This document shows, piece by piece, positions 1-64,000 of a DNA stretch of 64,000 nt (the first letter of the stretch is position 1; each line of letters starts with the position of its first letter). The translations under genes were made by a program, and so were the position numbers. The stretch is taken from contig BCKQ01000001.1 in NCBI GenBank assembly GCA_001600695.1, forward strand, positions 1,676,005-1,740,004, given 5' to 3'. The stretch comes from Ascoidea asiatica JCM 7603 (taxonomy: Eukaryota; Fungi; Ascomycota). Under the pieces are notes generated by a model. The model was not told the origin of the DNA and ran no database searches. It was given only the letters and a program-made list of their open reading frames with translations.

Positions 1-98
1 TACTACTAATACTACTAATACTACTAATACTACTAATACTACTAATACTACTAATACTACTAATACTACTAATACTACTAATACTACTAATACTACTA
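1..98 (+). repeat. Tandem 9-mer (TACTACTAA)n, about 11 copies, running off the window start; reads Thr-Thr-Asn in frame 2
   Basis: Directly visible perfect repeat, in frame with the downstream Ser/Thr-rich reading frame. Confidence 0.95.
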
Positions 99-780
99 GC
101 TCTTATGTGGTTTCCATAATTGATTCTACAAGAAATTCTGATAGCGATTCTACTACAAATCTTATTATTAATTTCCTTAGAGAATCAAGTATTACCTCTA
201 GTACTGTTTATAGGTCTGAAGTCTCTGAATTAGTTATAAATTTAGGTTCTTGTCCAAATAATTTTTGTGATTCATAAATTATTGCAGTTAAAATGAAGTT
301 TTCAAGAAGAACAACTTCAAATGAAAAGATCCTTTATACAACTTATTGTTATTATAGAGAACTACAAAATTTAACAATTGCAAGTTTTTCAGAATATATA
401 AGTACTAGTTCAAAATCTACAATTCAATCAAATTCAGAAATTTCAACAGTTCCAACAACAATTAGAGATGAAATTAAATTATCAGATTCAACAATTTTAA
501 ATGAAGCGGTGAAGTGAATAAACCGTCAGAAAAAAAACTCAAAAGAATCCAATCCATCAAAAACAGATCCATCAAAAACTGGAGTTGTTGAATCTTTACA
601 ATTAGAGAAATCACAAGCTTTAGATCCAAAAAGATATGTTGTTCATAAAAGAATCAGTCGAAAATTACAAATCAATTTTATTTGTTCAGATAGAACTTTT
701 AATCAAGTTTCTTTTAATAGTGATAATATTTTTTGGTACTTATATTATTATTTTTTTGTTTAAATTGCGAAATTGAATTT
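2..780 (+). pseudogene. 3' part of a disrupted flocculin/adhesin-like cell-wall gene (Flocculin type 3 repeat)
   Basis: Frame 2 reads (TTN)n..LVINLGSCPNNFCDS*IIAVK..EKILYTTYC, matching the flocculin_t3 pattern (TxTSCxxxxC...YTTYC). In-frame stops TAA 275-277 and TGA 515-517; Ser/Thr-rich; hydrophobic GPI-like tail near 710-770 in a shifted frame. Confidence 0.6.
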
Positions 781-790
781 TTTTTATAAC

Positions 791-1430
791 AAAATTAATA
801 AGAAAAAAATTTTAATACCTTCTCATATTTAAAATTTTAAATTTTTATTTGCCAATTTACTTGTTGGGAATCCTGCAATTGAATCTCAAACTTAAGAATA
901 GTTAACAACTAAAAAATCCCCATTCGGTTCAAATAAAATGATTTATTGAACAGGATAACTTTATTAACAAGATTTTAAAATCTGAATTAGAAGCAAATTT
1001 AGATAATATTATGAATAAAAATTGGAACAGAAATATTCAAAAAGCTTATGGAAGTTGTTGCACTTAAAGCCGATACTAGAAAAGGCCCTAAAAGTACTTT
1101 AATTTTAATAGAGGGCAATTCTGCTAAATTCCAAACTACTGTAGGTTGTTTATTATGATTAAGAGGTAAAACTTTAAATGCTCGTGAAGCTTCAAGTGAT
1201 TAAATAATGAAAAATACCAGAATTGGAGCCACCAATTTTACCAAATTTGAATTGATGGTGCTGAATTTATAGGAACTGGTTTCTGTACTTATATTTCCGA
1301 ATAACTCTCAAAATATAGAAGCTAATAATAAGAAAACTATCCAAAATGTTGAATATGCTGGCCTGGTGTAAAGAATGAACAGCCAAATAGAGAGCATTGC
1401 TACTGATGGATATAAAATACTTGAGGGTAC
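791..1430 (+). pseudogene. TOP2: Decayed DNA topoisomerase II fragment with internal deletion
   Basis: Reads LFANLLVGNPAIESQT*E*LTTKKSPFGS / FINKILKSEL / STLILIEGNSA / LRGKTLNAREASSD*IMKN, then PILP / DGAEFIGTGFCTYI / MLAWCKE*T. These are collinear with Top2 motifs NPAFTSQTKEQLTT, TLVLTEGDSA, PLRGKMLNVREAS, PILP..NGAEGIGTGWSTYIP and PWFRGWTG; many stops and frameshifts. Confidence 0.85.
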
Positions 1431-1707
1431 CAAAGTTTTGAAAAACATGAATTTAACGAAATATTCTAATAAATTTTATCGAAACAGTAAAAATACTAAA
1501 GATTTCAGTCTTCCGAAATCAACCGATTTATAAAATGTAGACACGTGATCCTTTCCGAACCGCTTCGTTTTAGCTCTGGAGATGAAAGAGAAAACAAGAA
1601 GAAAAGAAAATAAAAACAAATATATTTTATTGCCATTTGTATTTTATTTTATCATCCTGAATCTAGTGAGGACTGTTTTTTGTAATATAGTTATATAAAT
1701 ATTCAAA

Positions 1708-3264
1708 ATGAATTCTTCAGACTATAGAAATGACACCACTTATGAAGAGTTATCTGCAATTGACCAAGCTGCATTAAGATTAGGCCTATTAATTTATGAT
1801 AATAAGCTTAAGACAAGTTTAATGAAACTCCAAACAATTGAAGAAAATCATATAAATATATTGATATCTTCAGTAATTGTATTATTTATTTCTACTGGAC
1901 TTATATATATTGCAAGTTGGGGAACTTTAGAAAAGCCAAAGAATGCATTAGAACCAACAAAAGAACATAAATTATTTGATCCAACAGATGTTAATATTGT
2001 TTCAAAAGAAGAAACTGCAATTGGAGAAGGTCAAGCTTTAATGATGCCATTATTTGGAGGAATTACATTAACTGGATTATATTATGGTTTTAAAAATTTT
2101 TCAAAAGATAAAATCTTGAAATTTTTTGAATATTATGTTTCTATTGTTAGTATCAGCGCTTGTTTCTCAACTTTAGTATTTATTACAAAACTGGTTTCAA
2201 GAGAAATTTCTCATTATACTGGAGTATCAATTTTATCCAATTATAGGTTTACGATTTCAAAAGATGAAGAATATCATTCTTCTGGTATTGAAGTTAATGA
2301 AGAAGCAATTGATAAAGAAATGCAAGAAGAAATGGATCTAATAAATTTTACTGCATTCAAAGAATTTTTTCAAAATAAATTTAATATGAAAAAGATTTTC
2401 AAAAAAACTGATGAAAAAAATGAGAAAATTGAGGATAAAAATGAAAAATATAAAAAAGTTCAAAAAGATAAGAAAAAATCAAAAAAAATTAGTCCAAGTA
2501 TTATCAAAAAAGAATCACAAATGATCAATTTTTATATCACTTCTGCAGAAATCGGTGCATTACCAGTAAGTTTAGGTATAACATATTTATATCATAAATA
2601 CGATGGTAATTCCAATTGGATTTTAAGTAATATATTAGGATCATCATTTGCAATTTTTGGTATCCAAAATGCTAGAATAAATTCATTTAAAGCAGGTTTT
2701 ATAATGTTAACAGGATTATTTTTATATGATATTTATTTTGTATTTGGTACAGATATTATGGAAACAGTTGCTACAACTATGGAAATTCCTGTAAAAATTT
2801 TAATACCAAGAGCATCAAATGTTAAAGATTATAATTTTATTGGGTTTATACCAAAATTAGGTATGTCAATGTTAGGATTAGGTGATATTGTTGTTCCAGG
2901 AATTTTTATTTCATTATGTTTAAGATTTGATTTATTTAAATATCATTTAAAAAATAAAGGTGAAGAATTTCATCATTTAAATTCTTTTAAACAAGCATAT
3001 TTTTTAAATTCATTAGTTGCCTACGTTCTTGGTTTATCAACTACAATGGTTTTTCTTAATGTTTTTAATGCTGCACAACCTGCACTTTTATACTTATGTC
3101 CATTTATAATATTTTTCACTCTTGGAAAAGCTTTGTTTAGTGGAGATATGAAATTACTTTGGAATTATAGTGAAGCTGAAGATAATGATGAAGATACCAA
3201 TACTGATAAAAAAGAAATATCAGAAGTTAAAGAAGATATTGAAAAGGAAAAACTTGACACATGA
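1708..3264 (+). CDS. YPF1: Signal peptide peptidase-type intramembrane aspartyl protease (peptidase A22B)
   Basis: YDIYFVF, LGLGDIVVPG and QPALLYL motifs; multiple TM segments. Confidence 0.92.
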   Translation: MNSSDYRNDTTYEELSAIDQAALRLGLLIYDNKLKTSLMKLQTIEENHINILISSVIVLFISTGLIYIASWGTLEKPKNALEPTKEHKLFDPTDVNIVSKEETAIGEGQALMMPLFGGITLTGLYYGFKNFSKDKILKFFEYYVSIVSISACFSTLVFITKLVSREISHYTGVSILSNYRFTISKDEEYHSSGIEVNEEAIDKEMQEEMDLINFTAFKEFFQNKFNMKKIFKKTDEKNEKIEDKNEKYKKVQKDKKKSKKISPSIIKKESQMINFYITSAEIGALPVSLGITYLYHKYDGNSNWILSNILGSSFAIFGIQNARINSFKAGFIMLTGLFLYDIYFVFGTDIMETVATTMEIPVKILIPRASNVKDYNFIGFIPKLGMSMLGLGDIVVPGIFISLCLRFDLFKYHLKNKGEEFHHLNSFKQAYFLNSLVAYVLGLSTTMVFLNVFNAAQPALLYLCPFIIFFTLGKALFSGDMKLLWNYSEAEDNDEDTNTDKKEISEVKEDIEKEKLDT

Positions 3265-4032
3265 AATCATTGATATATCGGATGATAATTCAATTACTTC
3301 AGTTGAAGTCGTAAGTGAAGACTCAATTACTTCAGACTCTAAATAAATTGAAAAAAATCTCTAGAAACCCGAATTCCACATTTTTTCTGGGTTAAATAAG
3401 TGTGGTTCTATTAGCTAAACATAGTCTATTTTCACATAACAAAATGTTGGATAAGCTATGTTATATATCAGATATTATCAATTAGTTATTATTAATTAAA
3501 TATTATATTGTAAATTAAATATACATGTAAAATACTCCATAAAATAAATTCTAAAAATAAAATAGAAATGAGACCAGAAACAGGGAACTGCTGATATTTC
3601 TTCTTGGGAACATCCGCTTCCGGGTTTCCTCCGCCTGCGGTTGAGGCTGATTTGACCAAATGTCTTGATTTCGTGGCTTTTGCTTCAAAGCAATATTTTC
3701 TGGCGTCGAGAACTGACTGATTTTGCAGTGCTTTTGCAGTGAGTTTGCAGTGAGTTTGGAGGAGCTTACCGGTAAGGTTGATGATATTTTGGTTTATTTT
3801 TTTTATGGTACTGATACTGCCCATAAAACAGGAACAATCATTATTTTGGGAAATCCTTTTGAAATATATTTATAGATATAAAGATAAAGACAAATCCATT
3901 GGCAAATATTATTATTATTTTATCACTTGGATAGAAAGAACATTTACGATAATAGAAACCATTTAACTCACTTTGAAGTCTTAAATATCATCATATTCTT
4001 CAAGTTTTTCTATCGTTTAAACAAAATCAAAA

Positions 4033-4551
4033 ATGGTAAGTGATTTCCTTTGTTAACTTTTTATTACTTATATTTACTGAATGTAAACTAACTTTTTATC
4101 TACTTAGGCTCAAACTAAATTAACAGAAAAGCAAATCCTTGAATTCAAAGATGCTTTTAGTCTTTTTGATAAAGATAGTAGTGGAACTATAACTACTGAT
4201 GAATTAGCAAATGCAATGAGATCTCTTGGTCAAAATCCAAATGAAAGTGAATTAAAAGATATGGTTAATGAAATTGATATAAATAATGATGGTCATATTG
4301 ATTTTCAAGAATTCTTAACAATGATGGCAAGACAATTAAGAGATTCAGATACTGATGCTGAATTACGTCAAGCTTTTGAAGTATTTGATAGTGATAATAA
4401 TGGTACTATTTCATTTTCTGAATTACAACAAGCTTTAAATTCAATTGGTGAAAATTTATCAAGTGATGAAGTTAAAGCAATGTTTAGTGAAGCTGATACT
4501 GATAATAATGGTGAAATTGATTTTGAAGAATTCAAATCTTTATTAAATTAG
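4033..4551 (+). CDS. CMD1: Calmodulin (148 aa); exon 1 is the ATG alone (4033-4035), intron 4036-4107, exon 2 4108-4551
   Basis: Intron GTAAGT..AACTAAC..TAG. Spliced product [40 protein letters not shown], with four EF-hands. Confidence 0.88.
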
Positions 4552-4857
4552 TCTAATTTTATATTATAATTTTTAAATTTATTTTTTATATCAGTTTAAA
4601 CATTCGTTTATATAAATAATCTTTCTATTTTTCACTCAAATTACTTCTAATTTTATCCATCATTTATTTTTTTTTTTTTCATATACAGTATATCTATCCT
4701 TTTCATATTTCTTTTATATTTCTTTTATACTACAATTTCTTAAACTTTTTCCTTTTCATGAAAACAATTTTTATTTTATTCTTTATTTTCTTATTTAATA
4801 TCTAATGAAAATCTATGAAAAATTATATTATTTTTAAAAAATATTTTTTTTAAGTTT

Positions 4858-7800
4858 TTAAAATTTCAATTCTCCTGCCCAAGAAGCAGGCATCGGTCTA
4901 AAAATTTTTAATTCTCCTTTTTTTAAATCCTGTAAATCTATTTTATCTATACTAACATTTTTGATACCATTAGAATTTTGTTGAATGATTTCTAATTTAT
5001 AATTATTTTCTTCTCTTTTCTCAAGAACAGTTAAAACAATTGCTGTATGATCTGGAGAACCAAAATTTTTAAAAATCATACCATTTTCTTTAATATGTTC
5101 AAATTTACAATTTTTAAATTGAATTATATCTCCTTCTCTAATTTCATCTAAAGCTGGTTCATAATTTATTTCATCATTATATTTTGAAATTTTATAAATT
5201 AAACATCCATGATTATATCCATCTGAAACAAATGCATGTTTACCACATGAAATCTCTAAAGCATCATGAGCTAATGTCCAACATTCACCATTTCCAATTT
5301 TTTGTCCTAAATGATATTCACACCAACTACTTATATGTTCTCCAAATTTTTCATGACTTTCAATTAATTCATCAAGTGTTGCAGTTGGAGGTGGAATATT
5401 TATCCTTTCAACATTAGTTGTTCTTAAAATTTCAAGTGAATTATTTTCATTTTTTTCTCCTTCCCAATTAAATTTCAATTTAATAATTGATAAATCTTCC
5501 ATTCTAACACAAAGTTTTAATTCATTATTAGAGTACGTACAAGAATATGTAAGACCATTGAAACAACTTGGAAGTTTCAAATTCTTTGGATCTGCAAACC
5601 AACATGATTTAAGTTCTAAATCAAGTTCAATAGGTTCAAAACTTTTAACTTGTCTTCTTTTAGGAATAGGAGGTCTTTTTAATTTATTAGATATATTGGA
5701 ACTATCAATTGACGAATTACGAGATTTATGACCTTGATTCAACATAAGTTTTTTATTCAATTCTTCATTTAAATTTACTTTAACTTCTGAATGATGAGGA
5801 TTTGATGTGATTCTTTGTCTTGAAGGTGGAGGTGGAGGAGGAGCTGATCTCTTAGATTTAACAGGTGGTTTAATTTTTTCTTTAATAATTAGTGGGGATG
5901 GAGATTTTTTTTCATCAATGATATTTTTTTGATCCTCAATTCCAACAAGTTTTGAAATATGACGAAGTCCCTTTTTGAAATCAACTATTTCTTCATCAGT
6001 TGAATTTAATATAGGAGTATTTGATGTAAAAGAGCTTTTATGATTTTCAACTTTTTGAAAATTTTTATTATTAGATTTTGGTAATATTCTTGGACCTTTT
6101 TTTAAAGAATGAGAAAATGATTCGTTTGAAATGGACGAGGAATTATCACTATTATCGTCAAGTTCTATTTTTTCTTTTTTTTCAAGTCTTTCTATTGCAT
6201 TATTGGATGAATGGCGAAGACCTCCTCTTAAAGAAGCAATAAAATTTTCATTTTTTGTTTCATTGTCTTCAGCATTTATAGGATTCAAAGAATTCATTGA
6301 CATTCCTTTTGAGTGGTTGGATTCTCTAGAATTTGGAACTGATTTTGGCTTTTGAATAGGTTTTGGTTTAATAGAGGGTTTAGGTTTAAGAGATGGTTTA
6401 GATTTTATAACAGGTTTTGGACCAGGTTTTGGGCCAGGTTTAGGAGCAAGTTTAGGCCCAGGTTTTGGTGCAGTTTTAGGACCAGGTTTTGGAAAAACTT
6501 TTGGTTTATTTTTTAATGAAGGTGGAATTGGAGGTGGCGCTGTTTTTTTTATCGGAGATAAAACAGGAGATGACTTTGAAATTTTATTGGAATTTACAAA
6601 TTCATTAGATTCTTTTTCTTCAAAATCTTCAGAATTGAAACTTTTTACAGAAAGATTTTGATCTTTATCATTGTCTTTATTTTGATTTGGATCTGGAGTT
6701 TTATCTTTATTTTGATTTTGATCATCGTTTGGAAGTAAACCTTTTGCGATTAAATGCTGAGCTCTTTTACTATTTTGATTAAATGTAAAAGAAAATTGAT
6801 TATTGGAATTTGAATTTTTATTAAAATTATTAATTTCCTGGTTATTTGAATTAAAATTTGAATTAAAATTTGAATTTGAATTTGAATTTGTAATGACATG
6901 ATTTTTAAAAATTGGAGCAGTACTACCATGAGGTCTTGGAGGAGGTATAATTTTTGTAAAATCTATATTTGTAGGCATATTAGTTTTTTTATTAATTACA
7001 TTTGATTTTGAAATATCACTTGATTTTGATAATTGAATAACTGAAGCTTCTGGAAGTTCATGTTCTTTGATATTATTAGAATTCGAATTATTGAAATTTG
7101 AATTATTGAAAGTTGAATTATGTATTGCAGAACCTTTACTACCAAATGGACGAGGTGGAGGAGCAAAAGGAACAGGATTTGAATTTAAATTTAAATTCAA
7201 AGAAGTGTGATTAGAATTAAAATTAGATTGTGATTGAGAATTATTGATGAGATTATTATCATTTTTTGGAATTGAAGGAGGTGGAATTAATGTATGAGGA
7301 TCAATAATTGGTTTAATTGGTTTAATATTATCATTATGATTACGATTTGGTAAAGGAGGAAAATTAGAATCTGAATCTGAATTTGAATTATTTGAATTAT
7401 TTGAATTATTAATAGTATCAAAAATTGAATCTTCTGATATATGGCCTCTAGCTTTATGTATTGGAGGAGGTGGAAAATGAGCTGCACTTGGAGCAGGTTT
7501 TGGGATTTTTTTTGGTTCTATATTCTTATCTTTTGACTTATCTTTTGAATCATCTTTTTTTAAATCAATTGAAAGAATCGATGACGATGGGATGGTTGTT
7601 GTTGTTGTGGCTATTGATGATGGTCCGGGTATTGATGATTGTATGGGTATTGATGGATTATTGGTAATTTGAGATTGAGGAGTATATTGAGGTTTAGCAA
7701 TAGGTTGAGAAGGAGGTTGTGGTAAAGGCATTGCCGTTCTTTTATATTGAGATAGAGATAATTCTTCTTCAGAAGTTGAAGGTGATGGAGGTTGTTGTTG

Positions 7801-8586
7801 TTTTATATTTTGTGGAGGATCATAATAAGGTTTATTATAAGATAAAGTTTCTTGAATATGTAAATTATTTTGAAATTGATTTTGAATGTTATTTAAATTA
7901 TTATTTAAATTATTATTTAAAGAATTCGAAACAGAATTCGATATTTGATTAGAAATTTGACTAGATATTTTATTAGACATTTTATTAGATATTTGATTAG
8001 ATACTTGATTAGATACTTGATTAGATACTTGATTAGATACTTGATTAGATATTCGATTGGATATAGCTTGAGATACTATTGGTGTCATTGAAGATAAATT
8101 TTGTTGCTGTTGAGGTTGTTGGAACTGTTGTTGTGAAGGTGGTGGATAATCCATTGATTGTTGAGGTTGATAAGAAAGAGTATTATTTGTTCTTGCAGGA
8201 GGAGGTGGTGGAATTGGACGATTTTGTTGAACTTGAATCGGAGGTTGAATCTGAGGTTGGAATTGAGGTTGGAATTGAGATTGATTATTTGGTATTATAT
8301 ATTGATTATTATTTACATTTTGATTAACATTTTCATTTAAATTCGAGGTTGAATTTGAATTTGAATTTGAAGATTGAATTGAATTTGAAGAAGATAAATT
8401 TCTTGATGGTGGAGGTGGAAACAGTTTTGGATCTCTTAAAGAATTTAAAGGTCTTGATTCACCAAATTCTTTTTTATTTTGATTATCATTTGAATTTGAA
8501 TTTGAATTTAAAATTGAATTATTTGATAATTTTTTAATTTTTGAAGATGCATTAAATTCTTGAAATTTATCTTTAAATTTATCCAT
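4858..8586 (-). CDS. Proline-rich actin-associated AIM3/BBC1-like protein with C-terminal cysteine-proteinase (CHAP-like) fold
   Basis: N-terminal LRDPKLFPPPP motif, many PPPP tracts, C-terminal GNGECWTLA..DHTAIV..QQN. Confidence 0.7.
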   Translation of the reverse strand: MDKFKDKFQEFNASSKIKKLSNNSILNSNSNSNDNQNKKEFGESRPLNSLRDPKLFPPPPSRNLSSSNSIQSSNSNSNSTSNLNENVNQNVNNNQYIIPNNQSQFQPQFQPQIQPPIQVQQNRPIPPPPPARTNNTLSYQPQQSMDYPPPSQQQFQQPQQQQNLSSMTPIVSQAISNRISNQVSNQVSNQVSNQVSNQISNKMSNKISSQISNQISNSVSNSLNNNLNNNLNNIQNQFQNNLHIQETLSYNKPYYDPPQNIKQQQPPSPSTSEEELSLSQYKRTAMPLPQPPSQPIAKPQYTPQSQITNNPSIPIQSSIPGPSSIATTTTTIPSSSILSIDLKKDDSKDKSKDKNIEPKKIPKPAPSAAHFPPPPIHKARGHISEDSIFDTINNSNNSNNSNSDSDSNFPPLPNRNHNDNIKPIKPIIDPHTLIPPPSIPKNDNNLINNSQSQSNFNSNHTSLNLNLNSNPVPFAPPPRPFGSKGSAIHNSTFNNSNFNNSNSNNIKEHELPEASVIQLSKSSDISKSNVINKKTNMPTNIDFTKIIPPPRPHGSTAPIFKNHVITNSNSNSNFNSNFNSNNQEINNFNKNSNSNNQFSFTFNQNSKRAQHLIAKGLLPNDDQNQNKDKTPDPNQNKDNDKDQNLSVKSFNSEDFEEKESNEFVNSNKISKSSPVLSPIKKTAPPPIPPSLKNKPKVFPKPGPKTAPKPGPKLAPKPGPKPGPKPVIKSKPSLKPKPSIKPKPIQKPKSVPNSRESNHSKGMSMNSLNPINAEDNETKNENFIASLRGGLRHSSNNAIERLEKKEKIELDDNSDNSSSISNESFSHSLKKGPRILPKSNNKNFQKVENHKSSFTSNTPILNSTDEEIVDFKKGLRHISKLVGIEDQKNIIDEKKSPSPLIIKEKIKPPVKSKRSAPPPPPPSRQRITSNPHHSEVKVNLNEELNKKLMLNQGHKSRNSSIDSSNISNKLKRPPIPKRRQVKSFEPIELDLELKSCWFADPKNLKLPSCFNGLTYSCTYSNNELKLCVRMEDLSIIKLKFNWEGEKNENNSLEILRTTNVERINIPPPTATLDELIESHEKFGEHISSWCEYHLGQKIGNGECWTLAHDALEISCGKHAFVSDGYNHGCLIYKISKYNDEINYEPALDEIREGDIIQFKNCKFEHIKENGMIFKNFGSPDHTAIVLTVLEKREENNYKLEIIQQNSNGIKNVSIDKIDLQDLKKGELKIFRPMPASWAGELKF

Positions 8587-8913
8587 TAATTATAATTATA
8601 TATTAATTGATTTGATATTTTTATATTTTTAATGATTTTTTTAAATCAATTGATTTATTGAGTAGATTATTGATTGATCTGTTTTAGATTGTTTTATTGA
8701 TCGATTTGATTGATGACATGTTTAAATAGAGAAGTGGAATAATAGTGGTAACTGCTAGGTCAGTGAGCTTTCCATTGTTTTAGTATATTGACATAAATGT
8801 AAAGGAGATTTGCGGGTAACTTAGACAAGCCCTGATCAGGTAATCGATTAGCTAATCAAACGGCGCTCAAGGAAAGAAAGAAAGCACAGGCAGCAGCAGA
8901 AACAGCACGGAGC

Positions 8914-8961
8914 AAGATGGTTTCAAAGATGGTTTCAAAGATGGTTTCAAAGATGGTTTCA
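8914..8961. repeat. Perfect 12-bp tandem repeat (AAGATGGTTTCA)x4 in GC-rich intergenic island
   Basis: Directly visible. Confidence 0.9.
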
Positions 8962-9996
8962 TCCGCGACACTGCGCCACTGCAACGGGCCTGACTCGGGA
9001 GTGCTCGTATTCGGTCGTATTGCTCTCGTATTCGAAATAAGATTATCTGGATCTGGAACTGCTTTGGAACTGATTTGGAACTGACTTGGATTTGATTTAG
9101 ATCGACATGGTGTCGTGTGGCGTTTTTTGTCAGGCGTGTGACCTGTAGGAGACCATGAAGTCGGTGCCCCTGAAGTTACTTTCACTAGCCTCATTCTTGG
9201 ACTTGCCACCTTCCAGACTCTGAATGCGGTGCAGTTGAAATTTGTCTGTGGTTGGCGCAGTGGCTGTGATGCTGATACTTTAAAATATACTAAAAAATAC
9301 TAAAATTACAAAAATATGCTAAAATTTACCAGAGTTAAAGATCTGAATAAACTTAATTCATCTTTTACTCAATTCATTAACTCATTCACTATTTCATTTT
9401 TTTTTACACCAATTCCTTAATTCATTAATTCATTACTTCATCAATTGATAATTTCAGTAATTCATTAATGAAATAATTCAATCATCATTTCCTGTTTCTC
9501 AATTCAAATCCTTATTTCAACCATCTTATTTCATAAATCATTTTCTCAATTTAACTATTTAACTATTTAACTATTCTTTTATCATTCTTTTCAATTATAT
9601 AAATATTCATTTTATTCCACTATTCTCATTATTCAATTATACTCAACTTAACTATTCAATCATATTTATTATTATTCATTTTTCATTTCAACTTTAAAAC
9701 TCATTTAAAAAGTCATTTCCAAAGTCATTCTAAAATTGGTGATGTCATCCAACATTTAAGTTAAAAAAAAAAAACTGTATACATTAAAAATAATCAAATC
9801 ACCTTAAATATCCTCCTATACTACAAAATTTTATAAAAAAAAAAAAAAAAATCTTAATTTCATCCCTATATTATAATAAATTTAATCAATTATAATTTTT
9901 TTTTTATATTCATTATAATTTATTTAATGTTGAAACTTTAAATTCTTTATATTCATTAATATTTTTTAATGAAATTTTTAAATAATTTTAAATAAT

Positions 9997-11145
9997 ATGG
10001 AAAATTTAAATGATATAAATGATATAAAATTTGAAATAACTGCTTTAGGTTCAAGTGGTGGTCCAATTGAACATGATTGTTGTTCATATTTAATTAAACC
10101 TTCAAATATTTCATATACTAAAATTTTATCTAAAAATTTAATTAATCAATTTTTTTGTATTGATGCAGGTTCTGGATTTTCAAGTTTAATTAAAATTATT
10201 AATAATGAAAATAATAATGAAAATAATTTTAATAATAATATTATTAATAATTTTACAAATTGTAAATTATCTTCTTTAAATTTAAATTCTTCAAAACTTA
10301 ATTTAACTTCACATCAAATTTCTTTAAATTTATTTAATTTAATTGAGAATTATTTCATCTCTCATCCTCATCTTGATCATATTTTAGCTTTAGTTATAAA
10401 TTCTGCTGGTTTTAAACAAAATTTAAATAATAATTTTTTAATTAAAAAAATTTATGGTTCAGAATTTACAATTGATGCTCTTAAAAATCATATATTTAAT
10501 GGTATAATTTGGCCAGATTTAGATAACAATGGTAATATTTTAAAATTTATAAAATTTGATGATATAAATAATTCTAAAATTTCAATAAATAAAAATTTTA
10601 ATATTAAACCATTTATTTTAAATCATGGTTTTATTTCTGATAATTCAAAAAATAATTTTAAAAAAATTTATAAAAGTAATTGTTTTTTTATTGAAAATAA
10701 TTTAAATTTAAAAAATTTATTAATTTTTGGTGATTTAGAACCTGATTTAATAAATTTAAATAAAATTTGGGATTATGCTTCAATTTTAATATTTAATAAT
10801 AAATTATCTGCAATAATTATTGAATGTTCAACTGAAAATAAACCTGAAAATATACCTTTATATGGTCATATGACTCCATCTATTTTATTCAATCAATTTT
10901 TATATTTAAATCAAAAAATTGATAATTTATATAAACTTAATAACCAAAATAATAACCATGATGATAATGATAATAAAATTTCTCATATAAAAGGGTTGAA
11001 AATTTTAATTACTCATATTAAAGAATCAATTTCTGATAATGATCCAAAATCTAAAATTTATAATCAATTACAAGAATTAAACTCAAAATATAATCTACAA
11101 TTATCATTTTCAATTGTTTTACCTGGTTTAACTTATCTATTGTAA
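9997..11145 (+). CDS. PDE1: Low-affinity cAMP phosphodiesterase, class II
   Basis: LGSSGGP, DAGSG, ISHPHLDH metallo-beta-lactamase motif, FNGIIWP, YGHMTP, THIK. Confidence 0.92.
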   Translation: MENLNDINDIKFEITALGSSGGPIEHDCCSYLIKPSNISYTKILSKNLINQFFCIDAGSGFSSLIKIINNENNNENNFNNNIINNFTNCKLSSLNLNSSKLNLTSHQISLNLFNLIENYFISHPHLDHILALVINSAGFKQNLNNNFLIKKIYGSEFTIDALKNHIFNGIIWPDLDNNGNILKFIKFDDINNSKISINKNFNIKPFILNHGFISDNSKNNFKKIYKSNCFFIENNLNLKNLLIFGDLEPDLINLNKIWDYASILIFNNKLSAIIIECSTENKPENIPLYGHMTPSILFNQFLYLNQKIDNLYKLNNQNNNHDDNDNKISHIKGLKILITHIKESISDNDPKSKIYNQLQELNSKYNLQLSFSIVLPGLTYLL

Positions 11146-11379
11146 TTCTTATTATCTTTCCCTCCTCTCCTTTTTTTTTTCTCTCTTTCTTTCTTTCTAT
11201 CATATTGTATTTCTTAGCATATATCATATATCAAATATAATATAGTTATTTATATATACTCAAAAGATTTATTTCTTTTCATAATTATTCTTATTTCTTA
11301 TATTATTAGTTAAATTTTCATTTTTATTCTCATTTTATATATTTTATATATTTTATTATTTCTAATATTTTTATTTTCT

Positions 11380-13329
11380 TCATGATTTTAACATTAAATA
11401 TCTCATTTTCAAAACTTCTTTTTCTTCTTCTTTTATTTTTTTTATAGTATCATAGGTATATGAAATAATTTTTTGCTCTTTAAATAAATTTTTGGAAATT
11501 TCAATTTTTTCTTCAATTTTAAATTTATCAATTTTAAAATTTAAAATTTTAATCTCTTTATTACATTCTTTTGAAATTTTTTGTAAATCATTAATAACTT
11601 TAGTTAAATTATTTGAATTGATAAAATTTATATTATTATTATTATTATTAAATTGAATTCTTTTATCTTTATTAATATTATTTGAAATTAATTCATTTTC
11701 AATTTCATTTTCAATTTCATTTTCAATTATTGATTTAATTTCATTATCTAAATCTTCTAATATTAAAGATTTATCTTTTTTAATTTCAATATTTGATTTA
11801 TTTTTAAATTGATCAGATTTAATTAATTTAATTAATTCCAAATCAATTTCTTTTTCAATTTTTTTAAATAAATTATCTGAAGTAATATTTGGTAAAAAAG
11901 ATGGTAATTTTTTTATTAAATTATCATTTGAAATTTCTTTTGATAATAATGGAATTGGTAAATTTTTTTGAATAGAATATGACTTTTTAAGTAATGATTT
12001 TTTATAATTTTTTTTTTCATTTTCATTTTTAATTCTTTCAATTTCTCCAAAATCTTTAATTCCAATTGATAAATTTGAATTTATATTATTATTTACTTTT
12101 AATTTATTTTTTATTAAAATTTCTTCTTTCTCATCTTCTTCGTCTTCATCACTTTCTTTAGATAATATGAGTTTATAAATGTTTTTAGGGTTTGGTAATT
12201 GAGATAATTTATGATTTATTAAATTTTCTTTCATTTTTACAATATTTTTTAATTTTTTATCTTTTTTATTAAAATTTATCATTTTAGTATCTATAATTGA
12301 AATTTTATTTAAATTAATATTTTCAATAGGATTTGATAATTCTAATTTTTTTCTTTTTGAAATTAAATTTTCTTCAATTTTTAATTCTTCTAAAGCTTGT
12401 ATTGATAAATTAAGAGATCTTTTATTATTATTATTATTATTATTATTTAAAATTTCATTATTTTTTCTTTTTTTATTTTTTTCTCTAATTTTTTTATAAT
12501 TTTCATTTTCATTATCAAAAAGTTTATTTACTTTAATTATTTGATCATTAATATTTTTAGATTGATTTTGATTTTTAATTTTTTCAAATTTTATATCATA
12601 ATTACCAATTAATGGAGGTAAATAAAATGGTATATCATTATTATAATTCATTAAATTATTTTTTTTTATTTTTTTTAATTTATTTTTTGAAATTAATTGA
12701 TTTATAGTATTAAAACCAGAATTTTTTAATTCTCTTCTTTTTTGTAATAATGAAACTCTTTTACTTTCTTCTAATAATCTTTCTCTTGCTTTTCTTTTAG
12801 CTTTTTTACCTTTTGTATTAACTAAACGAGCTTTAGCTTCAGATAACATTTCTTTTTCATCATCATCCATATCTATAGAATCTGGTCTTGCAGGTCTACT
12901 TTCATGATTAACAAAATTATATTTATTATTTGAAATATTTTCAAGATTTAATGAAGATTGAGATTGAGATTGAGATTGAGATTGAGATTGAGATTGAGAT
13001 TGAGATTGATTTTGATTTAATAAAAATTGATATCTTTCAATTGATTGAGTTGCAGTTCTTTTAATTAAATTTGATATTGTTTTCCATTGATTTGGAAAAG
13101 CTTTTGAAAATTTTAATAAATTTTGATCATCAATTAAATTCCAATCTAATTTATTAATATTTGGATCTAACCATTCATTCCATCTTGATTTACATTGTTT
13201 TGAAGTTTTTCTTGATAATAATGAACTACATCTTGACCATTGATTTAAACCATATTTTGAAATTGCAGCTTTTAAAACTTCATCTTCAACATTTGTCCAA
13301 ACTGAAGTTCCAGGATAATATGGCGCCAT
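11380..13329 (-). CDS. CEF1: Pre-mRNA splicing factor Cef1/Cdc5 (Myb repeats)
   Basis: WTNVEDEVLKAAISKYGLNQWSR, RPARPDSIDMDDDEKEMLSEAKARL..KGKKAKRKARE; internal (QS)n repeat. Confidence 0.95.
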   Translation of the reverse strand: MAPYYPGTSVWTNVEDEVLKAAISKYGLNQWSRCSSLLSRKTSKQCKSRWNEWLDPNINKLDWNLIDDQNLLKFSKAFPNQWKTISNLIKRTATQSIERYQFLLNQNQSQSQSQSQSQSQSQSQSSLNLENISNNKYNFVNHESRPARPDSIDMDDDEKEMLSEAKARLVNTKGKKAKRKARERLLEESKRVSLLQKRRELKNSGFNTINQLISKNKLKKIKKNNLMNYNNDIPFYLPPLIGNYDIKFEKIKNQNQSKNINDQIIKVNKLFDNENENYKKIREKNKKRKNNEILNNNNNNNNKRSLNLSIQALEELKIEENLISKRKKLELSNPIENINLNKISIIDTKMINFNKKDKKLKNIVKMKENLINHKLSQLPNPKNIYKLILSKESDEDEEDEKEEILIKNKLKVNNNINSNLSIGIKDFGEIERIKNENEKKNYKKSLLKKSYSIQKNLPIPLLSKEISNDNLIKKLPSFLPNITSDNLFKKIEKEIDLELIKLIKSDQFKNKSNIEIKKDKSLILEDLDNEIKSIIENEIENEIENELISNNINKDKRIQFNNNNNNINFINSNNLTKVINDLQKISKECNKEIKILNFKIDKFKIEEKIEISKNLFKEQKIISYTYDTIKKIKEEEKEVLKMRYLMLKS

Positions 13330-13716
13330 GATGAAATCAATATTATTATATTATATTATATTATTATATTATATTATATCTATTTTTTTAAATACAGTTG
13401 TAGATTTTAAAAGTAAATCCGGTGTTGATGTAAGCGCGGATATTTATATTATATCTGTGTAAGTAAGTAAGTAAGTAAATAGTGTATGAATCTGAAGAGG
13501 TCTTTTTGCCACTGTCAAAGAGAAGAAAGAGAAAGAGAAAGAGAAGAAAGAGAAAGAGTAGCACCTTCAGTATTATCTCTACTTAGCCATCTGACCACCA
13601 CCACCACTGCCACCACCACTGCCACTCCTCTCGTGTTGTGTTCCTTGTTCCTTGTTCCTTGTTGTTTATTTCTTTGTTTATTTCTTTTTGTGTTGTTTGT
13701 GTTGTTTGTGTTCTGC

Positions 13717-13746
13717 TTACGTAACAGCCCCTGCCCGCTTACGTAA
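13717..13746. promoter_or_regulatory. Two TTACGTAA bZIP-type palindromes, 22 bp apart
   Basis: GCTTACGTAAC occurs twice (core at 13717-13724 and 13739-13746) in the divergent CEF1/PNGase-like promoter. Confidence 0.45.
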
Positions 13747-14154
13747 CGCTGCTTCGGGTCTCCGAGGTGGCTGAAATCGGTCTTCCAGCACTTCTCCAGC
13801 ACTTTTTTAATCTTTTAATTCTTTTTAATCTTTTTATTCTGTTTATTCTTAAAAACTCTAAAAACTAAAACAACTTTAAACTTATTTTATCTCTAGCTTT
13901 AAGAATTATTATTTATCAATTATCACCATTATCGAATACTTAATAAATTTCAATGAATAATTTCTTTTATCTTCACATTCATTCATTCATTCATTCATTC
14001 GCCTAGCCGAATGGATGAAATTTAATTTATTACTTTAAAATTTAAATTATTCAATATTTATATAAATATCTGAAATTTCTCTTTAATTTTTAATATTCCA
14101 ATTCATAATCCTGATTATCTATGAAAATATTCAAAATAATTAAATCAATCAAAA

Positions 14155-16314
14155 ATGGATATGAAAATTTATTATGATGATTCAATTAAATCAAAATTAA
14201 AATTAAATTCAAATTCAAATTCAGATTTAGAAAATGGTAATAATAAATTTAAATTTCAAAAAAAAAATTTAATTTTAAAATATTTTAAAATTTTAATTTT
14301 ATTAATTTTTACTATTTTTACTTATTTTTTATTATTCAATACTCAAAATATAATCAATTTATTAAATTTAATCACAAATTCAAATTCAAATTCAATCTCA
14401 AATTATAATTTAAATTCTAATAAATTTATTGAAAATTCAATTGAAATTAATAAAAAAAATTCAAAATTTATACCATCTTCAATTGTATTTGAACTTGATT
14501 TTCCAATTTTAATTCCAGAAAATTCTTATAAATTTAATCAATTATTAATTAATGATACTTTAAATTCTTCATCTTCAAATTCAAATTCATATTCAAAATT
14601 ATCAAAAATTTATAAATTTCCAAATAATTTTAATGAATTTAATAATTTTAATTATTCTGGAGTTATTTTAAATTTAAATTTTTCTTCAATTATAAATATT
14701 CCTCAAGATCCATTAATTTTTGATATTTATTTTGATAATATTATAATTTGGAGAACTTCAACTCCAATTTCAAATAATATTTTTTTACCTTTAACAAATT
14801 CTTCAACTTTTAAAAATTTAACTGATTATTTATCTTTATTTAAAAATAAAAAATCTTTAAATATTTCAATTGTTTTAATTAATGGTATAATTAATAATGA
14901 TCTTAATATCTCTTTAGATTTCACTTTATATTCTAATCCATTACAATTCACTCCTTTATCTCCTTTATCATCATCATTATCTTTATCTAATAAACCATAT
15001 AAATATTTTTCATTTTCAAATATTACAAAAATTAATATTTCTGAAATTTTTGATTTTTCAAAACCTGCTGATAAAATTATTTCTCTTTCAAATTTTGGTA
15101 ATAATTTTAATTTACCAAATCAAAATTATTCAATAAATATTAATAAATTATCTTTAAATACAACAAAAATTAAAATTCAATTATTTGCAACTGCTTTAGA
15201 TAATGAATTAATTTATTATAAAAATTCATTATCAAAATTTCAAAATAATTATTCAATTAATGGTCCTTTAAGAATTATTAATCTTTATATTAATAATATT
15301 TTTATACAAAGTATATCTCCATTACCTTCTTCTTTATTACCAAATTCAATTTCAAATTATATTAATAAATCTAATGCTTTTCAACCTTTAGCTGGTATTG
15401 GAACTTTTAATTCAATTTCTTATTCTTTTGATTTATCTACTTTTTTACCTTTATTTTGGAAAAATGATAAAATTAAAATTGATTTTGAAATTTTAAGTCC
15501 ATTAAATTTTATAAATAATTTTAATGATCCAAATTTAAATTTTAAAAAACCATTATTACCTCCTGGAAATTCAAATGATTTTAAAATTAATAATGGTAAT
15601 TGGTTATTAAATTCAAATTTATTAATTTGGGAATCAAATAAAATTTTAAATTCAATTGGTAATTTAAATTATTTAAATTCTTCTATAATCTCAAAAGGTT
15701 TAATAATACCAAGTGGTGGTGAAAATCAATTAAGTAATTGTAAAATTTCTTCAAATTTTTCTTCTTTAATTAATTATACTTTAATTGATAATATTTCTCA
15801 TTCTTTATCTTATCAATTTAATACTTCAAATGATTTATTTAATATGAAAAATTCAAAATTAATGGATCAAATTAAAATTCATGTTTCTTCAAATTTAAAT
15901 AAATATTCTTTAAATATATCTGAATTTAATTTAAATTCTTTAAAAAATTCAAATATAATTTATCAAATTGAAAAAAAATCAGATTATTCTTTAAAACTTA
16001 ATGAAATTAAATCAATGCCTTTTAATCCATTTAGTAAACCATCTGTATCTTTAAAAACTGAAATTAAAGAAAAATTATCTTTAAATGGTACTAAAATTTA
16101 TAAAAATAATAAAAAAACTGAAGTTGGTTTAAAAGGAATGTTATTAACAACAAAAATTAATTTAAATTCAAAAAAAATTGGTGAAAAAAATCCAATTAAA
16201 TTAAAAGCTCAAGCAATTAATGGTACTCTTACTAAAATTTCAACTTTAGATAATGATAAAAGTTTTTTCAATAATATTGATGATTTATTCATTCTTGAAA
16301 ATTTTGATTTTTAA
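14155..16314 (+). CDS. Type II membrane protein with degenerate peptide-N-glycosidase A (PNGase A)-like domain
   Basis: N-terminal TM. IYFDNIIIWRTSTP, GPLRIINLYIN..ISPLP and FQPLAGIGTFNSISYSFDLSTFLPL resemble PNGase A blocks WRTSTAEP, GPFREVQLYIDG..PFP and WRPIVGIDAF..DITPWLPL. Confidence 0.7.
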   Translation: MDMKIYYDDSIKSKLKLNSNSNSDLENGNNKFKFQKKNLILKYFKILILLIFTIFTYFLLFNTQNIINLLNLITNSNSNSISNYNLNSNKFIENSIEINKKNSKFIPSSIVFELDFPILIPENSYKFNQLLINDTLNSSSSNSNSYSKLSKIYKFPNNFNEFNNFNYSGVILNLNFSSIINIPQDPLIFDIYFDNIIIWRTSTPISNNIFLPLTNSSTFKNLTDYLSLFKNKKSLNISIVLINGIINNDLNISLDFTLYSNPLQFTPLSPLSSSLSLSNKPYKYFSFSNITKINISEIFDFSKPADKIISLSNFGNNFNLPNQNYSININKLSLNTTKIKIQLFATALDNELIYYKNSLSKFQNNYSINGPLRIINLYINNIFIQSISPLPSSLLPNSISNYINKSNAFQPLAGIGTFNSISYSFDLSTFLPLFWKNDKIKIDFEILSPLNFINNFNDPNLNFKKPLLPPGNSNDFKINNGNWLLNSNLLIWESNKILNSIGNLNYLNSSIISKGLIIPSGGENQLSNCKISSNFSSLINYTLIDNISHSLSYQFNTSNDLFNMKNSKLMDQIKIHVSSNLNKYSLNISEFNLNSLKNSNIIYQIEKKSDYSLKLNEIKSMPFNPFSKPSVSLKTEIKEKLSLNGTKIYKNNKKTEVGLKGMLLTTKINLNSKKIGEKNPIKLKAQAINGTLTKISTLDNDKSFFNNIDDLFILENFDF

Positions 16315-16365
16315 ATAACTTACCTTTTAAAAAAAATTTTATCTCTCTATTTCTCAATTTGTTTT

Positions 16366-16425
16366 CAAATACTTCTCAAATACTTCTCAAATACTTTTTA
16401 AATACTTTTCAAATACTTTTCAAAT
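16366..16425. repeat. Imperfect 11-bp tandem repeat (CAAATACTTYT), about 5 copies, followed by a poly-T tract of about 30 nt at 16440-16469
   Basis: Directly visible. Confidence 0.8.
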
Positions 16426-16435
16426 TTACGGATCT

Positions 16436-16469
<34 letters not shown>

Positions 16470-17038
16470 CTCAATAATTTTTTTATATTAAACTATGAAT
16501 ATATATTTTTTTAAAATGAATAACTTCAATTATAAAAGTATCATATAGAAATGCAGACCTAATGTTTTTTGAGATAACAAACTTAATTTTTAATATTAAT
16601 GCTTTTAAATAATTTTAGATTAATTACCGAGAAACACTAAAAAAATACCCGTTTATTAAGAATATCAATACTAAATAAATTATTTGTATAAGTTTGTTAA
16701 ATGAATAAATAAAGTCTATTAAAAATTATTCTTGAAAACTTTCATTTTCTCAAATACATCATTTATTAAAATTAACAATCAGTTCAGTTAAAAGTAAAAA
16801 AAAAAATATTTTATATTTCAAATGATTGATAATTCAACTTTGAAAATTTCCGATTATTGTTTTTCCAGGTCTAATAAAATGGTCTCTTAGGCTATCGGAT
16901 ATATCAAAACATTGCAAATTCGAACAAAATTGTTTTCTTTAATATGTTTTTATTTTAAATCTTTCTTAAATTACAACAATTAATAATTTTTTGATTTAAG
17001 CAAAATTCATTCCATAATTCTTACAATTGCATTAATTA

Positions 17039-19947
17039 ATGGCTAATCTAATCTCCAATTTTAATTCAATCATTGATAAAAGGTTTCATAAAAATATAGA
17101 CCCAGGTTTTGAAGAATTTAAAAAATCATTTTCTGCAAAAGAAAAATTACAATTATCGAAAGAATCTGGAAAATTTTTAAAAGAATGTGTAACTGGAACT
17201 TATAATCCAATTGGTGATTTCAATGGACTTTTATTTAACCAAACTTCATTTTTTATTTATTTTTTAGATTTATCTGAAATTCAATTACTTTCAACTTCAA
17301 ATTCAAGTATTTATTCAAAAAAGGTTAGAAAAAAATTAGCGCCAATAAAAATTTTGAAAAAATTATGTTTACCTATGAATTTAAAAATAATAGAATTAAA
17401 AATCAATGAAAAGGATTATAAATTAAAATATTTCCAAAAATTAAAAAATTGTTTTAAAGAACATATAATCATAACAAATGATACCAAAAAATTCATCAAA
17501 AGCTGTTTAGATAATGATAAAACTTGTACAAGAAAACTGAATTATAATTTGGATATTCAATGCAATAATTCATTGTTGTTTGATGAATATTTTCTTACAT
17601 TAGATCATATTTCATTGATTAATGAAACTACGAAATATAATACTAAAAAGCAAATTGAAAAACTTATTGAAAATATGCCAAAGCCAACTACTGTTAATTT
17701 TTCAAGTCCTTCAACATTTGATGAAGATCTGTACTTTCCTAATGGTAATTATTTGAATAATTTAATGATATTTCCTACTAAAGATTCATCAAATATTATT
17801 AAATTCAATCATATACCTAAAGTTCATCCCGAAAAATTATCTAATTATAAAATTCAAGATTTACAACATATCTCTTCATTTAATCAACTAGAAAAAAAGC
17901 TTAGTAGTAAAATAATAAACCTAGAAACTTATTTTATAGATTATCAGTTTAATTATAAAGAAAATCAATTAATGACTTCAGCTCAAATGAAAAATTATTT
18001 ACAAAAATCTTCAGTATTCAGTGAGGTTCTTAATGACAAATCTTTTATATATAACCTAAAATTACCTCAACTTCAAAATAAATTTTTAAACGCCTATGAT
18101 TTAATGAATAAAACGTCAATGAATTTTTTCAAACAAAATAACTTAAGAAATAGATTTTCGCTATTACCTAAAACTTATAAAATTGAAGAAAATCTTTTAT
18201 TTAGATTATCATGGGTTCCTTTTAAAATTCCATCTTCTTTCAGGCGTTACATGAAAGCTGATTCTACTATTCTGACATCCATTCATTCTGATTATAAAGA
18301 GCTTTTGATATATCAAGATTTAAAAATAAAACCTAAAACATTAATTACAGCTTTGGATTTAGAAAATTGGATAGGTGAAGAAGAAAAAAATAAATCAATC
18401 AGTAATAATCAAGATATAGTTGAAGAAAGTGACCATCTTATTAATGTTGAAAAGCTTCCAATTATTCACTTACCACAGAAGGACAATTTTAACCATGAAT
18501 CTCCTCTGATAACTATAGATTTGAAAGATTCTTCGAATCAATCCGCTAAGATTGATGATAAAAATTTGATACCAAAATGTCAAAAAATGATCAATATTGA
18601 TACAAAATCTCAAGCACAATTAAGTTTTCAAATTGAAGAATTATCAACTGGTGAGATAATTAATCAATCTACTTCCAACTATATTGGAAATACAGTAGAT
18701 GACGCTTTGATTTTGGAGAATACCTCAAATTTATTAGAATTTCAATCAATCGAGAATAATAAAAATAACCCTAAAACATCATTGAATCCTTCTTTCATAT
18801 CAAATTCCCTTTCTTCTCAAAGTCAAACTCAAAAAAGAACTAATGAGTTTATTGAAACAGAATATCAAGATAATGACTTGGAACTAGAAACTTTAGTAAA
18901 TATTAAAAGACAAAGAAAAAAAAAAAGTGAAAAATCTTTAGAAATCTCAAAGAGTATTGAAAATCATTCATCTATTTTTGAGTTTTTGAAATTTTCTTTA
19001 GGATCTCTAGATGTTGAAAATGCTTCTCAAAATGATTTAAATAACTTTGATAGTAACCAAAATACCAATTTACTTAATCAAGAAGTACCGAATCAAAAAT
19101 TTCCTACATTTGATAAATATGATGATGAAATTGACTATAAAAAACTAATAATATTGAACTTTTCTCATATAACAAAAAATATGAAAATCTTAAGATATTT
19201 AAGTATGCAGAAATCTTTACACATTTATGAATCTGAATTTCAAATTGAATGCTCGATTTTAGATGATATAGACCTTGTTTTATCATCTATGGAATGTTTA
19301 ATAAGAATTCCAGAAATGATGTTGAGCCAAATTAATTTAACTTCAAACGAACCAATAATTATTAAAAAATTGAATAATCTTAAAAACTATTTTAAAATTA
19401 TATATGTTATTATAGAAATTGATTCTTCCGAATCAAAAAGCGATTCCTTAGAAAATTTCGAAAAGTCGAATCCTAGTTATTCAAACTTTCAGAAAGCCAT
19501 AAGAAAAATCAATGAAAAAGAAACTTCCATTCAAGCTTTTACTATATTCAAGGATGCGAATGATATTGAATTGACAAATATGATTCTTAAAATAATTTCC
19601 AATCAGAAGTATGAAGAATGCTTACCCCATTCTTTTGAAGAAAGTAAAATTATCAAAGTTAGTAGATACTTTTTATATTCGAAATATCTTTTTTAGATAG
19701 AAAAAATTTCATACTAACTGTTTTTGAAATATCATTTCTTTTTCCGTTTTGATAGAAATCAAACTATCAAAAAATTCTTCTTCAATTAGGGATTAATCAT
19801 TTACTAATAAGAAGAATTGATTCTCAAGCACAGTTGGAAGATTTTATTTTCGCAAATCCCGAGGAAAGAATAGAAGTATTTGGTGATATATTAAGTAAAA
19901 ATATTTTAGATTGTGTAACTGAATTATCCAAATCTTTAACAAATTAA
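17039..19947 (+). CDS. Zip2/SHOC1-like meiotic ZMM protein (XPF-like plus HhH C-terminus); exons 17039-19657 and 19756-19947
   Basis: Intron GTTAGT(19658)..TACTAAC(19712)..TAG(19755) restores the frame and adds LLQLGINHLLIRRI..LEDFIFANPEERIEVFGDIL, typical of Zip2-family C-termini; IDLVLSSMECLI XPF-like motif. Confidence 0.6.
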
Positions 19948-20109
19948 ATTCATTATTAAATGTGTGAGAACTGTATTAGTTTATGTATAGATAAAAAAGT
20001 GAGGGAAAAAAGCGTAATATTATATATGTATATACATATTCATTTGAATTTGATTAAAACATTTGATAATATTTATGTTGAAATATATCATTTTAAAATG
20101 TTTATAGAA

Positions 20110-22071
20110 CTAATAAGCTCTGACTGTTGGTGGGACTGGTTTACATTCATTTTCATCTAAAGTTGTTGCAATAACAGCTCTATACTTAAGTGTAACATCA
20201 TCACCATTATCTTTTTGCCATGAAAGAGTATGTTTCATCCATTCTACATCATTTCTATCAGGATAATCTTCTCTTGCATGAGCACCTCTTGATTCTTTTC
20301 TTGCAGAAGCAGATATAGCAGTTTGCTTAGCACAAGTTAATAAATTCTGTAATTCTAAAGTTTCTACTAAATCTGAATTCCAAATCATTGACCTATCAGT
20401 AACACCAACATCAACAAAAGATTTATCGATTTCAGTAATACTTTTAACACCTTCATCTAAAGTTTTTTGAGTTCTGAATACAGAAACATCTTTTTGCATA
20501 GCTTTCTGCATTTTTAATCTTATTTCTGCAGTTGATTTTGGACCTGTTGCATTTCTTAATTTATCTAAATTTGCAATTGATTCAGCACCAAGATCAGCAG
20601 GTAAAGGTTTATGAGGTAAACCAGGTTTTAAAGTATCATTAATAGTATGAGCAACAGCTCTACCAAATACGACTAAATCTAATAAAGAATTAGCACCTAA
20701 TCTATTAGCACCATGAACGGAAACACAAGCAGATTCACCACAAGCCATTAAACCTTCAACTACAACATCTTCACCTTTTTCATTTTGAGTTATAACTTCA
20801 CCATTCCATTTTGTTGGTATACCACCCATATTATAATGAACAGTTGGTAAAACTGGAATTGGTTCTTTAGTTACATCAACACCAGCAAAAATAGCTGCAG
20901 TTTCAGAAATACCAGGCAATCTTTCTTGAAGTACAGATGGTGGTAAATGAGATAATTGTAAGAACATATGATCTTTTTCTTTACCAACACCTCTACCATC
21001 ATTAATTTCCATAGTTATAGCTCTTGAAACAACATCTCTACAAGCTAAATCTTTTGCAGTTGGAGCATATCTTTCCATAAATCTTTCACCTTCAGAATTT
21101 ACTAAGAAACCACCTTCACCTCTTGCACCTTCAGTAATAAGACAACCAGAACCATATATACCAGAAGGATGGAATTGAATGAATTCTAAATCCTGTAAAG
21201 GTAAACCAGCTCTTGAAACCATTGCAAAACCATCACCAGTACAAGTATGAGCAGAAGTACAGGAGAAATAAGCTCTACCATAACCACCAGTTGCAATAAT
21301 TGTTTTATGAGATCTAAATCTATGTAAAGTACCATCTTCTTGATTATAAGCCATAACACCAACACATTTACCATCATCCATTAAAAGATCCATTGCGAAA
21401 AATTCAATGAAAAAATGAGTATCATGTCTTAAAGCTTGACCATATAAACTATGTAAAAGGGCATGACCGGTTCTATCGGCAACAGCACAAGTTCTATAAG
21501 CTTGACCACCTTTACCATATTCTTTTGATTGACCACCAAAAGCTCTTTGATAAATTCTACCAGATTCAGTTCTTGAGAAAGGAACACCAAAATGTTCTAA
21601 TTCATAAATTGAAGCAGGAGCTTCTCTTGTCATATAATGAATAGCATCTTGGTCACCTAACCAATCTGAACCTTTTACAGTATCATACATATGCCAATGC
21701 CAATCATCTTTATGCATATTACCTAAAGCAGCATTTATACCACCTTGAGCAGCTACAGTATGAGATCTTGTTGGAAATAATTTAGATATACAAGCAGTTT
21801 TATAGCCTGCATTAGCTAAACCAAAAGCAGCTCTTAAACCTGCTCCACCAGCACCAACTACAACACAATCATATTCATGATCAATTATATGATATTTATC
21901 ACCCATTGCTTTTGCAGCATCTTTTGAATAATGACCATCATTGGCAGTTGAATCATTTTTAATAACTTGAAAAGATTTTGGAGTTGTAGAAAATAATCTT
22001 ATCGAATTACTAAAAGAATTATTAATAGAACTATTGATAGATCTAGTTAATGATTGACGCAAAGAAAGCAT
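20110..22071 (-). CDS. SDH1: Succinate dehydrogenase flavoprotein subunit
   Basis: [20 protein letters not shown] (FAD-binding His), [11 protein letters not shown]; mitochondrial presequence. Confidence 0.98.
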
Positions 22072-23668
22072 CTTTGAAAATATTATAACTTTTTTTTATT
22101 TCTTACTAAATGTTTATGATCAAGAATGTAAGTGATTAAGAATATGAATTAATTTGAATCTGATTTTGAATTTCTTGGATGACGATATAGAATACAGGAG
22201 AAATCACTTGAAAAAAAAAAAAGGTTAACAATACGTTTATTATCGATATTATTATAAAATTGATAAGTATGAATCAAAATCTATAAAATATAACTCTAAA
22301 ATATATTTAATTGATATTTAAATTATTTTTAATAGTATTGTACTGTACTTAGTAATAAAAGGTTAAAAGTATTGATATAATAAAGTATCGAATAAAATCA
22401 ATTTGATATCATTGAATCAATTAGTAATAGAGTTAATCTTATTAATTACAATAGTTTGAATATTATGGTGATTATTATAAAATTTTAGATACAAATATTC
22501 CAAATATTTTTGATATTAATTTTCATATTTATTATTAATATTTCAATATCGATAATTGTAGTGGTTGAATCGAAGCTGTAAAAGTAACAGTAATAATAAC
22601 AGTAGTTTAGATCTATGAGACTATTTTCAAGCTTTCTTCTTCTGCGCGCGCAAAACACTCACACAGCGTTTGCAGCAGCGCAGAAAGCTCAGTCGCGGGC
22701 CAAAAACCAATTGAAACTGGGGCTATCTGGGAAGCTTTGGGGCAGAAGTGGATCTGGTTTGGACCCGAACGAGGTTTCTCCTGGATTTTCACTGGAAACA
22801 GCCGAAAAGAGAACAAGAAAAATACAGGAAAACCACAGGAAGAAGCAGAAAAAAGAGATGGAGTCTGGGTGACCGGTACCCGAGTGAATAAACACACTCA
22901 GAAACGCAAACACAAACACCAACACGACGCAGATTCACAGCGGGAAGCTAGCCCTCAGGGACCGCTAGGGATTGGGAAAAAAAAAGACCCGCTGTGGGTT
23001 TTTCCCTTCCACTCACGGCTTGCCTGTTGATTATCGCCTGACCTTCGTGCTTGCGCTGAGTGGTCAGCAGAGAGACTGGTCTTACAATTTCCGTAAGCAA
23101 GCTCGGGTGCGCGGTCGGAGATAAACTTGTTAAATTCTCGGGTTCATCAAAAACAGTCCCGATAAATTAGCAAACTTGCCACAAAACAATCCCGCACTAA
23201 CAAATCAATTGTTTATGGTGGCGCATGCATATTTTTAGGATTTTTCCCAGTCTTAAAAATGTCAGCATAGTTCCATGCATTCTTATTGGCCAGTGGAAAC
23301 CCACTTTAACTGTACACCATAATTACTCGATATGGATACATTCAAAAAAAGGGTTCAATTTAGAGAATAAAATATATTTTTGTATAGAGTCTTGAATTGC
23401 CCCCATATTCTCAATTAATTTTCATTATTCAATTGATTGTTGGATATTTATAGTTTTTCTTTATGGTTTTTCTTTATAGTTTTCTAGATATTCTATTGAT
23501 ATACGTAGTTTTGTTTATATTCACTACATCACTTGCCGAATTTATTAAAGAATAATTGTGATTAAAGAATTCCGGGGCCACGAATTGACCCCTAGTAAAA
23601 AATATAGCTGGTGCTCTTTACTAGTAAAAATTTTTAAACTTAATAATTCAAATGAAAAAATTTTCTAT

Positions 23669-24802
23669 TCAGTGTTCTCTAACTATTTTAAGAAATTCTG
23701 TTCTTTCCCCGAGAACTTCATAAACTTCCATTATCCCCAATATATCATTTTTCGAATTTAAATCATTATCTTTAGAATCCGTTATAGCTTTAATTAAATA
23801 TTCATTCAAAAATGCTTTGTATTCAAATCTAAGAACATTGATTTTTTTGAACAACTTTTTAACAAGAGGAAAAGGTTCTTTGACATTAAATTTGGATTTA
23901 TCTGATGACATTGTAGAAGATGGTGAACTTTTCAATAAATCATTTAACGTTATTTTACTTAAGTCTGTAATATTGGTGTGAATATCATATGAGTCCAATG
24001 AAGGTAATGAAAATAAATCTTCGGTGTTATCAAAAACATTTTTACTTTCACCAGTGAAATTATTATAATCATCAAGCTCAATTTCATTCACAAATGATAA
24101 ATTATTCATTAATTGATGAATTGAGAGATAATAAGAGCACAATTCTTGTAATTGTTCGATTTGAAAAGCAGGACCTTCATTTAATTTTTCTTCAAAATTA
24201 TCTACCAAATCATTAAGTAAAATTAAATCAGAAATAAATTTCACCACGTTACTTATTTTTTTCTTTAAGATTAAGTTTTTATTGATATAATTATGTGAGT
24301 TTGAATAATCATTTAAATTTTTATTGATGAATTTTATATAGTCAATTAATGAAATTTTTAGATTATTGATAAGAGTATCAAAATCTTTATTTTTGTTGAT
24401 TAAATTTGTTAACTTTATAAAATCATTGTACAAATCATCATTAATTAAAGTAATCAAATCCTTATCTAAAGAAGTATTCAAAGTAGATAAATCATTGAAT
24501 AAATCATTTAAGGCATAAAATCGGCAATTTTTGTACAAAAACTCATCTGGACTAAAAGTATCCAATTGACTAATATTATCAATGCCTAACTTGCCTATAT
24601 TTTCTCCCTTTTTATTTTGATTATTGATCAATTCTTTCAAACCTTCATCAAAAGAATCTTTAGTCAATTTATGATGATTTGGAAATTCATCAGTTCCGTC
24701 TAAAACATCAAACAAATAGTTGTCCACATCCAAATTATCATTTAAAGAAAGTTTCTTTAATTCCTTTTCTATTGCAATATTTTCTTCGAATGCAGGTTCC
24801 AT
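23669..24802 (-). CDS. COG2: Conserved oligomeric Golgi complex subunit 2-like
   Basis: FSPDEFLYKNCRFYALNDLFNDL..LITLINDDLYNDFIKL matches the COG2 N-terminal domain; first ATG is at 24802 (the track start is TTG). Confidence 0.75.
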   Translation of the reverse strand: MEPAFEENIAIEKELKKLSLNDNLDVDNYLFDVLDGTDEFPNHHKLTKDSFDEGLKELINNQNKKGENIGKLGIDNISQLDTFSPDEFLYKNCRFYALNDLFNDLSTLNTSLDKDLITLINDDLYNDFIKLTNLINKNKDFDTLINNLKISLIDYIKFINKNLNDYSNSHNYINKNLILKKKISNVVKFISDLILLNDLVDNFEEKLNEGPAFQIEQLQELCSYYLSIHQLMNNLSFVNEIELDDYNNFTGESKNVFDNTEDLFSLPSLDSYDIHTNITDLSKITLNDLLKSSPSSTMSSDKSKFNVKEPFPLVKKLFKKINVLRFEYKAFLNEYLIKAITDSKDNDLNSKNDILGIMEVYEVLGERTEFLKIVREH

Positions 24803-25215
24803 TACCAATCAACAGAAGTCTTTTTCCTTATATAATATTTTACTTGATTTACTTGATCTTTTTTATCAGAGAAACTAGCGAGAAATACGTAATAACTTTT
24901 TTTGACGTTTAAGTTGTCTAAAACGACATCAACTCAAGTTTATCAAAGTAAAGTTGATCAGGTGACCTTTATATTTGATTAAAAACGGTGCTATTTAGTA
25001 TTTTTCCAGAAACCTTCTTTTCGTTGTATTTGAATGGAAGTGTAAACAAAAGGGATCAAGGAATTCAAATATCAAAATAAAGGTAATGAGTGTAAAGAAT
25101 TCAATTTATTTTAATCCTTTTAATATTATTTCTTTTATTTATTTTATTTATTTTATTTGAACGATAACTTCTGTGATATTTATTAGACTCCAAACTATTT
25201 CAATTTGATTTAGTG

Positions 25216-27887
25216 ATGAATTCAAACTTACTTTTCATACCTTTCAGAAAAACAGTTTCTATAGATTTTAAACAAATCTTAACAGATATTATCTCAGAAG
25301 AATATTTTCAAACTGCTGAAACATTTAAAGATGATATAAATTTATTCAATGATTTAAGAAATAAACTTGTTAATCCAAATATCTCTTTAGATGATATTAA
25401 TAATTTCAAAAAATATTTCATCAATTTAAATGCCTTAATTTTGAAATTTCCAATTGATTTATATGAATTTCCTTGGTATGGTACAATTTCTTATAATGTT
25501 TCTGGTCCTGTAAAAATCAAATCAATTCATTGGGAAATTATCAATATTCTTTATAATATTGCAAGTTTATATTCTCAATTAGCCATATCCCAATCAAGAA
25601 ATAATGAAGACTCAATTAAAAGATCGTGTGTTTATTTTCAATATTCTGCAGGATCTTTTCAAGCTTTACTCAACTATTCAATCAAATTCGAAGATAAATT
25701 AAATTTCAAATTACCTTTAGATTTACAGTTCGAGACTATAAATACTTTAAAATATTTAATGTTAGCTCAAGCTCAAGAAGCATTTTGGCAAAAGGCAATT
25801 GCAAATAATTTAAAAGATTCTCTTATCGCAAAATTATCTTTATCTGTAGCTGAATTTTATCAATCTTCTTTAGAGTTTGCAAGTAAATCCAGTTCAATAA
25901 AATCAGAATGGTTGGAACATATTTCTGCTAAAAATAATCATTTTTTAGCTGTTGTACAATTTAGACAATCAAAAGTCGCATGTTCTGAGTTAAAGTATGG
26001 TGAAGAAGTTGCACGATTGAATTATGCTTTACAAATTTCTGAAAATTCCTTAAAATATAAACATCTATCAAAACCGGTATTAAATGATTTGAATGGACTT
26101 ATTGACATTCTAAAAGAAACTGTCAGAACTGCTGAAAAAGATAATGATTTAATATATTTAAATCCAGTACCTGAATTCGATGAATTAAAACCAATAATAA
26201 AAGCAGATATGGTGAAATCTCTGGTAATTAATGAATTTCAAAATCCTTTATCTTACTTCGATCCAAAAAACTCAAATAATTCTAAATATGGTAAAATGTG
26301 CTTTTCTTCTTTATTACCATACACTATTATTCAACTTGCTCAATCATATAGAGAAAAACAGAATCGTTTTACTCAACAAAGATTAATTGATCCTTTGAAT
26401 GCTTTAAATAAATTATTAAACAGATTTCTTACAGAGAATAATCTTCCATATTCTGTTGATTCATTATTAAATCAAAATTCTATTGAGGAATTAGTTTTAC
26501 CAGACACTTTATTAGAAAATATTGAAGAGATGAAAAAATTAGGTGGCCTAGAAAAAGTTCAAAATACTTTCAATGATATTAAAAAATTAATATTACAATC
26601 AAATCATTTGATTGAAGGCTGTAAAGAAAGATTAACTATTGAAGAAAATGAAGATAATTATTTAAGGAAAAACTATGGAATAAAGTTTTGGAGAAGAGAA
26701 CCTTCTCAAAAGACATCAACTGAATATTGGAATAATATTCAAAATCTAGGAGAATATTTAGAACAAGCTAAAAACGGAGATGATGTAATTAATGTAAATT
26801 TTCATGAAATTGAAAATGATTTGAAAATTTTATTATATTTTAATGAAACTGAAATAAAAAAATATATAATCAAAATTCTTTCAAAATCTCCAGATAATAA
26901 TAGTAATAATAATACTTCTAAAATTGATTTTGAAACTTTAAGTTTAGCAAATAAATTAAAAGGTTATATAGAAGAACTTAAATTATTAGAAAAATCAAGA
27001 GCCAATTTTGTTGAAACAATTCAGTTGAAAAGTGAACAACTAAATATTTTACCTAAAATCATTCAAGAGTATAGACATATCCAAGAAAGTAATGATCTCA
27101 CAATTTTAAATAATATAGCATTAGGTTCAGTAGGTAATGATATTGAAAATGATGTTGTTCCAGAAAATGAACAATCAGAAATTCATATATTTGATCATGT
27201 CTATGAGAAGCATATTACTAATTTTGACAGTGATTTGAATTTTTTGCAGGAGCAAAGATCCAAGCAAAAAGAGATCGAGAATAAAATTTCAGTACGTATT
27301 TACTTTTTCATTGTTATTATTTGTCTATTATTTATTTATAATTGATTACTAACTCTATTTTTTTGAAAATAGAACATAAATGTTACATTCAAAAAGAGGT
27401 TAGACCTATATCAGAAATCTTCTGGGAAATTGAAAGATGCCATATTTTTGAGATTTCAAGCAATTTATACAAATTTTCTTGAATTGGTTGAAAATTTAAA
27501 AGATGGAGTAACATTTTATAATGAATTTATTGTTAATGGATCTAATCTTTTAAAAAAAATTGATGATTATGTTTATGAAAGACGATTAGAAGCTAGAAAA
27601 CTAGAAGCGTAAGTATAAAACTTTGAATTCTTTTGCTGAGAGGTAAATTAGATCATTTTACTAACTTATTTTTTATATAAAGACAAATTAATAATGAAAT
27701 CGAAGAACAAATGGAACAGGAAAGAGAAGAAGTATTTGTCGAGCAAGATAATAACCAAGGTTATTCCCCTGAAGTGAATAATACCTACCAAACACCAAGT
27801 CATAGAGCTCCTTCCACACCAGGTCCTAATAGTGTAAAAAGTAAAGGACAGCTTTGGAATCCAGACCAGAAAATTCGATTTGGTTGA
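25216..27887 (+). CDS. RIM20: pH-response regulator Rim20/PalA (BRO1 plus V domain); exons 25216-27291, 27373-27608 and 27683-27887
   Basis: BRO1 motifs (LYNIASLYSQLA, MLAQAQEAFWQKA, AEKDNDLIY). Introns GTACGT..TACTAAC..TAG and GTAAGT..TACTAAC..AAG join three ORF pieces and give the PalA-type end WNPDQKIRFG. Confidence 0.9.
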
Positions 27888-27997
27888 TTTTAGTTTAAGG
27901 AAAATGGAATCAACAAAAAAAATGTCCATCATGAGTTTTTATCTCTCTTTAATTTGGAAAAATAATATGATAGTTGTATGGTTTTATTGTTATGAAG

Positions 27998-29572
27998 TTA
28001 ATTGATTTTTTTTTTTAACCAATTTTCATATTCCAATTTTTTCTTTCCTCTATTCAAGGTACTTTTATGCTTTCTACTTTTAATATGTATTTTCCACTGA
28101 TCTAAGCCTACGACAGTTAAACTATATCCTTTTCCAGTTTTACAGACCTCACAAGTATATTGCTTCCAAGGCTGACTTTTTTTTTCTATAGTTTCCTTTT
28201 TTACAATTATTAAATCTTCTAAACCTAATGGGGCTTGAGGTAAACTTATTTGATTACTATTTAAAAACTTTTCGGTAATTTCAAAAGATCTTCTCGTTGC
28301 ATCTTGATCCCAAGTATTCAAATTGGAAGAATTGATTAGAAAAATTTTACCTCCTTTTTCAAAATTATGAATAGATTCTTTTTCTAAATCCACGCATAAA
28401 ATTTTTTTGATCCACTTAATTTGTTGACGAGAATATTTTCTTGTTCTTTGTTTCATTGCAGAAACTGATTCTTCGAATAATTTTTTTTCGACTTCTATTG
28501 AATATTCCGGGTTTGTTAGTTTCGTGTCTTTATATTTTAGCCAAGGTAAAAATTCTTTGAAACCAATAACTTGAAAAACACCATGTTGACATATACTTTT
28601 TATTTTTTCCACTTGATTATCTTCCACTGGAATAGTTTCCATTTGAGTGTTTTCTATTTGATTGTCCTCTATCTGACTAATTTCCTTATTTTCGTTCCTA
28701 TCTTTTTTTTCAATTAGCTTCTTATAAAAATCTTTATAAAAATCATATAAAGAATTAATTTCCTTTAAAGCTCCATTGCTTAACATATCATCTACTCTTA
28801 AATCTAATCTTTGATCTAAGATTGTTTGATTCGAATAAACCCAAAAAAAGATGGTATTGAATTTCAAAGAAGAATTCAAATTATTTAAATTTTTTTGATT
28901 TTCATAAAAAATGCTTGTTTTCTGATTCGTTAAGAAAAATATTTCTAAAGCTCTTTTCACTCTTCTTATATCATTGGGATGAAATTTTTCAGATAAAATG
29001 GGATCTTTTTTTTTTAATGTTTGAAAAATTAAGTTCGAATCATTTGAGTTTAAAATTTTTCTTTCTTCAATTGTTAATCTTGGATCATTATAAGTGTTAT
29101 TCGATTTATTTGTATTATCTTCTATAAATGAATCAGAATTGTTACTATTGTTATCATTACTATTGGTTGAAATTGTTTTATTATTGAATAATATTGAGTT
29201 TAAATAATAATGAGTACCACCAACAATAATTGGGATTTTATTTGAATTATGAATTTCATTAATTTTTTCATTTGCTTCTTTTTTGAATCTATGTATAAAA
29301 TATTCTTCATTCCAATTTATATGATTCATTACATGATGATTAATATTTTCTCTTTCGTTAATTGGATGCTTATTTGTTATTAAATCTAAATCTTTATACA
29401 TTTGCATTGAATCAGCATTTATGATTTCTCCATTAAATTTTTTAGCTAATTCTATTGATAATTTTGATTTACCAACCCCTGTTGTTCCAACAATCACAAT
29501 CACATTTTTGAAAGGATTATTCATTCTTAGTAAATTCGAGTTTTTAATATAATTCTTGACATAACTGAACAT
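27998..29572 (-). CDS. MOD5: tRNA dimethylallyltransferase
   Basis: GTTGVGKS, INADSMQMY, VGGTHYY, FQVIGFKEF, C-terminal C2H2-like zinc finger; first true ATG at 29572, second at 29524. Confidence 0.95.
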   Translation of the reverse strand: MFSYVKNYIKNSNLLRMNNPFKNVIVIVGTTGVGKSKLSIELAKKFNGEIINADSMQMYKDLDLITNKHPINERENINHHVMNHINWNEEYFIHRFKKEANEKINEIHNSNKIPIIVGGTHYYLNSILFNNKTISTNSNDNNSNNSDSFIEDNTNKSNNTYNDPRLTIEERKILNSNDSNLIFQTLKKKDPILSEKFHPNDIRRVKRALEIFFLTNQKTSIFYENQKNLNNLNSSLKFNTIFFWVYSNQTILDQRLDLRVDDMLSNGALKEINSLYDFYKDFYKKLIEKKDRNENKEISQIEDNQIENTQMETIPVEDNQVEKIKSICQHGVFQVIGFKEFLPWLKYKDTKLTNPEYSIEVEKKLFEESVSAMKQRTRKYSRQQIKWIKKILCVDLEKESIHNFEKGGKIFLINSSNLNTWDQDATRRSFEITEKFLNSNQISLPQAPLGLEDLIIVKKETIEKKSQPWKQYTCEVCKTGKGYSLTVVGLDQWKIHIKSRKHKSTLNRGKKKLEYENWLKKKIN

Positions 29573-30096
29573 GTACAATATTATTTACTTCAAGCCTTAA
29601 ATTCTTTGTCTTTTATATTTTTTTTTCTTAAATTTATTAAAAGTTTTTAAGAATATTAAGAATATTAAGAATATTTAAGATTTTTTCAATGAAATTTTCA
29701 AAATCACATCCGTATAATTAAAAGTCCAAGACATGGATCCGGAACTTTCAAATCCGCACTGGTTAACTAAACGAGCTAAACGAAACCAAATTTTGATTTA
29801 TCAGTTTAGGCAAAGTTTTGCAGATAAGTTTATTTTGACAGACCACAATTTGAACAGGCAAATTTTATACAAAAGTTGAATTGAAATGAAATATTCTATT
29901 AAATGATGTGAAGAGAAAATAAAAAAAATTATAAAGAAATGAATTGAAGCTAAAAAGAAATAAAACTATCTATATTTATTATCAAGTTTTAAATTTATGG
30001 AAGGGAACAAAATAAATTTCGGAACTGAAGAGAAAATAATTTAAATTAAAAATTGAAATACTTCATGTATAAAAAAGGAATATATTTTGTGAATTT

Positions 30097-30363
30097 TTAT
30101 ATACTGGCATAAACAGCTTGACAGAAATCATCTAAAAAATCATTTACTTCTAGTAGGGTCTCACATTCTTGTAGAAAATAATAGTCTCCATTACCATTTT
30201 CATTAGTATTTCTAAGATCACTTGAACTTACTTCATGATCAATAATTTCACTATTTATATTATTGGAATTATTGTTTTCTATGAATGAATCTAAGAAAGA
30301 TGTTAGAAAATTTGAATCTGAAGTATTTTGGGTACTAGTAGAACCTGAATTGAAAGAAGACAT
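30097..30363 (-). CDS. Small acidic protein of unknown function (88 aa)
   Basis: ATG in AATAAAATG context, upstream TATA-like elements (about 30535 and 30615), own GC-rich upstream region, amphipathic C-terminus ETLLEVNDFLDDFCQAVYASI. Confidence 0.5.
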   Translation of the reverse strand: MSSFNSGSTSTQNTSDSNFLTSFLDSFIENNNSNNINSEIIDHEVSSSDLRNTNENGNGDYYFLQECETLLEVNDFLDDFCQAVYASI

Positions 30364-31415
30364 TTTATTTGAAAGAGTGTGTATTTTGATGTGTAAGTGC
30401 TTATGCAATTATAATTTTGATTTATACAATCGGTATATTTGTCGATTATGTGTGTGAATATTCTTTTTTTATTTCTTCATCTTAAATTTTTTCTTTAAAA
30501 TTATTCAAATTCAAAATGGAAAAAAAAGACTTTATATGGCTTTGAGAAATTTGGCATATTTTTTTCAAATAATTCTGTAAAAGAGGACTTTCTTCAATTT
30601 TGAATGCATTTTATAAATACTTAGTAATAACAGATGATATTTGATTGTATTATCACTTACATGATTATTGCTTTTGTTATTGTATTTAATCTTTTGTTAT
30701 TGTTTGATGTCAGGGAATAAACCCTTAAGAGAATAACGTAATCATGTCCCACCAAAGAACCCAAAATACAGCCAATGAGCATCATCATCTGTTCTTGTTG
30801 AGCTTATTTCACTTTTCTTAGGCAGTTTTCCTTTTCAGGCTTTCCACTTTTTCTTGCTTTTTGAAAAAGCTTTGTTGTTTTTGTTATTATTTCTCCTGGC
30901 TATTAGGATGTTTCTTTATTTACCCCAGATTCCAACCGGAAAAGAAAACTGGTAACGCCATAAAAACATCACTATCTCATTACGTTTTCCCGGGATTGCT
31001 TTCTGAACCCGTGAAAAACAAAGAAGGACTCCGGAGGGTCATGAGACTCACCCGAGTCGAAAACACGAATTGGACCTCAAAACAGATTCGAATTCCGGGC
31101 TTCTTCAACACAACAATCTCTTAATAGCATAATGCATAAGAAACCAATAGATATTTGCCATAATTATCTCAAAATAAAATGGGAGCTAAATAAATTGGAT
31201 TTTTTTACAAGGTCGAGTAAAAATATTGATAGAAGATTGATATTCATGGAATATTTAACTGAAGAAAAAAAAAATTATTTATTATTAAAAATATAAAATG
31301 AAATAGAAAGTACTAAAAAGAAAAAGAAAATTTAAAAAATAAAAAAAAGTAGCATTAATGAGAAATAGAAAATTGATAAAATTCTGAAAATTATAAGATT
31401 GTTTTGTTTTAAACT

Positions 31416-31774
31416 TTAAAAAGAGTCATCATAACCAAGATCTTCAAGAGATGGGGATCTCTTTCTAACCAGATTGTTTTCACTTGAATTCTCATTTTCA
31501 GAACTAGAAAGAGAGGAAGTAGCAGAAGCAAAAGAATCGGTCAACTCCATTGGAGTTTCATTTTTTTGAGATTCCATAGCAGACAATATTGGTGATGATA
31601 TAGGTGTCATTTCTTCATCATCTGTTTCATTAATATCTTTAGTATTATTACCTTCATTTTTATTTATATCATTGACTTCAGAAGAATTTGAAAATTTGTA
31701 AAATGGTATATTATTAATATCCTCTTCAATTTCTGGTTCTAATTCTTCTTTTGTTTTTTGTTCTTTTTTATTAC

Positions 31775-31813
<39 letters not shown>

Positions 31814-32507
31814 CATTGTTAATTCTATTTTCTGGATGAATTGTATTAATATTAACAGGGGTATGCTTATCATTATTAGAAAAATTGATTTTGATTCTTC
31901 TAATTGAATTTGATTCTTTCTTAAATTTTGGAATAGTTAAGATTAATTCATTGATTTTATTATTATTATTAGTTTTATAATTAATTTTATTTTCATCAAC
32001 TGAATAATATTGAAATCTTTTGAAAAGATTGTCTTTTTCAGATCTTACACTGATTACACAATTATTATTTTCTTTATTTTTAACAATTTCAATTTCCCAA
32101 TCTTTGAATGAATTTTTATTTTTATTTTTATTATTTTCATCATTATTGAAGTTTTTAGAATTTATTTTAACATAACCATATGGATAAACGTAAGCATATG
32201 AAGGATTAGTTTCAGAATCAGTATTTGATTTTTTAAAAAATTGAATAGTATATTCATTTTCATTTTCATTTTTCTTGATGTATATTTGATTAGATTCTTC
32301 AACTGAATTTGAATTAAACTTATTTTCTTTTCTTATTCTTCTTGAGTTAGGACAATTGAAATTATTTTCATTATTTAAAAGCGTCATAAGATCATTATTA
32401 AGAAAACCATTAGAATTATTTCTTGGATTATTATGATAATTTCTTTTATTGATATATGTGTTATATCCATCAAATGGATCACTGAAAATATTGTTAATTG
32501 AAAGCAT
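31416..32507 (-). CDS. BTN2: Btn2/Cur1-like heat-induced aggregase (sHSP-like)
   Basis: YTIQFFKK..PSY..FKDWEIE..ISVRSEKDNLFKRF and terminal RSPSLED resemble Btn2; three perfect HSEs upstream. Confidence 0.75.
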
Positions 32508-32870
32508 TGTAAAAATTGATTTGAATTTAATTTGATTTATGAGTTAAGTTAATTGAGATTTTTATTTGTTATTATTATTTAATTTCTTTGATTGATAATT
32601 ATATTGATGAATAAAAAAATTAAAAATTGATAAATTATTTTGAAACAAAGAAAACATGTTGAATTTATATTAATAAAATTTCCTTCTTTAACCTATATAA
32701 CCATATTCATTTGAATTAATAATCATACTATTACTTTTAATCATCTATTTCTTAAGTTGATTTAAAATGAAAGATCATATCAATCATAACTTTATTTTCA
32801 GCCTTATGATTATATTTTGATAGATAAAACATTAAAGTAATGACAAAGATTATTAATGTTTTCTTTTCGC

Positions 32871-33036
32871 TTCCAGAAACTTCGAGAAGTGGAAGCACAT
32901 AGAATCGAATGGAAAAATTCCTCTATTATCGGGAATTTATATCCCATTAGTGAAGGTTAATTGGAACATTCTAGAAACTTTCAAATACACCACATACTTA
33001 ATGTCCGGTTAATGTTAGCAATAGAATCTTCCAGAA
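32871..33036. promoter_or_regulatory. Three perfect heat-shock elements (Hsf1 sites)
   Basis: TTCcaGAAacTTCgaGAA (32871-32888), GAAcaTTCtaGAA (32964-32976), GAAtcTTCcaGAA (33024-33036). Confidence 0.85.
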
Positions 33037-33251
33037 AATATCACCCTCCTTACCTGCATAATCTAGAATACTATCCTCATATCAGGATTATAATGTTACA
33101 AAGCTTTGGAAGCTATTCAGGAAAGGGTTTTCAGGGTCCTCTTCTCGTAATTGATATGTTTTTAGTTAAAATATTTTCTTGAATTCTTTATTATTTCTAT
33201 TGGCTAACTATTTAAGCTTTTTCACTATATATTCATACACAACTTAATTTA

Positions 33252-36200
33252 TCACTTCAATAATTTTTTATAATTACCACGGTAGATAACCTTTTTATAA
33301 TCTAAATGTTCCAACAACTTTTTCCAAAGCCAATTTCCTCTGAGAACATTTTCATTTCCAACAATAAACAAGCCTTTTTTAGCTCTGGTTAACGCAACAT
33401 TCGTTCTTCTTTGATTTCCAAGAAATCCAATATCCTTAGTTGAATTGGATCGAACGCATGAAAAAATAATATATTCTTTTTCTCTTCCTTGAAATGAGTC
33501 TATCGAACCAATTTCAACACCTCTGACATTTCTAATACTAGGTAAACTATCACTGCTATCTGAACACCGTTCATCTAACTTAAGCATTTTTTTTTTTAAG
33601 TTTAAGGTGATATTTTCAAATTCATTTTCCATACCACTCTTATTACTATTTTCATTTTCGTTACTGCTTGTATTCTGATTAAACTTTTTAATCTTCTTTT
33701 TACTTTTGCTTTTAACTTCACTTTTAACCTTTTCCTCTTTACATTCCTTTCTACTTTTCATTTCCTTTTTAGTTGCTTTTTCTACATAATTTTTATTCTC
33801 TTCAAATGAATGTGTGATACTGTCAATGACAAGATTTTCATTAATTTTAGATATATTCTTTCTAATATCTTTCTCCTTGCCATTTTTCCTTAGTTTTGCA
33901 GTTAAGATAACAGTACTCTTTGCCCCATATTTCGCCTTAAAACCATTTTCGATAGTCAACGACTCCTCACTATTTATCAACCGAGAGTCGTTCAGTTCCA
34001 ATGGCAATTTTTGGCTTGATTGAGAATGCTCCCATACCTTTATTTTCTTGCATTGGGTCTGGTTAAGATGTTCAATTCGACCAGATTGATTATTAGTTTC
34101 ACGGCTATTTTTGAAGTAAGAACTAACTTGCATTCCATTCTGAAGTTCAAAAGTCTTCTCCTTCATTGAGCCTTCTATTTCTTTAAAATTAATCTTTTTT
34201 GAGATTATTCTTTTATTTGGTCCCCAATAAAAGTTTTTAAAAAATTCTATTGCTAAACTGAACGTATTTTTCATCCAAGTGAATACACTAAATACATTAG
34301 ATTTCTTTTGTTTATTTTTTCTGTCTTTAAAATTAGCATTGATTTTTTTTGAATTAGTTGAATTAACAGGCTTCTTACATTTTAGCTCAATTTTTCCTTT
34401 TTCAATTTTATTCTTTAATGAGGCGAATTTAGCGTTTTTAATTCCTTCTTTTGGTGTACTTTCAGTTACTTCTTCAAGTTTTGGGTTATCTGCTATGTTT
34501 GTAATCAGAAATGAACTATCATTCAAATAAACATTTTTATCTCTGAGTACTGTAGGTTGAGTAAGTTGTTTGATTTTCTTATAACCAGATATATTCCTTG
34601 AAATGAATTCAATTTTGGAACCTTTAATGGTTGTCTCTTGGAAATTTGGTTCATCAATTTCAAGAGCTTGGATCTTAACATCTATTTGCTTTTTTTTTTT
34701 CATGTTCGAACGTTTTTGATCATTTATTCCCAAAAAATACATAATAATATCTCCAATAAGTTCTCGTTGGCCAGAATATGGAGTAATTACACCTATTTTT
34801 GATAAGGGAATATTTTTTCTCTGCATTAAATTCAAAATTATTTCTGCACAAATCAAAGCATCCATATGATTGTAATAAGTAGGTCTTTCTCCTCCTATCG
34901 AGGAGTCGGTAATCATTATTTTTTTTTCAAGATTTTCATGATGAAGAAAAATAACTTGATTATTCTCAGCCATCCAAAGAAATTTGGGTTTTGAATCCAT
35001 TCTATCTATATGTGTAACACCATCAACAAGCTTGTTTTTATAAAATTGTTTTCTTGGAAATTCACTAATTGAAGGATGCATCCGATATTGTGTATTTAAC
35101 ATAATAATCTGCTGTGGATTACTGGTAGAATATCTTTCAAAAAATGATAACTCCAAAGCCTTTGGAGCCTTGCGATGTAAAAAGGGACCAAGTTGTTTGG
35201 GATCACCTACAAGAATAATCTTAAAATGATTCAATGATCTTAAATTGGATATTGGAATCATCAAATCTGCTTCTCTAACCTGAGCAGCTTCATCAACTAA
35301 TAGATAATCAAACTCAATTTTAGAAAGTTTTGGATCACCAGAAACAGCAGTAGTACAACAAATAATATTTGAGGTATTCAATAATTGATTTTCGAAAAGC
35401 TTGACCTTTCTAAAAACTTTATTAATTGTACTCTGATTTTCAAGCTTGGAATTCAAAAAAGAAAGATATTGTGATTTCATAGTTTCAGGTAATAGAGAGT
35501 ACACTTTTGATTGTAAACATAAATCAGTCACATTACTTTTATTCAAAGAACTTTTTGGATCATAATTAGAAGCTCTTGCTCTTGATACAACCCTTAAAAC
35601 ATTTAATCCCTCATGGGAAAGCTTTTCAGCAAGATTATCAACCGCCATATTTGAACTAGAGAATACCAAAAAATTTCTATGGGGATTCAAATGAAGTATT
35701 TGTTTGACGATTTCTGCAGAGGTTGTTGTTTTACCTGTTCCAGGAGGACCTCTGATGAAAGTTAGCTCATTATCTAAGCAGCTTTGAATTGCTACATTTT
35801 GAGAAGAATTGAATTTTAGATTTTGTTTAGAAGAGTTGGTGTTATCTTTGGTATTGAGATAATTGAAGAACTTCAAGGACTCACAATTAACTAAACAGTC
35901 AAATATTAATAGAAGTGAGCTTAAGCCTTTAATTCTTTCAAAAAATTTTGCGGATGCTAAAATAGTTCTTTGAAGAGTTACATCTGGTATAAAAACATGC
36001 AAGCCAGTAGAATAATCGAGCTCCTTACTCAAATCATTACGAATAGTCTTAAAAATAATTTTTGTAAAATTTACTGGATCCTCAAAATTGTCCTTTCCCA
36101 TCAAATTAACAAAAGAAATTTTTAATAAAAATAAATCTTCTTTTAAAGGATGATAAAGGTAAATAAAAGTATTCTCAAGTATATTTTTGATTCTTAGTTG

Positions 36201-36383
36201 AGAAAATTGTTTTTTAATATCCTTTAATTCATAAAAATCTTCTAATGTTAAAGTAATTGTTTGCTTCCCATTTTTATTCTTGAAAGAAACCTTGAAATTT
36301 TCAAATGATTTGAATGATCTGAATTGCTCCAAAAAAACATTTTCTAATAAATTATTTAAATATAAACGGCAATTTTTAACCAT
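33252..36383 (-). CDS. Upf1-like SF1B helicase (Ecm32/Mtt1-like) with large insertion in RecA2
   Basis: GPPGTGKT, SNMAVDNLAEKL, DEAAQ, VGDPKQL, QYRMHP, IGVITPYSGQ, IDSFQGREK, NVALTRAK; no Upf1 CH zinc domain. Confidence 0.85.
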   Translation of the reverse strand: MVKNCRLYLNNLLENVFLEQFRSFKSFENFKVSFKNKNGKQTITLTLEDFYELKDIKKQFSQLRIKNILENTFIYLYHPLKEDLFLLKISFVNLMGKDNFEDPVNFTKIIFKTIRNDLSKELDYSTGLHVFIPDVTLQRTILASAKFFERIKGLSSLLLIFDCLVNCESLKFFNYLNTKDNTNSSKQNLKFNSSQNVAIQSCLDNELTFIRGPPGTGKTTTSAEIVKQILHLNPHRNFLVFSSSNMAVDNLAEKLSHEGLNVLRVVSRARASNYDPKSSLNKSNVTDLCLQSKVYSLLPETMKSQYLSFLNSKLENQSTINKVFRKVKLFENQLLNTSNIICCTTAVSGDPKLSKIEFDYLLVDEAAQVREADLMIPISNLRSLNHFKIILVGDPKQLGPFLHRKAPKALELSFFERYSTSNPQQIIMLNTQYRMHPSISEFPRKQFYKNKLVDGVTHIDRMDSKPKFLWMAENNQVIFLHHENLEKKIMITDSSIGGERPTYYNHMDALICAEIILNLMQRKNIPLSKIGVITPYSGQRELIGDIIMYFLGINDQKRSNMKKKKQIDVKIQALEIDEPNFQETTIKGSKIEFISRNISGYKKIKQLTQPTVLRDKNVYLNDSSFLITNIADNPKLEEVTESTPKEGIKNAKFASLKNKIEKGKIELKCKKPVNSTNSKKINANFKDRKNKQKKSNVFSVFTWMKNTFSLAIEFFKNFYWGPNKRIISKKINFKEIEGSMKEKTFELQNGMQVSSYFKNSRETNNQSGRIEHLNQTQCKKIKVWEHSQSSQKLPLELNDSRLINSEESLTIENGFKAKYGAKSTVILTAKLRKNGKEKDIRKNISKINENLVIDSITHSFEENKNYVEKATKKEMKSRKECKEEKVKSEVKSKSKKKIKKFNQNTSSNENENSNKSGMENEFENITLNLKKKMLKLDERCSDSSDSLPSIRNVRGVEIGSIDSFQGREKEYIIFSCVRSNSTKDIGFLGNQRRTNVALTRAKKGLFIVGNENVLRGNWLWKKLLEHLDYKKVIYRGNYKKLLK

Positions 36384-36551
36384 GATTAATTAATTACGAA
36401 TTGTAATAATTTAAGTATTGAATCCATATTTGAAAAGATTGATGAGATTTGTACAATATAACATCCAATTTTTATATGATGCTCAGAATCACTAGGATTA
36501 AATTTAATCAAAGAATAAAAAAAAGAATAATTAAAAGTTTCCTAAATCAGA

Positions 36552-36882
36552 ATCTGTTTCTAGCATGTAATAATGCCAACAGATCCAGCATGGTTTGAAA
36601 TCATAAAGTCTTGTTAGGGCGAGCCTCTAATGATATTCCTATTCGTGCTTGTTGAATTGTTAAATCAACCTTACCGGATTAAAATTTCAAACCAAATTCT
36701 GCTTATTCTAATTATCGTAATTTATTTTTATTTTCTTCAGACTAGTTTGAGTTGAATCACTACTGAAATATCAGTAACATAGAAAATGAAAATCAGAGTC
36801 CAGTATTGCGGTACTCCTCGGAGCTCTGCTGTTATCAGAGCAACGGTAGTGTAACATTAAAATGTTATTGCCGACGCTGCAA
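36552..36882 (+). ncRNA. Candidate structured non-coding RNA or structured leader (unassigned)
   Basis: At least seven stems, including a multi-way junction with G-U pairs on the + strand. Confidence 0.35.
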
Positions 36883-37007
36883 AAGAGTAATAAAATAGAA
36901 TTAAAAGAACAATTAAAAGGAATCAAATAAGTATTTAAATAGCTTCTTTCTCTATTATTACCCACTTTGTTTTGTTAAAGAATATCATATATTATGCCAA
37001 TGAAATA

Positions 37008-37334
37008 ATGTCTTCTAACTTAGGAAACGAACAGAATACAAAAGAACTAGGAAATAGGTTGCTAGAGACCATACAAGAAAATACTTCAAAGCTGGAAATT
37101 AATACAAAAGCATCAGACTCTAGTGAAACGGAAATCGAAAATGCAAATGAGGAGTTCAATGAAAATGATGAAGAAAAATTACTTGAGGAGGTTCTTTTTT
37201 TGAGAGATAAATTACAATTTATAGTTTCTACGATTTCAAAAACCAAAAGAAGCTGTGATAAATTGAAACAAGAAAACAAAAATTTACAAGATTATGTTGG
37301 TAATTTAATGTCCAGTGGTACATTTATGCCTTAG
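37008..37334 (+). CDS. SLO1: Short coiled-coil SCOCO/Slo1-like protein
   Basis: C-terminal KTKRSCDKLKQENKNLQDYVGNLMS matches the SCOC/Slo1 pattern KLKSENQVLGQYIENLMS; ATG at 37008. Confidence 0.75.
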   Translation: MSSNLGNEQNTKELGNRLLETIQENTSKLEINTKASDSSETEIENANEEFNENDEEKLLEEVLFLRDKLQFIVSTISKTKRSCDKLKQENKNLQDYVGNLMSSGTFMP

Positions 37335-38292
37335 GTTAATTGATTAATAAGACAGTATGTGCTTTATTGCCAGTTTATTTTTTTCAAACAAAGTTAATTT
37401 TCATTAGAAAATAATTTATTCTGAAAAAGATAATCTGGAAACGGATAAATGATTCTTGGGTCTTTTAGCTTTTTATGTAAAATTAATTTATTGTTAACGA
37501 CACTTTTAAATCTATTTCAAATTTTTATTTCTACTTGATAGTTACATTATTTGATCAGTCGACCCGAATGCGTTCTCCCCAGTTTTTCCTGGTAATAAAT
37601 ATCCACTTTTCATATTTATTTAATTTTTAGCTCCCGAATGTTAATTTTGATATGCAATTTTTTCTTGTAGAATTGTTTTTTAGAGCAGTCCGGTAAAAAG
37701 CCTTATTACAAAACAACAAAGAATAAATATTATTTGATACATCTACTATTACTTTTACTATTAGTAGTAACTCTTATTTATAGCACTCAGCCAATAAATA
37801 TCAATACTTCACCACTCGGTGAAAACTCAAAAATTAGATTTGAAACTTTCAAAAATTCTAATTTTACAAATAGGAAAATCCGGTAGTATTCTAAAAGTAA
37901 TGAATTGAAATGTTCCTTTATTATCAACTCTTTGAAATACTTTTTTTTTATAAGACAATCAATTCCCTTTTGAATGAAATATATTTTTGAATATTCATTT
38001 ACAGTCTTTAATTGCAATTTACACTATTAGTAAATTCTATACTGTGTTAATGAAGGTCTCAATTTTGACTAACTAACTTGAATGATCAGTGGTTAAGTTC
38101 TCTCCTCTTTTTTGTTTGTAATAGTGATTGAACTATGATTTTATTCTAAATGAAGTGTTAATTTTTCAAAATATCTGGATTTATTATAAATAAACCAGGA
38201 ATCCATCAATATTCTCAATCCGAGTTACTATTTTTTAATGGTCTTTAATTAGCAAAATTTCACTAACACTGTTTTTTTTGTATTTTTATAAA

Positions 38293-40269
38293 ATGTTTCA
38301 ACTATTTAATCCTTGCTGCTCTATTATCCTTTTATTGGCGATAAATGTTTTTGCCTTTCCTTTTGATAAAAGGGATGTTTCTGTTAAAATTTCTGATGCT
38401 TCAACAAATCAAACTTCTTCAATACTTTATGGGGTTATGTTTGAAGATATAAATAATTCAGGTGATGGTGGTATTTATGGTGAATTATTGTCCAATAGAC
38501 AATGGAATTCAAAGCAAACTCTCTATGAAAATTATGCTACTGTAGGTGATGTTACCTTATCTTTGGTTGATGACACTGTTTCTACTGGATTAACTAAGGC
38601 TTTGGAAATGGCTGTTGGAACTTGCTCTTCAAACACTGGGGAAATTGGATTTTCAAATGATGGATGGTGGGGTATAAGTGTCAGATCAAATATGACTTAT
38701 ACTGCTAGATTTTATGTTAAAACTCCATCAGGTTTTGATGGATCTTTTACTGTAAGTTTAAGAACATTAACAGGCTCAACTACTTATGCTACATCAACTG
38801 CCAAAACATCCAATGGTACTTCTCTTTTCCCTGCAAAATCAAATGACTATGTCTTATACACTGCAGAATTAACTCCAGATAGTTCATCTTCAGATCTCAC
38901 AAATGGTTTTTATATCACTCTCCATGAATGTTCCTCTTATGCTAGTGAAGACTTTTATTTTGGATTCGTTTCCCTATTTGCAGAAAATTACAATTCGAAG
39001 CCTAATGGATTAAGAAAAGATATTGCTGATACATTAAAAGATTTAAATCCAACCTTTTTAAGAATTGGTGGCAATAATCTTGAAGGCCCTGATGTAGCCA
39101 ATCGTTTTATTTGGAATAATACCGTTGGACCAGTTATTGATCGTCCTGGAAGAACTGGTGCTTGGGGTTATTATAATACTGAAGGTTTAGGTCTTGAAGA
39201 ATATCTTCAATGGTGTGAAGATATGAATATTGCTGCCATATTAGGAGTATATGATGGCTATTCATTAGATGGTACTGCTATTGCTAAGGATAGTTTGACC
39301 CCATATATCAATGAAGTTTTGAATGAATTAGAATACCTTTTTGGTGATTCAGATACTACCTATGGTGCTCTAAGAATAAAAAATGGTAGAGAAGACCCAT
39401 ACAGTGTTGACATGATTGAAATTGGTAACGAAGACTTTATTTCAACTGCCTCAACTGAAAGTGCTGGTTATAGATTTAATGCATTTTATGATGCATTATA
39501 TGCAAAATACCCAAATAAGACATATATTGCAACTACTCAATATAATATTGTTTTCCCAGAAAACGTTTGGTGGGATCAACATTATTATGAAAATCCAGCA
39601 TGGTTTATTGATAGTTTTAATTTATATGATAACTATGATAGAACTGGTAATAATAAAATATTTGTTGGTGAATATGCTACTACTCAAGAAACTGGCTCAT
39701 GTTGTGATAATAGAATGGCTAACCCTTACCTTTATGGAAGTTTAGCAGAAGCTGTATTTATGATGGGATGTGAGAGAAATTCTGATCAAGTTACTACTTT
39801 AGCTTATGCTCCACTCTTACAAAATTTGAATAGATATCAATGGACCCCTGATTTAATTTCATTTAATGCTAATTTTGATGATATTGTTTTATCAACATCT
39901 TATTATGTCCAACAATTAATGGGAAGTGTATTAGGTGAAGAAACTTTAGAAGTTAGTAATGCTGCTTATGGACCTTTGTATTACGTCGCAACATATACAA
40001 GTTCTTCTAAAGTTATTTATATCAAATTAGCTAATATTGAATCTTCAGAATACACTTTTACTGCTTCTCTTGATATTAGTGCTTTCACAACTGCTTCAGC
40101 CACTATCAAGGCAACTGCCATTAGTGATTCAGATAGCTCGGTAATTAACACTTTAAATAATGCTAATGTTGTTTCATATGATGCTTCTTCAAATGTTACT
40201 TTCTCTGATGGCTCAGTAACAATCATAGCACCTGCTTATTCTTTGATTGTTGTTACTCTTCAATTTTAA
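38293..40269 (+). CDS. Secreted GH51 alpha-L-arabinofuranosidase
   Basis: Signal peptide plus KR site, GVMFEDINNSGDGGIYGEL, LRIGGNNLEG (acid/base Glu), EIGNED, FVGEYA (nucleophile Glu), ERNSD, YAPLL, WTPDLISF; ATG at 38293. Confidence 0.95.
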   Translation: MFQLFNPCCSIILLLAINVFAFPFDKRDVSVKISDASTNQTSSILYGVMFEDINNSGDGGIYGELLSNRQWNSKQTLYENYATVGDVTLSLVDDTVSTGLTKALEMAVGTCSSNTGEIGFSNDGWWGISVRSNMTYTARFYVKTPSGFDGSFTVSLRTLTGSTTYATSTAKTSNGTSLFPAKSNDYVLYTAELTPDSSSSDLTNGFYITLHECSSYASEDFYFGFVSLFAENYNSKPNGLRKDIADTLKDLNPTFLRIGGNNLEGPDVANRFIWNNTVGPVIDRPGRTGAWGYYNTEGLGLEEYLQWCEDMNIAAILGVYDGYSLDGTAIAKDSLTPYINEVLNELEYLFGDSDTTYGALRIKNGREDPYSVDMIEIGNEDFISTASTESAGYRFNAFYDALYAKYPNKTYIATTQYNIVFPENVWWDQHYYENPAWFIDSFNLYDNYDRTGNNKIFVGEYATTQETGSCCDNRMANPYLYGSLAEAVFMMGCERNSDQVTTLAYAPLLQNLNRYQWTPDLISFNANFDDIVLSTSYYVQQLMGSVLGEETLEVSNAAYGPLYYVATYTSSSKVIYIKLANIESSEYTFTASLDISAFTTASATIKATAISDSDSSVINTLNNANVVSYDASSNVTFSDGSVTIIAPAYSLIVVTLQF

Positions 40270-40651
40270 AGATAAAATTGTATGATTTCTATATCACGCA
40301 CACAAAAAAAATTTTACACTTTACTTTTTTTTCAATCTAGCCTTTTCAAAATTTCATTTATGATAAACTATTCATGACCTATTTTTTTTTTTAATGCATA
40401 CTTTTATTTTTAAACCCATCTTTTGTTTCATTAAAGGAGCATCCAAAGAACTAACTTTTAATAATCTAGTCAACTAAAATCTACAATGAATGCTGCAATA
40501 ATTAACATTATGTGGTACTATTCTTTAAACATGACTAACAATCGACTTAAAAATTGAAAATCAAGGCATTTTAAACAATCTCAAATAAGCAAGGTCTCTT
40601 TCGACGAACTTGCCCGAATTGCTACCCATTCATTAAACTTTATTGAGTATA

Positions 40652-42835
40652 TTAAGATTCTTTGCATTTTGTCAAAACTGCAGTATCGAGTAATGAATCC
40701 AAAAAATCATAAACTTTTGTTGAATCTTCATTTTGCATAGGATGTTTTGAAAAATACATGTCCATTAAAAGCTTTAGTTTTTGGGTAGTCTCAGCATCAT
40801 AGGATTTTATGTAGCACAAAGGCCTAGAATCAAAGCTGGATACTGATCCACTGGAGTGAAATGAAATATCTGCTTTAGAAATACGACTTTTGAAAGAATT
40901 TATTTTATTTGTTTTTTCATTATCTGCTGATTGTAAGATCTCCACTGCTTCTTTTTGACGATGAAATAGGGACTTCGTTTCCATATAAATTCTTTGAAAA
41001 AAATTCTTCCAATAGTTCTTACATATTAAATTATTCTCAGCAGTTAATTTCAAAGTAGAACTACTATCTATAATGTAATGTACAAATAAAATTAATGAAC
41101 ATATCAAACTAGTAAAGGTTAGAATAGTTATACCAACAAAAGAATTGATAAAATTGTAATTAGGTTGTAAAGTAGAACTAGAGAGGGAACTTTCATCTGA
41201 GCTTAGTCCAAAAATGTTAGCAATTGCAACTCCAGATGATGTAAACGCTAACCCAATTGATTTTCCAATTGGATCAACGGTATATTCCGTTAAATAACAA
41301 AGATTGAAAATTATTGTTAGTTGAACAAATAAATTAGTTATAGTACTGAATAATAAGTTAAGTTTCTTGTTTGAATTCGTGTAAATTGATAAAAGTACCA
41401 AAGAAAAAATGAATTGAAAAAACAAAGGTAAAATCAAAGCCAAACCTTTTCTAAAGCCCATCCAATTATCATAAACTATTGATAAAATTGGCACAATAAA
41501 AACAGAAATCCAAAACCCTATTTTAGCGATTGCTATTCCTTTAATCGTTGAATTATTGTTGTTATTTACATTTATACAAGATGACAAAATATTTTCAGAA
41601 TTTGAACAAGTTAAAGAAATAAATGAGTGTAAAAAATTAGACCAATCTTCAAATGAGGTTTTTAAATCATCTTGAGAAAATTCTTTTTTATTTGAAAATA
41701 ATTTATGAGATATCAATCTTTTCGCTTCAATTTTTGATTTAAATTTTGATCCCTCATCAATTTTAACTTGATTTATACATAATTTCTTTAAATTCACATC
41801 ATTCAAGCCAATTGTTTCGCTATGTTTCTCAGATTTAAAAAAACGACCGATAATTATATCTGAAAAACATCTAGAATCGTTATCAAATTTGGGTAAGAAA
41901 AAAAGATCTAAGGAAGATATTAGAAGAGTAGAAAGCCCAACAATTAAGTAACAAAATTTCCAGTTCAGCCAAACCAGCAGATTAATATGCTTGATTATAC
42001 TATTATAAATTAATTCAGTACATGATGATCCAAGAAGACTACCAACGTAAACAATGCATAATCGAGTTGGAGTTAATCTAGAAGTTGAATCTGTCCATGA
42101 TGAAACGTAAACTAAAATGCATGAAGAAAGCCCGGCAGAAGAGGCAGTTTGAATAAGTCTTACAATCAAAAACCCGACAAAATTATAGATAAAAAAAGCG
42201 AAAATATTAGTAATTGACAAAAATAATAATTGCAAACCAATAACATAACCGCCAAATTTCTGAAATAGAATATTTAAAAAAACTGGAAAAATTATCAGAA
42301 TTAAGGAAAGAATTGAAGAAGTTATTGAGAGTTTATTAGAAGATAAGTTTAACTCAGCAATCATATCCGAATTATCTAACAATAAATTCATTATTGAATC
42401 GTTCAATTGATATATAAAAAAAGATAAAAATAATAAAAATAAGCACCTATTTTTCTGTATGGAGATTTTTAAAACCTTGACAACGTCTAAAAATTTCACT
42501 AAAATTGAACTTAAGCTTTTTCCGGGAAATACTCTCAGTTCTCGTTCATGTAAAGTATCTGGAGTTGATTGTTGAATTGTAATATATTGATTCAAATGAT
42601 TGCTTTTATCCTTTTTACTTTTTGTTATTGAACTAGTGCTTATGGAATCTGATTGTTCTTCAAAAAGTGATTCGACGAATGGCTTAATTGAATTCTGGAA
42701 AAAAGAGTCTAATGTTTCCTCATAATTCGAGTCCTTTGTAATGTGAGAAAATCTTGAAAATAGTTCATTAATTATTTTATTATTATTTGGATTATCCAAG
42801 TCTATTTGGTTTATCACTACCTGACTTGAAGACAT
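40652..42835 (-). CDS. Highly diverged MFS transporter (anion:cation symporter/allantoate permease-like)
   Basis: About 12 hydrophobic segments; WLNWKFCYLIVGLSTLL..FFLP and GFLIVRL..AG..YVSSW echo ACS-family motifs. Confidence 0.7.
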   Translation of the reverse strand: MSSSQVVINQIDLDNPNNNKIINELFSRFSHITKDSNYEETLDSFFQNSIKPFVESLFEEQSDSISTSSITKSKKDKSNHLNQYITIQQSTPDTLHERELRVFPGKSLSSILVKFLDVVKVLKISIQKNRCLFLLFLSFFIYQLNDSIMNLLLDNSDMIAELNLSSNKLSITSSILSLILIIFPVFLNILFQKFGGYVIGLQLLFLSITNIFAFFIYNFVGFLIVRLIQTASSAGLSSCILVYVSSWTDSTSRLTPTRLCIVYVGSLLGSSCTELIYNSIIKHINLLVWLNWKFCYLIVGLSTLLISSLDLFFLPKFDNDSRCFSDIIIGRFFKSEKHSETIGLNDVNLKKLCINQVKIDEGSKFKSKIEAKRLISHKLFSNKKEFSQDDLKTSFEDWSNFLHSFISLTCSNSENILSSCINVNNNNNSTIKGIAIAKIGFWISVFIVPILSIVYDNWMGFRKGLALILPLFFQFIFSLVLLSIYTNSNKKLNLLFSTITNLFVQLTIIFNLCYLTEYTVDPIGKSIGLAFTSSGVAIANIFGLSSDESSLSSSTLQPNYNFINSFVGITILTFTSLICSLILFVHYIIDSSSTLKLTAENNLICKNYWKNFFQRIYMETKSLFHRQKEAVEILQSADNEKTNKINSFKSRISKADISFHSSGSVSSFDSRPLCYIKSYDAETTQKLKLLMDMYFSKHPMQNEDSTKVYDFLDSLLDTAVLTKCKES

Positions 42836-43517
42836 ATTGCTATTTATGAGAATATATTTTTGATTTTGATTGAATCTTTATGAACTGATTCAAGTAGGGT
42901 TAAATAGTAAATTTGCAAAAGGTTAATACAGATATAAAAAAGCTCTAATAGATTCTCTAGTGCAATAGCTTTGAATTAAATACGCTTCCAATATCTGATT
43001 TATTTTTCTCATCAAGCCAAAATTCTTTTTACCTAGTGCTTAGCCAGTTAATTATATTAGATTATATTAGCTTAGATCAAGTATCATAACTTCTAATAAA
43101 TGATGCTATGATGTAAGACATTATTTTCGTTTATAGAACCAGTTATTTTTTTCATATTTTAAAATGATACTTATTTTTTTGTTTCTTGTAAATTACTGTA
43201 ACGATGATAAATTCTAAATATTTGGTATGCTTTTATCCGATTTTAAGGTTTAACATTAAGGACAATAGAGCAAAGCTAGCGGAAGCTAATCTTGCCACTA
43301 AAATCACAATGAATTGTGTTTAATTTTCAAAATGCAGAGAATAGAAGAATCTATTGTATGAGATCTATTAATTTCCTATCGCAAAAGATCATTTACAGCT
43401 TTATCTTACAAAACAAGAAAAGAAAATAAAAATTATGCTTATTGTATTGAAACTAAGAGTAAGAACTATTGAAATGAGATAAAGACAATGGTAAATTATA
43501 AAAGAAGCACATTAGAT

Positions 43518-44045
43518 CTAAGCATAACTATATGTAGTTTCAGTATAGTCTTCAACTTCAGTTCCATATAAAGCATCTTGCTCTTCGGATTCTGTTTCAG
43601 ATGGTGCTTCAGATGGTGAGGCATTGAAAGTTTCTGAAGCAGCACTATAAGCTAACAAGGTGGTTGTACCATCTTGTGAAGCATTGTAAGTAGTAGTTTG
43701 ATAATCCACAACAGAAAGAACAGCGGAACTTGTAGTTCCATAATCTACAGTAGCAGCAGAACTAGTAGTTTCAGAATCAGCAACAGAAGTAGCAGCAGTA
43801 GTGGTAGCTTCGGAATCACTGCTTTCCATGACACATTGGTAATAATATTCATTTTGTTCAACACAAGTTCCAGTATTACAACAAGTTGCACCAGTCCAGT
43901 TCAAACCACCACATTGATAATATAAATCAACACAACTTGAGCTCGAACTTGATGAGGATTCGCTAGCAGCTGAGGTTGACAAAGTAGAGGAAGCCATAGC
44001 ATTGATTGCTAATGCAAAAACTAATAAAGAAGATTTGGTGAACAT
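43518..44045 (-). CDS. Secreted non-catalytic protein with fungal cellulose-binding module CBM1 and Ser/Thr-rich tail
   Basis: Signal peptide; [34 protein letters not shown] (43833-43934) matches the CBM1 consensus. Confidence 0.92.
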
Positions 44046-44840
44046 ATTGATAAAAATATTTTTAAAAATTTAAGATTGAAGAATTAAATAAGCTAAAAAG
44101 CAAAGTAAAGGAATGACTAGATAAATTAATTGTTTGATAGAATTAATTGAATAACAGATAAAGACTGTAATAGATATATTTGATATAATTAGATAATTAT
44201 AATTAAAAATTAACATATCAAATGATCAATAATTATAGCAAACTTCACACTCCTTTTTATATATTTTTGAAATAATTTAGTCAAGTGAAAAATTTGTTAT
44301 AATTTTTTCTCTTGAAGTTTTCTTGTTCTCTTTTCAAGCTTTTTCAAGAAAATGTTTTAAAAATCGGTTTGAAATATTTTTTATTTACCATTATTGAAAG
44401 AAAATAACATCTAAAACGACAAAACAATAATGTTTAATAGTTAAGAAACCAAAATTACTTTGAAAAAATGGTTAAATAAACGCATTCTTAGATTCACCAG
44501 GAGAACTTTGTATTTTTATTCAATTATATTTATTTGGCTGAGAGGAATTCCTTTCAAGAACAAAGGCATTTGAAGGCTTGGGAAGATCATCGATTTTCGA
44601 TAATATTTACCATACCAAAATTTGTTTTAACTGGTTTGGCTTAAAGATTGAATCCATTTCAATTTATTTCACTATGGACCTCAGGTATTTCCATAACAAA
44701 CAACTATCTTTCTCATAAACAAGCAAATTGAACAACAGAAACACTTCATTTAATCGATCTTGGTTCTTTCGTCCTTCAACGATAGATTCAAAAATTGTTT
44801 GTACCGTTTTTCAATGAAATTTGGTTTCAGATTCGGGGTT

Positions 44841-44882
44841 CGGCTAAATTAGCAAAAAGCCTTGGCCCCGGTTAATTTAGCC
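44841..44882. promoter_or_regulatory. Compact motif cluster upstream of the CBM1 gene: XlnR/AraR-like, Rim101/PacC-like and Mig1/CreA-like sites
   Basis: CGGCTAAA 44841, CTTGGC 44861, CCCCGG 44866 (reverse strand AATTAACCGGGG), CGGTTAAT 44869, TTTAGCC 44876. Confidence 0.45.
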
Positions 44883-45125
44883 TCGTATCTAAAGCCAAAA
44901 AAACTGAAGCAAAAGCACCGAAGAAATTTTTTATAGTCTTTTGTATTTTTACTTTTTACCTTGCTTGCTTGAATTTTCATTTCTAATTTAATTCAGGTAT
45001 TTTGATTATATATTAATTATTAGCTAAATATGGGTATAAAAACTATAACATAGTTGCAAAGAAGAAAAAATCATTAATAAGCATAAAATACAATGGAAAA
45101 GATTTAGATCTTTTTGCAAAAATCA

Positions 45126-48100
45126 TCAAGCAGAAATATGTTTTTGATTGAAAATCACAGGATTTATATGATCAGAAACACTTGTACGACTAGAAGATTT
45201 AAACAAATCTTCCTGACCTGTTGTATCTAGAACAGGAGATTCATCAGGTAAAAAATCTTCATTACTATCTAATGGAATATTCGACGTATTTTCAATACCA
45301 TCCGTTAATCCTGTGATATCTTCATAATCATTATCTGTCAATTGAGAATTATCAATGTAATTCAAAGTTTCAAAATTATCCATACTTGGTAAATTTCCAT
45401 CTCTGATTATACTATCGTTTGAATTTAAATTTGAAGGAATTTCATTTATATCTTCATTATCACTTTCTTCTTCTTCAATTATAAAGCTTTTACTTACTTT
45501 ATCATTGTTTGTCAATGAAAATTTCTTTCTAGATTTAGATTGCATTGGAAATAAATTTCCATATGCATTTCCTAAAGGTGATTTTCTTCTTCTTGCATAT
45601 TCACTTGATGAATGAGCTGGAGTAAAACTATTAAAGGAAGATTTTGTTCTACCTCTCGAAGTTTGATGTAAACTAGTGGAAGCTTGTATTTTTTTATTAG
45701 ATAAATTACGATGATGTCTTCCGGGCGATATTATGGATGAAGATGATGAGTTTAAATCTTTTTCTGTTTTATTTTTTGTAGAACCTATTGAATTTTTTCT
45801 AGAGGTTGTTGGCGTAACACTACCATTTTTTTTATAAAATGGATCTGGAGATGAATTTCTTGAATCATAAAATGATCCTCTATTAGATGAATGATCAGAA
45901 GTATCTGTAGAATTCGATATCATTGAAACTGTTCGTGCTTTCAAATTTACTGAAAAATCAGAAGATGCAACTCTATTAAAATTCGGGCGTGGGGTATTAG
46001 AATTTGTAGTTGCAGTATCTTGAGAATAATTTGTATTATATGAATAGCCAGATGTTTCTGAAATTTGAGAAAATGATGAATATTGAGAAATAACAGAAGC
46101 TGGACGATGTTTCATTGAGAAAGTTTTCGCTATTGGAGTTTCACCATCATTGTTATTAGATTCTGGTATTCTTTCAGTATCAGGAAATGACTTCTCTTTT
46201 ATAACTTTATCATTGAATGCTACATGACCATCATCAAGAGTTGTTTGTATACTATTTAAATTTTCTAAAGATTTTGACATTATTTCTAAATTTTTTTCAT
46301 TATCTAAATTTGGATTGGAATTTGAATTTAAGTTAGGACTTAAATTATTTGAATTTGCTGAAGATTTTTTAGATTTAACTGTACTTACATTGTTATTTTT
46401 ATTCATTATACTTAGGCCACTATCAGCTGATTTTGAAGAACTTAATCCAAGACCTAATTTTGGATTATTATGTTTTGAGATATGTAAATGAAAAATATTT
46501 CTCTCTTTACTTTTACCTAAATCATTCATACTTGATTTTTTAGAGATAAATATTCTTGGACTACTAATTAAATTTGTATTTCTTTTATTTCCATCGGAGT
46601 TTTCATTGTTATGATTATTGTTATTGCTATTAGTATTAGTAATATTATTAATGTGACTGTTGTTGTTATTACTTTTTATATTACTAATATAAGTAAAATT
46701 TTGATTATCTTTATTATTACTATTAATACTACTATTATTATTATTATTATGGTTTTCTTTATTATTACTATTTCTATTTAAGAAATTATTTTGAGGGCTA
46801 TTAGTATGGTTATGATTACCATTATTTTTTATATTATTATTATCATTATTACTATTATTATTGAAATTGTTTTTGTTATGATGATTGAAAGTTTTATCTT
46901 TTGATCTTAAAGAAGGGGATAATTTATTATACTGATAATTTTCATATTGTCTATTTGAAGAAAAAAGATGAGAAATTTTTTTCATTAAATTATTTTTTTT
47001 TGGAGAAATTGGAGTTACAAATGTCATTTCATCTATATTATTATGTCTTGTTTTATTATTGTTATTATTGTTATTATTGTTATTATTGTTTGGAGTTATT
47101 ATACTTGTATTGCTTTTGGTATTATTTAAAAGAATATTTGAATTACTTTTTTTATTATTTAATTTTGCACTTATATTACTTATTACATCAGCTTCTTTTA
47201 ATAAATGCTTTTGTTGTTGTTTAATATTATTACCGTTATTATTATTGTCATTGTTGTTATTTATATTGTTATTATTGGTGTTATTATTGATAGTATTATT
47301 ATCATTATTGTTAATATGTATTGTTAAATCTCCAGAAGATTGTTCATTAATTTTTGTTGAATTAGATAAGTTAGTAGACAATTTTGTAGATAAATCATTT
47401 GAAGAATCTTTTAATTGATCTTTAATTTTAGAAGAAACAATTTTAGTTAAAGGCAGAGTATTATCAATTAATTGAGATACTCTTCTTTGAGCAACTTCTT
47501 TTAAAACAGTACTTCTACTTGAATTACTTCTTCTTCTTTTATATTGAATTCTTTTTTTTTCTTTTTCAACTAATAATTCAAATAAACCAGATAAATTATC
47601 ACATTTTCTATTATATATACTATCTTGTAAATTATTTATATCAAAACCCATTCTTTTTAAATTTTTTAAAACATATCTTTCAGATTTTGATTGAAATTGA
47701 TTATTTAAGAAATTTTTTGAAATTTTAAAAAAATTTGAAGAAATTTCTAAATTTTGTAAACCATAAGGATATAAAAATGAATTTTTTAAAATTTCATCAA
47801 TTGAAGGTCTTTTTAATGGATTTTTATTTAAAATTGATTTAATTAAATTTATTGCTTCTATTGGTATATCATTTTTATAAATTGGATCATTATTAATAAT
47901 TTTAAAACCAGTTTTAATTTCATCATCTTCATCAAATGGATATTGACCATATAATAAAGTATATAAAATTATACCTAAAGACCAAATATCAATTTTAAAA
48001 CCAGAATAATTTTTTTTTAATAATAATTCTGGAGCCATATAAACAGTTGTACCACAAATTGTATTTAAAATTGATTTATTTGTACATTCTCTTGAAAAAC

Positions 48101-48626
48101 CAAAATCAGTTAATTTACAATTTTTTTTTTTATCTAATAAAATATTTTCTAATTTTAAATCTCTATGAGCACAATTTAAATTATGAGAATAAAGTACAGC
48201 AGAACAAATTTGACTAAAAAATTTTTTTGTTTGATCTATTGAAACTCTTTTAACAGATAATAAATAATCTAATAATTCATTTTTTGGACAATATTCTAAA
48301 ACCATATAAATTTTATTTTCAGTTATTATAACTTCATATAATTTAGTTATATTTGGATGAATTAATTGTTTATGATAAAAAACTTCTCGTACAACATTTG
48401 AATCAATTTTTGAACCAGATTTTAAAACAACTTTTGATTTTGTAAATTTATGAAAGGCTAAATAAACTTTACCAAAAGAACCTTCACCAATTTGTTTAAT
48501 AATATGATAATTACCAATATCAGATAATTTTGAAGATGTAAAATCACTATATAATTGATTATAAGAAGCAGTTATATGAGCAATATTATTTTTTTCATCA
48601 ATTTTTGATCTATTATTATTACTCAT
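45126..48626 (-). CDS. Ser/Thr protein kinase, CAMK-like (YPL150W/Ppk16-like), with long Asn/Ser-rich tail
   Basis: SYNQLYSDFTS..IGNYHIIKQIGEGSFGKVYLA, VREVFYH, HRDLKLEN, DFG, APE. Confidence 0.9.
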   Translation of the reverse strand: MSNNNRSKIDEKNNIAHITASYNQLYSDFTSSKLSDIGNYHIIKQIGEGSFGKVYLAFHKFTKSKVVLKSGSKIDSNVVREVFYHKQLIHPNITKLYEVIITENKIYMVLEYCPKNELLDYLLSVKRVSIDQTKKFFSQICSAVLYSHNLNCAHRDLKLENILLDKKKNCKLTDFGFSRECTNKSILNTICGTTVYMAPELLLKKNYSGFKIDIWSLGIILYTLLYGQYPFDEDDEIKTGFKIINNDPIYKNDIPIEAINLIKSILNKNPLKRPSIDEILKNSFLYPYGLQNLEISSNFFKISKNFLNNQFQSKSERYVLKNLKRMGFDINNLQDSIYNRKCDNLSGLFELLVEKEKKRIQYKRRRSNSSRSTVLKEVAQRRVSQLIDNTLPLTKIVSSKIKDQLKDSSNDLSTKLSTNLSNSTKINEQSSGDLTIHINNNDNNTINNNTNNNNINNNNDNNNNGNNIKQQQKHLLKEADVISNISAKLNNKKSNSNILLNNTKSNTSIITPNNNNNNNNNNNNKTRHNNIDEMTFVTPISPKKNNLMKKISHLFSSNRQYENYQYNKLSPSLRSKDKTFNHHNKNNFNNNSNNDNNNIKNNGNHNHTNSPQNNFLNRNSNNKENHNNNNNSSINSNNKDNQNFTYISNIKSNNNNSHINNITNTNSNNNNHNNENSDGNKRNTNLISSPRIFISKKSSMNDLGKSKERNIFHLHISKHNNPKLGLGLSSSKSADSGLSIMNKNNNVSTVKSKKSSANSNNLSPNLNSNSNPNLDNEKNLEIMSKSLENLNSIQTTLDDGHVAFNDKVIKEKSFPDTERIPESNNNDGETPIAKTFSMKHRPASVISQYSSFSQISETSGYSYNTNYSQDTATTNSNTPRPNFNRVASSDFSVNLKARTVSMISNSTDTSDHSSNRGSFYDSRNSSPDPFYKKNGSVTPTTSRKNSIGSTKNKTEKDLNSSSSSIISPGRHHRNLSNKKIQASTSLHQTSRGRTKSSFNSFTPAHSSSEYARRRKSPLGNAYGNLFPMQSKSRKKFSLTNNDKVSKSFIIEEEESDNEDINEIPSNLNSNDSIIRDGNLPSMDNFETLNYIDNSQLTDNDYEDITGLTDGIENTSNIPLDSNEDFLPDESPVLDTTGQEDLFKSSSRTSVSDHINPVIFNQKHISA

Positions 48627-49932
48627 TTTTTAAAGAAATGAAACGAAAAAAAAAAAAATTGGATATTTTTAAAAATTATAGGTGATTATATATTTATTTT
48701 AATAGTAGTCATAAGAAATAGTATTTTTTAATTCTAAATGGATGATTGAAATTTATTGATGAGGAAATATAATTACAGTATTGAATTGAATTGTATAAAA
48801 GATTTAGATTTTTTTAGATTTGAAAAAACCCCTTTGAAATAAAATGAAATTTAATTGGAATGATAATAATATAATTTTTTAATGAATATATTTCTTTGCT
48901 AATTGAAGGTGATTGAATTATTGATAAAGTAGTAATAGTCTTGATGAATTGGTTTTGATAAAAACTTTGGATAATAAAGGTTGTTGATAATCATGAAGTA
49001 ATAACAACAACAATAATAATAACAATAATAATAATAATAATAATATTAAAAATAATAATAACCTCCTAAGGTCAGGTAATTTAAATTACAGTGCTCAGAT
49101 ACTAATTGGTAATATCAATGGTAATATCAACGGTAATACTAATAATAATACTAATACATGGGCAGTTAACGAAGAAGCACCAGAACCGGAACACTCACCA
49201 CAGCTCTGTCAACATGCCGGTATCAAGCCCAAACCGGGCCAGGAGCGGCAGAAGCACGGTGACCTGCCTCCTCGCCGGTCACTCACTCGCTTACACTGCA
49301 ACGTATCTGCAGAGAGCAAAGCTTCCAAGGCTTGGAAGCTGGAGCCATGAGCGTGGAAATCTCAAGCACGCGTGGGTTATGTAGAAGCAGGCAGAATGTA
49401 CAGTACCCATATATTTGGTAGAGACCATATTAAAGGAACCACCAATGTTATGGGTTCGGTATTATTATGTATATTGACTTATGCATCTGTTTATACCATA
49501 TCAACGGGTTTAATTCACTTTTCAGCCAGTAAATGGCTGAGTATTTTATTTTCGTGGCAGTGTTGTATGACTCATATATTATGTAATTAATGGGTTTAAA
49601 GAGACCATTTTTCTGGTTCTGGTGTTATACGAGTGGAGATGAGAACTGGGAACCTGAATAAGATTCATTGCACTGAAAATATGTGAAAAATTTGGAGAAC
49701 ATCTTCCAGATAAGAATCTCTCATACAAAAATATACTAAAATTCACTTCCTAACTGCCAAAACTGATAAAGCATCATTAATTTTTTTTAGTTATAATCCA
49801 TTTTATTCCTAGATTGTATAAATACGAGTTTGATTTCGTTCCTTTTATTCGATTTTTTCTATTTCTATTTTCTTTTTTTTTTCTTTTTCTTTTTCTTTTT
49901 TTCTGTCTTTTGATTTTTTTTTCCTTTTTGGC

Positions 49933-51627
49933 ATGTTTACTACTTTTAGTAAAAATTTAATAAATTCAAAAAATAGTAAATTCTTCAAAATTACAAATTA
50001 TAACATAAATATAAAAATAAATACAATCTTTGCTATAAATAATATCCATATAAATAGTAATAATAACAGAAAAATGACTACTGGTCATACTTATAATGAT
50101 GCAATAAAATCATTAAATTCTTTACAATCTAATTTTGCTTATATTCAAGCCGTTAAAGCTTCAGGTATTAAAAAAAATGATAATGCAAAAATTGAAATGA
50201 TTAATTGGTTATCTCAATTAGGTTATCCTTCAAAAAATGGTGAAGTTTTAGATAAATTAAATATCATTCATATTACTGGTACTAAAGGTAAAGGTTCAAC
50301 TTGTGCTTTTACTCACTCAATATTATCTCAATATCAATTAAAATCTGAAGATAATTTAAATTTAATTAAAAAAATTGGTTTATATACTTCTCCACATTTG
50401 AAATCTGTTAGAGAAAGAATTGATATTAATGGTTCTCCAATATCCGAAGAACTTTTTACAAAATATTTTTTTCAAGTTTGGAATAAATTAAATTTATCTT
50501 ATTTATTAAATGATGATTCAAATTTAAAATCAAATTTTAATAATCCAAATTGTCCATCTAGAATTCAATTAATACCAAGTTATTTCAAATTTTTAACTTT
50601 ATTATCTTTTTATATATTCTTAAAAGAAAATGTAGATACTGCAATTTATGAAGTTGGTGTAGGTGGTGAATATGATTCAACTAATATTATTCATATTCCA
50701 ACTTGTTCTGGAATAACAAAATTGGGTATAGATCATACAAATATCTTAGGTAATACTTTATCTGAAATTGCTTGGAATAAAGCTGGAATATTTAAAGAAA
50801 ATTCTTCCGCTTTTACTATCTGTGATCAACCAAAAGAAGGTTTAGATATGTTAATTAAAAGATCAAAAGAAAAAAACTTATCTTTAAATATTGTTCCAAT
50901 TCATCCTTTATTAATAAATTCGGAAAAAAAAACTGGTTTAAAATTAGGTTTAGCTGGTGATTTTCAAAAATGTAATGCTTCCTTAGCAATTGCTTTATCA
51001 ACTCAACATTTAAAAAAAATTGGTTTAAAAAATATTAATACTGAAAATGATTTACCAATTCAATTTAAATTAGGTCTTCAAAATGTTAATTGGCAAGGTA
51101 GATGTCAAACTTTATTTGATAAACATTTTAAAAATTTAACTTGGTATTTAGATGGTGCTCATACAAAAGATTCAATAATAGCTTCCGCAAATTGGTTTAA
51201 ACAAATTTTATTTCAAAATAATAATAAAAAAGAAAAAATTAGAGTATTAATATTTAATCAACAAAAAAGAGATGCTTCAATTTTAATTAAATATTTATAT
51301 GATATAATTTATCCAGATTTTAAATTTAATTATACTTGTTTTACAACTAATGTAACTTGGTCTTCTGGAATTTATTCAATAGATTTAATTTCAATAAATA
51401 CTGATAAAAATGCTGTTGATAATTTATCTGTACAAAAATCAACTTTAGAATCTTGGAAAATTTTAGATCAAAATTCAATTAATAATATTTTTCATGATAT
51501 TGAATCTTCAATAAAATTTATAGAAAATTTAGCAAAATCTAATCCTGATAAAGAAATTGAAGTTTATGTTAATGGTTCTTTACATTTAGTTGGTGGATTT
51601 TTAACTGTTTATGATAGTGAAAAGTAG
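49933..51627 (+). CDS. MET7: Folylpolyglutamate synthase
   Basis: HITGTKGKGST, YTSPHL, EVGVGGEYDSTN, LDGAHT, GSLHLVGG; basic presequence before second ATG at 50074. Confidence 0.95.
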   Translation: MFTTFSKNLINSKNSKFFKITNYNINIKINTIFAINNIHINSNNNRKMTTGHTYNDAIKSLNSLQSNFAYIQAVKASGIKKNDNAKIEMINWLSQLGYPSKNGEVLDKLNIIHITGTKGKGSTCAFTHSILSQYQLKSEDNLNLIKKIGLYTSPHLKSVRERIDINGSPISEELFTKYFFQVWNKLNLSYLLNDDSNLKSNFNNPNCPSRIQLIPSYFKFLTLLSFYIFLKENVDTAIYEVGVGGEYDSTNIIHIPTCSGITKLGIDHTNILGNTLSEIAWNKAGIFKENSSAFTICDQPKEGLDMLIKRSKEKNLSLNIVPIHPLLINSEKKTGLKLGLAGDFQKCNASLAIALSTQHLKKIGLKNINTENDLPIQFKLGLQNVNWQGRCQTLFDKHFKNLTWYLDGAHTKDSIIASANWFKQILFQNNNKKEKIRVLIFNQQKRDASILIKYLYDIIYPDFKFNYTCFTTNVTWSSGIYSIDLISINTDKNAVDNLSVQKSTLESWKILDQNSINNIFHDIESSIKFIENLAKSNPDKEIEVYVNGSLHLVGGFLTVYDSEK

Positions 51628-51926
51628 TATGTTAACATACAAACAACTAATCTTTAATTTTTCCCTTTTTTTTCTTATTGTTTTATTATCATTGTTTTTC
51701 TTTTCTTTTATCTCTCTTTTTATCATTTTTCAACAAATTATTATAGACTTTAACTTATAGATACTTCAACTGTTTTTATAATCACTACAAAAAAAAAACA
51801 GTCATATTAAATATTCAACTTTTATAATTTTTTTATTAAAATTTTCAAATTTTTTTGAAATTCCTTGTATATTAAATGCATAAATATAAATATAATTATA
51901 ATTATAAATAAATGTAATTCAGTTAG

Positions 51927-54900
51927 TCAATCTAGTATTTTACCTCTCTTAGGTTTCAATCTAGCTGCCTTAAATCTACTAACTTTTATAGTATTACCAC
52001 TTTCATCAATTGGTTCAAACTCTTGTTCTTCTGCATCTTTTTTATATCCACCATTCATACTAATGAATTTATTTTTCAATTTATGATAATTTATTAAAAC
52101 TTCTTCATTTATAACATCTTCATCAAGTAATTCATCTTCTATATCTGTTTCTGTAAAGTCATTTGATGAATGTTCAACAATTTCATCTACCAAAATTTTC
52201 CTATTTCCATCATCTTCACTTTCTTCTTTATCTTCTATATCTTCTTCATCGTCTTTATTATTATCTTTATACATTTGATTATTTTCATTGTCATTATCAG
52301 CTAGTTCATCTGGAAGCATTTTTTCTAACTCGTTAACTTGTTCGTTATATTTTTGAAAATCATCAACTGTTTCAATAATAGTATGTGAAAGAGTACTTTG
52401 ATCTTCAATATCATCATCATATAATCCCATAATATATGCTTGTGCCATGGTATTCATATCATCTTGCATCAGGTGAAAATCTACTTTTTTTTTCTCAATT
52501 TTTACATTTGTTGATGTTTTTATAGAATCAGCACTGATAGATTTTTTATTTTTTATTTCAGTAATTTTAGGTGTTTTTTTGATTTCAGCTTGCTTTTTCG
52601 AAGATTCACTTGAAAATGATTCATTTATTTGATTTATAGAATTTATATCTGAAGGAGTATTAATGATATTTTTCTTCAAGCTTTTCTTTTTCTTTTTTGG
52701 AATAGATTTGTTTAAAGAGGAATATTTTTTATCCAATTTGGATTGATTTTTTTCCTCTTCAGTATTTTCTTCACTTACAGTGTGAGAATTGAGATTGAGA
52801 TTCGTTTGCAAAATAGAACTAGAATTTTGGGAAGGTGATGATTTATTCTCAATACCCTTCTGCTCATTCTGAAGCTTGTCTTTAGTTACCAATTTTTTCT
52901 CCTTCTTTTTAGTTCTTCGGGTTGGTATAAATAAACTTTGGTATTTCTTATCTAATTTCGAATTTTTAGATGGTATAGACTTTGAATTTTTTAAAGGGGA
53001 AGCAATGATATCCAATGAAGTTTGAGTTGAATTTATAGAATATTCTGAAGTTGGAAAAGCTTTTCTAAGATCCGAAGTGAACTTTGATTCTTTTTTATGC
53101 GATTCGGTTCTCTCCTTTTTAAATCTACTAACTTTCTTTTTATTAAATTTAGATATTTTTATGGAATTTGCATCATCAGATTGAATAATTTGTTTTTCAA
53201 CAACATCCTGAGAAACAACAGAATGAAAATCATATTTCTCATCAACATTGGAATCGTTGATTTTGTTGATATTCAAATTTGTTATATTGCCAGATATTGA
53301 ATTTACATCACTAATGTCACTATATTCCATTACTTCTTCTTCATTTTCTTCTTTGATGACATCTTCATTGGAAAAGTTTGTAGAAAAAGAATGATTTGGA
53401 GATATTGGTGATGTGGGAGAAGATGGAAAAACTGCATTGGAAATAGACGGATTTGATCGGCTTTGCATGAATCGGGATTTTTTATGGTTATTTATGTTAA
53501 TGATATCACTTTCTTTTATCATGCTAGAAATATTCTCGATTTCTTTTACATGAAGTTCGAAGGCAAAGGAGACTGATTTCTTTTTCTTTTCTTTTGGTTT
53601 TGCATTCATTTTTAGATTGGACTTTTTGTTTATTTTTTTATCCGATTCCTTACTAAAATTTTTATTTATATCAGATTGGTTCTTTTCTGAAGCTTTATCA
53701 TACAAGCCTGGTCCTGTAGATTTTTCATTAAGGGAAGTTAAATAAGAATCCTCTGGCAAAATAATTTCTGATTGAAAGCCATTTTGCTGAAGTCCAAAAC
53801 CTGAAGTATCTTTCATGATATTATGTATTGAGGTCATATTCTGTATTGAGTTCTTTTTATGCTCTTTGTTTACTTGATTCTTTTCAATTATATCAGAAAC
53901 GACAGTAGTATCATTTTTTTCCGTATTCACTTCGATCATATTTTCTGTAGTTTCTTTAGAATTTTCAGATGGGAAATTTTTTTCTTCGTTGATAGATTGG
54001 AAAGCCAATTGTGTGTTTTTTGAATTTTTCATCCTAATTTTCATTATTTCATCCCAGAACTTATTTGATACTTTTCCTGGAACAGCGGAAATGGAAGTTG
54101 AATCAGAATCATCATCTGATGAGAAATCAAAATCATCCTCATTATAATCATTATCGTCATCATCAGTGACTTCGCCTGCAATCATTTCCAAAGCAAGGAG
54201 ATCGTCACTTGAAATAGCAGGCTGATCAGGTTTCCAATCAGATGGAAGTCTTTTAGAAGTATCAATTACAGAAGCTATCTCTTTTGCAGAATCTTCTAAA
54301 GAAGTAGTATTTTCATTATCTGACGCTTTCTGTATATATATTCTTTTTACAGGTTTTGAAGACTTTCCATTATTACTTTTATCAGATATGTGGTTAATAG
54401 GTGGGTTTGATGAATTCTCGTGATCAGTTATATACATATCTTCTAGTAATTCATGGATTTCAGTTTTTTCATTAGATTTCGATTCGCTTTTTAGACTTTT
54501 AATTGATTCATTTTCTTGTAATTTTTCTTGTAAGTTTTCCTTTTTCGGTATATTTTCAGATACTTTTTCTTCTGTTTCCTCCGGTGATATATTGGAACTG
54601 ATAATATTGTCATTCTCATCTAAATGCTCAATGATATTCATTATTTGATTTTCATTGTTTATATTTTCTTCAACTGATTTACTACTTTCATTAACTTGTT
54701 TCAAAGCTGCTTGAGTTGATACCTTTTTCGAAAGATCTTTTTTTTCTTTCTTAATATTACTATTGGATGTTTCTTTATTTTCTTTATCTTCATTACTTTC
54801 TTCAAACACTTCAATTTCTTCAATTTTTTTTATATTATTTTTTGAGACCATCTCATTTTCTAAATTATTTAATTTATTAGTAATTGTTTTCAAATCTGAA

Positions 54901-55520
54901 CTTTCTTCAACATTTTCATTAATATATTTTGAAATTGGTTTGAATTGGGAAGAGTTGTGAGGTAAAACAGTAGAGTTGATAATATTATCATCCTCATCTA
55001 ATTCTTCTCTTATTTCCATGAACGATAAGCCTTCTTCATTTTTGAAATTAGTTTTTTCAGAATTTTCAATTGTGATTTTTTCTTGGTCTTCTTCTATCTT
55101 TAAAATTTGAATGTTATGTAATAATTCCGAAGACTCTTTTATTTTTCCAGTTAATATATCTACAGAATCTTTTGTAGTCTTTATTTTATCATTTATCACA
55201 TCTATTGTCTCATCTTTTGATTTTAGAAGAAAATAATTCTGGCCTAAATTTTGATAAATGTTATTTAAATTTTCTTTTGATATTGTGCTTTTAACAAATA
55301 ATCTATTATTTATTTTGACATCATTGATAAAAGGTTTTTTTGAAGATGAATTCAATAACTTATTTTTCAATTGCTTCAAATCGTGTTCGTATGACTTTAG
55401 TTTTTCTAGTTTCAAATCAAAATTGGATATAGTTGACTTTAATTTAGATTCAATATCTTCGAACGATTCTAGCTTTTCATTTTTTTGATTAATTTCTGTA
55501 TGAGAATATATATCACTCAT
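51927..55520 (-). CDS. BUD27: URI-type prefoldin-like protein
   Basis: N-terminal prefoldin-like coiled coil (IYQNLGQNYFL), MEIREELDEDDNII, C-terminal KVSRFKAARL. Confidence 0.85.
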   Translation of the reverse strand: MSDIYSHTEINQKNEKLESFEDIESKLKSTISNFDLKLEKLKSYEHDLKQLKNKLLNSSSKKPFINDVKINNRLFVKSTISKENLNNIYQNLGQNYFLLKSKDETIDVINDKIKTTKDSVDILTGKIKESSELLHNIQILKIEEDQEKITIENSEKTNFKNEEGLSFMEIREELDEDDNIINSTVLPHNSSQFKPISKYINENVEESSDLKTITNKLNNLENEMVSKNNIKKIEEIEVFEESNEDKENKETSNSNIKKEKKDLSKKVSTQAALKQVNESSKSVEENINNENQIMNIIEHLDENDNIISSNISPEETEEKVSENIPKKENLQEKLQENESIKSLKSESKSNEKTEIHELLEDMYITDHENSSNPPINHISDKSNNGKSSKPVKRIYIQKASDNENTTSLEDSAKEIASVIDTSKRLPSDWKPDQPAISSDDLLALEMIAGEVTDDDDNDYNEDDFDFSSDDDSDSTSISAVPGKVSNKFWDEIMKIRMKNSKNTQLAFQSINEEKNFPSENSKETTENMIEVNTEKNDTTVVSDIIEKNQVNKEHKKNSIQNMTSIHNIMKDTSGFGLQQNGFQSEIILPEDSYLTSLNEKSTGPGLYDKASEKNQSDINKNFSKESDKKINKKSNLKMNAKPKEKKKKSVSFAFELHVKEIENISSMIKESDIININNHKKSRFMQSRSNPSISNAVFPSSPTSPISPNHSFSTNFSNEDVIKEENEEEVMEYSDISDVNSISGNITNLNINKINDSNVDEKYDFHSVVSQDVVEKQIIQSDDANSIKISKFNKKKVSRFKKERTESHKKESKFTSDLRKAFPTSEYSINSTQTSLDIIASPLKNSKSIPSKNSKLDKKYQSLFIPTRRTKKKEKKLVTKDKLQNEQKGIENKSSPSQNSSSILQTNLNLNSHTVSEENTEEEKNQSKLDKKYSSLNKSIPKKKKKSLKKNIINTPSDINSINQINESFSSESSKKQAEIKKTPKITEIKNKKSISADSIKTSTNVKIEKKKVDFHLMQDDMNTMAQAYIMGLYDDDIEDQSTLSHTIIETVDDFQKYNEQVNELEKMLPDELADNDNENNQMYKDNNKDDEEDIEDKEESEDDGNRKILVDEIVEHSSNDFTETDIEDELLDEDVINEEVLINYHKLKNKFISMNGGYKKDAEEQEFEPIDESGNTIKVSRFKAARLKPKRGKILD

Positions 55521-56043
55521 TGCTCATGAATCTGTTAATAACAGTGTGCAATCTTTTATCGGGGTTTATTCTTTAATACCTGCTCTTCTTTCTCTTGTTC
55601 AGCAGACTAGTTATCTTTCTATTAATTGCATTCCCTTTTGTTCTTTTTAGTTCTACTTTTTTTTTGCTTGTTCAAAATCTTTATTCAATTCTTTCCTAAT
55701 TCTTTTTCAATTCAATTCTTTTTAATTCTTTTTTGAATTCTAGGTTTGATTACGTAAATAAAAAAAATAGCTGCCCCGTCCCACTGGTTCTAGTCCTTTG
55801 TTTACATTTCTCGTTCCTCTTCGATTTTTTGATTCATCAAAGTTTCAATTCCAATCGAATTCAAATTCCTTTCTTTTTGACACAACAAATATATATTCCT
55901 TTATTTTATCTACTTTATTTATCAGTTTGTATAATTCATCATCAATACAATTTGTATCAATTATATTAATCAATCAATCAATCAATCAATCCATTATTTT
56001 TTAGACCAAGTAACTACAAAGCACAAAACTTCAATCAATAACA

Positions 56044-56361
56044 ATGGCTCCATCAAAACTTCAAATCAAAACAAAAGCTTTACAACGTTTAATCAAAGAA
56101 GAAAAATACTATCATGTTGAATTAGCTGAACAAAAAACAATTATTGAAGAAATGAAGGTTTCCAAAGACAAAGATGAATATGATTTGAAAAAACAAATTG
56201 AAGTTTTAAAAGATACTGAACAAATGATTCCAGAATTAAGAAAAAAAATCAATGAACATTTAAATGATTTAAAAGAGTATACTCAAAATTATAATGGTGA
56301 AGAAAATTTGAATGATGCTTCTTTACAAATTCAAAGCGCTGAAAGTTTATTATCTGCATAA
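56044..56361 (+). CDS. RBL2: Tubulin-folding cofactor A
   Basis: MAPSKLQIKTKALQRLIKEEKYY..DEYDLKKQIEVLKDTEQMIP. Confidence 0.93.
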   Translation: MAPSKLQIKTKALQRLIKEEKYYHVELAEQKTIIEEMKVSKDKDEYDLKKQIEVLKDTEQMIPELRKKINEHLNDLKEYTQNYNGEENLNDASLQIQSAESLLSA

Positions 56362-56685
56362 ATTACTTTCTTCATTTCGTAATTACTTTTTCTGGTTATG
56401 AAATTAAATTTCTTTCATTTTTATGAAATTTATCTATAAAGTAAAATATTAAATGTAATATACAAAAAAAACTAAATAAACGTGCTTAAAAGTAGAATAA
56501 AATTATTCAATAATTGTCTATGCATGTAAAGCATACATTTTGCAGTCGAATTAAATTTGAATAAGAACAAAAAAAAAGAAAAAGAAAGGCAACTAGTGTA
56601 ACATCAAAACAAAAAATCTAAAAAGTAAAATGATAATAAAAAAGCTTTATATTATAACATAAAAAATTCTCTAAGACAGAAAATT

Positions 56686-59202
56686 TCAAAAATTTTCGAT
56701 ATCTTTGACTAATTTCAAAACATCCTCACTAATATAGGGATCATCATATACATCTTTCCTTTCTTCATCTTTTCCAACATTATGAACACTATTACTATTG
56801 ATATTATCATAGTTGAAAGGTTGATTTATATTTGAGTTAATATTCACATCTGAAATTGAATTCAAATTATTCAAAGATGACCTTTCCAGTCTTGCGATAT
56901 TATATTCCCTGAATGTTTGGTTAGCTGATATATCCTCGTTTGTGTTATCATTTATATAATTATTTGTATTTATATTATTCTCAATAATATTTGAATTACT
57001 CTTCATTTTATTATAGTTTTTGATACTGAATCTATTTGGAACTGTTTTTTCAATAACTTTGGATTTTTTCACAGGACTATAATAATCATTTGAATTTATA
57101 TTATTTTGATAATTCATCCTTGAATTACCTTCATCTAGTTCATCTTCCTCATCTGAAGAAAACCCATCAAAATTAATGTTAGATGGAACTCTTGGTAATG
57201 GATGAAGAGTTGAAGATACTAATGAACCCAGAGAATTAGTATTGTTATTAGTGGGAGTAACAGGGGTAATCGGAATATTTGTATTATCGATGGCTTTTGT
57301 TGGATCAATAGCTTTAACAATCAGTTCTCCACTAGGAAGAAAATATGTTTTTATTGTATTTTTTTCAGAATTTTTATTAGGTTGTTTAACAAGCTTATCT
57401 GATGAAATTGTATGAATACTTGGAGAATGATATGGACAACTTAAAGCATCCTCAAATTTTTTACTATCACCGGAATTGCTTGATGAGAATGAACTTTTTT
57501 TTTCATTGTTGAGTTGAATATCATAATCATCATCATCATCATCGATAACTATTGGATTTTCTATTGAATCACCTGTATCTAAATCAATAACTTCATGAAG
57601 TGATGACTTTTGAACTTCCAGCAGAATAATATCTTGACTCATACGCCTTTTTTGATTATTACCCGAATATATAGACATTCTATTGTAAAAGCCATTATAT
57701 TTAACAGGACTATTTGCTCTGCTACTATTATTAACAATAAGTCTATTATTATTATTATTTGTATTGATACTATTGAAATATTGATTCTTTACAACTGGAG
57801 GGCATAATGTTGGATTAGTGAAATGAAAAGCTGCAGGTACAATTGGTAACTGACCATCATTTGGATATGGACTTTTAAATTTAGATTTTTTTAATTTTTG
57901 CTTTTTCAGTTCTTCTTTATTTTTTATTTTTTTTGTTGAACTTTGTTCTAATTCTTTTTTTGTATCTTTCTTTTTTAAAGTTTGGTTTTGGTTTTGGTTT
58001 TGATTTCGAATTTTCAAGTTATTTATTGAATTTAAATCTACATTAGAACTTTTATTTGAATTTGAACTAGTATTTGAATTTAACTTAACTTCAGGTTTTA
58101 AATTATTAATAGCTGGATTTATTTCCTTTTCTAAAGTAATCTTTGAGTCTGAATTGATAAAAGTTTTTTCAGGTACTGGAATCGCAACTTTATCTGAAAT
58201 TTTTTTTTCATTATTATTATTTATATTTTCTTTAAAATTTTGAGTAATTTCAAAATTATTAAGTGGTTTAAAATTTTCTTGAAAATTAGTTTGAGATTTT
58301 GATAAAATTGGAGGAATTGATTCAAATGGAGAATTTGAAGAATCTGAAATTGAATCTGAAACTGAATTAGGTAATATTGGTAAAGAATGTGTTTTTTTAT
58401 GAATTTTAGTTATATTGTTATTATTATAATTTTGAATTGGATTTCTATTGAATATGACAGAAGAAATTGAAAGATTTGGTTTATGTTTTGAATTTGAATT
58501 TGAGTTTGAACATGAATATGAATTTAAGTTGAGATTTAAATTTGAATTAATTAATGAAATATCTTTTGAATCTTTATTAAATTCAGATTTTGCGAATAAA
58601 TTAATTAAAGAAAATCTTTTTTTCTTTGTATGAATATTTGAATTAATAATTTTTTTTTTCTTTAATTGAATTTTTTGTTGTTTAATTAAATCTTTCTCAG
58701 CTTTTTTTCTTAATTTTTTAATTTTTTTATCATTTTCATCAGTTTGAGTAATTTCTTTTCTTGAGAATACTTTAAAAGTATTTTCTTCTTCATTAGTATT
58801 CGAATTGTTATTTAAATTATTAGTTGAATTATGATTTGAATTGTTATTTGAATCATTTAAAGAAGAATTATTTCTTGAATGAGTTAAAGAAGGAATTGAA
58901 TGTACAGAAGGTAATTTATTATTTATTATAACTTTTTTATCATTGATTTCATCATTATTTTCAATAGGTTTATCATTATTATTATCATTATTATTATTAT
59001 TATTGTTATTATTATTGTTATTATTATTAATATTAATTATATTTGGAGTAATATTATAATCACTATAATAATCACTATTCATATCACTACTTATATCATT
59101 TTGATTTGAATTTTTATTTAATTTTTCTAAACTTAAGAAATTATTTAAATTATTTGAATTATCTAAATTTATATTATTATCAATTTTATAATATTCATCC
59201 AT
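56686..59202 (-). CDS. Uncharacterised low-complexity (Asn/Ser/Lys-rich) protein, 838 aa
   Basis: Long uninterrupted ORF; no family recognised. Confidence 0.75.
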   Translation of the reverse strand: MDEYYKIDNNINLDNSNNLNNFLSLEKLNKNSNQNDISSDMNSDYYSDYNITPNIININNNNNNNNNNNNNNDNNNDKPIENNDEINDKKVIINNKLPSVHSIPSLTHSRNNSSLNDSNNNSNHNSTNNLNNNSNTNEEENTFKVFSRKEITQTDENDKKIKKLRKKAEKDLIKQQKIQLKKKKIINSNIHTKKKRFSLINLFAKSEFNKDSKDISLINSNLNLNLNSYSCSNSNSNSKHKPNLSISSVIFNRNPIQNYNNNNITKIHKKTHSLPILPNSVSDSISDSSNSPFESIPPILSKSQTNFQENFKPLNNFEITQNFKENINNNNEKKISDKVAIPVPEKTFINSDSKITLEKEINPAINNLKPEVKLNSNTSSNSNKSSNVDLNSINNLKIRNQNQNQNQTLKKKDTKKELEQSSTKKIKNKEELKKQKLKKSKFKSPYPNDGQLPIVPAAFHFTNPTLCPPVVKNQYFNSINTNNNNNRLIVNNSSRANSPVKYNGFYNRMSIYSGNNQKRRMSQDIILLEVQKSSLHEVIDLDTGDSIENPIVIDDDDDDYDIQLNNEKKSSFSSSNSGDSKKFEDALSCPYHSPSIHTISSDKLVKQPNKNSEKNTIKTYFLPSGELIVKAIDPTKAIDNTNIPITPVTPTNNNTNSLGSLVSSTLHPLPRVPSNINFDGFSSDEEDELDEGNSRMNYQNNINSNDYYSPVKKSKVIEKTVPNRFSIKNYNKMKSNSNIIENNINTNNYINDNTNEDISANQTFREYNIARLERSSLNNLNSISDVNINSNINQPFNYDNINSNSVHNVGKDEERKDVYDDPYISEDVLKLVKDIENF

Positions 59203-61937
59203 TATTATTATATACTATATTGTTGTTATTGTATTATGAATTATATTATTATATTATTCAATGGAATGATAAATTTAAATGAAAGGAGTATATAAAAAGT
59301 TGATAAGTTTTAAGAAAAAAAAAAAAAGAGAGAAAGATAAAGAATTCAGAAGGAATTGAAAGGGAGTTTGAATAATATATAATTTTACATTTTACCTTCA
59401 CATTTTATTGATATATTTATTGTATTTTATTAATATGCTAATAGAATTATAATATTATTATAATAATAATATTATAATATTTTATTATATTTCATTTTAT
59501 TATTGTATTTTGAAATAAGTAGTAATAAAAACAATATAAATTAAAGTGAAATTCGATAAGCTAAAACTGAGACCAGGTTTGTGGAAAGCAGTTAAGCCAG
59601 CCAATTATATTGCAGAATCAGAATAAAAATTAAAAAAAAGTTACCAAAAAGATTAAAAGTTGGTGTTTTGATGGTGGGAATGTTGACAATTTTAGACGAA
59701 GTTTGAATTAAAGTGAAGATTGTTTACAGTTTCAATTAAAAAAGTGTTAGTGTGGGTTGCAAGGAAGCAAGTAAACCAATTTTCTTGTAAGCCCAGAGAA
59801 TAATAAATCAGTAAATAATAAAATAGAATAATAATTGGGATATTATTGTTATTATGGCAATATTCATTTCATTTCACAAGCGTCAATGTATTTTTGATAT
59901 GATTTCCTAAAAGAGTTAAATCAAAACACAAACAAATCAAGAACCAATATCATAAGAAGTACCCCAATAATGGTCTCTGTCAATTACATAATCATGTGGC
60001 TTGTATTGTGACATTACGTAATATTGTAAAGTATATTAATATTAGGATAATTTATATATATTGACCACCTTTGTGGGTGCATTTCCCTGCCTTTTATCCA
60101 GAGTTTATTTGACTTGGCTTTTAAGGCACAAAGACGCTTAATTTCCCAATACGGAAGTATATTTCATTCTGTCAGATTGAGCCAGGCCTTGATGAAATTG
60201 AGACTGGAAAAGTGGGGCATTGTAACAATTGACTGAGATTGACTGAGTTTGTGGTTTGAATACAGCTTGGGTAATAAGGGAGGTGATAATCAATGTAGGC
60301 TCGAACATTGATCTTGAAATATTCTCTTAATGGTATTTATGTGTTTTGCTATTGTTTGAACAATTTTGATGTTGATCTGAAGACAGAAGAAAATCCAACG
60401 ATAATGAATCAATAGCAATAAATACCAAGCAAGCAGATAGGTTAACGAAAATAGTCTATATCTTTGCCTCACTGCTTCTGATTTGAAAAGCTGGCAGTTC
60501 CGGAGAAGACAGAAAGTTATAAATGCTATCTGGCTATATTCTTTGAAATCGTTACTTTTATTGCTTTACAACAGTTCACTATTCAGATTATTCAACTACA
60601 GAAGTTCAGGCACTTGACCTATTACTGCAATTGGAAGGAGGTCTATATACTCTTCAAATTCAATAAGGATATAATCGCAAAAGAAAAAGAAGAGAATAGA
60701 GCCATTTCCCTTTGTCGCCAAAATCAACAGCTTCTTGAAAATGCTCTTTCTGATCTTTCCTTTGTTTCTTCTGTTGCTGAAATTCTCACATGAAAAAAGT
60801 GACTTTTTGCAAAAATTCGGGTTTTTTCTGGTTTCTGAGCAGCCCAACCAAATCTTACCTTCGGCCGTGTCCTGTGACACTTAAACTTGATTTCCATACA
60901 AATAGTTGTCTTACGACCTACAAAACGTGACCTTTACCAATATTCTTTACTTTTCAAGGATATTTTTGATCATTTCCGGCTCGTTCTTGAAACTGATCAT
61001 CAATTTCCATTTTTTAAATCTGGTTTGAATAGAGAAAGAAAGAAAGGAAGATACTGAAATTTAAAGCTACTTTTTTTTTTATTATTGAAAATATTATTAA
61101 ATTTTTATAAATATCTTAAATATCTTGCATTCAATAAATACCTTACGTATCCCAAAGAAAATTCCATACTTTTCTATTTCTTTTTAACTTTATTATTCCA
61201 TTTTATCATTATCTATTTTACACTATTCCATTTATTAAATAAATATTCATTTCAAGATTCTCTTACTTTTCTAATCTTTCAATAAAATTAACCTGAATTC
61301 AAATATTTAACTATCTTATCATCAATCAAAGAAATAATTTTCAAAAATAATATTTGAGTCTTTATATACTATTATTTTCATATATCTTTACTTAATCTCC
61401 ATAATTATCATTATCTCAATACATATTTCATCATTAAAGTACACTAATTTAAAATTTGAAAGTTGTTATATTACTTTAAACTTTTAATTTAAATTTTATT
61501 CACTTACTTGGTTTTTTTAATCAATTCAAAGATATCACAATTCAATCATAATAACTGATACTTTATATATTCATATCTTAAAGAAAAAAAAAAAAAACAG
61601 AAGAATAAATCTCTAAATTATAATATTTTTCTAATTTTTAAAACTAAAATTTTTAATTTCATAATTCTTTGTTTTTTTTCATCATTTTGAAAAATTATTT
61701 AAACTCATTGATTTTTCCTTTTTTGATTTCTTTTTCATTCAAATTTCTTTTTTTATTTTATTATTCAAATATTCTATTGTTTAATTATTTAGTTATTTAA
61801 TTATTTAACCACTTACTTACTTAATTACTTAATCATTTTTAATTATTATTTATTATTCATTATTTATTATTTAAATATTATTTTATTATATTCGTTTATA
61901 AATTTAAGTCTCAAGTATTTACCTACCTTGATTCAAA

Positions 61938-63725
61938 ATGTCTTTAATTAATCCAATTAGAAGAACAAGAAGTCGTAATGATCAAAGTAAAAATTCTAAT
62001 TCAAACTCAAATTCTAATTCTAATTCTAATTCAAGATCTAATTCAAGATCAAATTCAAAAGCTTCAAGACCCTCATTTATTAGATCTGCTTCTGCAAAAT
62101 CTATATCTTCAATCTTAACTTTAACTTCAACTAATTATGATTATAATTCGGATTTTTATGATAATAATAATGATAATGATAATGATAACGATTATGATTC
62201 TGAATATCAAGATAAAGAAAATGATTATTCTATCAAACAACAACAACAACAAGATAAATCAAATAATGATAATGAGTTTGGTATCTATATACCAAGCATT
62301 AATGCTAAATTAGATAATTCCTTACCACAAGATTATTTTAAACAAGATATTTTATCAATAATTAAAACTCTTAGAATTCCAAAATGGTATAAATTACCTT
62401 TAAATTTTTATAGTGAAATATCTTTAACTAGAATTTCTTCTGCTTTTACAAATTCAATTTATAAAATTGATCCACCTTCAACAAATTTATTAAAAAAAAT
62501 TAAATTTAATTATTATTTACCTTCTTTATTATTAAGAATTTATGGTCCTTGTTCAAATAATTATATTAATAGAGATTTAGAATTATCTATATTAAAAAGA
62601 TTATCTGCAAAAAATATTGGTCCAAATTTATTAGGTTGTTTTCAAAATGGTAGATTTGAACAATGGTTAGATAATGCTGAACCTTTAGATAAATTTAAAT
62701 TAAGAAATCCAAAAATTTCAAGAACTATAGGTAGAAGAATGAAACAATTACATCTTGGTATAAAATTAAATAAAATTGAATTTAATCAAGGTCCTGAAAT
62801 TTGGAATAAAATTGATAAATGGTTAGAATTAGCTGAAATTATTTTAATTAAAAATTCAAATATAATTAATGAAAAAGATTATTTTTTAATTGATTTTCAA
62901 AATTTTAAAAATTCAATTAATAAATATAAATTATGGTTATTTAATAGATATAAATCTATAGAAGATTTAAAAAAAAATTTAGTATTTTGTCATAATGATA
63001 CTCAATATGGTAATTTATTATTTACAACTCCAATTTCTCAAAAATATTTAAAAATTGAAAATGATAATAAAATTGGTGAAAATGAAGATGAATTAGAAGA
63101 ACAAAAAAAAGATAAAAGATTAGTGGTAATTGATTTTGAATATTCTGCTCCAAATGTACCTGCTTTTGATATTGCAAATCATTTTTGTGAATGGATGGCT
63201 GATTATAGTAATGAAAAATCTTATTTCTTAGATGAAACACAATATCCAAATTTAAAAGAAGCAATGAATTTAATTGTAAGTTATTTAAAATATAATTCAG
63301 ATTATGATTTAAAAAATCATAAAGATTTAGATTTAGCTGCAAAAATTTTATATAATGATATAATTGCATGGAGAGCTTCAAGTAATATTGCTTGGTGTCT
63401 TTGGAGTATAATTTCAGATCCAAAATTTGAAAAAGATAAATTAGAAAATAAAATTATTGAAAATGGTCCAAATGGTGAAAAATATACAGTAATTGAAGAA
63501 AAAACTATTGAAAATTCAAGTGATGAAGATGATGATGAAGATATTGAAAGTATTTTAGATGGTCAAGAAGGTGGTGATCTTGAATCTTTCAATTATATTG
63601 GATATGCAGTTAATAAAGTTGGATTAGTTTGGGGTGATTTAATTCAATTAAATATTGTTTCAAAAAATATTATTGAAAAACAAGAAATGATAAAATATTT
63701 ACCTGCAAAACTTTTTGATGTTTAA
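61938..63725 (+). CDS. CKI1: Choline/ethanolamine kinase
   Basis: LLLRIYG, IGPNLLGCFQNGRFEQWL, FCHNDTQYGNLL (Brenner motif), VIDFEYS..AFDIANHFCEW. Confidence 0.92.
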   Translation: MSLINPIRRTRSRNDQSKNSNSNSNSNSNSNSRSNSRSNSKASRPSFIRSASAKSISSILTLTSTNYDYNSDFYDNNNDNDNDNDYDSEYQDKENDYSIKQQQQQDKSNNDNEFGIYIPSINAKLDNSLPQDYFKQDILSIIKTLRIPKWYKLPLNFYSEISLTRISSAFTNSIYKIDPPSTNLLKKIKFNYYLPSLLLRIYGPCSNNYINRDLELSILKRLSAKNIGPNLLGCFQNGRFEQWLDNAEPLDKFKLRNPKISRTIGRRMKQLHLGIKLNKIEFNQGPEIWNKIDKWLELAEIILIKNSNIINEKDYFLIDFQNFKNSINKYKLWLFNRYKSIEDLKKNLVFCHNDTQYGNLLFTTPISQKYLKIENDNKIGENEDELEEQKKDKRLVVIDFEYSAPNVPAFDIANHFCEWMADYSNEKSYFLDETQYPNLKEAMNLIVSYLKYNSDYDLKNHKDLDLAAKILYNDIIAWRASSNIAWCLWSIISDPKFEKDKLENKIIENGPNGEKYTVIEEKTIENSSDEDDDEDIESILDGQEGGDLESFNYIGYAVNKVGLVWGDLIQLNIVSKNIIEKQEMIKYLPAKLFDV

Positions 63726-64000
63726 TTAAAAAGTAACAAGTGATTTAAATTACTATTTTTTTTTTTTACCCTGTACATTCGTTTAATGATATCAACATTA
63801 ATTTAATCCAAGATTATTTCAAAAGAAATATCTATCTATCTTAAGGATATTTAAGAATATCAAAGAAGAAGAAGATGATGAAGAAAATTTGTATTATATT
63901 ATAGATATGTAAATAAGTAATATAAAGAAAATACAAACTGAGATTTAGAGAACTTTTTTTTCATTATTATTGTGATTATTATCATTTATTTATTCGATTC

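Follow-up and report, generated by a model that had tools for sequence, protein, structure and literature searches.

The window analyzed here, a stretch of 64,000 nt from the genome of Ascoidea asiatica JCM 7603, contains three adjacent non-core genes between two genes of core function (all positions are those of the window). These genes encode a GH51 alpha-L-arabinofuranosidase (38293..40269, + strand, 658 aa), a transporter of the major facilitator superfamily (MFS) of the ACS type (40652..42835, − strand, 727 aa), and a stand-alone CBM1 protein (43518..44045, − strand, 175 aa). All three open reading frames are intact and lie where an earlier note on this DNA had placed them. The flanks are also those named there, namely, a SLO1-like short coiled-coil gene on the left (37008..37334, + strand; PF10224, E = 3e-10) and a YPL150W-like protein kinase gene on the right (45126..48626, − strand), both outside the proposed unit. 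The region 39500-45300 is unbroken and identical in contigs of two separate sequencing studies, although the assembly may itself have been built from one or the other. The gene identities given in the note are borne out (an intact, secreted GH51 enzyme, an MFS protein with a full fold, and a CBM1 protein free of catalysis), as is the role in plant-wall utilization that it assigned to GH51 and CBM1.

The GH51 enzyme is secreted, of the GH51_2 type, and encoded by a single-copy gene. It carries a signal peptide, a catalytic domain (PF22848, 5e-28) and a C-terminal domain (PF06964, 5e-21), and it matches MgGH51 (PDB 6zps) over the full length (1e-119). Both catalytic glutamates, acid/base and nucleophile, are kept (E380 and E460), and the GNE and GEY motifs align with those of MgGH51. 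The protein is 45% identical to the Trichomonascus enzyme TRVA0_067S00166 of T. vanleenenianus and, in a quick tree, clusters with Trichomonascus and yeast-like sequences with 99% support, a topology that disfavors horizontal transfer from moulds. GH51 is present in 39 of 332 yeasts (PMC8254220), and the A. asiatica protein appears to be an old yeast enzyme that was vertically kept. The activity of the family is known, and the substrate is most likely pectic arabinan, from which the enzyme would trim arabinose extracellularly, alongside a GH43 arabinanase. The genome yielded no match to GH10 or GH11; therefore, of the two substrates originally proposed, arabinoxylan or arabinan, the latter is the better fit.

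The transporter is highly diverged. A profile search identified ACS-type proteins (Dal5/Tna1/Soa1-like) as its nearest relatives, whereas a word-based search with the protein gave no match. Pfam gave no match at all, the sugar porter family PF00083 included, and the relatives are MFS_1 only. The full MFS fold was predicted from 23 sequences, and a fold search cannot tell MFS families apart. In DgoT/SLC17 proteins, an Asp-Arg pair in TM1 and a Glu in TM4 function in proton-anion symport. These residues, together with a later conserved Glu, are all lost in the A. asiatica protein and are replaced also in its paralogue, which is located among non-CAZyme genes. We infer that the transporter, a rapidly evolving paralogue of the ACS type, has lost its resemblance to a proton-coupled anion symporter and is most likely a passive carrier or a sensor unrelated to arabinose.

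The CBM1 protein consists of a signal peptide, a six-cysteine CBM1 (43830-43934; PF00734, 6e-11), in which all six cysteines and the aromatic positions of the flat face are retained, and an acidic Ser/Thr tail. Neither a catalytic domain nor a hydrophobic GPI tail was found in the protein, and the loss of a catalytic domain beside the gene was rejected, the intergenic DNA holding no remnant. Probably, the protein coats cellulose or loosens it, in either case without catalysis. CBM1 had been called rare in Saccharomycotina, a premise that fails in this genome, which has 14 CBM1 genes as well as 8 GH45, 7 AA9, about 9 GH28, and 5 PL1 genes. The stand-alone CBM1 gene is one member of this plant-wall secretome, which is mould-like and dispersed across the genome of a wood yeast.

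The argument for joint regulation of the three genes had been built on the motif CGGNTAAW. All four copies reported at the locus were confirmed. Two putative sites read CGGATAAA, one at 37442..37449 (+ strand), about 108 bases past the SLO1-like stop and 851 upstream of the GH51 start, and one at 43232..43239 (− strand), roughly 400 bases upstream of the MFS start. The copies at 44841 and 44869 lie in a perfect 10-bp inverted repeat upstream of the CBM1 gene (44841..44882; arms 44842-44851 and 44873-44882) that contains CGGCTAAA, CGGTTAAT, and CCGGGG, and is also less than 300 bases from the kinase stop. The statement that only one other intergenic copy exists, at 33006, is correct for intergenic DNA, but two further copies are found inside open reading frames. 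The Mig1/CreA-like sites, CTGGGG at 37577..37582 (− strand) and another at 44866, are indeed present but uninformative, occurring at background frequency (SYGGRG is found in 27 of 48 control promoters). Nominally, four copies of CGGNTAAW in 2,720 intergenic bases are rare (Poisson P = 1.8e-4), and when promoters are drawn at random in threes, this motif is common to all three in only 0.07% of draws, although in 21% the three have some motif of its CGG class in common. The window as a whole holds 7 copies versus 4.95 ± 2.25 expected, and the genome has 2,034, compared with 2,474 when the pattern is reversed. The enrichment upstream of CAZyme genes that the earlier note had proposed to look for was not found, with 3 copies in 27 kb from 27 other plant-wall enzyme promoters, which is the background level. 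The promoters of the GH43 arabinanase, XYL1-like, and XKS1-like genes contain none; the last two represent the pentose pathway here, for which the xylitol and arabitol dehydrogenase promoters lacked certain identification. None of the seven CGGNTAAW pairs inspected on contig C1 adjoins a recognizable plant-wall enzyme gene. On the genome counts and the enzyme promoters, CGGNTAAW was rejected as a genome-wide motif of enzyme genes.

The one strong regulatory signature is the element AKTCNNTCCT, which was detected in the sense orientation within 300 bases before the start codon in 20 of 27 plant-wall enzyme genes and in none of 62 control genes, mostly non-secreted (P = 2e-14); no copies were found antisense or at −700 to −1000. 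Out of sample, all five pectate lyase (PL1) genes were positive, and the element is also present in leaders of Gas1-like, SUN-like, and aspartic-protease-like genes, identified by eye. The genes carrying it span nine families, so that more than descent of paralogues is involved. Genome-wide, AGTCDHTCCTTW occurs in 49 copies versus 19 for the control, and 19 of the 49 are within 28 secretome leaders. The element sits about 35–200 bases after a TATA-like box. In the CBM1 gene, the copy AGTCATTCCTT (44108..44118, − strand, sense) lies 73 bases before the start, downstream of a TATA-like box at 44257..44263 (− strand, 218 bases before the start), and exactly matches AKUCAUUCCUU, the published motif of Ssd1, for which 5'UTR and strand bias were reported (PMC2573929, PMC8934651). 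An SSD1 orthologue is encoded on contig C4 (E = 2e-195 to 7am1). The upstream CCAACU half of the high-affinity S. cerevisiae site, reported to be budding-yeast specific and only weakly enriched, is unenriched here (1 of 27 enzyme genes versus 3 of 62 controls), and in vitro binding to CNYUCNYU on its own is weak (PMC8934651). The idea that the leader motif resembles 18S rRNA, for which a search gave one match, was dropped after the Ssd1 match was found. Most secretome genes carry an Ssd1-enriched element in the predicted leader, and Ssd1 would be expected to bind these mRNAs. By analogy with S. cerevisiae, Ssd1 would block their translation until it is phosphorylated by Cbk1 at growth sites, so that enzymes and cellulose-binding proteins would be made at hyphal tips.

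Could the leader motif instead be a DNA element, such as a TEA/Tec1 site (CATTCC) or an initiator? CATTCC is contained in the most common variant, and the position past the TATA-like box is one where scanning initiation could begin. However, the sense-strand bias is strict, the TEA core is disrupted in the variants CACTCC, CGTTCC, and CTTTCC, which nevertheless retain CNYUCNYU, and the AKT at its flank agrees with the published Ssd1 motif at every letter, all of which makes a DNA element unlikely. About equally doubtful is the possibility that a different zinc-cluster factor, one resembling Rgt1, Mrr1, or Yrr1 and regulating genes of redox or detoxification functions, binds CGGATAAA at GH51 and MFS. 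The promoters of aldo-keto reductases are enriched in CGGNTAAW, mostly in the form CGGATAAW, with 9 copies in 14 kb, but this enrichment is post hoc and concerns 14 promoters. A somewhat better, if still rather low, probability attaches to transcriptional co-induction by pentoses through an XlnR/AraR-like regulator that would bind the CGGNTAAW copy at GH51, those in the CBM1 inverted repeat, or both. The search for such a homologue, suggested in the earlier note, yielded a probable family member, a protein of 939 aa encoded on contig C9 that is the sole carrier of the pattern CxxCNxxRT[KR]C among 90 zinc-cluster matches. It shares 15 of 30 zinc-finger residues with N. crassa XlnR as printed in PMC12911045, a comparison made by eye only; searches of atlas, PDB, and metagenome resources returned generic zinc-cluster matches and none specific to XlnR. 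CGGNTAAW is the published preference of XlnR, and A. niger abfA carries CGGCTAAA and CGGTTAAT sites (PMC6486530). Inverted GGCTAA pairs are among the site types of Xyr1 (PMC5468973), and the inverted repeat is the best candidate for an XlnR-type site, next to the nominally rare local density of the motif. Against these points stand the unremarkable enzyme and pentose-pathway promoters, the count of inverted GGCTAA pairs genome-wide (5 versus 9 in the control), and the location of the GH51 and CBM1 sites about 800 bases out, closer to the stops of the neighboring genes. Such regulation would be compatible with control by Ssd1 and would not require a physical module.

The physical module itself, one selected and co-regulated cluster in which CBM1 would serve as the anchor, GH51 as the debranching enzyme, and the MFS protein as an importer or sensor of arabinose, is the least probable of the readings considered. 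The adjacency of three non-core genes with CGGNTAAW at each is in its favor, as are the arrangement of the genes downstream of the kinase, which differs from that in other yeasts, and the MFS genes near GH51 at some yeast-like loci. At the loci tested, however, those MFS genes gave no tblastn match to the A. asiatica transporter, which is itself not a sugar porter and lacks the transport residues. CBM1 binds cellulose and is untethered to GH51, and the Ssd1 element marks the CBM1 gene, whereas the GH51 and MFS leaders lack it. Growth of A. asiatica on L-arabinose is only variable (PMC11876787). Taken together, these features make it probable that the three genes are neighbors with separate roles, the CBM1 gene being part of the scattered secretome, most genes of which bear the Ssd1 element. 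The synteny comparison covered distant yeasts, around whose kinase and GH51 homologues the linkage of the three genes was absent.

By itself, the three-gene cluster would be of little importance. More broadly, and tentatively, Ascoidea may have rebuilt a mould-like attack on plant walls under two layers of control, a retained activator of the XlnR family and an Ssd1-Cbk1 circuit that recruited plant-wall mRNAs (those of cellulases, LPMOs, pectinases, and catalysis-free CBM1 proteins) and ties their translation to hyphal-tip growth. Neither layer has been described for budding yeasts in the literature cited here. XlnR has been reported to be absent from Saccharomycotina (PMC12969433), which the gene on contig C9 would contradict if it belongs to this family. 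Should Ssd1 control these mRNAs, the synthesis of biomass-degrading enzymes would be coupled to polarized growth by translation, via a defined 11-base leader element, which would allow tip-localized synthesis of enzymes to be tested directly and would give simple access to their secretion.

The plant-wall secretome of A. asiatica can be compared with the cellulolytic kits of the yeasts Geotrichum candidum (GH45, AA9, CBM1) and Komagataella (CBM1-GH45). All are budding yeasts that have kept cellulose enzymes of the mould type, but A. asiatica belongs to a different yeast order and has a larger expansion and a large pectinase set. The GH51 enzyme shares the full-length match, the catalytic glutamates, and the signal peptide with MgGH51, TRVA0_067S00166, and A. 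niger AbfA, and differs from secreted GH51_2 enzymes by its long branch and by a host genome devoid of GH10/GH11 matches. Fungal ACS transporters (Dal5, Tna1, AstA/Soa1-like) are the closest relatives of the MFS protein by profile and have the fold in common with it, but identity is about 20%, the tails are long, and the conserved charged residues are missing in both paralogues. With the XlnR/AraR regulon of filamentous ascomycetes, the genome shares the text of the motif and a probable family member, but here the motif is unenriched in enzyme and pentose-pathway promoters. Another close parallel is the Ssd1-Cbk1 regulon of S. cerevisiae, with an identical leader motif, the same sense bias and position before the start codon, an Ssd1 orthologue, and classic targets (SUN-like, Gas1-like) that are also marked. 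The A. asiatica leaders differ in having mostly a single copy of the element and no enrichment of the CCAACU half. Moreover, whereas the Ssd1 targets described in the papers cited here concern the fungus's own wall (PMC2573929, PMC8934651), the element in A. asiatica marks plant-wall genes, namely, GH45, AA9, GH28, PL1, CE8, GH5, GH43, and those of CBM1 proteins.

The GH51 arabinofuranosidase gene (38293–40269, + strand), the MFS gene (40652–42835, −) and the CBM1 gene (43518–44045, −) lie where the earlier note had placed them, as do the four CGGNTAAW copies (37442, 43232, 44841 and 44869) and both Mig1-like sites (37577 and 44866). The window spans positions 1676005–1740004 of contig C1, and its region 39500–45300 is unbroken in contigs of two studies, either of which may itself be the source of the assembly (71 contigs, 20.3 Mb; BCKQ01000001-71, PMC6041473). 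Ascoidea species inhabit decaying wood and beetle galleries; xylose and cellobiose support growth of A. asiatica, and its growth on L-arabinose is variable (PMC11876787). The earlier proposal that the three genes form a co-regulated attach-debranch-import module is unlikely to be correct. On the best reading, they are chance neighbours, and the CBM1 gene is a member of a plant-wall secretome marked by an Ssd1 element. None of the three adjoins the orthologue of the flanking YPL150W-like kinase in the distant genomes of Saccharomycopsis crataegensis, Wickerhamomyces mucosus and a third yeast; the Mur-ligase neighbour upstream of the kinase is retained in W. mucosus. GH51 homologues in other, also distant, genomes adjoin different genes. 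A Upf1-like helicase (33252–36383) in the window carries a long lysine-rich insertion.

MgGH51 aligns along the whole length of the GH51 protein, both catalytic glutamates are kept, and the gene is single-copy in the genome. Its top match is a secreted GH51_2 of Trichomonascus vanleenenianus, and in a quick tree it clusters with Trichomonascus and yeast-like sequences (99% support), a grouping that favours inheritance over transfer. GH51 was found in 39 of 332 yeasts (PMC8254220). The genome search gave no match to GH10 or GH11, and the genome also encodes an arabinanase-like GH43, about nine GH28 and five PL1 genes, a repertoire that would make pectic arabinan the likelier substrate.

For the MFS protein, neither Pfam nor a word search gave a match. 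A profile built from it and its paralogue (41%, 112 kb distant) finds ACS-type MFS_1 proteins from fungi, one of them an 'alternative sulfate transporter', and the predicted model has a full MFS fold (pLDDT 78). Both paralogues carry other residues in place of the TM1 Asp-Arg pair, the TM4 Glu and a later conserved Glu. There are no plant-wall genes among the neighbours of the paralogue (L017:766–2856), which has two GGCTAA and no CGGNTAAW copies upstream. Nothing ties the window protein to arabinose. Its gene contains five CTG codons, GH51 and CBM1 none; A. asiatica decodes CTG as Ser or Leu, so that the count may reflect weak constraint or low expression.

In the CBM1 protein, a signal peptide is followed by an intact CBM1 domain and a tail that is acidic and Ser/Thr-rich, and no catalytic remnant was found nearby. 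The genome has 14 CBM1 genes on 11 contigs, this one included; the module is joined to GH45 (eight), GH5, CE8 or a DPBB domain (one each) or stands alone (three). Seven AA9 LPMO genes, on contigs C1, C3, C7 and C19, all have His1 right after the signal peptide; a literature search on Ascoidea AA9 found no paper. The pairing of CBM1 with a CE8 pectin-methylesterase domain (L009) is uncommon. Two GH45 genes (L003 and L004) have an altered catalytic acid region with Glu-type changes, and the leader of L003 is without the Ssd1 element. At four places (L174–L176; C7, 689–692 kb), alcohol or polyol dehydrogenase genes have a CBM1-GH45 or GH28 gene close by.

In an unbiased k-mer comparison, GGAATGAC stood out: 10 of 27 enzyme promoters have it, versus 0 of 69 controls. 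Its sense-strand reading, AGTCATTCCTT, lies 43–240 bases upstream of the start codon and downstream of a TATA-like box, with no intervening ATG. The relaxed form AKTCNNTCCT is present in 20 of 27 enzyme leaders versus 0 of 62 controls, which are mostly non-secreted (antisense, 0). Genome-wide, AGTCDHTCCTTW occurs 49 times versus 19 for the control, and 19 of the 49 copies fall in the 28 leaders examined. In a forward test, the remaining 32 exact matches were inspected; in 13 cases a non-coding AGTCATTCCTT copy had a start codon no more than 310 bases away, and ten of these copies lie upstream of proteins with signal-peptide-like starts, among them all five pectate lyases, a family outside the training set. 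The window CBM1 gene carries a perfect copy (44108–44118), and the GH51 and MFS leaders lack the element, short core included. An SSD1 gene was identified in the genome. Another RNB-domain gene (C31, 36309–37385; 1,325-aa frame) has an Ssd1-like score and no match to the Dis3L2 C-terminal Pfam.

Alternatively, the locus may be under XlnR-type control. CGGNTAAW is the published binding preference of XlnR (PMC6486530) and thus was not coined with this locus in mind; across the genome its density is one copy per 10 kb, below that of its reversed control. Nominally, so many copies at one locus, which was chosen out of dozens of enzyme loci, are rare (P 1.8e-4; 0.07% of random triplets); however, some motif of this class is shared by 21% of random triplets. 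No enrichment upstream of plant-wall enzyme genes emerged, with 3 copies in 27 kb, the background level, in 27 other plant-wall enzyme promoters and none in the GH43, XYL1-like and XKS1-like promoters. Positions 44841–44882 form a perfect 10-bp inverted repeat, but inverted GGCTAA pairs are no commoner than the control. Among 90 zinc-cluster matches, the search for an XlnR/AraR homologue yielded one candidate through which such control might act, a 939-aa protein (C9, 329907–332726, +; L131:1108–3927) singled out by its XlnR-like recognition helix; its C-terminus presumably also resembles XlnR. If it is an orthologue, the candidate would run counter to a report that budding yeasts (Saccharomycotina) lack this family (PMC12969433). 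Upstream regions of aldo-keto reductase genes often contain CGGATAAW (L161, L160, L159, L168–L170), possibly a genuine site of a different zinc-cluster factor, and an ARA2-like gene has three copies upstream.

For the Ssd1-marked secretome, a mechanism can be proposed by analogy. As established elsewhere, Ssd1 keeps the mRNAs it binds from being translated, and its phosphorylation by Cbk1 at growth sites lifts this repression; the same circuit would gate plant-wall enzyme synthesis at hyphal tips. The leader element is the published Ssd1 motif AKUCAUUCCUU (PMC2573929), and its variants retain the CNYUCNYU core (PMC8934651), whereas the CCAACU half-site is, as a rule, missing from the enzyme leaders. 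The plant-wall secretome of A. asiatica is best read as a variation on the already known Ssd1 regulon.
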